Shown here piece by piece: positions 1 through 32,542 of a stretch of DNA of 32,542 nt. Origin of the DNA: Candidatus Woesearchaeota archaeon. Its GTDB lineage: Archaea; Nanobdellota; Nanobdellia; Woesearchaeales; WJIZ01. A model generated the notes under the pieces. It worked only from the letters and a program-made list of their open reading frames with translations. It was not told the origin of the DNA and ran no database searches. The number at the start of each line of letters is the position of its first letter. The stretch's first letter is position 1. The DNA lies in the NCBI GenBank assembly GCA_018303575.1, contig JAGVXW010000026.1:1-32542 (forward strand), written 5' to 3'. Made by a program: the position numbers and the translations under genes.

Positions 1-290
1 GGCGAGAGCCTCAGGCGATCGCCTACATTCACGTCATAATTGAGCGTGATATCTGCCTCATGCGTTCTCCCCGAATCCGGATGATGGCTTGCGAATGCTA
101 TAGCCGAGAGAGGGCCAGAGATTGCAACGAGAGTGTCCTGGACGACGGGCTTCCCGTCGCTGAGATTCTGCCCACGGAGCATATATGTGGTATTGAGCGC
201 GGTGATATTGGTGAATTCTGGTTTTGGAAATTCTGGGGTCGCACAGCCCGCGGCGGCGAGGGCCAATGCTAAGGTCAGTTTTTGTTTCAT
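1..290 (-). CDS. Partial CDS (N-terminal part; continues past the window start): secreted or lipoprotein-like protein
   Basis: Absent from the ORF track because it has no stop inside the window. My translation from the ATG at 290 is MKQKLTLALALAAAGCATPEFPKPEF... and stays open to position 3. It has a hydrophobic signal ending in a lipobox-like AAGC. An AGGAG lies about 10 nt upstream. It starts 4 nt after the stop of 295..726. Confidence 0.45.
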   Translation of the reverse strand, partial: MKQKLTLALALAAAGCATPEFPKPEFTNITALNTTYMLRGQNLSDGKPVVQDTLVAISGPLSAIAFASHHPDSGRTHEADITLNYDVNVGDRLRLS

Positions 291-294
291 GGGT

Positions 295-726
295 TCATTT
301 CTCCTTATTTTGGTGCTCTGTGTCATACTTCCTTGCCCAATCGCCGAAATGCGGGTCCGAAGGATAGACACGATCTACAACCGGCCACGGGTCATCGACC
401 GAGTTTCTCTCTAAGAGCGTCACAGCGTCAAGGGAGCCATATGGAGGCGTGTCATGGAAAAGCGTGACCTGGTTTATTCCTACAGGGAAGCGCTCTGGCT
501 TTCCGTCCAAAGACTCTTTAGTCCTGTATTCGTATCCGAGCTGGAGCGTAGTAAGATCGTTGAACTGATTCTTGTAATCAACAATCTGGTCAATCCTCCA
601 TCTCTGCTCTGTCCGTGCTCTGACTTTATCTGAGGACTCCGTCAATCCCGCTCCCCACAATAGCCCTACGAACACACCGCATGCGGCCGTTGCGGCGTGG
701 GCGAGGTAACTGGTGTTGGGTTTCAT
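295..726 (-). CDS. Hypothetical protein with N-terminal hydrophobic anchor/signal
   Basis: 143-aa ORF. The N-terminal segment AATAACGVFVGLLWGAGL looks like a TM or signal segment. Its start overlaps the stop of 723..1103 by 4 nt (ATGA), so it is operonic. No family recognised. Confidence 0.5.
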   Translation of the reverse strand: MKPNTSYLAHAATAACGVFVGLLWGAGLTESSDKVRARTEQRWRIDQIVDYKNQFNDLTTLQLGYEYRTKESLDGKPERFPVGINQVTLFHDTPPYGSLDAVTLLERNSVDDPWPVVDRVYPSDPHFGDWARKYDTEHQNKEK

Positions 727-1103
727 GGATTCACCCTCTCAAGCCTAAGCTCATAAAATGGAGCCTGAACCACGCGATACTCCGGATGCGCCTCCTCAAA
801 TAACCGATTAAATTTTAGCCTCAGTCCTGAGGTATGGGTACTCAAATCAAAAAAGAAGGTATCTTCCATATCTCTGCCAGCCTTCCTACAGGCCTCTTGG
901 TGGGAGTACTGCACACTGCTATAACCTGCCCCTATCTGCTTCTGCACAGCATCAATGATCTCCCTCAGCTCTGGAGCCACAATTGAAGCAAGCACTTCAA
1001 GAGCCGCGTCTTTCCCGATGGCAATCCCACTGGCAAGTCTATCCATGTTTTCCATAGCCCTTTGTGTTTGTGCTTCTGTCATTTTGACCTCCTTTGTTAC
1101 CAC
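723..1103 (-). CDS. Hypothetical helical protein
   Basis: 126-aa ORF, first gene of a three-gene minus-strand unit. A TATA-like element (plus-strand CTTTTATATTTA, 1121..1132) lies about 20-25 nt upstream on the minus strand. No family recognised. Confidence 0.45.
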   Translation of the reverse strand: MVTKEVKMTEAQTQRAMENMDRLASGIAIGKDAALEVLASIVAPELREIIDAVQKQIGAGYSSVQYSHQEACRKAGRDMEDTFFFDLSTHTSGLRLKFNRLFEEAHPEYRVVQAPFYELRLERVNP

Positions 1104-1192
1104 TTGGTAGTTTCATCTAGCTTTTATATTTAGGTGTCCCTCTAGGGGGCAACTCTAGAAAGATTCAAATAGACGAGAAGGCTTGACACCCC

Positions 1193-1951
1193 ATGGCGCT
1201 CGCGGAGCTCAAGAGCATCGGCCTCACAGACGGCGAAATCAAGATCTACGAGGCGCTTCTGGAATTAGGGGAGACGACAAGGACTCAGCTTGCGAAGAAA
1301 TCGGGTGTTTCTCCTTCGAAGATCTATGACGTGGCGAATAGGCTCATCGAGAAAGGCATCATCTCGAGCGTGAAGAAGAGCGGGACACTGCATTTCAGCG
1401 CCGCTGACCCGAAGAGACTGCTGGATTTTGTCTCGCAAAAAGAGGGAGAGATCCTGCTGGAGAAAAAGAAAGTGGAGGAGCTGCTCCCGCAACTGCTCCT
1501 GAAGCACAAGACGACAGAAGAGAAGACGGATGTGGAGGTGTTCTACGGCTGGGAGGGCATGCAGACCTGCTTCGGCGACCTCTCGGACGCTTCAGGGAAA
1601 GGCGACACAATCTATACCTTCGGCGTCTACCTTGGAGAGGATGTTCCGGTAGCGGACCGCTTCTGGCAGAAGATGTATCAGCGCTGGGACGCGAAAGGGT
1701 TCAAGGTCAAGATCATCTTCAACGAGAGCGCGAGGGGGCACAGGGCTCAAACGGAATATTTTGAGAAGGGCAGGCGGCATGAGATCAGATACCAAGAGCA
1801 GGAGACGTTCATGGAAGTCGACCTGTACAAGGACACCGTGCTTTTCGTCATGATTCTCAAGCGGCCCATGATCATCCGCGTCAAGAGCAAGGAAGCGGCG
1901 CTGTCGTTCAAGACGTATTTCGAGACGATGTGGAAGAGCGCGAAGAAATAA
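1193..1951 (+). CDS. TrmB-family transcriptional regulator
   Basis: 252-aa ORF. The N-terminal winged HTH LTDGEIKIYEALLELGETTRTQLAKKSGVSPSKIYDVANRLIEKGIIS matches the archaeal TrmB HTH pattern and is followed by a C-terminal effector-like domain. TATA-like ATTCAAATAG lies about 25 nt upstream of the ATG. Confidence 0.8.
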   Translation: MALAELKSIGLTDGEIKIYEALLELGETTRTQLAKKSGVSPSKIYDVANRLIEKGIISSVKKSGTLHFSAADPKRLLDFVSQKEGEILLEKKKVEELLPQLLLKHKTTEEKTDVEVFYGWEGMQTCFGDLSDASGKGDTIYTFGVYLGEDVPVADRFWQKMYQRWDAKGFKVKIIFNESARGHRAQTEYFEKGRRHEIRYQEQETFMEVDLYKDTVLFVMILKRPMIIRVKSKEAALSFKTYFETMWKSAKK

Positions 1952-1976
1952 TTTAATAAGCACCATCGAATCTCTT

Positions 1977-2429
1977 TTGTTCATGGGCCTCGTTCAAAGA
2001 GTACGCGTCTTATGCGGCCGCTTTTTTGGAGGAGACTTTTATGATTGGCCTGAGTTCACGCCGCTTGTTCCCTTGGACCGCCCGCTTGCCGAGCGCCCAT
2101 CACCAGAAGGTAACGTAGCCATCTTCGAAGGACTAGACGCAGATCATTTTGGCTCTACCGGAGAAATCCGATTTGGATATCTCTTTCTACCCGGGCCTGA
2201 GCAACGTTATTTTGATATTTTCCTCCGAGATCGAGATGCTAAGGAGATTTCGAACATGGCTGCTTACAGCTTCGACCGGTTCGCTGACCCGTTCCTGCTT
2301 CTCACGAGCACCTTTTATCATCCTGACCGGACGGTTGCATTCACGTTGATAAGAGAAGACCATGTCGGGGCAGTCCGGCGAGCCGGTGGGAGGCTTCCTG
2401 TCGGCTATGAGCACCTTGAACAGCAATAA
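1977..2429 (+). CDS. Hypothetical protein
   Basis: 150-aa ORF starting 25 nt after the trmB-like stop, on the same strand. No motif recognised. Confidence 0.4.
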   Translation: MFMGLVQRVRVLCGRFFGGDFYDWPEFTPLVPLDRPLAERPSPEGNVAIFEGLDADHFGSTGEIRFGYLFLPGPEQRYFDIFLRDRDAKEISNMAAYSFDRFADPFLLLTSTFYHPDRTVAFTLIREDHVGAVRRAGGRLPVGYEHLEQQ

Positions 2430-2439
2430 TCCCTACGGT

Positions 2440-3168
2440 TCATGTTTTGGGAACCAGTTTGGCTAAGGTGTAAAAGCTCGTCTCATCAAAGTTATCTCCG
2501 TCTTCGATGAACGCTAATCCATTTTCCACAAGCACGTTTCTGATTTCGTTCCGAGAGAAGGCGCGGTGCTCCATCTCGTCATGGAAGATTTTTTTCTCCT
2601 TGCCCTCTTTAAACTCATAATCGGATTTCCAAAGATAATGATTTTTTGAGAGAGTGACAAGCGAGGACGTGCGGACAATCTCGCTATCACCCTTCTTAAC
2701 CTTCACAACGTCGGTGAAATAGGGCGTCTTTCCGATTTTCGTATCCTCGTAATTGTCGAAGAGCAGGATTCCGCCTTGCTTAAGCGCTGCTTTCATGCTC
2801 TGGAGCGCCTTTTTCGCGTCCTCATCCGAACCCATGTGCGTGAAGACTCGACCGATGGCGAGCACGGCGTCGAACTCATTTCTGAAAGGTAGATTTCGGA
2901 TGTCTGCCTTGATTATTCTCGTTCCCGGTAGGCGCTTTCTTGCTTCTGCTGCCATCTCGTCAGTGTAATCGATCACTGTAAGCGAGTATCCTCGCTTTTC
3001 AAGTTCCTTGGCTACGGAGAAAAATCCGCCGATGAAGAGGAGTTCCTTTGGATGGAAGCGCGAGATTCTTTTCTCGACGAAATCAGCGACGGATTTGGCG
3101 TCAATCAGATGGTCGTAAAAATTAGCGCAGAGAGAAGCCAGCTCCGAATAGAGCGTTCCGTTTTTCAT
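2440..3168 (-). CDS. Class I SAM-dependent methyltransferase
   Basis: 242-aa ORF. Rossmann-type methyltransferase pattern: LLFIGGFFSVAKELEKRGYSLTVIDYTDEM ... FDAVLAIGRVFTHMGSDEDAKKALQSMKAALKQGGILLFD, which resembles Methyltransf_11/23. Confidence 0.7.
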   Translation of the reverse strand: MKNGTLYSELASLCANFYDHLIDAKSVADFVEKRISRFHPKELLFIGGFFSVAKELEKRGYSLTVIDYTDEMAAEARKRLPGTRIIKADIRNLPFRNEFDAVLAIGRVFTHMGSDEDAKKALQSMKAALKQGGILLFDNYEDTKIGKTPYFTDVVKVKKGDSEIVRTSSLVTLSKNHYLWKSDYEFKEGKEKKIFHDEMEHRAFSRNEIRNVLVENGLAFIEDGDNFDETSFYTLAKLVPKT

Positions 3169-3172
3169 GCTG

Positions 3173-3227
3173 TCTTAGAGGTGACCCCACTTCATGCATT
3201 TTTCTTTTTTGTGGTCACCATCCTCAG
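3173..3227 (-). promoter_or_regulatory. 55-bp operator/promoter module, copy 1 (GGTNACC-centred inverted repeat) upstream of the methyltransferase gene
   Basis: Arms AGGTGACCCCA (3179..3189) and TGTGGTCACCA (3210..3220) match 9/11 as an inverted repeat, with a 20-nt spacer. The outer blocks TCTTAGAGGTGACC and TTGTGGTCACC.TCCTCAG are identical to copy 2 at 4123..4177. The spacer contains the Fic stop codon. Confidence 0.5.
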
Positions 3228-4118
3228 GGTCTTTTCGTATTGCTCGACCAAAAACTCGACTGTGGGTCTCACATTCTGTTTTTTCTCATACTCCTGCAGG
3301 GTCCGATAGTATTCTGCTCTGTCGTCTAAGGAAATATTAATGGGCGGATAGCCATTCCTCAAAAGGATGAAATTGAGCAGGAGCCTCCCCGCCCTGCCGT
3401 TCCCGTCCTGAAAGGGATGGATGTACTCAAACTGGTCATGCAGGATTGCCGCCAGAACCAGCGGCCTGAATTTTCTTTTATTTTCCTTGTACCAGGAAAT
3501 CATGTCCCTTAATGCCAATTCCAGCTGAGCGGCAGGAACGCCCCTATGCAAAATCCGCCCTTGGGCATCAACGACAGCAACCTCAACGTGCCTCAATTGC
3601 CCCGCGAAGCCCTTGGATCCCTTAAAGCAGAGTTCGTGGAGCTTCATCAGAAGCTCAATTGAAAGGTCTTCCCTTGCCTTCTTGATATAGTTGACAGCAT
3701 TTGCAACTCCTTTCGTTTCGCGCTCCTCTGCGGTTTCTGCAACTGGATTCCGCAAAATCCTCGGGACTTCCTGCCTTTGGACCGTTGAGCCCTCGATTGC
3801 GTTGGTATTAAAGACAAACTCCTCCGTAAATCTCCGCCATTGCCTTTGGTCGAAATGGGCAATCCTGATTTTGCTGCTCCATGCATTTAGTTTCTTGATT
3901 TGGCCTTTTGTTAATCTGAAGAGAAAGACCTCAGTGGTGAGCTCCTCCAAAAGCCCGAGAATACGGCTTTTAGCCTTTTCTTGTTCTTCTTTTAACTGCC
4001 CTTTTGCAAGATTTTGCCCTAGATACTTCCTTAGCTTCCTGACTTCGCCCCCTTCCCTGTAGGAATGGATCAAATAGTACTTGATGCTCCTCCCGGCTTT
4101 TCTTCTCTCGATAAACAT
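3192..4118 (-). CDS. Fic-family protein (AMPylase-type), class II with an internal inhibitory motif
   Basis: 308-aa ORF. HPFQDGNGRAGRLLLNFIL matches the Fic core motif HxFx(D/E)GNGRxxR. The upstream TNAIEG fits the (S/T)xxxE(G/N) inhibitory-helix motif. Confidence 0.9.
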   Translation of the reverse strand: MFIERRKAGRSIKYYLIHSYREGGEVRKLRKYLGQNLAKGQLKEEQEKAKSRILGLLEELTTEVFLFRLTKGQIKKLNAWSSKIRIAHFDQRQWRRFTEEFVFNTNAIEGSTVQRQEVPRILRNPVAETAEERETKGVANAVNYIKKAREDLSIELLMKLHELCFKGSKGFAGQLRHVEVAVVDAQGRILHRGVPAAQLELALRDMISWYKENKRKFRPLVLAAILHDQFEYIHPFQDGNGRAGRLLLNFILLRNGYPPINISLDDRAEYYRTLQEYEKKQNVRPTVEFLVEQYEKTLRMVTTKKKNA

Positions 4119-4122
4119 ACTC

Positions 4123-4177
4123 TCTTAGAGGTGACCACACTTTATAAAACTTGCTAATCTTGTGGTCACCTTCCTCA
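4123..4177 (-). promoter_or_regulatory. 55-bp operator/promoter module, copy 2: perfect 11-bp inverted repeat bracketing the Fic TATA box
   Basis: AGGTGACCACA (4129..4139) and TGTGGTCACCT (4161..4171) are perfect reverse complements. The 21-nt spacer contains TTTATAAAA. On the minus strand the TATA sits about 30 nt upstream of the Fic ATG (4118). Confidence 0.55.
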
Positions 4178-4287
4178 GAAAAGATGGGGAGATATACTGT
4201 CGGAAGCAAATAATTGATAGGAATTGTTGCTTCCTCCGTATATAGCGCAGGGCAGCACTGCTCAATTATTTTTGCCCTACACTATAG

Positions 4288-4374
4288 TTCCGGACATTCG
4301 AAAAGCTGTGACTGTCCGGCGTGCGGCTTCATGCCGGACGATTTTGGTGCAGCTTTTTTGCGAAGCAAAAAAGA
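4288..4374 (-). repeat. tRNA-Leu 3'-flank element, copy A
   Basis: The stretch TTCCGGACATTCGAAAAGCTGTGACTGTCCGGCGTGCGGCTT recurs identically at 6300..6341. The remainder recurs with 1 mismatch at 6483..6529. It contains nested and alternative hairpins (CCGGACA/TGTCCGG and GTCCGGC/GCCGGAC). Confidence 0.8.
4353..4373 (-). terminator. Oligo-T plus 9-bp hairpin immediately 3' of tRNA-Leu(CAG)
   Basis: The minus strand reads TCTTTTTTGC-TTC-GCAAAAAAG, starting 1 nt after the tRNA discriminator. A T6 run is a typical archaeal termination signal. The identical sequence occurs at 6508..6528. Confidence 0.55.
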
Positions 4375-4458
4375 TGCGGGGAGCAGGATTCGAACCTGCG
4401 TATCCACTAAGGAAATAGGCCCTGAACCTATCGCATTTGACCGCTCTGCCATCCCCGC
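4375..4458 (-). tRNA. tRNA-Leu (anticodon CAG), 84 nt, no intron
   Basis: The reverse complement folds as GCGGGGA/TG/GCA-loop-TGC/G/ATAGG-TTCAGGG-CCTAT/long variable arm TTCCTTAGTGGATAC/GCAGG-TTCGAAT-CCTGC/TCCCCGC-A. Confidence 0.9.
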
Positions 4459-4588
4459 AAAGCAGGAAGAGAAGCGTCTGGGGGATTTTAAACGTTGCGC
4501 ATTTGCGGAAGACAAACGCATCTGATGGGATTTTTTCCATTCCATTTCAACAACATTTAAGAAGAAGCGTCACTCAGAGCATGAAAGA

Positions 4589-5584
4589 ATGCAGCATGAG
4601 CACATCCGGGACTTTGTGGACCGCCATTTTTTGCATTTCAACGCTGCGACGTTGCGTGACGCGTCGCGCGCGTACGCCGCCCACCTGAAGGCTGGCGGCA
4701 AGATGCTGCTGACGCTCGCCGGAGCCATGAGCACGGCGGAGCTCGGCATCATCCTCGCCGAGATGATCAGGAAAGACAAAGTGCATGCCATCTGCTGCAC
4801 CGGCGCGAACCTCGAAGAAGATATCTTCAATCTCGTCGCGCATAAGCAGTACAGGAGCGTCCCGCACTACCAAGATTTGTCTCCGCAGGACGAACTCGCG
4901 CTGCTGAAGGAAGGGATGAACCGCGTCACAGATACATGCATCCCTGAGCAGGACGCGATGCGCAAGATCGAGAAGGAGATTATCAAAGTCTGGAAGCGCG
5001 CCGAAAAAGAAAACAAAAGATATTTTCCCTACGAGTTCGTGTACCAGCTCATCCGGGAGGACATGCTCAAGGAGGATTTCCAGATCGACCCCAAGGATTC
5101 CTGGCTCATCGCAGCATGTGAGAAGAATCTGCCCATCTGGACACCGGGATGGGAGGACTCGACGCTGGGCAATATCTTCGTCGCCCTCGCGCGCGGAAGG
5201 AAAAATCATCACGGCCAAACGCTCTCGAATTTGAGCATAGTCAAGTCAGGACTGGAGCAGATGTCGTCCCTCATCGACTGGTATCTTGCGGAATCCAAGC
5301 GGGCGGACATCGGATTCTTCCAGATCGGCGGCGGCATCGCGGGCGACTTTCCCATTTGCGTTGTTCCGCTCATCAGCCAGGATCTTGGCATCGCGTGCAA
5401 GCACTGGGCGTATTTCTGCCAGATCGGCGACAGCACCACTTCTTATGGCAGTTACAGCGGCGCTGTCCCGAACGAGAAGATCACTTGGGGGAAGCTGGGC
5501 GTGGACACGCCAAGGTTCATGATCGAGTCCGACGCGACGATCGTGGCGCCGCTCATTTTCGCGTATGTGCTCAGTTCTCCCTGA
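4589..5584 (+). CDS. dys: Deoxyhypusine synthase family protein
   Basis: 331-aa ORF. LTLAGAMSTAELGIILAEMIRKDKVHAICCTGANLEEDIFNLV and the downstream GGGIAGDF are characteristic of the DHS family. TATA-like ACATTTAAGAAG lies about 35 nt upstream. Confidence 0.85.
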   Translation: MQHEHIRDFVDRHFLHFNAATLRDASRAYAAHLKAGGKMLLTLAGAMSTAELGIILAEMIRKDKVHAICCTGANLEEDIFNLVAHKQYRSVPHYQDLSPQDELALLKEGMNRVTDTCIPEQDAMRKIEKEIIKVWKRAEKENKRYFPYEFVYQLIREDMLKEDFQIDPKDSWLIAACEKNLPIWTPGWEDSTLGNIFVALARGRKNHHGQTLSNLSIVKSGLEQMSSLIDWYLAESKRADIGFFQIGGGIAGDFPICVVPLISQDLGIACKHWAYFCQIGDSTTSYGSYSGAVPNEKITWGKLGVDTPRFMIESDATIVAPLIFAYVLSSP

Positions 5585-5601
5585 ATTTGCCGAAGTCCCC
5601 T

Positions 5602-5934
5602 CTAGGAAATCATCTTGACAATTTTCCTGACTATCTCACTGTACTTCGCCGTCTTCAGGTGGCAAATCTTCCTCACGATTTGCGAAGATTCTGCCGTAAA
5701 GAGCATATTCGCACGAACATAGCTATCGATGTGCAGCGTCCCATCTTGCGTGTCATGCTTCGCAACCTCAACGCTGTACGTATCAGCAGAAAGACGCCGA
5801 GAAGTCATCTGACACAGCAGGATGTCCTGGCCCATCATTGATGACAGCACAAGGCATGGTCTGAGCTTTCTTGCGCTCAAATCCGTAAAGGGAAAAGGAT
5901 AGAGCACTATATCCTGCTTTGCAAATGCGCCCAT
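5602..5934 (-). CDS. mazF: MazF/PemK-type endoribonuclease toxin
   Basis: 110-aa ORF. DIVLYPFPFTDLSARKLRPCLVLS ... LLCQMTS ... SYVRANMLFT follows the PemK/MazF pattern. It overlaps the upstream antitoxin-like gene by 28 nt. Confidence 0.8.
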   Translation of the reverse strand: MGAFAKQDIVLYPFPFTDLSARKLRPCLVLSSMMGQDILLCQMTSRRLSADTYSVEVAKHDTQDGTLHIDSYVRANMLFTAESSQIVRKICHLKTAKYSEIVRKIVKMIS

Positions 5935-6191
5935 GCTTCATCCTCCTCCTTCGTCAGCCAGCGCCTCGCGAGCGCCTTCTCACTTGCTAGAGCCGTGAAT
6001 CTTCCGCTCAACTGTTCCTCTCCGAACAAGCGCTGGCGGATCGCTTCCCTGATAAAATCCTGGAGCGTGTCATACCCCTGCGACTCTGCGTATTCTTTTG
6101 CTGCCTTGAACATCCTGTCCGAAAGCTTCAAGCTTATTTGCGTACCCATAGATATGATATCGTATGATTGCGTATTTAAACTTTTCTCCAT
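5907..6191 (-). CDS. Ribbon-helix-helix (CopG-like) antitoxin partner of MazF
   Basis: 94-aa ORF. TQISLKLSDRMFKAAKEYAESQGYDTLQDFIREAIRQRL fits a strand-helix-helix layout. Its position and overlap with the toxin gene support the call. A TATA-like CTATAAGAAG lies about 25-30 nt upstream of the ATG at 6191. Confidence 0.6.
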   Translation of the reverse strand: MEKSLNTQSYDIISMGTQISLKLSDRMFKAAKEYAESQGYDTLQDFIREAIRQRLFGEEQLSGRFTALASEKALARRWLTKEEDEAWAHLQSRI

Positions 6192-6209
6192 GATACCTGT
6201 GGAAGATGC

Positions 6210-6276
6210 GCTGCTTCTTATAGCTTTGCCCGCTTTTTCCGGAAAGTTTCCGACGAGAAGCGGAGAAATCCGGAAA
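6210..6276 (-). promoter_or_regulatory. 67-bp promoter/operator module with CCGG-centred palindromes, copy 1 (drives the antitoxin-mazF operon)
   Basis: The minus strand reads TTTCCGGATTT-N13-CGGAAACTTTCCGGA-N5-CGGGC-N6-ATAAGAAG. The same blocks occur with identical spacing on the plus strand at 8147..8213. Confidence 0.55.
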
Positions 6277-6299
6277 CAGAATATAAAGGGATTATGTTT

Positions 6300-6404
6300 T
6301 TCCGGACATTCGAAAAGCTGTGACTGTCCGGCGTGCGGCTTTATGCCGCACTATTTTCGCCAGCATTTTTTCCGCCAGGAAAAAAGGCTGCGGGGAGCAG
6401 GATT
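6300..6404 (-). repeat. tRNA-Leu 3'-flank element, copy B, ending in a 15-nt tRNA-Leu 3'-end remnant (6390..6404)
   Basis: The first 42 nt are identical to copy A. The terminator hairpin is replaced by a different but still perfectly paired stem, TTTTTTCC-GCCA-GGAAAAAA (6366..6385). GCGGGGAGCAGGATT then breaks off in the T-loop and continues as GCCCACCTC. Confidence 0.75.
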
Positions 6405-6475
6405 GCCCACCTCAAACTTTTGGTTCCGACACCTCCAAAAAGAGCCGGGTTTCGCAACTTCATAGACACCCGGAT

Positions 6476-6529
6476 GTCCGGCTTCATGCCGGACGGTTTT
6501 GGTGCAGCTTTTTTGCGAAGCAAAAAAGA
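6476..6529 (-). repeat. tRNA-Leu 3'-flank element, copy C (includes the terminator hairpin at 6508..6528)
   Basis: 6483..6529 has a single mismatch to 4328..4374, and the identity continues into the first 26 nt of the tRNA 3' end. Relative to copy A this copy lacks the 7-nt GTGCGGC after GTCCGGC, as well as copy A's 5' hairpin. Confidence 0.8.
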
Positions 6530-6688
6530 TGCGGGGAGCAGGATTCGAACCTGCGAAGGCACTAAGCCAATAGATGGCTCACGGAGTGCGTCTTCGGCTC
6601 TCGCCTCGGCACTCAACGGCTTGAGTTTGGATGTTTAGGGCCTTCAGGCACCAAACGCTATCCCGTTTGGCCGCTCCGGAATCCCCGC
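6530..6688 (-). tRNA. tRNA-Leu (anticodon CAA) with two predicted introns (plus-strand coordinates 6627..6657 and 6576..6619)
   Basis: The acceptor, D-arm, variable arm and T-arm are collinear with the Leu(CAG) gene. Removing 31 nt after ATAG and 44 nt after CTCAAG gives a perfect anticodon arm, ATAGA-CTCAAGA-TCTAT, and an 84-nt mature tRNA. The intron boundaries are inferred, not verified. Confidence 0.7.
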
Positions 6689-6773
6689 ATAGCAGGACTG
6701 AAATGAGAAACGGTTTTTAAAGTTATAGCAAATCGTAAAATCTTGATGATCATTTGATACGATTTGTTATTTA

Positions 6774-6810
6774 GCGAATCTCGAGAATTGTTATAGCTTA
6801 TGAGATTCGC
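6774..6810 (-). terminator. 9-bp hairpin 3 nt downstream of the coiled-coil operon stop
   Basis: GCGAATCTC-N19-GAGATTCGC is a perfect inverted repeat located directly after the stop codon at 6813..6815. Confidence 0.35.
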
Positions 6811-6812
6811 TC

Positions 6813-7178
6813 TTACTTGAGCTTCGCCAGCTTCGCCTCGATGTCCTGGAGGCCCTGCTCGATCTTGGCGAAGTCCGTGATCGGCTTCTTCGCCTTGGCT
6901 TCGGGCGCCTGCTGCTTGGGCACCATCTCTTCCTCGAGCGTGACATCCGGGATAGAGGAACGGATGGAATTGATGTGCCGCGTGATCTCGGCGATCTGCT
7001 TGCGCAATCGCGACTTCAATGCCCCTTTCTGCCGCCGGATATTCTTCAGCTGGCTGAAGATGCGCATGCTCTCGAGCAGGTCGCGCCTGCACTCAAGCAC
7101 AGGCACCTGCACATGCGAAGGGTCGGGGATGGAGACGAAGAAATCGTCCCGCGGCGGCCGGAGGTTGACGGCTTTCAT
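6813..7178 (-). CDS. Coiled-coil protein, paralog 3 of a tandem trio
   Basis: 121-aa ORF. It has the DFFVSI motif plus a helix. Its C-terminal FAKIEQGLQDIEAKLAKLK is nearly identical in pattern to FAKLHKGLQDVEAKLADLEK of 7402..8028. It overlaps the upstream gene by ATGA. Confidence 0.65.
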   Translation of the reverse strand: MKAVNLRPPRDDFFVSIPDPSHVQVPVLECRRDLLESMRIFSQLKNIRRQKGALKSRLRKQIAEITRHINSIRSSIPDVTLEEEMVPKQQAPEAKAKKPITDFAKIEQGLQDIEAKLAKLK

Positions 7179-7399
7179 ACGCGCTCCGGCGCATGCAGGC
7201 TTTCGAGAATCTGCTCCATGCGCTGGCTAATGGCCTCGCAGCGCTGATCCCACTCGTGCATCTTCGCGGCTTCATCAAGCGAAAGGGAATCGAGATGGGC
7301 CATCGTATCGCGGGCTTCCTCCACTCGCATCCTGAGAACGTCGATCAGGCCCTGCAGCTCGCCGGGCTGGTGGATCTTCACGAAGACAGGCATGGCCAT
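7175..7399 (-). CDS. Coiled-coil protein, paralog 2 (ORF opens at 7423; the likely start is MAMPVFVKI at 7399)
   Basis: The PVFVKI motif followed by heptad-like helices aligns with PLFVEI... of the upstream gene. The ATG at 7399 lies 2 nt after the upstream stop (7402..7404). Confidence 0.6.
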   Translation of the reverse strand: MAMPVFVKIHQPGELQGLIDVLRMRVEEARDTMAHLDSLSLDEAAKMHEWDQRCEAISQRMEQILESLHAPERV

Positions 7400-7401
7400 G
7401 G

Positions 7402-8028
7402 TTATTCCTGCACGAAGAGGCACTTCTCGAGATCCGCGAGCTTGGCCTCGACATCCTGGAGGCCCTTGTGCAGCTTGGCGAAGGTCTTCTCCTCGTCATC
7501 GATGTCAGAGACGAGCTCCTTGATCTCCTCGTCGGATTCCCTGAGCCCCTTCTTGATCATGTTCAATTCTTTTATGACGTCCCTATATTTTCCAATCTCC
7601 ACGAACAAGGGCTTGGAGGACATCATCCTCGGCAGGGGAGCGGGCGCCGGCATCTGAGGCGGAGTCCACTGCTGAGCGGGAGGAGTCCAGGGCTGTGAAG
7701 GCGGGGCCCAGCTTTCCTGCTTGGGCTCGAACATCTCCGCGAATGACTTGCGCGACAGCTCCTGCTTGGGTGGTTCCAAAGGCGGCAAATCAAGTGGAGG
7801 CAACTCTGGAGGAGAAGATTGCATGTCTTCGAAATGAGTGTCCATCCCGGAGTCCATAGGCGGAAACTGGTCAGACGTCTTTTCGAACTGGGTGCTCATG
7901 GGCGGATACGTGTCCTCCGCTCCCGGGCCTGGCTTCAGCGGGGACATGCCCTCCAAAGGCGGTGGCGGTGGAATGTCAAGCATCTCGTCCTGCTGCTGTT
8001 TTTTCTTGCCGAATCCGAAGAGTCCCAT
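7402..8028 (-). CDS. Pro/Trp-rich protein with an N-terminal amphipathic tag and a C-terminal coiled coil, paralog 1
   Basis: 208-aa ORF. It begins MGLFGFGKKK, continues with about 130 aa of low-complexity P-rich sequence (WAPPSQPWTPPAQQWTPPQMPAP), then PLFVEIGKYRDVIKELNMIKKGL...LQDVEAKLADLEK. Confidence 0.7.
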   Translation of the reverse strand: MGLFGFGKKKQQQDEMLDIPPPPPLEGMSPLKPGPGAEDTYPPMSTQFEKTSDQFPPMDSGMDTHFEDMQSSPPELPPLDLPPLEPPKQELSRKSFAEMFEPKQESWAPPSQPWTPPAQQWTPPQMPAPAPLPRMMSSKPLFVEIGKYRDVIKELNMIKKGLRESDEEIKELVSDIDDEEKTFAKLHKGLQDVEAKLADLEKCLFVQE

Positions 8029-8146
8029 AGTCTGCCCCCTTTTGCCTTCCTGCTCTGCTGAAGCTACTTAAACTTTTATGAGCATTCCTGAATAGTGAAT
8101 TTATGAAGCGCATATTTTCCGCCTTTCGCCGCCTTTCCGCCTCTTT

Positions 8147-8213
8147 TTTCCGGATTTGTTCGCTGTTTTCCGGAAACTTTCCGGATTTTTCGGGCTCACT
8201 GATAAGAAGAAGC
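8147..8213 (+). promoter_or_regulatory. 67-bp promoter/operator module, copy 2 (upstream of the lamin-tail surface protein gene)
   Basis: TTTCCGGATTT-N13-CGGAAACTTTCCGGA-N5-CGGGC-N6-ATAAGAAG. CCGG centres lie at 8150, 8170 and 8181. The block order and spacing are the same as in 6210..6276 on the opposite strand. Confidence 0.55.
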
Positions 8214-8223
8214 ATAGCATGGG

Positions 8224-9894
8224 ATGGGCATGCGATGGATGCTGATGTTCCTGCTGCTGGTGCCATGCGTTCAGGGAGCTGTGATCAGCGAGATCATGTA
8301 CAACCCGGCCGGCAACGAGTTCGATTTCGAATATTTTGAGCTCTATGGCCGGGGAAACATTGGAAACTGGAGCATTGAAGGCGCTGAGATCACTTTTCCG
8401 CCGAACACGACGATTGACGGCTACCTGATTGTCGCCAGAACTCCCTCTTCTCCCGGGGAGGACAATGATTTCTTTGACAGGTACGGCATCAACACGAGTT
8501 ATGCGTTCAAGGGAAGCCTGTCGAATCAAGGAGAGACGCTCATTCTCCGCGACGAGAAAGGCGGCATCCAGGACATTGTTGTTTATGGCGATTGGGCTCC
8601 TGAGAACGCATCATTGGAGCGCGGGGAATTGCAAGGATATGGAGTGGGAGCTGAGGCCTGGGAGGCTTCCCTTCCGGGAGGGAGTCCGGGAAGGGCGCTG
8701 AGAAACTCAACGTGCGACTGGGCGTTAGAACTGGTGATGGCGGAACGGGCGGGGGCTAATTTATCCTGGCAGTGGAGGGCAGTCAATCTCAAGAGCGGAA
8801 TGGCGGAGCTTTCTCTCCTGCATGGCATTATCGGCATCGACGGGGCTGAAGTGAGGACCTATTCTTCCCTGGAAGAAGAAGCGTCCGCGAGATTCACATC
8901 TTCCGCCTATTCCCCTTCCCTTGAATCTGGCGGATATTATCTTTGGGCGAACCTGAGCGTGGCATGCGATGAGAACTTGGCGGATAACGCGGTTTCCGAG
9001 CTTATTTTTATCCCCGAGCCACCGGAAGATCCTGAAAGCGACCTCAGCATCGTCTCGGCTCCGGAGCGCATCGTGAATTCGGGAAGCGTCATCATCGAGG
9101 CGGATCGCGGAAACAGTTCGGATGACACCCTCAAAGCGTGGATCGAATCTGACGGCAAGAAAATCACTACAGAAGCAAGGCTGTGGCTGGCTCCGTTCTC
9201 TCATGGAAAAGTGACGATTCCCCTGACGCCGAAGGACTGCGTCGAAGGAGGGGGCGAAATCATTGCCGAGGGTTTCGGGCTGCGAGAAACACGGGCTGTG
9301 ACGCTGGACTGCAAAAAGACGAGCGCTGCGAAATCAGAAGAGCCTTCTGAACAAAAGAGTCAAGAGACGGAACCTTCTGGCAGCTTCTCCTTCAACGTCA
9401 GCGAAGTGCCTGAAGAAGCGGAGATAGGAAAGCCGTTCACGGTGCGCGTCGATCTCCTGAACGGGGGAAATCCGCTTGAGGTTTCTGTCTCAGCCTTTGT
9501 CTACCGCGGGAGCAAGCATTACAGCGAGGAGAAGAATATCAGCTTCACATTGCAATCGGCCAGGACGCTGTTCTTGCCAATTATTGTAGAAGGCGCAGAA
9601 GCGGGCGCTTACCGGCTGAAGGTGAGACTCTGGAAAGAAGGAAGGAAAACGCCGGACGAGCAGGCCTTTGATCTCGCGCTTCTTGCTCCTGAAAAAAAGA
9701 ATTTGGCTGTTGAAAAGAAAAATGAGAAAGAGAAAATTTCACAGGCCGCTGCCCAAGCGCTTCCCCTTACAGGGGCGGCTCCTGCGGTTGACTCCTACGA
9801 CACGGAAAAGCGCCCGGGGCTGAAGACGGGGCTGATTATTGGCGCTGCGGCCTTGGCTGGATTGGCGCTGCTGTTCAGGAAGGTGAAAATGTAG
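8224..9894 (+). CDS. Secreted lamin-tail-domain (LTD) surface protein with a C-terminal membrane anchor
   Basis: 556-aa ORF. A signal peptide MLMFLLLVPCVQGA is followed by ISEIMYNPAGNEFDFEYFELYG...GETLILRDEKGGIQDIVVYG, the LTD pattern. There are many NxS/T sequons. The C-terminus PGLKTGLIIGAAALAGLALLFRKVKM is a TM segment plus basic tail, loosely PGF-CTERM-like. An alternative leaderless start lies at 8230. Confidence 0.75.
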   Translation: MGMRWMLMFLLLVPCVQGAVISEIMYNPAGNEFDFEYFELYGRGNIGNWSIEGAEITFPPNTTIDGYLIVARTPSSPGEDNDFFDRYGINTSYAFKGSLSNQGETLILRDEKGGIQDIVVYGDWAPENASLERGELQGYGVGAEAWEASLPGGSPGRALRNSTCDWALELVMAERAGANLSWQWRAVNLKSGMAELSLLHGIIGIDGAEVRTYSSLEEEASARFTSSAYSPSLESGGYYLWANLSVACDENLADNAVSELIFIPEPPEDPESDLSIVSAPERIVNSGSVIIEADRGNSSDDTLKAWIESDGKKITTEARLWLAPFSHGKVTIPLTPKDCVEGGGEIIAEGFGLRETRAVTLDCKKTSAAKSEEPSEQKSQETEPSGSFSFNVSEVPEEAEIGKPFTVRVDLLNGGNPLEVSVSAFVYRGSKHYSEEKNISFTLQSARTLFLPIIVEGAEAGAYRLKVRLWKEGRKTPDEQAFDLALLAPEKKNLAVEKKNEKEKISQAAAQALPLTGAAPAVDSYDTEKRPGLKTGLIIGAAALAGLALLFRKVKM

Positions 9895-10092
9895 GTAAAT
9901 TATATAATGGGCCGGGTCTATCGTCGGCAAGATTGAGGCAGCAGACGGCCATTTTCTGCGAAAATGCCCTACGAGGCACCTCGAAGGGGCCATCCCCCGC
10001 CTCGCCTGCGCAACTAAACCCTGACAACTGCTGGGAATGCTGTCTACCGTTTAGGTGAAAACTATATAAAGAGGCGGGGGCTTTGGCGAAGC

Positions 10093-10653
10093 ATGGAAGA
10101 GCCCATCCGCATCCGCGCCATCCTCGAGGTGGTGGGGAAGCCGAAGGAGTTTGTCGAAAGCAAGCTCGCCGAGTACATCGAGCACATCAAGAACGACCAG
10201 AATCTGACTGTCCTGAATGAGCGGGTCGAAAGCGCCGCGGAGAAAGACGGGGTGTGGAGCACCTTCGGCGAGATCGAGCTCATCATCAAGGGGCTGACAA
10301 ACCTTGTCGGGTTCTGCATCGACTATATGCCTTCCTCGGTGGACCTCATCAAGCCGGAGAAGTTCGCTTTCGACGCCAGATATTTCAACCAGTTCGTCAA
10401 TGACATGCTGACGAAGCTCCACAGCATAGATATGCTCGTGAAGCAGGCGAACAGCGAGAACGCCATGCTCAGGAAAAACCTTGGCGCGCTCATCAAGAAT
10501 CATCTGCTCGTGATGCTCCAGTTCGGCATCTCTGATCCGGACAAGCTGTCCAAGAGCACCGGGCTGGCTACGGAAGAAGTGAAGCGCTTCCTGAACGCTT
10601 TGGTCAAGGAGAAGCGCGTAAAGCTCGAGGAAGGATCCTACTCGCTAGCATGA
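10093..10653 (+). CDS. Hypothetical protein with a C-terminal winged-helix-like segment, translationally coupled to scpB
   Basis: 186-aa ORF. TATA-like CTATATAAAG lies about 30 nt upstream. Its stop overlaps the scpB start (ATGA). The C-terminal LSKSTGLATEEVKRFLNALVKEKRVKLEEGSY looks like a wHTH. No family recognised. Confidence 0.55.
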   Translation: MEEPIRIRAILEVVGKPKEFVESKLAEYIEHIKNDQNLTVLNERVESAAEKDGVWSTFGEIELIIKGLTNLVGFCIDYMPSSVDLIKPEKFAFDARYFNQFVNDMLTKLHSIDMLVKQANSENAMLRKNLGALIKNHLLVMLQFGISDPDKLSKSTGLATEEVKRFLNALVKEKRVKLEEGSYSLA

Positions 10654-11558
10654 GAGACCTGAAGAAACAGCTCGAGGCCGTCCTCTTCTCTGTAGCCCGG
10701 TATATCTCGACTGATGAGTTGGCGCAGCTTGTCCGCAAGGATCCGCAGCAGGTGAAGGAGGCTTTGCTGTCCCTGATGGTGGATTTGGAAAACGATCCTG
10801 AGACCAGTCTTATTCTGTTGAATGAAAGCGACCAGTGGAAGCTCACCATCCGGCAAGAATACACGCATCTCGTGAGAGCGGTCGTGACCGAAACCGAGCT
10901 GTCCAAGTCTATTTTGGAGACGCTGGCGGTGATCGCATTCAAGTACCCGATTAAGCAGGCGGATCTCATCAAGATCCGGACGAACAAAGCGTACGATCAT
11001 CTGATGGAGCTGGAGAAGCAAGGATTTATCATTAGACAGCGCTATGGACGGAGCCGGCTGATCAAGCTGACGGACAAGTTCTTCGAATACTTTGATTTGC
11101 CACGGGAGAAGCTGAAAGAAAGGTTCAAGGGCTTCGAATCTCTCGCTAAGACGATCGAGGGCAAGGAGGTAGATTTAGAGAAAGCCCGGGAACAGCAGCA
11201 GGCGATGGCTGAACAGGCGCGCGCGGAAAGCGAGAAGGAGCGGAAAGTGATTGATGGTGAGGTTGATCTCTTTGACAAGGAAGGGAAGCCGCACAAATTG
11301 GATACTTACGAGGAGAAAATAACTGAAATCACGGAGGAAAAGGAGAATCTCGGACAGCTGGAAGTCGTGGATGAGGATTTGGAACCGACAAACGTCCCAT
11401 TAGAAGAGGGGGAGAAAGAACAGGAAACTCCCGCTGAACAGCCGCAAGCTGCGGAGCCGCCTCACCTGAAGAGCATCGACGAGGTGCTCGGCATCCCGAA
11501 GAAAGAAGAGAAGAAAAAAGAGGAGCAAGATGAGAATCCTTCTGGTCCGGTGCAATAA
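10650..11558 (+). CDS. scpB: Segregation and condensation protein B (ScpB) with a long acidic/lysine-rich C-terminal tail
   Basis: LEAVLFSVARYISTDELAQL... and LSKSILETLAVIAFKYPIKQADLIKIRTNKAYDHLMELEKQGFI...GRSRLIKLTDKFFEYFDL match the two ScpB winged-helix domains. About 150 aa of low-complexity tail follows. Confidence 0.85.
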   Translation: MRDLKKQLEAVLFSVARYISTDELAQLVRKDPQQVKEALLSLMVDLENDPETSLILLNESDQWKLTIRQEYTHLVRAVVTETELSKSILETLAVIAFKYPIKQADLIKIRTNKAYDHLMELEKQGFIIRQRYGRSRLIKLTDKFFEYFDLPREKLKERFKGFESLAKTIEGKEVDLEKAREQQQAMAEQARAESEKERKVIDGEVDLFDKEGKPHKLDTYEEKITEITEEKENLGQLEVVDEDLEPTNVPLEEGEKEQETPAEQPQAAEPPHLKSIDEVLGIPKKEEKKKEEQDENPSGPVQ

Positions 11559-11670
11559 GTGCGGAAAGGCGCAGAAGTATCAGGCGAAATCGCTCATTCT
11601 GGGGGATAAAAGAAAAGAGTGCGTCTATTGCGGGAAGAGCTTTTTGGTGAGGGAGAATATTATTCAGTAA
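11530..11670 (+). CDS. Small zinc-ribbon protein (46 aa), below the ORF-track length cutoff
   Basis: My translation is MRILLVRCNKCGKAQKYQAKSLILGDKRKECVYCGKSFLVRENIIQ*. It has two CxxC pairs about 20 residues apart. Its start overlaps the 3' end of scpB by 29 nt. Confidence 0.5.
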   Translation: MRILLVRCNKCGKAQKYQAKSLILGDKRKECVYCGKSFLVRENIIQ

Positions 11671-11784
11671 CTCTTTATGATGATCCACTGCTGGAGAATC
11701 CACGTGAGCAGTGCAAAAGTGAAAAAGAGAGCGCAGACATCCTGGACAGGCCTGCTAGAAAGATACCGCTGCCAGTTCATACGC

Positions 11785-12000
11785 TCATTCCCCGCGCAAA
11801 ACCGCACGCAGCTTGCTTTCAACAAATGAATCCAAGTTTTTCTCCTTTCGACGCGCAAGGACATATGCCGCAATCAGCGCAACGACCGCGCCGATTCCTA
11901 CTGCAAGAGCAGGAGCAACGATTGCGGTTGTGGCACCGGCAAATGCGCCAAGACCTTCAGTATATTGTCTAACTGTAGATTCTGATTTATGGTTTGCCAT
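11785..12000 (-). CDS. Small membrane protein (single TM)
   Basis: 71-aa ORF with a hydrophobic core GAFAGATTAIVAPALAVGIGAVVALIAAYVL followed by RRKEK. On the minus strand, upstream, there is a TATA-like GATTTAAATATCC and a GAGGAT Shine-Dalgarno-like motif. Confidence 0.45.
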   Translation of the reverse strand: MANHKSESTVRQYTEGLGAFAGATTAIVAPALAVGIGAVVALIAAYVLARRKEKNLDSFVESKLRAVLRGE

Positions 12001-12197
12001 TGGGGATCCTCTATGGAAGCTAATTTGTAGGGATATTTAAATCTTTCTATCTGTAATCACTTATGAGTAGTGTATTCTTGGAGGAAGCAGATTTGCGATT
12101 CCTGAAAATTATGGTGTTTTAGGCGCTCTTCGCCTCGTTTTTCACCGAAACCCTTATAAATTTCCGGGCACTTTTTCCTGCATCGAGAGGAAAACAT

Positions 12198-15125
12198 ATG
12201 ACTGACACAGCAGCGCAGGATCGCACCAAATCTCGCGAAATCGAGGAAGAAATGCGAGAGAGCTACCTCAATTATGCGATGTCTGTTATCGTTGGAAGGG
12301 CGCTGCCGGACGTGCGCGACGGCCTCAAACCAGTCCATAGGAGAATCCTCTACGCTATGAGCGAAATGGGGATGACACATAACAAACCGTTTAAGAAAAG
12401 CGCGAGAGTGGTTGGAACAGTTCTTGGCCAATACCACCCACATGGAGACACCGCTGTCTATGATGCCTTGGTGCGACTGGCCCAGGACTTTTCTCTGCGG
12501 TATCCTCTTATTCAAGGGCAGGGAAATTTCGGATGCTTCACTGGAGACATCAAAGTGCGGCTTGCGGACGGAAGGTCCCTTTCCTTCAAAGAGCTCATTC
12601 GAGAACATCTTCAAGGAAAGAAAAATTTTGCCTATACGATCAATGATGAAGGCAGAATAGAGATGGGCGAGATCCTGCACCCAAGGTTGACGAAGAGACA
12701 ACAGAGAATTTTGAAGATTCTTCTCGACAATGGAAAAGAAATTCGATGTACTCTTGACCATAAGTTCATGCTAAGGGATGGAACATACAAGGAGGCTCAG
12801 TATCTTACGCCGAATGATTCGCTCATGCCGCTCAATTTCAGACTTTCGACTGAAAAAAAAGAATCTGAACCGCTCATTATTGACTACGACCCAATTCCCT
12901 TAGCTGAAGTCTACAACCACAAGATCATTCAATTAAACTTCCTCGACAAAAGGGAAGATGTCTACGACCTCACGATTGCAGGAACCCATAATTTTGCACT
13001 CGCCGCAGGAATCTTCGTGCACAACTCTATAGATGGAGACAGTCCAGCGGCAATGAGATATACAGAATGTAGACTCCAGAAGATGGCCGAAGACTTGCTC
13101 GACGGCATCAACGAGGAGACTGTTGACTTCGTCGACAATTTCGACGGCAGCCTGAAGGAACCGGCTGTTCTGCCCTCGAAGATCCCGAACCTGCTCGTGA
13201 ACGGCAGCGCGGGCATCGCCGTCGGCATGGCGACGAGCATCCCGCCGCACAATCTGTCGGAGGTGGCTGACGCGATCGTCACGATGATCGACACTCCTGC
13301 CATCGACACCGCGGGGCTGCTGTCGCACATCCAGGGGCCCGACTTCCCCACCGGGGGCATCATCTGCGGGCGCAACGGCATCGTGAACGCGTACAGCACC
13401 GGCAGAGGCCGCATCATTGTGAGGGCGAAATATTCCGTCGAGCAACGGAAAGGGCGGCCTGCGCTCATCTTCACCGAGATTCCTTATCTTGTCAACAAGG
13501 CCGAGACCGTGGCGCAGATTGCGGATCTGGTTAGGGACAAGAAGATCATCGGAGTCTCTGATTTGCGGGATGAGTCTGACCGGGAAGGACTGCGCGTCGT
13601 CATCGAGCTGAAGCAGGACGCCAATCCTGAAGTTGTGGCGAACCAGCTGTTCCAGCATTCCCGGATGCAAGTGACGTTCAGCGTCATCTTGCTGGCGCTT
13701 GCCGGCAATCGTCCGCGGGTGCTCACGCTCCGGGAGCTGGTGGAGCAGCATCTCCTGCATCAAAAGGAAGTTGTGACGCGGAAAACGCGGTTTGAGCTCC
13801 GGAAATCAGAGGAGCGGGCGCACATCCTCGTGGGCATCATCACGGCGCTCAATGACGTCGACCGGGCTGTCAAGCTGATCAAGGAGAGCAAGGCGGTGCA
13901 GGACGCGCGGCTTGCGCTTATTTCTGCTTTTTCGCTCACTGAGATCCAGGCGAACGCCATTCTGGACTTGAAACTGCAGAAGCTCGCGACGCTGGAGCAG
14001 AAGAGCATCCGGGACGAGCACGCTTCGCTGGTGCGGAGGATTGCTGAGCTGAAAGGCATCCTCGCCGACGAGAAGAAAGTCTATGCCATCATCCGGGCTG
14101 AGACGCTGGAGATGAAGAAAGCGTACGGCGATGCCCGCAGGACTGAGATCTCCGGACAGGAGATGATGGAGCTGAACTATGAAGACTTGGTTGAGGAGCA
14201 GGACCAGGTTGTGACGATCACCGCGCGGGGCTACATCAAGCGCCAGCCTATCGACGCCTATCGGCAGCAGAAGAGGGGCGGCATCGGCATGGTAGCGGCG
14301 AACACGAAGGAGGAGGATGTCATCACCGACATCTTCATCGCGAACACGCATTCCTCCATCCTGTTCTTCACTGATAAAGGCAACGTGCACTGGCTCAAGT
14401 GCTATCTGATTCCCGAAGGAAGCAGGCAGGCGGCTGGGAAGGCCATTGTCAACCTGGTGCAGCTCGAGCATGGGGAGCACATCACGGCGCACATCCCTGT
14501 GAAGGAGTTCAGGGAAGGGCTTTACTTATCACTTGTGACGAAACAGGGCATCATTAAGAAAACGGCCTTGTCCGCGTTCGCCAACCCGCGCAAGGGCGGG
14601 ATCATCGCGATCAACCTGAACGACGAGGACAGGCTCATCGACGTGGTGCTGACGGACGGAACGAAACAGCTCTTGATTGCCACCAAGGATGGCATGGCGG
14701 TGAAATTCCACGAGGAGGATGCCCGGCCTGTCGGGCGGAACAGCATCGGGGTCAGGGGCATCCGGCTGCAGGGCAAGGATGAGGTCATCGGGGTTTGTAT
14801 CGCCGATGACAGCAAGACGCTTTTGACGCTGACTGAAAACGGCTATGGGAAGCGGAGCCCGGTCTCAGATTATCGCCTGATCAACCGCGGCGGCTCGGGA
14901 GTGATCAACATCATCACCAATGAGCGCAACGGCGGGGTAGTGGCTGTCATGCCTGTGGATGGGACCGAGCAGATTATGACGATCACGGGGCAGGGCATCG
15001 CGGCGCGCATGCCTGTCGACGGCATTTCTGTCATCGGAAGGAACACCCAGGGGGTGCGCATCATGAAGCTGCGCGAGGACGACAAGGTGGTGAGTGCCAC
15101 GAAGATCATCAGGGACGAGGCATAA
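12198..15125 (+). CDS. gyrA: DNA gyrase subunit A, interrupted in frame by a mini-intein
   Basis: 975-aa ORF with GRALPDVRDGLKPVHRRILYAM, YHPHGD, GQGNFG...SIDGDSPAAMRYTECRL and C-terminal beta-pinwheel repeats. The ORF is 164 aa longer than the exteins alone. Confidence 0.95.
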   Translation: MTDTAAQDRTKSREIEEEMRESYLNYAMSVIVGRALPDVRDGLKPVHRRILYAMSEMGMTHNKPFKKSARVVGTVLGQYHPHGDTAVYDALVRLAQDFSLRYPLIQGQGNFGCFTGDIKVRLADGRSLSFKELIREHLQGKKNFAYTINDEGRIEMGEILHPRLTKRQQRILKILLDNGKEIRCTLDHKFMLRDGTYKEAQYLTPNDSLMPLNFRLSTEKKESEPLIIDYDPIPLAEVYNHKIIQLNFLDKREDVYDLTIAGTHNFALAAGIFVHNSIDGDSPAAMRYTECRLQKMAEDLLDGINEETVDFVDNFDGSLKEPAVLPSKIPNLLVNGSAGIAVGMATSIPPHNLSEVADAIVTMIDTPAIDTAGLLSHIQGPDFPTGGIICGRNGIVNAYSTGRGRIIVRAKYSVEQRKGRPALIFTEIPYLVNKAETVAQIADLVRDKKIIGVSDLRDESDREGLRVVIELKQDANPEVVANQLFQHSRMQVTFSVILLALAGNRPRVLTLRELVEQHLLHQKEVVTRKTRFELRKSEERAHILVGIITALNDVDRAVKLIKESKAVQDARLALISAFSLTEIQANAILDLKLQKLATLEQKSIRDEHASLVRRIAELKGILADEKKVYAIIRAETLEMKKAYGDARRTEISGQEMMELNYEDLVEEQDQVVTITARGYIKRQPIDAYRQQKRGGIGMVAANTKEEDVITDIFIANTHSSILFFTDKGNVHWLKCYLIPEGSRQAAGKAIVNLVQLEHGEHITAHIPVKEFREGLYLSLVTKQGIIKKTALSAFANPRKGGIIAINLNDEDRLIDVVLTDGTKQLLIATKDGMAVKFHEEDARPVGRNSIGVRGIRLQGKDEVIGVCIADDSKTLLTLTENGYGKRSPVSDYRLINRGGSGVINIITNERNGGVVAVMPVDGTEQIMTITGQGIAARMPVDGISVIGRNTQGVRIMKLREDDKVVSATKIIRDEA
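12534..13025 (+). mobile_element. 164-aa mini-intein in GyrA (no homing-endonuclease domain)
   Basis: It starts CFTGDIKVRLADG (Cys1), has TLDH (block B), VYDLTIAGTHNF (block F) and ends IFVHN, followed by Ser+1. Removing it joins GQGNFG to SIDGD, restoring the conserved GyrA sequence. Confidence 0.85.
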
Positions 15126-15131
15126 GATTCG

Positions 15132-16223
15132 ATGAAAGGCCTCGCCATCTGCAATATTGGGATCGAGGATGTGGCTGCGCTGGATGTCAAGGAGCTTCTT
15201 TCTCAAGAGGCGCAAGTGGGGAAGGGGTTTGTAACATTTGACATTGCGTCTCACGCTGACTTGTGCAAGCTCTGCTACTGGGGACAAAGCGTGTCAAAGG
15301 CGCTTCTTGTGCTCGAGGAATATGGTTTCGATTCCCTGGACGAATTGGAAAAGAAGATTCAGAAGAATACTTTGGATGCATGGCTCACGCCGGGAAGAAC
15401 GTTCCGGGTGGACGTGTCCTCCCACGACGAGATTGATACGCAGGATTTGAGGGGGATCGTCGGCGGGGTGCTGCTTGAGGCGGGGGCGAAGTCTCATGTG
15501 GATCTCACGAATCCCGATGTCCTGGTGCATGTGTTCATTTCGGGGAAAAAGGCGTTTTTGGGTGTGGATTTCTCGGGAATTGATTTGAGCAAGCGCACCT
15601 ACCGCATCTACTCCAACCCCCGGGCAATCAAGGCCACGATCGCTTACGCGCTCGTCCGGCTGACTGGATATACTGGAAAAGAGACGTTCGTCGATCCCTT
15701 TTGCCTCGTGGGGTCGATTCCGATCGAGGCCGCGCTCTGGGCGTGCAGGTATCCGGTGAGGTTCTTCAACCAGGAGGAGCTGGCTTTCCTGAAGTTCATG
15801 AGCTTCGATTTCGAAAAGCATTCTGAGAAAGACGTTCAGATCATCGCCATCGACAGCCAGTTCAGGAACGTGGATTCCGCGAAGAAGAACGCGAAGATCG
15901 CCGGCGTGAACAAGGAGATCCAGTTCTCGCGGCAGGATGTCGGATGGCTGGATGTGAAGTTCAAGAAAGGGGAGGCAGAGCTGATCGCGACGGCGCTGCC
16001 GACGCTGACAAAGGAAGCGCACACCCGTGCCTACCTGAAAATCATCAAGGAATTCTTCCACCAGGCCGCGTATGTGCTCGCGAAGGTAGGCAGGATGGCG
16101 GTGTGCACGAAGAATCCTGAGGTTGTGAAGAAAGAGGCGGCTGAGAATGGGTTTATCGTGAAGGAGGAGAGGAAGGTGTGGCAGGGGAAGGAGGAATTGT
16201 GTATTCTGGTATTTTCTAGATGA
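15132..16223 (+). CDS. THUMP-domain RNA methyltransferase-like protein (Trm14/COG0116-like) with degenerate catalytic motifs
   Basis: 363-aa ORF. An N-terminal THUMP-like region is followed by DPFCLVGSIPIEAA, where the family has DPxCGSGTxxIEAA. IAIDSQ...NAKIAGV corresponds to motif II/III. ALPT occupies the position of NPPY. Confidence 0.65.
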   Translation: MKGLAICNIGIEDVAALDVKELLSQEAQVGKGFVTFDIASHADLCKLCYWGQSVSKALLVLEEYGFDSLDELEKKIQKNTLDAWLTPGRTFRVDVSSHDEIDTQDLRGIVGGVLLEAGAKSHVDLTNPDVLVHVFISGKKAFLGVDFSGIDLSKRTYRIYSNPRAIKATIAYALVRLTGYTGKETFVDPFCLVGSIPIEAALWACRYPVRFFNQEELAFLKFMSFDFEKHSEKDVQIIAIDSQFRNVDSAKKNAKIAGVNKEIQFSRQDVGWLDVKFKKGEAELIATALPTLTKEAHTRAYLKIIKEFFHQAAYVLAKVGRMAVCTKNPEVVKKEAAENGFIVKEERKVWQGKEELCILVFSR

Positions 16224-16228
16224 CTTGT

Positions 16229-16254
16229 CAAAAACCACCCGCTGGTGGTTTTTG
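16229..16254 (+). terminator. 11-bp perfect hairpin directly after the THUMP gene stop
   Basis: CAAAAACCACC-CGCT-GGTGGTTTTTG. The 3' arm ends in a T5 run. Confidence 0.45.
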
Positions 16255-16364
16255 AGCATGCTCGGAAATCGCTCGCTTACCATACACTGAAGCGATATGG
16301 CTTGCGCTTCGGCGATTTCGGACATGTCAATAAAATACTTAAAAGAAGTTCATTTCTCATCCTT

Positions 16365-16805
16365 ATGAATCCTGCTGAGCGTCCTATCCGAAACGGCAGA
16401 TCTTGGGGCACTTATCTTTTATTTGGAATTCTTGGACTTGGCCCAGCTTATTTTGCATTACACGCGGTAGTGGGATACAGAAATCAATGCATAAACGAGA
16501 GACATACGTCTTTCGCATCCGTAGATGAGTTGGAGGCCTGCCTTTCGCAAGAGAAGCGGACCTTGGGGCTTGAGGATTTGACTCTCCCCTGGGGTTTCAG
16601 CGATAGGGTCGACGTGGCAGGGACGCTTTACAATAACGATAAGGAAGAGTATAGCCTCATTTTCAATGGGATGCCTAATCGAGCGAATGTGAGACATGAG
16701 TTATGGCATGTCTATGAGATAAAAAACGGCATTCTTCGCGAACCCATTTTGCCATTCCAAGACCTTCTTGCGGAGTGGCGAGCGGCGAATCATGCTGATA
16801 GATAG
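16365..16805 (+). CDS. Membrane-anchored protein with an HExxH motif (possible small metallopeptidase)
   Basis: The ORF opens at 16245, but the AT-rich AATAAAATACTTAAAAG promoter-like sequence lies inside that extension, so I start at MNPAER (16365). It has a TM segment WGTYLLFGILGLGPAYFALHAVV and the motif VRHELWHVYE. Confidence 0.4.
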   Translation: MNPAERPIRNGRSWGTYLLFGILGLGPAYFALHAVVGYRNQCINERHTSFASVDELEACLSQEKRTLGLEDLTLPWGFSDRVDVAGTLYNNDKEEYSLIFNGMPNRANVRHELWHVYEIKNGILREPILPFQDLLAEWRAANHADR

Positions 16806-16836
16806 GTGACTCAGATAGATTATAGAAACCGCTTCT

Positions 16837-17211
16837 TTATCTTCCCAAATATTCGACATCCCTCATGCCCTTGAATCCGGGGTCGCCTGTGACAAGCTTC
16901 AGCTTATGCGCTTTCGCGGATTCGTAGATGAGAGAGTCGCCTAATCCTAATTTCTGCTTCGCGTTGAATTTCGCTGCATTGAGCGCAATGGTCGCGTCAA
17001 CGGGAATGACAAAGGAGTTTGCGAGCATCCACCTCACCATTTTATCTGCGTCCGCCTCACTCTTGTTGAGGATGGCAAACTTGTAGACTTCAGCGAGGTT
17101 AATAACGCTAATAAACACCATTCCCTCATTGAGATACTTCTCTATCGCAGCGGCTGCTTTTCCGTCTATGAAGTACTCAATCCAGCACCAAGAATCAACT
17201 AAAACGGTCAA
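16837..17211 (-). CDS. vapC: PIN-domain toxin VapC
   Basis: 124-aa ORF. The N-terminal VLVDSWCWIEY carries the first acidic PIN residue, followed by ...INLAEV...GLGDSLIYESA...LVTGDPGF, a typical VapC layout. It overlaps the upstream antitoxin by 17 nt. Confidence 0.85.
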   Translation of the reverse strand: MTVLVDSWCWIEYFIDGKAAAAIEKYLNEGMVFISVINLAEVYKFAILNKSEADADKMVRWMLANSFVIPVDATIALNAAKFNAKQKLGLGDSLIYESAKAHKLKLVTGDPGFKGMRDVEYLGR

Positions 17212-17395
17212 TCTGGTCCTCTCTCCTGAATTCCGGCATCCCTGGAAAGGCTCCTCTCATAGACTTCATCGGTTTCTTGATTTTTGCGATCATCTCTTTA
17301 AGGGTCTCATCGAAATTCGATGCCCCATATTCCTCTTTCAAGCTCGAGAGCATGAAGTGGGTGTCCTCTTGAATAGCAATGGTGGTTGTTGCCAT
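17195..17395 (-). CDS. vapB: VapB-type antitoxin
   Basis: 66-aa ORF overlapping the vapC start. TTIAIQEDTHFMLSSLKEEYG fits a strand-helix DNA-binding N-terminus. An AT-rich promoter lies directly upstream. Confidence 0.6.
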   Translation of the reverse strand: MATTTIAIQEDTHFMLSSLKEEYGASNFDETLKEMIAKIKKPMKSMRGAFPGMPEFRREDQIDRFS

Positions 17396-17440
17396 ACTTC
17401 ATAGAATATAACTTATAATATATAAATCTTTCGCCAGTTG

Positions 17441-17449
17441 TTTTATATA
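17441..17449 (+). promoter_or_regulatory. TATA box for rnpB
   Basis: TTTTATATA is centred about 27 nt upstream of the P1 stem start (17472). The surrounding 17401..17430 region (ATAGAATATAACTTATAATATATAAATC) probably also serves the divergent vapBC operon. Confidence 0.5.
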
Positions 17450-17471
17450 CTTCCTTTGACTTCTTCTTTAT

Positions 17472-17787
17472 GCGGGACAGGCACTTAGCTAACGGATGGA
17501 AACATCTGAGGAAAGTCCGCCCTCCCCTCGAAAGAGGACAAAGCCACCCTTTGGGATCCGGCAACGGATGGCAACCGCACAGAAACGAGACCCCCTCGGT
17601 CTAGGATGAGGCACGCGAAGGTTCCGGCAACGGAACTCAGTTAACCTGCCGACGTTGTCCGAGGAATGGCTAAAACGGCGAGCCCTGGCTGGAGCAAGTC
17701 ATTCGACGCTTAGTTCAATGCTAAGGAGGCCATCGAAGCACTCGCTTGGTAACGGGCCTTACAGAAGGCGGCTTATCCCTGTCCTGC
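17472..17787 (+). ncRNA. rnpB: RNase P RNA (archaeal type)
   Basis: P1 pairs GCGGGACAGG (17472..17481) with CCTGTCCTGC (17778..17787). The universally conserved GAGGAAAGTCCG is near the 5' end and ACAGAAGGCGGCTTA near the 3' end. Overlapping ORFs on the minus strand have no coding features. Confidence 0.85.
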
Positions 17788-17834
17788 GCCTTTCTTTCAG
17801 AGGGTTTATAAGATAAAAAAGACTCCCGTCAGGC

Positions 17835-18896
17835 ATGCCTATTGAAGATGGAGGAGCGGCGGTAAGCTTCCGAAACGACAAGGACCTCTATAGCGCATAT
17901 CAGAGTGGGCGGGCTCCTGCTGGCGTGACCGCGATGCGGCTGTTTTCCGCGATCCACAACAAGGGAAGCCCGCAGGAAGCTTTGGAGTTCGCATTTGGGG
18001 CTGATGTCCTTCCCCTCTACCTTGCCATCTGGGAAGCGAGCGGCCTCAAGCTGGGGTTTGTCCCTGGGAACATAGTCTTTGCGCAATCGAGGGAGGGGCA
18101 GACACGATTCGGACCTCCAGAGATTCTCCGGGAGCGCGTGCGATTACGGATGGAAGCGCTCGCCCAGACGCCGAAGGAGCATGGGCAGCTTGCGGACGCG
18201 TATGTGCGGACCGGCCTTGAGCAAGAAGCTATTCCACACTACGAACGCGCGTTCAGATTACAGGATTGCGCCACGCTCGCAAGAAGGAAAGGAGATCTGC
18301 CTCTTGCCGCTGCCTACGCAAGAGATCATGCCCAGAATACAAGGCAGGAAGCGGACTATCGCTGGGCTGGGGGATTGGAGGAGGAGGCGGGGAATTTCGA
18401 CGGCGCCTGGGGACTGTACCATATGGGCATGGCACCGGTGGACGCGCTCCGCGCGAAAGCCAGAGCTCTCCATGCTTCGGGAAGGGCCGAGGATGCTGTC
18501 TCCGTCTATCGCGACGGCCTTAAGGCATTCGTGGCTGTCGGGATGGCCGAACATGATAAACAAACCAGGAACGTCCCTTGCAAGCTTAGGTCGTCAGTAC
18601 CCGGCGCCGAGGTGCTCACCTTCCTCCTTTGGCTCAGCGGCAAAGAGCCAGAACCGAAAGTGGAGAGGAGGACATGCCCTGACCTGGCTGAAATCGTGTA
18701 TCGTCTGATCTGGGGAGAGGCCGAGGTGGCGAGTAAGCATAGCCTTCCACAGGTATACGAGTTCCTTGCCGTGGAGTCACAGCGGTACCGGGAAGCGGCC
18801 AAGCGGACGAAGCGAAATCCGGTCGAAAAAATTCTTGATTGGATGCGGGAGCGGCTGGGGCTCAGGCATCCGCCGCTCTACGCCGTGGGGCGGTAG
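17835..18896 (+). CDS. Hypothetical protein with TPR-like helical repeats
   Basis: 353-aa ORF. TATA-like GTTTATAAGAT lies about 27 nt upstream. The central region (LADAYVRTGLEQEAIPHYERAF..., GNFDGAWGLYHMG..., GRAEDAVSVYRDGLKAF) resembles TPR helices. By eye it is more GC-rich than its neighbours. Confidence 0.5.
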   Translation: MPIEDGGAAVSFRNDKDLYSAYQSGRAPAGVTAMRLFSAIHNKGSPQEALEFAFGADVLPLYLAIWEASGLKLGFVPGNIVFAQSREGQTRFGPPEILRERVRLRMEALAQTPKEHGQLADAYVRTGLEQEAIPHYERAFRLQDCATLARRKGDLPLAAAYARDHAQNTRQEADYRWAGGLEEEAGNFDGAWGLYHMGMAPVDALRAKARALHASGRAEDAVSVYRDGLKAFVAVGMAEHDKQTRNVPCKLRSSVPGAEVLTFLLWLSGKEPEPKVERRTCPDLAEIVYRLIWGEAEVASKHSLPQVYEFLAVESQRYREAAKRTKRNPVEKILDWMRERLGLRHPPLYAVGR

Positions 18897-18927
18897 GTTT
18901 TTAAACATCTTGGGCTTTCTTTGGGGC

Positions 18928-19101
18928 ATGGCGCAGGACCGGGTGCAGATGCCGTCGGGCATGGGCGGGCTTGTCAGATATTTCGACGAGTACAAGAGCA
19001 AGATCGTCCTCAAGCCGGGGCATATCATCCTGCTGTGCGTCATCGTCATCCTCATCATGGCATTCTTATATATCTACGGCAATCGACTTCTCGGACTATG
19101 A
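18928..19101 (+). CDS. secG: Preprotein translocase subunit Sec61beta (archaeal SecG)
   Basis: MAQDRVQMPSGMGGLVRYFDEYKSKIVLKPGHIILLCVIVILIMAFLYIYG matches the Sec61beta pattern: a GLxRYFDE motif followed by a single C-terminal TM segment. It uses an internal ATG of the 18766..19101 ORF. Confidence 0.8.
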   Translation: MAQDRVQMPSGMGGLVRYFDEYKSKIVLKPGHIILLCVIVILIMAFLYIYGNRLLGL

Positions 19102-19431
19102 TTCCCGGCATGAACCCGCGGATGATGAAGCAGGCCATGAAGCGCATGGGCATGGAGCAGGACTGAAGTGATTATCCGCACTCCCGAGAAGGAGATTGTG
19201 TTTTCGCAGCCGAGCGTCGCGAAAGTGCAGATGATGGGGCAGGAATCGTGGCAGATCACGGGAGAGTATGAGGAAAGATCCCTTGAATCGGCCGTCGAGA
19301 TCAGCGAAGAGGATGTCAAGACTGTGATGGAACAGACGCATAAATCAGAAGAAGAGGCCAGGAAGGCGATTGAGAATCATAAGGGGGATTTGGCTGCGGC
19401 GATTCTGGAATTGTCTGGGAGTTCTGAATAA
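19098..19431 (+). pseudogene. nac: Nascent polypeptide-associated complex protein (NAC), reading frame broken by a +1 shift at 19164..19167
   Basis: The N-terminal MIPGMNPRMMKQAMKRMGMEQD ends at a TGA (19164..19166). The rest, VIIRTPEKEIVFSQPSVAKVQMMGQESWQITGEY...EEDVKTVMEQTHKSEEEARKAIENHKGDLAAAILELS (NAC plus UBA-like domains), continues in the +1 frame from 19168. Skipping T19164 gives ...MEQDEVIIRT. Confidence 0.7.
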
Positions 19432-19456
19432 AAATAAGGAATAAAAAAGAAAAAAA

Positions 19457-19792
19457 TCACTTGCTCTTCGCGATCTCAAAGAGCGACTTAATCGCGACGA
19501 TGCCAGCCGCGGGGCCGACGAACGTCACGACATTCTGCAGCATGTTGCGCACGACTTCCATAGGCACGACCAGCGCGAGGCTTGAAGCGCTCACGACGAA
19601 CGCCACGGACGCGAGCAGGAAGTTGTGGGTCTCGTGGCCCGCGACATTGAGCAGCCCGACTACCAGCCCCAAGAACGCCAGGAGCCAAACAAGAGTAGGC
19701 CCCGCCGCGCTCACGAACCCGGCAATCACCGCAACCACAAGGCCGACGATAAACGCCCATCGGCCGATCAGTTCCATGTTCATTGCTGCCAT
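19457..19792 (-). CDS. Small integral membrane protein (3-4 TM)
   Basis: 111-aa ORF that is almost entirely hydrophobic helices (WAFIVGLVVAVIAGFV, LVWLLAFLGLVVGLL, FLLASVAFVVSASSLALVV). An oligo-T tract follows the stop on the minus strand. Confidence 0.6.
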   Translation of the reverse strand: MAAMNMELIGRWAFIVGLVVAVIAGFVSAAGPTLVWLLAFLGLVVGLLNVAGHETHNFLLASVAFVVSASSLALVVPMEVVRNMLQNVVTFVGPAAGIVAIKSLFEIAKSK

Positions 19793-19905
19793 ATGGCTTT
19801 CACCTCCAAAGCTTTGGCATGGCTTCTTGGGATTGCCGCTTATAAAAATATTGCCTTTTTTTCCCGCCGGATTTTCGCGTTTTCGCCTCTCTATATTTAT
19901 ATCCT

Positions 19906-19959
19906 ATACCGAAATTATTAAATACATATACCTTTTAGATACCTTTTTAATACCTCTAG
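19906..19959 (+). promoter_or_regulatory. Helically phased ATACC iterons overlapping the promoter of the 19973..21999 cassette
   Basis: ATACC occurs at 19906, 19928, 19939 and 19950 (spacings 22, 11, 11). The last three lie in tandem 11-bp units ATACCTTTTAG / ATACCTTTTTA / ATACCTCTAG. TATA-like TTTTTAATA is embedded about 25 nt upstream of the ATG at 19973. Confidence 0.5.
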
Positions 19960-19972
19960 ATGCAGGAAGCAC

Positions 19973-20110
19973 ATGAAAGTCGAGCTGACAGATGTTGACG
20001 AGGTTATAGACGCGCGCGTGGAGGGCTACAAGACGAGCACGCGCGTGAGCGTGCCGAAGAAGTACGCGAACAGGCGCGTAAAAATCGTCATCCTTAAAGA
20101 TGAAAGCTGA
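19973..20110 (+). CDS. 45-aa protein resembling the small archaeal DUF2080 / AbrB-like DNA-binding fold (below the ORF-track cutoff)
   Basis: My translation is MKVELTDVDEVIDARVEGYKTSTRVSVPKKYANRRVKIVILKDES*. The pattern ...V.K.V...G.S..V.VPK.W.GK.V.VIL is what I remember for DUF2080-type proteins. Its stop overlaps the next gene by 11 nt. Confidence 0.45.
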   Translation: MKVELTDVDEVIDARVEGYKTSTRVSVPKKYANRRVKIVILKDES

Positions 20111-20429
20111 CTCCCATCTGGGCATCGCCGCGGAACTGCTAAAAACGTTCGCGCTCGTAGACGAGCCGAAGCTGCTGCTGGCTTGCGTCGAGGAAGTGCG
20201 GAAGGCGCTCCGGGCAGCGGGCATCCGTCCGGAACTGGCCAGGACGCTTGACCGCATCCTCTCAAAGCACCGGGAGAGCCCGATGGAGTTTTCACGGAGC
20301 GGGAAGCTGATTATAGCCGACGACAGATTCCTGCTGGAGACGCTGGACGGCGCCAAGATCGCGGCATTCATCGAAGAAGCACGGAGGGAAATCGGAACGC
20401 ATGGAAGAGAGCTACTTACAGGCCGTTGA
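20100..20429 (+). CDS. Hypothetical helical protein (cassette gene 2)
   Basis: 109-aa ORF overlapping both neighbours. No motif recognised. Confidence 0.5.
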   Translation: MKADSHLGIAAELLKTFALVDEPKLLLACVEEVRKALRAAGIRPELARTLDRILSKHRESPMEFSRSGKLIIADDRFLLETLDGAKIAAFIEEARREIGTHGRELLTGR

Positions 20430-20856
20430 GGAGTTCAAGCGGCTGGACCATTTGTATTACGTTACCTTAAAATACACCCGTACCGTAGATGTGATCCGGG
20501 CGACGCTGGAGCGCATCATCTCGACGCACGAGCACGCGGTCGAGGCGCTGCTGAAATGCCTCAAGCAGGAGAAGAAGGTGACTGAGATTCCGGCGAGCCC
20601 GGTCGCAAGGGCGCAGCTGCTGATGCAGCATCTCTCCGACCCTCGCTTGGTGCAGTTCCTGGAGCTGTACCTCAAGCTCAGGGCAGTGATGCGGCAGCCC
20701 TATGAGAAAAAAGAGGAATACCGGAGGCATGTGACGATGATCGTGCAGTTCGAGGGCGAGACGCTGAATATCGACATCGACAAGCTCAAGGAATACTTTG
20801 ACAACACGGGCGAGCTGCTCAGGCATGTGAAGCAGCGCGTCCTGGAGTGCAAATGA
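20401..20856 (+). CDS. Hypothetical helical protein (cassette gene 3)
   Basis: 151-aa ORF overlapping both the previous and the next gene. It appears all-helical (LDHLYYVTLKYTRTVDVIRATLERIISTHEHAVEALL...). Confidence 0.55.
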   Translation: MEESYLQAVEEFKRLDHLYYVTLKYTRTVDVIRATLERIISTHEHAVEALLKCLKQEKKVTEIPASPVARAQLLMQHLSDPRLVQFLELYLKLRAVMRQPYEKKEEYRRHVTMIVQFEGETLNIDIDKLKEYFDNTGELLRHVKQRVLECK

Positions 20857-21524
20857 CGCGCATCTTGCATATCACAGGCCACGCCGGAGCGGGCAAGAGC
20901 ATAGTGGCTGTCAACCTGGCCGCCGCGTTCCAGAAGCAGGGGAAGAAGACCTTCCTTGTTGACGGCAACCTCTATTCTCCTGCGGTGGCCCATTACTGCG
21001 GCATAGACTTCCAGACGTGCATCAATGATTATCTTGAGGGCAAGGCGACGCTTGAAGAGATTTCGCATTTACATTCGTCAGGGCTGACCATCCTTCCTGC
21101 TGCGCCCCAGGAGCACGAGGCGGATCTTGAGGCGCTCAACAAAGCTTTGCTTATGCTCACGGGCAGGGCGGACATCGTTGTTGTGGACAGCTTCTCCCAT
21201 GCGCCGCTGGTGGCGCACGTTATAGATGCTGCGGATGAGAGCGTCTTCGTCACGCATGACGATTTCCACAGCGTGCTCTCAAGCCGCGATCTTATCCGGC
21301 ATCTCGAGGCGAAAGGGGCAAATATTGTTGGAGTTGTGGTGAACAGGAAGCGGGCGAAGAGCAACAGCCGGCACATCCAGACGATCCTCGGAAAGACTAT
21401 CCTCGCGGAGCTCCCGCACGACGAGCGCATGGTCGACTACGCTGACGACGGCAAGATCGCCTGCCTGCACACGAAAGCGGGGGCCGCCGGGGCGCTGCTT
21501 GAGCTCGCGAAGACGATCGGATAG
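20847..21524 (+). CDS. MinD/ParA-family P-loop ATPase with a non-canonical deviant Walker A
   Basis: 225-aa ORF. ILHITGHAGAGKSIVAVNLA aligns with the family GKGGVGKT, but His replaces the signature Lys. DIVVVDS fits Walker B, and VGVVVNR fits the family's C-terminal pattern. Confidence 0.8.
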   Translation: MQMTRILHITGHAGAGKSIVAVNLAAAFQKQGKKTFLVDGNLYSPAVAHYCGIDFQTCINDYLEGKATLEEISHLHSSGLTILPAAPQEHEADLEALNKALLMLTGRADIVVVDSFSHAPLVAHVIDAADESVFVTHDDFHSVLSSRDLIRHLEAKGANIVGVVVNRKRAKSNSRHIQTILGKTILAELPHDERMVDYADDGKIACLHTKAGAAGALLELAKTIG

Positions 21525-21531
21525 GCTCACG

Positions 21532-21999
21532 ATGCACTGGAGCCAAAAAGAGGTGGAGAAGGCGGCGAAGATCGTCGCCCGCGCTGAGAAGAAAAAGAGC
21601 GGCTCGCTCCGGCTGCTTGACGAGACCGTGCATTGGCTGCTGCTGCTCGTCGTTCTTTTAGGAAACCTGATTCTTGCGGGATTCCTGGTCCTTGTGAGCG
21701 ACATTCTCGACGCTTTTTTCCTTACAACTGTCTTGATTTTGGGCCTCGCGTTCGGCTGGCTGGTCGAGATGCCCCTGCGCGATTTGGAGAAGCTGGACAA
21801 GCACAAGCATTTCCTGTCGCGAGTGCTGCTTCCCTTGCTCGCTCTTGTGAATGTCTATCTTATAATAGGCCTGAAGCGGATGGCCGAGATTTCTTTGGGC
21901 AAGACGCTCGAGTTCAACGCGCTTCTCGCCGGAATTGTCTATGGAGTTGCGTTCCTGATGCCGCATCTGTGGTACCATCTGAAGAAACGAGTTCAATAA
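21532..21999 (+). CDS. Membrane protein, about 4 TM (cassette gene 5)
   Basis: The ORF opens at 21499, but the ATG at 21532 (MHWSQKEVEKAAK...) follows the ATPase stop (21524) without overlap. TM helices include WLLLLVVLLGNLILAGFLVLV, FFLTTVLILGLAFGWLV, LLPLLALVNVYLIIGL and LLAGIVYGVAFLM. Confidence 0.55.
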   Translation: MHWSQKEVEKAAKIVARAEKKKSGSLRLLDETVHWLLLLVVLLGNLILAGFLVLVSDILDAFFLTTVLILGLAFGWLVEMPLRDLEKLDKHKHFLSRVLLPLLALVNVYLIIGLKRMAEISLGKTLEFNALLAGIVYGVAFLMPHLWYHLKKRVQ

Positions 22000-22012
22000 A
22001 GCGAACGGAAAT

Positions 22013-22034
22013 AAAGAGGGTGGCTACCGGGATT
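22013..22034 (-). repeat. Duplicated 3' end of tRNA-His (17 nt of the tRNA plus 5 nt of trailer)
   Basis: AAAGAGGGTGGCTACCGGGATT is identical to 22116..22137. The copy breaks off in the T-loop and continues as CCCACGAGC. Confidence 0.75.
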
Positions 22035-22121
22035 CCCACGAGCTTTTTGCCAAAACCTCGGAAAATGCGCTTAAGTGGGGTTTTACAAACCCCACGAATC
22101 TGCAGAATAACTGAAAAAGAG

Positions 22122-22217
22122 GGTGGCTACCGGGATTTGAACCCGGAATCACAGGATTGCTATGGCGCATCGCGCCGCCACAGTCCCGTATGTTGACCAG
22201 GTTACACCATAGCCACC
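22122..22217 (-). tRNA. tRNA-His (anticodon GTG) with encoded G-1 and a 20-nt intron (plus-strand 22158..22177) at position 37/38
   Basis: The reverse complement reads G-1, GTGGCTA/TG/GTGT-loop-ACAT/A/CGGGA-CTGTGG[CGGCGCGATGCGCCATAGCA]A-TCCTG/TGATT/CCGGG-TTCAAAT-CCCGG/TAGCCAC-C. G-1 opposite C73 is the His identity feature. On the minus strand TTTATATA lies about 25-30 nt upstream. Confidence 0.85.
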
Positions 22218-22371
22218 ATGCCTTCTTGGATTCCCGGGCCGTATATAAAGATTGTTTTACCGAAACCGATGACCGGAGCATTTATAAACCTCTGGGAACT
22301 CCCGGAAAGCAGCAGCCCGAGTCTCTTTGAGGCGATCATAGGGTTTCGAGATGTTCTCGGCTGTCTCCATC

Positions 22372-22887
22372 ATGGCGAAAGAACTCAAATCGATCGTGCG
22401 CGTGGCCAACGTCGATTTCGACGGCATGAGGCCGGTGCACCATGAATTAACCAAGATTAAGGGAGTAGGGATGAACTACGCCCATCTTCTCTGCACAGTC
22501 ATCGGCATCAGCGACGGCAGGAAGGCGGGGGAGCTTTCCGAGCAGGAACTGGCGAAAATCGAGGACGCGCTGCAGAATCCAACTAAATACGGGGTTCCGG
22601 CATGGATGATGAACCGGCGGGCTGACCCGGAGACAGGGGCGAACGGCCATTTGTTTGGAGCAACACTGACATTCACGCGCGACAACGACATCAAGCTCAT
22701 GCGCAAGATACGTTCATATAAGGGCGTCCGGCACGGCCTTGGGTTGCCGGTGCGCGGACAGAGCACGAAGAGCAATTTCAGGAAGAACAAGGGAAAAGTG
22801 CAGGGCGTCATCAAGAAGAAGGAAGTGCCTGCTGCGGGAGCGGCAAAGGAAGCGCCCAAGGAAAAGCCGGAGAAGGGGAAGAAGTAA
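22372..22887 (+). CDS. rps13: 30S ribosomal protein S13 (uS13)
   Basis: MAKELKSIVRVANVDFDG...IKGVGMNYAHLLC...KGVRHGLGLPVRGQSTKSN matches archaeal S13. The ORF opens at 22351, but the conserved N-terminus starts at the ATG at 22372. Confidence 0.9.
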   Translation: MAKELKSIVRVANVDFDGMRPVHHELTKIKGVGMNYAHLLCTVIGISDGRKAGELSEQELAKIEDALQNPTKYGVPAWMMNRRADPETGANGHLFGATLTFTRDNDIKLMRKIRSYKGVRHGLGLPVRGQSTKSNFRKNKGKVQGVIKKKEVPAAGAAKEAPKEKPEKGKK

Positions 22888-23520
22888 ATGGGAGACCCGC
22901 GCAAGCTCAGGAAGCAGTACACCGCGCCCAGCCACCCCTGGGAGCGCGCCAGGATCGAGAAGGAGCGCGGCATCATGAAGAGCTACGCGCCCAAGAACAA
23001 GCTCGAGATCTGGAAGATGGACTCCATCGTGAAGAGCTGCAAGGACCAGGCGAAGAAGCTGTCCGCGCTGCGCACGAAGCAGGCCGAGAAGGAGCAGAAG
23101 CTTCTGCTTGACCGGCTATTCCGGATGGGCCTTATCGAGGAAAACTCTACTCTTGAGAATATCCTTACACTCAAGCTTGAAGATGTCATGGAGCGGAGGC
23201 TGCAGACGATGGTGATGAAGCGCGGCCTGGCACGCAGCATGACCCAAGCGAGACAATTTATCACGCACGGCCACATCCGTGTCGGAGATACGGTCATGAC
23301 CTCGCCTTCCTATCTCGTCAAACGGAGCGAGGAGGGTGCGATCTCCTTCCGGCCTGCGTCTAGGCTTTCGGATCCGGAGCACCCGGAGCGGAAGGCGGAG
23401 AAAAAGCCGAAGATTTCGAAAGCGCAGAAGGAAGCGGAGAGAAAGGCGGCTGAAACGAAGACTGAAGCCCCGAAGGTGGAGACAGCTGAAGCGCCTGTTG
23501 AAACGAAGGTGGAAGCATGA
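22888..23520 (+). CDS. rps4: 30S ribosomal protein S4 (uS4)
   Basis: [19 protein letters not shown]...[38 protein letters not shown] is archaeal S4 with its S4 RNA-binding domain. It starts immediately after the rps13 stop. Confidence 0.9.
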
Positions 23521-23909
23521 ATGAACTGCGATGGGGGATTGCGCACATCTATTCCTCTTATAATAACACGATCATCCATGTGACAGACATTTCCGGGACA
23601 GAGAGCATGGCCCGCACGTCCGGCGGGCAAGTCGTGAAGTCGGACAGGATGGAAAGCTCGCCGACAGCGGCGATGATCGCGGCGAAGAAGGCGGGCGAAA
23701 TCATCCGCGACAAGGGCATCACTGCCTTACACGTCAAGATTAAGGCGCCGGGCGGCCACAACGGGCCGAACAACCCGGGACCAGGAGCGCAGGCCGCGAT
23801 CCGGGCCTTCTCGCGTATGGGCTTCAGGATCGGCATCATCGAGGATGTCACGCCTCTCCCCCATGACGGATGCCGGAAGAAGGGCGGCAAGCGCGGCAGG
23901 AGGGTCTAA
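23517..23909 (+). CDS. rps11: 30S ribosomal protein S11 (uS11)
   Basis: [22 protein letters not shown]...[13 protein letters not shown]...[33 protein letters not shown] matches S11. It overlaps rps4 by 4 nt. Confidence 0.9.
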
Positions 23910-23910
23910 A

Positions 23911-24678
23911 ATGGATGTCTCTCTTTTTGAGAAAAGCAAGGATGGACTGACTGCTAAGCTGCTCATCCGGGGCACGACTCCCGCTTTCGTGAACGCGCTG
24001 CGCCGGGCCATCCTTGAGGAAGTGCCTACCTTCGCGATCGAGGACGTGGAGTTCAGGAAGAACAACTCCATTCTTTATGATGAGATTATCGCCCATAGAT
24101 TGGGGCTGATTCCGCTCAAGACAGACTTGAAAGGATACCGGATGCTCAAGCCAGGCGAGGAGCCCGGAAAGGCGCACCAAGTCACGTTTTCGCTCAAGAC
24201 CACCAAACAGGGCAATGTGGTTGCCGGGGACATGGACAGCACGGACAAGAGCGTCGTGCCTGTGTATCCTGACATGGTGATCACCAAGCTCCTGAAGGGG
24301 CAGAACATCGAGTTCGAGGCCGTGGCTGTGCTGGGCAAGGGCAAGGGGCACAGCAAGTGGTGCCCGGCGCACGTGTATTACTATAATGAGCCTAAGATTA
24401 CTGTGACTAATGACCCCAAGCTGCTCGAGGAGACGCGGAGCAAGTATCCGCCGCAGATCTTTGACGCTTCGGGCAAGATCGACAAGGCGCTCATCTCCAC
24501 TCCCCAGCTCATCGACGCCTGCGAGGGCGTGTCGAAGCTCGTCGAGATTGAGCGCAAGGACGACAGCTTCGTGTTTGTCGTCGAGTCCTGGGGCCAGCTC
24601 ACGCCGAAGCAGATTTTGGTCGAGGCGGTAGAGCAGCTGGACGCCCAGTTCGAGGATGTTGCGGGGCTGATGAAATAA
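23911..24678 (+). CDS. rpoD: DNA-directed RNA polymerase subunit D (Rpo3)
   Basis: The internal ATG of the 23845 ORF lies directly after the rps11 stop. LIRGTTPAFVNALRRAILEEVPTFAIEDVEFRKNNSILYDEIIAHRLGLIPLKTD matches the RpoD/alpha-like family. No cysteine cluster for an Fe-S domain is evident. Confidence 0.9.
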   Translation: MDVSLFEKSKDGLTAKLLIRGTTPAFVNALRRAILEEVPTFAIEDVEFRKNNSILYDEIIAHRLGLIPLKTDLKGYRMLKPGEEPGKAHQVTFSLKTTKQGNVVAGDMDSTDKSVVPVYPDMVITKLLKGQNIEFEAVAVLGKGKGHSKWCPAHVYYYNEPKITVTNDPKLLEETRSKYPPQIFDASGKIDKALISTPQLIDACEGVSKLVEIERKDDSFVFVVESWGQLTPKQILVEAVEQLDAQFEDVAGLMK

Positions 24679-24682
24679 AGGA

Positions 24683-24729
24683 AACTGCGGTTTCCAGTAT
24701 CGCAAAATCCAAGCGGGATTTTGCGATGA
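24683..24729 (+). terminator. Two hairpins between rpoD and tRNA-Leu(GAG) (possible terminator or processing signals)
   Basis: GGAAAC-TGCG-GTTTCC is followed by a perfect 12-bp inverted repeat, ATCGCAAAATCC-AAGCG-GGATTTTGCGAT. Function not established. Confidence 0.3.
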
Positions 24730-24733
24730 AAAC

Positions 24734-24817
24734 GCGGGAGTGGCAGAGCGGTCAAATGCGCTAGGTTGAGGGCCTAGTCCCTTAGTGGGTGCGAGGGTTC
24801 GAACCCCTTCTCCCGCA
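24734..24817 (+). tRNA. tRNA-Leu (anticodon GAG), 84 nt
   Basis: GCGGGAG/TG/GCA-loop-TGC/G/CTAGG-TTGAGGG-CCTAG/variable arm TCCCTTAGTGGGTGC/GAGGG-TTCGAAC-CCCTT/CTCCCGC-A. Confidence 0.9.
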
Positions 24818-24914
24818 ACTGTTCCGGCAGTTGAGTGCGGAGTGGGGCGTGAAGCCCCACGCCAAACTCGCTGCACCCCAAAGGTTTGGAACATTGAGGA
24901 CGGTCAAGAAGAAC

Positions 24915-25256
24915 ATGTCAAACGCGACGAATGAAGGACTGAGGCAGCTGATCGCAAAGCTGGAGGCTTCCGAGGCGAAGATTTTGCATGCGGTAGCTGA
25001 CGGCATCTCCAAGTCCACGCGGGCGCGGCGGGAAGTGAACCTGGGGCGCATCAACAAGAATACCCAAGATGGGGAGATGATCATCGTGCCCGGCAAGGTG
25101 CTGGGTGGCGGGGAAATCAACCATAAAGTGACAGTATACGCGCTGAAGTTCTCGCAAAGCGCGGCGGACAAGCTGAAGAAAACCGGCTCCAGCATCCAGA
25201 CGCTCGAGCAGCTTCCTGAGAAGCTGGCCGGCAAAAGAGTGAGGATCATTGGATGA
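24915..25256 (+). CDS. rpl18e: 50S ribosomal protein L18e
   Basis: It uses an internal ATG of the 24789 ORF, whose upstream part overlaps the tRNA. RREVNLGRINKNTQDGEMIIVPGKVLGGGEINHKVTVYALKFSQSAADKLKKTG matches archaeal L18e. Confidence 0.85.
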   Translation: MSNATNEGLRQLIAKLEASEAKILHAVADGISKSTRARREVNLGRINKNTQDGEMIIVPGKVLGGGEINHKVTVYALKFSQSAADKLKKTGSSIQTLEQLPEKLAGKRVRIIG

Positions 25257-25292
25257 TTATCGAGAGCTTTTTGCAAAAAACCTCGGAAAATG

Positions 25293-25368
25293 CGTGGGTA
25301 AACACGAAGCCAAGCTTCGTGAGACCTTCCTTATGGAAGGTTTCGCGCCTTCGGTGCTCAAGCCCACG
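25293..25368 (+). other. 76-nt four-way-junction (cloverleaf-like) structured element in the rpl18e-rpl13 spacer; not a tRNA
   Basis: The closing stem CGTGGG/CCCACG encloses three hairpins: CACGAAGC-CAA-GCTTCGTG, ACCTTCC-TTAT-GGAAGGT and GCGCC-TTC-GGTGC. The G-T pairs favour the plus strand. The loops are too small for a tRNA. Confidence 0.3.
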
Positions 25369-25379
25369 GGAAAAGTAAC

Positions 25380-25793
25380 ATGATAATAGATGCTACAAAT
25401 AAGGTAGTGGGCAGGATTGCCACGGTCGCGGCCAAGCAGGCGCTCCTCGGAGAAGAGATCAGCATCGTGAACTGCGAGAAGGCCATCGTTACCGGCAAGC
25501 GCGCCTTCGTGCTGGCGGACGCGAAACGCAGGAGAGACCAGGGAACGTTCAAGGGCCCTTTCATATCCTCCAAGCCGGACAGGTATGTGAGGAGGGTCAT
25601 CAGAGGAATGCTGCCCTACCGGCAGGAAAAGGGAAGAAAAGCTTATCAGCGCGTGCTCTGCTACATCGGCATGCCCAAGACTTTCGAAGGGAAGGAGACG
25701 CTTGACGTCGGGCACGCTGACGCGGCCAAGACGCAGAATCTATACAAGGTGACGATCGGCGACATCTGCCGGCATCTCGGTGATACCCCATGA
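25380..25793 (+). CDS. rpl13: 50S ribosomal protein L13 (uL13)
   Basis: IIDATNKVVGRIATVAAKQALLGEEISIVNCEKAIVTG...VRRVIRGMLPY matches L13. Confidence 0.9.
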   Translation: MIIDATNKVVGRIATVAAKQALLGEEISIVNCEKAIVTGKRAFVLADAKRRRDQGTFKGPFISSKPDRYVRRVIRGMLPYRQEKGRKAYQRVLCYIGMPKTFEGKETLDVGHADAAKTQNLYKVTIGDICRHLGDTP

Positions 25794-26188
25794 GGCACGT
25801 TCATGTTTCAGGAAGGAGAAAGCAGGCCATCGCGCGCGCGTCCCTGAGCGAGGGCTCTGGAAAAGTGCGCGTCAACAAAGTTCTGCTGCAGCACTTCATG
25901 CCCCAAGTCTTGCGCATGCGCATGATGGAGCCCCTGTTGCTTGCTGGCGATCTTGCCGGCAAAGTGGATATTGACGTTGTCGTCGAAGGCGGCGGCATTT
26001 CCGGCCAGAGCGACGCGGCCCGGCTTGCGATCGCGCGCTCGCTCGTCGAGTATTCCAAGGGAGAGAAGCTCAAGAACACGTTCCTGGAGTATGACAGGTT
26101 GCTCCTCGTAGCCGATGTACGAAGGGGTGAACCTTCGAAACCGAACGATTCGAAGCCGAGGGCCAAAAGACAAAAAAGCTATCGCTAA
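25790..26188 (+). CDS. rps9: 30S ribosomal protein S9 (uS9)
   Basis: SGRRKQAIARASL...GGGISGQSDAARLAIARSLVEY...DVRRGEPSKPNDSKPRAKRQKSYR matches S9. It overlaps rpl13 by 4 nt. Confidence 0.9.
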   Translation: MRHVHVSGRRKQAIARASLSEGSGKVRVNKVLLQHFMPQVLRMRMMEPLLLAGDLAGKVDIDVVVEGGGISGQSDAARLAIARSLVEYSKGEKLKNTFLEYDRLLLVADVRRGEPSKPNDSKPRAKRQKSYR

Positions 26189-26202
26189 GCAGTGGTGAAA
26201 AA

Positions 26203-26400
26203 ATGATCATCCCCCAAAGATGCTGGAGTTGCGGCAAACCCATCTCACATTTGTTCGAGCAGTTCAAGGAAAGAGTTGCGAAGGGCGAGAGCAAGAAAGA
26301 GGTTCTCGACGCGCTCGGCCTTGAAAGATACTGCTGCCGCGCAGTGTTCCTCGGCCACGTCGACCTGATTGACATTGCGGCTGAGTTCAAGAAGGTTTGA
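26203..26400 (+). CDS. rpoN: DNA-directed RNA polymerase subunit N (Rpo10)
   Basis: MIIPQRCWSCGKPISHLFEQF...LGLERYCCRAVFLGHVDLI matches the RpoN/Rpb10 zinc-bundle pattern. Confidence 0.9.
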   Translation: MIIPQRCWSCGKPISHLFEQFKERVAKGESKKEVLDALGLERYCCRAVFLGHVDLIDIAAEFKKV

Positions 26401-26464
26401 GCAAGTTTTATATTCTTTTGTTTTGCGCCGAAATCTTTTTAGCTGCACAGAGATTTCCCTTGCT

Positions 26465-27577
26465 ATGCCGCGCCAGAGCCTTGTCCATCTCCTAGATGTT
26501 GAGCAGAGATCGGGCCAGTTCGCTGTGCCCTTGGCATCAGGCAGCGACCCTTTCATCGATACATGGATCGCCACAGCGCCGGAGAAGGCACCGCGGGTCG
26601 CAGAGCTTGGCCTCTATTATCTCGAAGGTGTCGCGCGAAAGTTCGGCATGTATTGGACGTCGCTGAAATCTTCCCTTATCGCCTATGGCATCATCCGCAT
26701 GGAAGACAATGGCACGAGCTGGCATCCTGTCAATTCGCTCTCCATCGCACAGGCGTTCAGCTGGCGGCATCGGGTCCCTATCGAAGACATTCTTTTGTCT
26801 GCTGAAAGAAACAGGAGCGCTGAATTCCGCTCGCTGCCCGCGCACCAGAGAGTTGCCCTTCTGCATGACGCCTATACCGGATCCTTTTGGTATTCCAATT
26901 TCTTGACGCGACAACGCCGGGCAATAGATAGCGCAGCTCCGCCGCCTGTTCCCGTCGACTATCCGGTCCATCGGGCGCAGCTTTACCATTGGTTCCCTGC
27001 GCTTGGCGATCCCCAGAACGCGTTAAGGAAGCTTGAGAGAGCCGGATTCCTTACCTTTTCCAGTGGCTCCCGCCTGACGAGAGCGGTGCCTCCGGGGGAC
27101 CTCTCGGCCCTCGTCGAGGTGGTCTACGGACAGGCGCCTGAGTTCTCGAGTCATGAGAAAGCCTTCGAGGACTTTGCGCGGTTTCTCGCTCGAGGGGCCT
27201 TGCGGAAAGTAATGGCCGAATATGGGCTTCAGCCTGACCAGCACTACTCGATACCGAAGTTAAGTTCTCTAACCGACAAAGATTATAACACGCTCAAGCA
27301 GGCAGAATATCGGGGCCTTCTCCGAGTCGAGAATGGGACCGTTCTGGGACGAGATGCTGCTGTCTATCTTGCCAAATCCGGGTTGCCGTTGCGGATGACC
27401 GTCGGGGAGCTTCATGAATTCTTTGGGGCCTTTTGCTACGCTTCTCTGGGCTGGCAGACAAGCAAGGACAGCACCTATAGCGTCAGAAGGTATGTCCGGC
27501 CGACGATTGACCGGGTCGCCCGACAGGCACAAGAATATCTTGCGAACCTCAGGATGCGGCCCTTAGCGCTGGTTTGA
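26465..27577 (+). CDS. Orphan 370-aa protein with several winged-helix-like segments
   Basis: The ORF opens at 26369, overlapping rpoN. I start at MPRQSL (26465) because TATA-like TTTTATATT (26406..26414) lies inside the extension. Possible wHTH segments are SLIAYGIIRMEDNGTSWHPV, ALRKLERAGFLTFSSGSRLTRAV and LKQAEYRGLLRVENGTVLGRD. No family recognised. Confidence 0.5.
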   Translation: MPRQSLVHLLDVEQRSGQFAVPLASGSDPFIDTWIATAPEKAPRVAELGLYYLEGVARKFGMYWTSLKSSLIAYGIIRMEDNGTSWHPVNSLSIAQAFSWRHRVPIEDILLSAERNRSAEFRSLPAHQRVALLHDAYTGSFWYSNFLTRQRRAIDSAAPPPVPVDYPVHRAQLYHWFPALGDPQNALRKLERAGFLTFSSGSRLTRAVPPGDLSALVEVVYGQAPEFSSHEKAFEDFARFLARGALRKVMAEYGLQPDQHYSIPKLSSLTDKDYNTLKQAEYRGLLRVENGTVLGRDAAVYLAKSGLPLRMTVGELHEFFGAFCYASLGWQTSKDSTYSVRRYVRPTIDRVARQAQEYLANLRMRPLALV

Positions 27578-27619
27578 TTCCTAAACATTTAAGTATCATT
27601 TCCGATTCTGAATTCGGGT

Positions 27620-30235
27620 ATGGCAGATTTCAACGCGATCGCTCGGAAATGGCAGAAGAAGTGGGAGGAGGCGAAGGCCTTCCGTGCGTCGGAAAAAGGC
27701 AGGAAATTCTACGTGCTCGAGATGTTCCCCTATCCTTCCGCTTCCGGGCTGCACATGGGCCACGCGCTCAATTATACGATTGGAGACATCTTCGCGAGGT
27801 TCAAGCGGATGCAAGGCTACTCGGTGCTGCATCCGATGGGATTTGACTCCTTCGGCCTGCCTGCGGAGAATGCCGCCATCGCGGCAAAGAGCCACCCCAA
27901 GAAATTCACCGAGGAAGCGATCACGAACTACATCGCGCAGATGAAGGGGCTGGGCCTGAGCTATGACTGGGAGCGCAGGGTGGAAACGCACAAGCCCGAT
28001 TATTATCGGTGGGACCAGTGGATTTTCCTGAAGATGCTGGAAAAGGGACTGGCGTACAAAAAGGAGGCTCCAGTGAACTGGTGCCCGAAGTGCAACACGG
28101 TGCTGGCGAACGAGCAGGTGCACGCCGGGAAATGCTGGAGGCATGAGGACACTGAGGTGCACGTCAGGCAGCTTGAGCAATGGTTCCTCAAAACAACCGC
28201 GTATGCCGACGAGCTTTACGAGGGAATCGAGAAGCTGGAAGGGTGGCCGGAGCTCATCAAAACGCTGCAGCGCAACTGGATCAACCGCAGCGAGGGCACG
28301 GAAATCACCTTCACGATCAACGGCAGGCCCTGGCCCATCTTCACGACGCGCACCGACACGCTTTTTGGAGTCACCTTCCTCGTTGTGAGCGCTCGGCACC
28401 CGAGGCTGCAAGAGTTCGTGACGCCAGGGCAAAAGGCGGCGGTCGAGGCCTTCACCAAGAAAATCCATACAACCAAACAAGAGGATCTTGAGACGCTGGA
28501 GAAAGAAGGAGTGTTCACCGGCAGCACCGCGCTGCATCCGTTGACTGGAGAAAAAATCCCGGTCTGGGCAGGCAACTTCGTGCTCGCGGACTACGGCTCC
28601 GGCATGGTGATGGCGGTGCCGGCGCACGACCAGCGCGATTTCGTGTTCGCAAAGAAATATGGCATCCCGATCAAGGTTGTTGTCCAGCCACAAGGTAAGG
28701 TTCCTGCAATCCGGGCTTTTGCCGAAGATGGAACGCTCGTGGACTCCAGCTCTTATTCCGGGATGACAAGCGCAGAGGCGAGGGAGCAGATAACGAGCGA
28801 TCTTGAGAAGGAAAAGAAAGGGAAAAAATCTGTGCAGTATCGGCTGAAAGACTGGCTCATCTCGCGGCAGCGCTTCTGGGGGACGCCCATTCCCATCATC
28901 TATTGCCAGAAATGCGGAACCGTGCCTGTGCCTGAGAAGGACTTGCCGGTCGTGCTGCCAGAAGACATCAGCTTCTCCGACGTGACGAATCCACTCGCGT
29001 CCTCGAAGAAATTCCTTGAGACAGCGTGCCCCCGCTGCAAGGGAAAGGCACGGCGCGAGACAGATACGATGGACACGTTCGTGAATTCCTCCTGGTACCA
29101 GCTGCGCTACACAGATCCCAAAAACAAGCGGGCGATTTTTGATCCCCAAAAGGCGGGGTTCTGGAACCCGATCGACTTGTACATCGGGGGCAAGGAGCAC
29201 GCCTGCATGCACTTAATCTATATCCGCTTCTACACGAAATTCCTGCGCGACTTGGGGCTGCTTCCTTTTGATGAACCGGCAGTGAAGCTCTTCAACCAGG
29301 GCATCCTGCTCGGGCCTGACGGCAACAAGATGTCGAAGTCGCTCGGCAATGTCATCGTGCCCGAGCACGCGATCGGCAAATACGGAGTCGATACCGTCCG
29401 GCTCTTCCTCGTCTCTGTCGCCGCCCCGGACAAGGACATCCTCTGGAGCGAGCAGGGAGTCGAGGGCAGCCTGCGCTTCCTCAAGAAAGTGGAGGAGTTT
29501 TTTTCCAAATATGCTCCGGGAAAAACGAGCAAGAGGCTTGAAAGCAAGCTCCACCGCGCGATCCGCGACGTGACCCCGGATATCGAATCGATGAAATACA
29601 ATAACGCCGTGATAAAACTCAGGGAAGTGTTCGACACTTTCGAAGAAAAGATGTCGAAGCACGATGCAGAAGCTTTTATTCTCATGCTTTCCCCATTCGC
29701 GCCGCACTTCGCCGAGGAACTCTGGGAACACATCGGCAACAAGCCGTTCGTTTCCTCGTCCTCCTGGCCGAAGCATGATGCCGGAAAGATTGATGAAAAG
29801 CTTGACATACTTGACGCGCTCAACCAGAGGCTGAGAAAAGACATCATCGATATCCTTGGGCTGCTCAAGGTGCAGAAGCCTTCCGGACTCACGCTCATCG
29901 TCGCGGAACGCTGGAGATATGATTTTGTGAAAATGTTCCGCGCTGCGGCAGCGGAGACTCGCAATTTCAAAGCTCTTCTAGGGAAATTGCTTTCCGGCGA
30001 CCTCAAGAAGCATGGCCAGGATGTCACAAAGCTTATTTCCGCCTTCCTGAAAGACCCGACAAAAGTCCCGCCGGTGGATTTCACCCAGCAAGAGGAGCTT
30101 GAAGCGCTTGAGGGCTTCAAAGCTGAGATTGAGCAAGAGTTCGGGTGCGCAGTGAACATTGAGCTCGCGGAAGCCTCGAAGGAGCAGAAGGCGAAAAACG
30201 CGCTGCCGGGAAAGCCGGCAATCATCGTCTCATGA
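27620..30235 (+). CDS. leuS: Leucyl-tRNA synthetase, bacterial-type architecture
   Basis: 871-aa ORF. MFPYPSASGLHMGHALNYTIGDIFARFKRMQGYSVLHPMGFDSFGLPAENAAI...VNWCPKCNTVLANEQV...QRNWINRSEG...KMSKSLGN is collinear with E. coli-type LeuRS as I remember it. A TATA-like box lies about 30 nt upstream. Confidence 0.95.
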   Translation: MADFNAIARKWQKKWEEAKAFRASEKGRKFYVLEMFPYPSASGLHMGHALNYTIGDIFARFKRMQGYSVLHPMGFDSFGLPAENAAIAAKSHPKKFTEEAITNYIAQMKGLGLSYDWERRVETHKPDYYRWDQWIFLKMLEKGLAYKKEAPVNWCPKCNTVLANEQVHAGKCWRHEDTEVHVRQLEQWFLKTTAYADELYEGIEKLEGWPELIKTLQRNWINRSEGTEITFTINGRPWPIFTTRTDTLFGVTFLVVSARHPRLQEFVTPGQKAAVEAFTKKIHTTKQEDLETLEKEGVFTGSTALHPLTGEKIPVWAGNFVLADYGSGMVMAVPAHDQRDFVFAKKYGIPIKVVVQPQGKVPAIRAFAEDGTLVDSSSYSGMTSAEAREQITSDLEKEKKGKKSVQYRLKDWLISRQRFWGTPIPIIYCQKCGTVPVPEKDLPVVLPEDISFSDVTNPLASSKKFLETACPRCKGKARRETDTMDTFVNSSWYQLRYTDPKNKRAIFDPQKAGFWNPIDLYIGGKEHACMHLIYIRFYTKFLRDLGLLPFDEPAVKLFNQGILLGPDGNKMSKSLGNVIVPEHAIGKYGVDTVRLFLVSVAAPDKDILWSEQGVEGSLRFLKKVEEFFSKYAPGKTSKRLESKLHRAIRDVTPDIESMKYNNAVIKLREVFDTFEEKMSKHDAEAFILMLSPFAPHFAEELWEHIGNKPFVSSSSWPKHDAGKIDEKLDILDALNQRLRKDIIDILGLLKVQKPSGLTLIVAERWRYDFVKMFRAAAAETRNFKALLGKLLSGDLKKHGQDVTKLISAFLKDPTKVPPVDFTQQEELEALEGFKAEIEQEFGCAVNIELAEASKEQKAKNALPGKPAIIVS

Positions 30236-31122
30236 TCCTCGTCATCGGCGCTGGTCCCATTGGCACGATTCTAGGAAGCCTGGAAGGGGCTATCATCGCT
30301 GCTCGCGGAACACGCTTGGAGTTTCTGCAGAAGAACGGCATTATTCTCGACGGAAAACTTCCCTTAAGAAAAGAAGTTCCTGTCGTATCCGCGCCTCATG
30401 AACTGAAAGAAAAAGCGGAATTTGTCCTGATTTGCACCAAATCGCAAGACACCGAAAGCGCGATTCTCCAATGGAAGGCGGCTGTCGGAAAAGAGACGCT
30501 CGTTGTTTCTGTTTCAAACGGCTGGGGGAATGAAGATGCTCTTGCCAAGCACATTCCCAAGGATCACATCATCGGGGGCGTGACGTACATCGGCGTGCAG
30601 ATGAAGGAGGGCGGCAGCATCTGGGTGCATGGAGCGGGCAAGACAATCATTGGCGGATATTTTGATGCTCGATTGAATCCACGATTGGAACATTTGAAGA
30701 AAAAATTTGAAGAAGCGGGGCTGCCCTGCGTCATCAGCGAAGATATCAAACAGGACATCGCCAAGAAGTTTCTTGTGAACGTCGGGCTGAACGCGACTGG
30801 AGCCTTATTTCGCGCCAATAATATAGAAGTGGGGGAACGGCCGGAATGCCGGGCGCTCGCGGTCTCGCTGATGGAAGAGGCGATTCCTGTCCTGGAAAAG
30901 GAGGGCATCCAAGTGAGGAAAGAGTTTATCGAGGATTTCCTGGCTGGACTGAAGGCGCTGGGGCCGAACAAGAACAGCTTATGGGCGGATCTTGACAAGG
31001 GAAGGAAGACTGAAATCGCTTTCTTGAATGGCGCTGTGGTAGCGCTGGGGAAAAAGCACGGGATTCCGACGTCGAAGAACGAGGAGATTGTGGAGAAAAT
31101 CAAGCTCCTCGAGAAAAATTAG
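30232..31122 (+). CDS. panE: 2-dehydropantoate 2-reductase (ketopantoate reductase family)
   Basis: 296-aa ORF. The N-terminal ILVIGAGPIGT is a Rossmann motif. ...CTKSQDT...SVSNGWGN... and the C-terminal SLWADLDKGRKTEIAFLNGAVVALGKKHGIPTSKNE match the ApbA/PanE pattern. It overlaps the leuS stop by 4 nt. Confidence 0.8.
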   Translation: MILVIGAGPIGTILGSLEGAIIAARGTRLEFLQKNGIILDGKLPLRKEVPVVSAPHELKEKAEFVLICTKSQDTESAILQWKAAVGKETLVVSVSNGWGNEDALAKHIPKDHIIGGVTYIGVQMKEGGSIWVHGAGKTIIGGYFDARLNPRLEHLKKKFEEAGLPCVISEDIKQDIAKKFLVNVGLNATGALFRANNIEVGERPECRALAVSLMEEAIPVLEKEGIQVRKEFIEDFLAGLKALGPNKNSLWADLDKGRKTEIAFLNGAVVALGKKHGIPTSKNEEIVEKIKLLEKN

Positions 31123-31943
31123 GTCCTCTCGGAAAAACACAGGGCGACATTTTTCTCGCCGGAGTTTTCCAGCGTGCAACCCATCCTTGTTTTGGCGAAC
31201 TGAAGCGTCGAATAAAGCTGGCGGGAAATCTCTCCTTGCTCATATCTCGTCTCAAAAATAGCGATTGCGTCTCCTGCGGAGCGCAAGGTGCGCCAATCTT
31301 CCTGGCGAATGGGAGTATAGAGGAAAAACTGGAGCGGCCGGCCGGTGCCGCGATGCAGCTCAAGCCCGCTGCCGAAATGGGGTGTGAAACCGTCATCAGT
31401 TCCCACCTGGACACCATAGAGCGCAAAAACATCATGAGCCACTTTGACGAGGTCTCCTGGCGCAAGGATAACTGCAAATGGATTTTCAGGAGAAGTGTAG
31501 GTATTGAAGGGCAGATAGCGCGCTGTCCAAGCGGCAAGCTTACTCGGTGTCAGCGCTAACTGCTCCCCGTGTTTAGGCTGGAGGCCCTTGAATGAGATAG
31601 AGCAACTTACAAGTAAGGCGGGGTCATGGATACTCCACGATCTTCCCAGCACATAGCGCTCGATGTGGGTTGCATTGGAAACAGTGAGGAGCCGATGTTC
31701 AACTCTCACGCTTCCGCCCGGGTCAGAAAGCTCGCCATTAGCATATCTGATTCCTTCCCTCAAGGAGCCGATATCAAAGGATTCGGGGGACTCAAACAGC
31801 CGGTTCACCAGAGCCACCAAATCCTCGGAAGGCCTTGAGCGGGCGAGTGTTGGTCGGTCTACCGGAGCCGCAAGCCACATCTGGTTCCCCACATGGAGGT
31901 TCCCTTCCGTATCCCGCCAAGCCGACGGTGTATCGTCATGCAT
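31119..31943 (-). CDS. Hypothetical protein
   Basis: 274-aa ORF convergent with panE (4-nt overlap of the stops). No motif recognised. Confidence 0.45.
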   Translation of the reverse strand: MHDDTPSAWRDTEGNLHVGNQMWLAAPVDRPTLARSRPSEDLVALVNRLFESPESFDIGSLREGIRYANGELSDPGGSVRVEHRLLTVSNATHIERYVLGRSWSIHDPALLVSCSISFKGLQPKHGEQLALTPSKLAAWTARYLPFNTYTSPENPFAVILAPGDLVKVAHDVFALYGVQVGTDDGFTPHFGSGLELHRGTGRPLQFFLYTPIRQEDWRTLRSAGDAIAIFETRYEQGEISRQLYSTLQFAKTRMGCTLENSGEKNVALCFSERT

Positions 31944-32033
31944 ACTTGTCGAGAAGCTTCTAGAGAATATATAGCTTTGGATACGCTTTCCTAGAGCGTC
32001 AGCCTTAAAAGTTGAACTGCATTTCTCTCGTGG

Positions 32034-32501
32034 ATGCCCTTAGTGCAACTTGCCAAGCGTCTGGTGCCGAAGCCTATCAAACGTGCGCTGAAACGGGCGC
32101 CCGCACTCGCTAACACTTTTGACCTCCTGCTTGCCGGACGAAGGCGCGACATTCCAGTTTATACTGCCGTGGACACGCTGCTCTCCGCCGCTGAACGGGA
32201 GGAACTCTATCGGCTGGCGCAGCATGTCCGCAATGGAGATGATATCGTTGAAATTGGCGTTTACGCCGGCGGCTCCGCCTATTTCCTCGCAAAAGGCCTC
32301 GAAGCCACCGAATCACGGGCAAGCTGCGTCCATGGCGTCGATCCCTTTCTCTCTGCACCTGATAGGCAACGACAAGAGAGCGACGGCTCCCCTGATTCCT
32401 ATAGAAAAAAGCCTGGCCTCAGTGAAGTGCGGAGCAATCTCACTAAGGGACTGTCAATTATTAAAATAGGCATATTTATTAAGGAGTGCCATTATTATTG
32501 A
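32034..32501 (+). CDS. Class I SAM-methyltransferase-like protein (Methyltransf_24-like), probably truncated
   Basis: DDIVEIGVYAGGSAYFLAKGL is a motif-I-like segment. The ORF ends after about 155 aa inside an AT-rich, promoter-like stretch (ATTATTAAAATAGGCATATTTATTAAGGAG). A new ATG at 32505 then opens an ORF that runs off the window. Confidence 0.4.
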   Translation: MPLVQLAKRLVPKPIKRALKRAPALANTFDLLLAGRRRDIPVYTAVDTLLSAAEREELYRLAQHVRNGDDIVEIGVYAGGSAYFLAKGLEATESRASCVHGVDPFLSAPDRQRQESDGSPDSYRKKPGLSEVRSNLTKGLSIIKIGIFIKECHYY

Positions 32502-32542
32502 GGCATGGTCGACGAGCGGTCAATAAAACAAAAGTTCTTGCA

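Follow-up and report, generated by a model that had tools for sequence, protein, structure and literature searches.

A candidate autoregulated DUF2080 promoter module with phased ATACC sites at the head of a conserved Woesearchaeal operon that encodes a signature-lysine-less MinD

Five closely packed genes lie on the plus strand of a 32,542-nucleotide stretch of DNA from a Woesearchaeota (DPANN) archaeon, the whole of which was analysed and is called the window here. They encode a 45-aa protein of the DUF2080 family (19973..20110), a 109-aa protein that is a truncated member of a family designated p157 (20100..20429), a 151-aa HEPN-like protein (p151; 20401..20856), a MinD-derived ATPase of 223 aa (20853..21524), and a 155-aa protein with four transmembrane segments (4-TM; 21532..21999). 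The tight packing described in a first-pass annotation of this DNA holds, but its third overlap of 10 nt required correction: because all homologues of the ATPase open with MTRI(L/I)H, the start codon is the ATG at 20853 rather than the GTG at 20847, and the genes overlap by 11, 29, and 4 nt (ATGA), with a 7-nt gap before the last gene. Upstream of the first gene, ATACC occurs on the plus strand at 19906, 19928, 19939, and 19950, with spacings of 22, 11, and 11 bp, as had been reported before. The last three sites are in exact 11-bp phase (19928..19954) and correspond to an 11-bp tandem of 2.5 copies detected by TRF (19928-19955); the distal site (19906..19910) lies 22 bp upstream of this array. 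A TATA-like ATTAAATA on the same strand (19917..19924) can be aligned with TTTATATA/TTTAAATA, the box found ahead of the array in relatives, and we infer it to be the TATA box of the promoter. An alternative TATA-like TTTTTAATA within the array (19944..19952, plus strand) is centered approximately 25 nt before the ATG, and its use would yield a leaderless mRNA. Compared with its relatives, the window carries a 14-nt insertion that shifts the array away from the ATG.

Gene neighbourhoods were compared across 90 related Woesearchaeal loci. This shows p151 together with the 4-TM gene in 84 of them, the latter following p151 or minD in each, a p157 member in 62, and an archaeal minD between the p151 and 4-TM genes in approximately one-third (33/90). 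The DUF2080 gene was found in nine loci, representing seven distinct lineages, and MinD is present in each of these. Every locus is flanked by Sec61beta-NAC on one side and the S13-S4-S11-RpoD ribosomal operon on the other, with a gene in opposite orientation between the cassette and the NAC transcription unit in the four lineages examined; neither mobile elements nor the transposase implied by the family name of DUF2080 were found among the called neighbours in three of the loci (L001, L003, and L006). Purifying selection acts on all five genes, with dN/dS ratios of 0.04-0.07 for p151, 0.09-0.13 for the ATPase, 0.13-0.22 for the 4-TM gene, 0.06-0.33 for the 45-aa gene, and 0.25-0.41, the highest of the five, for the 109-aa gene (0.06-0.14 for the control gene S13). 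The five genes, earlier proposed to form one unit, are thus syntenic among relatives, and they constitute a real, conserved, vertically inherited chromosomal operon.

The ancient conserved core of this operon is formed by two paralogous HEPN-like proteins, the p157 family and p151, together with the 4-TM protein. Relatives of p151 are encoded in at least 595 species genomes, in which they form a pair with the 4-TM proteins, and fall into 484 clusters at 50% identity; most of the sampled p151-TM loci encode no ATPase, so that the earlier view of these proteins as adaptors specific to the cassette is not supported. In the p151 tree the DUF2080-bearing loci form a single clade: DUF2080, the array, and the lysine-less MinD described below arose together, once.

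A homology search with the 109-aa protein recovered just two relatives, and its family became visible only via the syntenic loci; alignment with the ~160-aa members (alignment A6) shows that its N-terminus and ~45 central residues have been lost. The p157 and p151 families are paralogs (hhalign probability 96.6%, E 5.9e-10). p151 is the most conserved component, with the invariant residues R14-x2-H17, LKYTRTVD, and E106-x-RRH, and its AF2 model (pLDDT 90.4) is helical with a three-stranded sheet inserted before the last helix. The best Foldseek matches of this model are HepT/HEPN proteins (TM 0.55-0.62, E 0.05-0.5, none at E<=0.001), and a PDB profile search with p151 returned noise only (TAF1, E 0.16). 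The catalytic HEPN motif Rx4-6H is present in neither p151 nor p157. When every member of the p151, p157, and 4-TM families was scanned against Pfam, no family was matched, and the matches that recurred were subthreshold: HEPN_AbiU2 for p157, and E1-E2_ATPase and DUF2070 for the 4-TM protein. By hydropathy and charge distribution, the latter has four hydrophobic segments and an N-terminal helix that is basic and cytoplasmic; a cytoplasmic loop, RDLEKLDKHKH, is conserved in its family (alignment A7).

The ATPase had been taken for a member of the ParA/SegA type. Judged by its sequence, however, it derives from archaeal MinD: among the NCBIfam models, minD_arch (TIGR01969) scores highest with 79.1 bits, against 28.7 bits for ParA_partition, and a syntenic ortholog (L007) scores 244.3 bits against the same minD_arch model, above the cutoff of 201.75 that the window protein falls below. 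Archaeal MinDs are also its best full-length PDB matches, and no ParA, Soj, or SegA structures were found among the PDB matches at E<=1e-5. As MinD is itself a positioning family, the assignment does not move the protein into a nonpositioning clade. Three other affinities were considered and rejected. A RecA-like N-terminus owed its score to the summed repeats of a RecA fusion, each domain of which reached a nonsignificant 10.9 bits. Kinship with BY-kinases, suggested by matches to EpsG, CapB, and VpsO, is contradicted by the lack of a C-terminal tyrosine cluster and by the higher score of MinD. The Sec61beta/NAC neighbours brought the GET3/Get1 pathway to mind as an analogue, which does not agree with the lack of MinD from two-thirds of the loci; to our knowledge, MinD also lacks the client-binding subdomain of Get3, which was likewise counted against it.

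The Walker A motif of the window ATPase reads GHAGAGKS, with histidine in place of the signature lysine. Across the clade of DUF2080-linked MinDs this position is occupied by H, T, N, or P and never by lysine, and the readable P-loops of syntenic MinDs without DUF2080 all conform to GK(G/S)G[VTA]GKT; the loss noted previously is therefore confirmed, as a fixed trait of the lineage and not an error. The GK of Walker A (G14, K15) and the aspartates of Walker A'/switch I (D37) and Walker B (D112) have been kept and are invariant in alignment A1. Further changes specific to the clade convert GKT to GKS, TT to YS in switch I, and AGL to FSH in switch II, and remodel the NPE motif; in the window protein the switch II glycine is replaced (DSFSH) and NPE has become HDD. 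Basic residues specific to the clade are found at K155 and R168. The C-terminal amphipathic membrane-targeting helix is missing from all DUF2080-linked MinDs: the window protein ends with LLELAKTIG directly after the core fold, and many of the lysine-containing syntenic orthologs end with LFKSILLKIGLRK-type helices. Given the retained Walker A GK and A'/B Asp residues and the purifying selection, the lysine-less MinD is probably still a nucleotide-binding switch.

The 45-aa ORF, which the first-pass annotation had put forward as a DNA-binding-like gene, is a real and highly conserved gene, with 18 of its 45 columns invariant in seven lineages. The protein matches Pfam PF09853 (22.6 bits, cutoff 21.5) and NCBIfam NF033496 (25.5 bits, cutoff 22), and PF09853 is matched by all 22 aligned relatives (best E 9.8e-8). 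It is basic, with invariant Arg/Lys-rich loops, and one set of invariant residues, TSTR...PKK(Y/W)A, goes together with the invariant TACC core of the array. The AF2 model (single chain, single sequence; pLDDT 75.5) shows a beta-loop-short helix-beta arrangement, for which Foldseek gave no match with E<3. PDB profile searches with DUF2080 alignments returned nothing significant; the closest solved fragment is the C-terminal domain of CalpT, a weak match (CalpT10, E 0.48), and the homology between CalpT and DUF2080 has been described as weak. In NetFlax, DUF2080 is a validated antitoxin domain (PMC10440598). No DUF2080 of the present type was found in the viral contigs scanned. Downstream of the DUF2080 genes lies either Cdc48 or the cassette; the gap to cdc48 measures 5 nt only, and in the MinD cassette the small gene overlaps the next gene.

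Within the 32.5 kb of the window there is one array only. TACC-N7-TACC occurs twice, both times in the array, against an expectation of 0.12, and this count was matched by 2 of 100 shuffles; the significance of the array from the window alone is modest and becomes strong once the comparative data are added. Phased arrays are kept upstream of the DUF2080 gene in all seven cassette lineages (the window and six others), with variable spacers, and the conservation of ATACC phasing extends to other DUF2080 upstream regions. Of 30 distinct DUF2080 upstream regions, 23 have a phased chain of at least three sites, or 27 if a degenerate middle site is allowed; these 30 regions include approximately 24 loci, on other contigs, in which the gene heads a Cdc48 AAA+ gene. 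The geometry of the cdc48-type loci is constant, with the TATA box at -34 and sites at -26.5, -15.5, and -4.5, and no MinD or ParA is encoded near these DUF2080 homologues. The array is positioned between TATA box and start codon, with TACC/GGTA sites phased at 10-12 bp, and the orientation of individual sites flips between TACC and GGTA with the spacing maintained. In 693 kb of related loci, arrays of at least three ATACC at 10-12 bp are found exclusively before DUF2080 genes, and the phased array was not found at syntenic MinD loci without DUF2080. One close DUF2080 homologue (L091) has no array, nor does a distant DUF2080 without TSTR (L119). The minus strand of another locus (L086) carries the sole phased array without DUF2080 nearby; it consists of TTTACC, not ATACC, and is probably due to chance.

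The array had been thought to be dedicated to the ATPase, a view that its absence from MinD loci without DUF2080 and its presence at DUF2080 genes heading cdc48 without MinD do not uphold. It should be noted that, since DUF2080, array, and lysine-less MinD originated jointly and once, finding them together in the cassette does not distinguish an operator role from one linked to the ATPase; that distinction comes from the cdc48-linked copies of DUF2080 alone. The array tracks the DUF2080 gene, at a constant spacing relative to TATA box and ATG, and this suits an operator or promoter element better than it suits a dedicated centromere. Most likely, then, the phased ATACC repeats form the operator of the promoter of the small first gene and not a DNA-segregation centromere.

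We therefore propose the 45-aa DUF2080 protein as a sequence-specific autoregulator, and we consider it probable, though with some reserve, that DUF2080 and the array make up an autoregulated promoter module that is portable and has been grafted onto a membrane-associated operon of conserved make-up. In the clade of the window, the DUF2080 gene with its own promoter was added at the front of the cassette, with ATACC sites filling the space between TATA box and start codon, one per helical turn. Oligomers of the DUF2080 protein could bind these phased sites along one face of the DNA and, once bound, would occlude TFB or RNA polymerase, leading to autoregulation of the operon by analogy to AbrB/MazE-type and archaeal repressors. 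The lysine-less MinD, if membrane-bound at all, would be recruited through partner proteins.

The array might instead be read by another factor, such as a dedicated transcription factor or a TFB/TBP variant, with the 45-aa protein a protein-binding adaptor that is merely the first gene of the regulated unit. The known contexts of DUF2080, the C-terminal part of the CalpT anti-sigma factor and the NetFlax antitoxin, are indeed protein-protein interactions, Foldseek with the single-chain model lends no structural support to a DNA-binding fold, and the position of the gene immediately before cdc48 or overlapping its cassette neighbour is what might be expected of a cofactor of the downstream proteins. 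However, the array accompanies the small gene into unrelated operons and is missing from homologous operons without it, for which self-recognition by the DUF2080 protein is the simplest account. Also weighed against the alternative were the basic nature of the protein, its loops with invariant Arg/Lys residues, and the lower parsimony of one cofactor serving two unrelated machines, Cdc48 and MinD/HEPN-like/TM. We regard this alternative as rather unlikely. A chance origin, or a purely structural role of the repeats, for example as phased A/T tracts that curve the promoter DNA and are bound by no specific protein, would suit the T-rich spacers of the window and the modest significance obtained there, but it is disfavoured to the point of being barely credible by the exclusive association, in 693 kb, of arrays of at least three ATACC sites with DUF2080 promoters and by a TACC core that is conserved across lineages with spacers free to vary.

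The first-pass annotation had favoured a par-like segregation or positioning module, in which DUF2080 would bind the ATACC iterons as a centromere that also served as operator, the lysine-less ATPase would act as motor, and the helical proteins and the TM protein would supply adaptors and an anchor, respectively. There is precedent for the layout found here in type Ib/II par loci and the pNOB8 AspA-ParB-ParA system, where the iterons lie in the operon promoter and the binding protein autoregulates, and the translational coupling of the cassette genes and the perfect co-occurrence of DUF2080, array, and modified ATPase in one clade would fit such a module. This co-occurrence nevertheless reflects a single evolutionary event, and the reading is left mostly unsupported by the MinD ancestry of the ATPase, by an array tied to DUF2080 that together with the small gene also heads cdc48 without ParA or MinD nearby, and by a near-universal chromosomal p151-TM pair whose sampled loci are mostly ATPase-free; a single array in 32.5 kb also speaks against it. 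That the carboxysome-positioning ParA McdA, in which Ser/Thr replaces the signature lysine, is functional and still forms ATP sandwich dimers (PMC6582323) counts in its favour, but the variable signature residue (H/T/N/P) and the replaced switch II glycine point to relaxed rather than re-engineered sandwich-dimer chemistry. In sum, we hold this module to be improbable, and a new DNA-segregation system is not revealed here. Still less probable, and rejected by us, is a module of the toxin-antitoxin or defence kind, in which the HEPN-like proteins would be the toxins and DUF2080 would serve both as antitoxin and as autorepressor, despite the validated antitoxin domain, the structural proximity of p151 to HepT HEPN toxins, and the weak HEPN_AbiU2 matches of p157 members. 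The Rx4-6H motif is missing from both proteins, which are near-universal, syntenic, and constrained like a ribosomal protein; the HEPN-like genes occur without DUF2080 in 81 of 90 loci, DUF2080 heads cdc48 too, and mobile-element neighbours are absent from the three loci named above.

Beyond the proposed autoregulated promoter module, we tentatively suggest, as a possibility we consider doubtful, that the HEPN-like paralogs, the 4-TM protein, and MinD where present form an undescribed membrane-anchored complex near-universal in Woesearchaeota, that MinD in the clade of the window turned from an ATP-sandwich, membrane-binding oscillator into a partner-tethered lysine-less switch, and that control of the unit passed to a DUF2080 autoregulator, with cdc48 under the same type of operator. 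If true, this would tie the cassette to a small cell-cycle or proteostasis regulon with cdc48 in DPANN archaea. For DUF2080, hitherto known only as "transposon-associated", as an antitoxin domain, or for its weak resemblance to the C-terminal portion of an anti-sigma factor, our analysis provides a candidate DNA target, namely ATACC/GGTAT sites phased at 11 bp in the TATA-to-start interval and conserved in two unrelated operon contexts. It also defines, across hundreds of Woesearchaeal genomes and at a fixed housekeeping position, a gene set of two HEPN-like paralogs and a 4-TM protein with or without MinD, which is a sensible target for DPANN cell biology, itself largely unknown.

Among known systems, the ATPase is closest to archaeal MinD (TIGR01969; 1ION, 1G3Q, and 1HYQ; Haloferax MinD4), its best-scoring family and best full-length PDB match, and the syntenic Woesearchaeota orthologs are bona fide minD_arch proteins with KGGVGKT and the C-terminal amphipathic helix. 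The window protein differs in the exchange of lysine for His, in GKS, DSFSH, and HDD, in the lack of the membrane-targeting helix, and in its score of 79 bits against a cutoff of 201.75, and its gene lies between HEPN-like and 4-TM genes with no MinC or MinE present. Signature-lysine-less ParA-type ATPases are already known; McdA shares with the window protein membership of the ParA/MinD class without this lysine, but compensates with a conserved distal lysine, K151, belongs to the ParA and not the MinD lineage, and has an McdB partner with no counterpart here; the window clade has basic residues of its own at K155 and R168. A natural MinD lineage without signature lysine, switch II glycine, and membrane-targeting helix, yet under purifying selection, complements McdA and helps to clarify the role of the lysine. 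With type Ib par, SegAB, and pNOB8 AspA-ParB-ParA loci the cassette has in common a single operon that opens with the gene of a small protein, carries direct repeats in its promoter, and encodes a Walker-type ATPase; here, however, the ATPase is MinD-derived, the repeats also head cdc48, and the putative adaptors are ancient, mostly ATPase-free chromosomal genes. The helical bundle of p151 (TM 0.55-0.62) and the weak HEPN_AbiU2 matches of p157 recall HEPN proteins (HepT/DUF86 toxins; 7BXO, 5YEP, and 4NQF), from which p151 is set apart by the missing Rx4-6H, the inserted three-stranded sheet, the lack of an MNT partner, and housekeeping-like conservation and synteny. The proposed operator resembles in layout those of the AbrB/MazE/SpoVT autoregulators, likewise small basic first-gene proteins with short promoter-overlapping sites approximately one helical turn apart that are tolerated in both orientations; AbrB accepts tandem or inverted TGGNA pairs (PMC3025583). 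The likeness is one of operator layout, since the single-chain model and PDB profiles gave no structural match of the 45-aa protein to the swapped-hairpin fold; the two also differ in motif (ATACC at 11 bp here, TGGNA with 4-5 bp spacers there) and in the promoter, which here is of the archaeal TATA/TFB type.

The cassette was recovered as an overlapping unit much as the first-pass annotation had drawn it, with all five ORFs in place, encoding a 45-aa protein (19973-20110), a 109-aa protein (20100-20429), the 151-aa p151 (20401-20856), a 223-aa ATPase (20853-21524), and the 155-aa TM protein (21532-21999). One overlap had to be corrected: Because all homologues of the ATPase begin with MTRI(L/I)H, its start is the ATG at 20853 and not the GTG at 20847, and this ATG overlaps the preceding stop as ATGA. 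Compared with two relatives, all five genes show dN/dS values far under 1; the highest belongs to the 109-aa gene, and that of p151 (0.04-0.07) indicates a constraint like that on ribosomal protein S13. The nearest relatives of the ATPase and p151 are found in MAGs labeled Nanoarchaeota or Woesearchaeota, and the anticipated synteny holds in every related contig, with the order GyrA, THUMP methyltransferase, Sec61beta, NAC, cassette, S13 operon. The window further encodes the S13-S4-S11-RpoD-L18e-L13-S9-RpoN cluster as well as Sec61beta and NAC, and no mobile-element genes were seen among the called neighbors of the cassette; the locus is a chromosomal housekeeping neighborhood.

Several other features surround the cassette. 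The archaeal RNase P RNA (RF00373, 127.5 bits; 17473-17786, plus strand) lies directly 5' of the gene for a 353-aa TPR protein (17835-18896), and the cassette is separated from the S13 operon by a 96-nt tRNA gene (22121-22216, minus strand; Rfam tRNA, 50.8 bits), which probably contains an intron since ARAGORN assigns no anticodon to it. Between NAC and the cassette, a 111-aa hydrophobic protein is encoded on the opposite strand (19457-19792, minus strand); this spot is taken by other minus-strand genes in related loci, namely an inositol phosphatase in L001 and genes for proteins of 108 aa in L003 and 319 aa in L006. Lineages without the DUF2080 gene have the first cassette gene directly after NAC.

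When one genome per GTDB species was scanned, at least 595 proved to encode a p151 relative, and 484 clusters came from a profile search among 1.84 billion representatives. To survey 90 loci, ORFs were sorted by HMMs made from the syntenic genes: p151 is followed by the TM gene in 84 of them, the approximately 160-aa p157 is found upstream in 62, and a MinD-type ATPase stands between p151 and the TM gene in 33. The DUF2080 gene is found at the front in only nine loci, representing seven distinct lineages, with MinD present each time. The 109-aa protein of the window is a shortened p157 that has lost its N-terminus along with about 45 residues from its center. Full-length alignment of p157 with p151 (hhalign, 96.6% probability, E 5.9e-10) identifies the two families as paralogs. 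In a less closely related Woesearchaeote, a 61-aa ORF 5' of p151 (L004:4710-4895), in which the N-terminal ADH helix is joined to the C-terminal helix, looks like a p157 remnant, a second, independent truncation of that paralog. The fold of p151, predicted with high confidence (pLDDT 90.4), consists of a bundle of helices followed by a sheet of three strands and a C-terminal helix, with HEPN toxins (HepT) as its top structural neighbors (TM-score 0.55-0.62, E 0.05); the Rx4-6H motif is absent from p151, and it matches no Pfam family. In the TM protein of the window, four segments are hydrophobic, and basic residues are placed at the N-terminus, in loop 2, and at the C-terminus; across its family, to which scanning assigned no known family, polar residues are kept within the helices and the cytoplasmic loop is conserved.

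The absence of the signature lysine from the ATPase was confirmed, the Walker A of the window reading GHAGAGKS. The syntenic ortholog in the related locus L007 reaches 244 bits on TIGR01969 (cutoff 201.75), reads KGGVGKT, and carries a C-terminal amphipathic helix; it is a bona fide archaeal MinD. The ATPase of the window scores 79 bits on TIGR01969, yet this is the best model for it, and its top full-length PDB matches are the archaeal MinDs 1ION, 1G3Q, and 1HYQ, with no ParA or SegA structure among the matches. All DUF2080-linked MinDs are without the signature lysine and without the C-terminal helix, their P-loops reading GHAGAGKS, GTSGSGKS, GNAGSGKS, GPGGTGKS, and GNSGSGKS; GK(G/S)G[VTA]GKT is kept in all syntenic MinDs without DUF2080 that have a readable P-loop. 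Common to the DUF2080-linked clade are changes of GKT to GKS, of TT to YS in switch I, of (A/G)GL to FSH in switch II, by which the DxxG glycine is replaced, and of NPE to (H/N)DD, together with the gain of two basic residues, K155 and R168; the GK of Walker A, D37, and D112 are still invariant in the alignment. The DUF2080-bearing loci group together as one clade in the tree of p151, and their sister clade is entirely without MinD; the signature lysine was therefore lost once, in a change both fixed and selected, within a lineage otherwise losing MinD. A precedent for such ATPases is McdA, a ParA-type ATPase that is without the signature lysine and uses a distal lysine instead (PMC6582323). 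Candidates for such a role in the DUF2080-linked clade are K155 and R168. MinD-like genes were reported as limited to Euryarchaeota in a 2020 preprint (10.1101/2020.04.03.021790); at this fixed locus in Woesearchaeota, an archaeal MinD above the TIGR01969 cutoff is encoded at L007:5447-6226, and 24 other syntenic loci encode lysine-containing MinDs.

The 45-aa protein exceeds the cutoffs set for DUF2080 by Pfam and by NCBIfam, and 18 of its 45 columns, including Y19, TSTR, and PKKYA, are invariant in the seven lineages, so that the small ORF is indeed a conserved gene. The ATACC positions and phasing described upstream of it were likewise reproduced, with plus-strand copies at 19906, 19928, 19939, and 19950 and an 11-bp tandem detected by TRF at 19928-19955. 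TACC-N7-TACC has two matches in the window, both in the array (expected 0.12; a count reached in 2 of 100 shuffles), and the inverted TACC-N7-GGTA has none. Two TATA-like candidate promoter elements are found on the plus strand, ATTAAATA at 19917 and TTTTTAATA at 19944. The phasing is conserved: three to five (A/C)TACC sites or their complement, at 10-12 bp, lie upstream of the DUF2080 gene in all seven lineages, preceded by the box TTTATATA/TTTAAATA and ending 5-8 nt before the ATG, with spacers that are not conserved; unlike its relatives, the window has a 14-nt insertion separating array and ATG. Across the 90 loci (693 kb), groups of at least three ATACC spaced 10-12 bp apart are confined to the regions preceding DUF2080 genes; MinD loci without DUF2080 have none. 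In L086, a locus without DUF2080, three TTTACC at 11-bp spacing (3558-3580, minus strand) lie directly downstream of the TM gene, probably by chance, since this is not the ATACC motif.

The decisive evidence is from 30 loci, most of them without the cassette, that were recovered by scanning metagenomes with the DUF2080 alignment. In most, a 43-45-aa homologue (49-62% identical, TSTR...PKKWA) is encoded upstream of a Cdc48/VCP AAA+ gene at a distance of 5 nt, and the array has a fixed geometry, the TATA box being at -34 and the TACC/GGTA sites centered at -26.5, -15.5, and -4.5. Overall, a phased chain of at least three sites precedes the gene in 23 of 30 distinct DUF2080 upstream regions, with a degenerate middle site in four more; in L119, a distant DUF2080 without TSTR, the array is absent. 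The recurrence of the same array at fixed geometry before cdc48-linked DUF2080 genes argues that the array is a cis-acting element in the promoter of the DUF2080 gene itself and moves with the gene into unrelated operons. The cdc48-type loci with the TATA-fused array (L093-L118, e.g., L094:2960-5411) are on about 24 low-GC metagenome contigs (median 34%), and some of their cdc48 genes, at least in L096, contain a LAGLIDADG-domain intein. In L091 (3001-4447), a close homologue (61% identity) is encoded 5' of a secreted-type beta-helix/Big_7 protein; the TACC array is absent there, and AATAC direct repeats at 11 bp occur farther upstream.

Beside the observed gene order, conservation, selection, family assignments, and association of array and DUF2080 gene, a mechanism can be proposed. 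The DUF2080 protein probably binds the array sites, one per helical turn on a single DNA face, and would autoregulate the operon through them. The cdc48-type promoters would yield leaderless mRNAs, as the TATA center lies about 26 nt before the ATG, and the sites would then fill the interval from TATA to TSS. Archaeal repressors such as MDR1, LrpA, and Phr bind this interval, blocking recruitment of RNA polymerase. The proposed binding is supported by the exclusive link between array and DUF2080 gene, by the co-occurrence of invariant basic loops with an invariant TACC core, and by an orientation-tolerant, spacing-strict layout resembling that of AbrB, which binds TGGNA pairs in tandem or inverted orientation (PMC3025583). 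Against it stand the settings in which DUF2080 is known, as antitoxin domains and, by a weak homology, in the C-terminal part of the CalpT anti-sigma factor, and the model of the 45-aa monomer, which has no informative structural neighbor. The downstream proteins may form a membrane-associated complex, which the tight gene overlaps would fit; the MinD derivative, without a membrane anchor of its own, would depend in it on p151, the 109-aa protein, or the TM protein.

The region is best described as a decayed archaeal MinD within a conserved Woesearchaeal operon, with a DUF2080 regulator-plus-operator module in front, a candidate module also used at cdc48. This reveals no new segregation system; what it yields is hypotheses open to test, about DUF2080 and about a set of genes widespread in DPANN. 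The suggestion of a par-like segregation locus was not borne out, every test of par membership that could be run having failed. In layout the region is like a par locus, opening with a small gene that has iterons at its promoter and including a Walker ATPase; however, its ATPase belongs to the MinD clade, its repeats are not exclusive to the ATPase locus, and its supposed adaptors are genes of ancient origin, found mostly where no ATPase is present.
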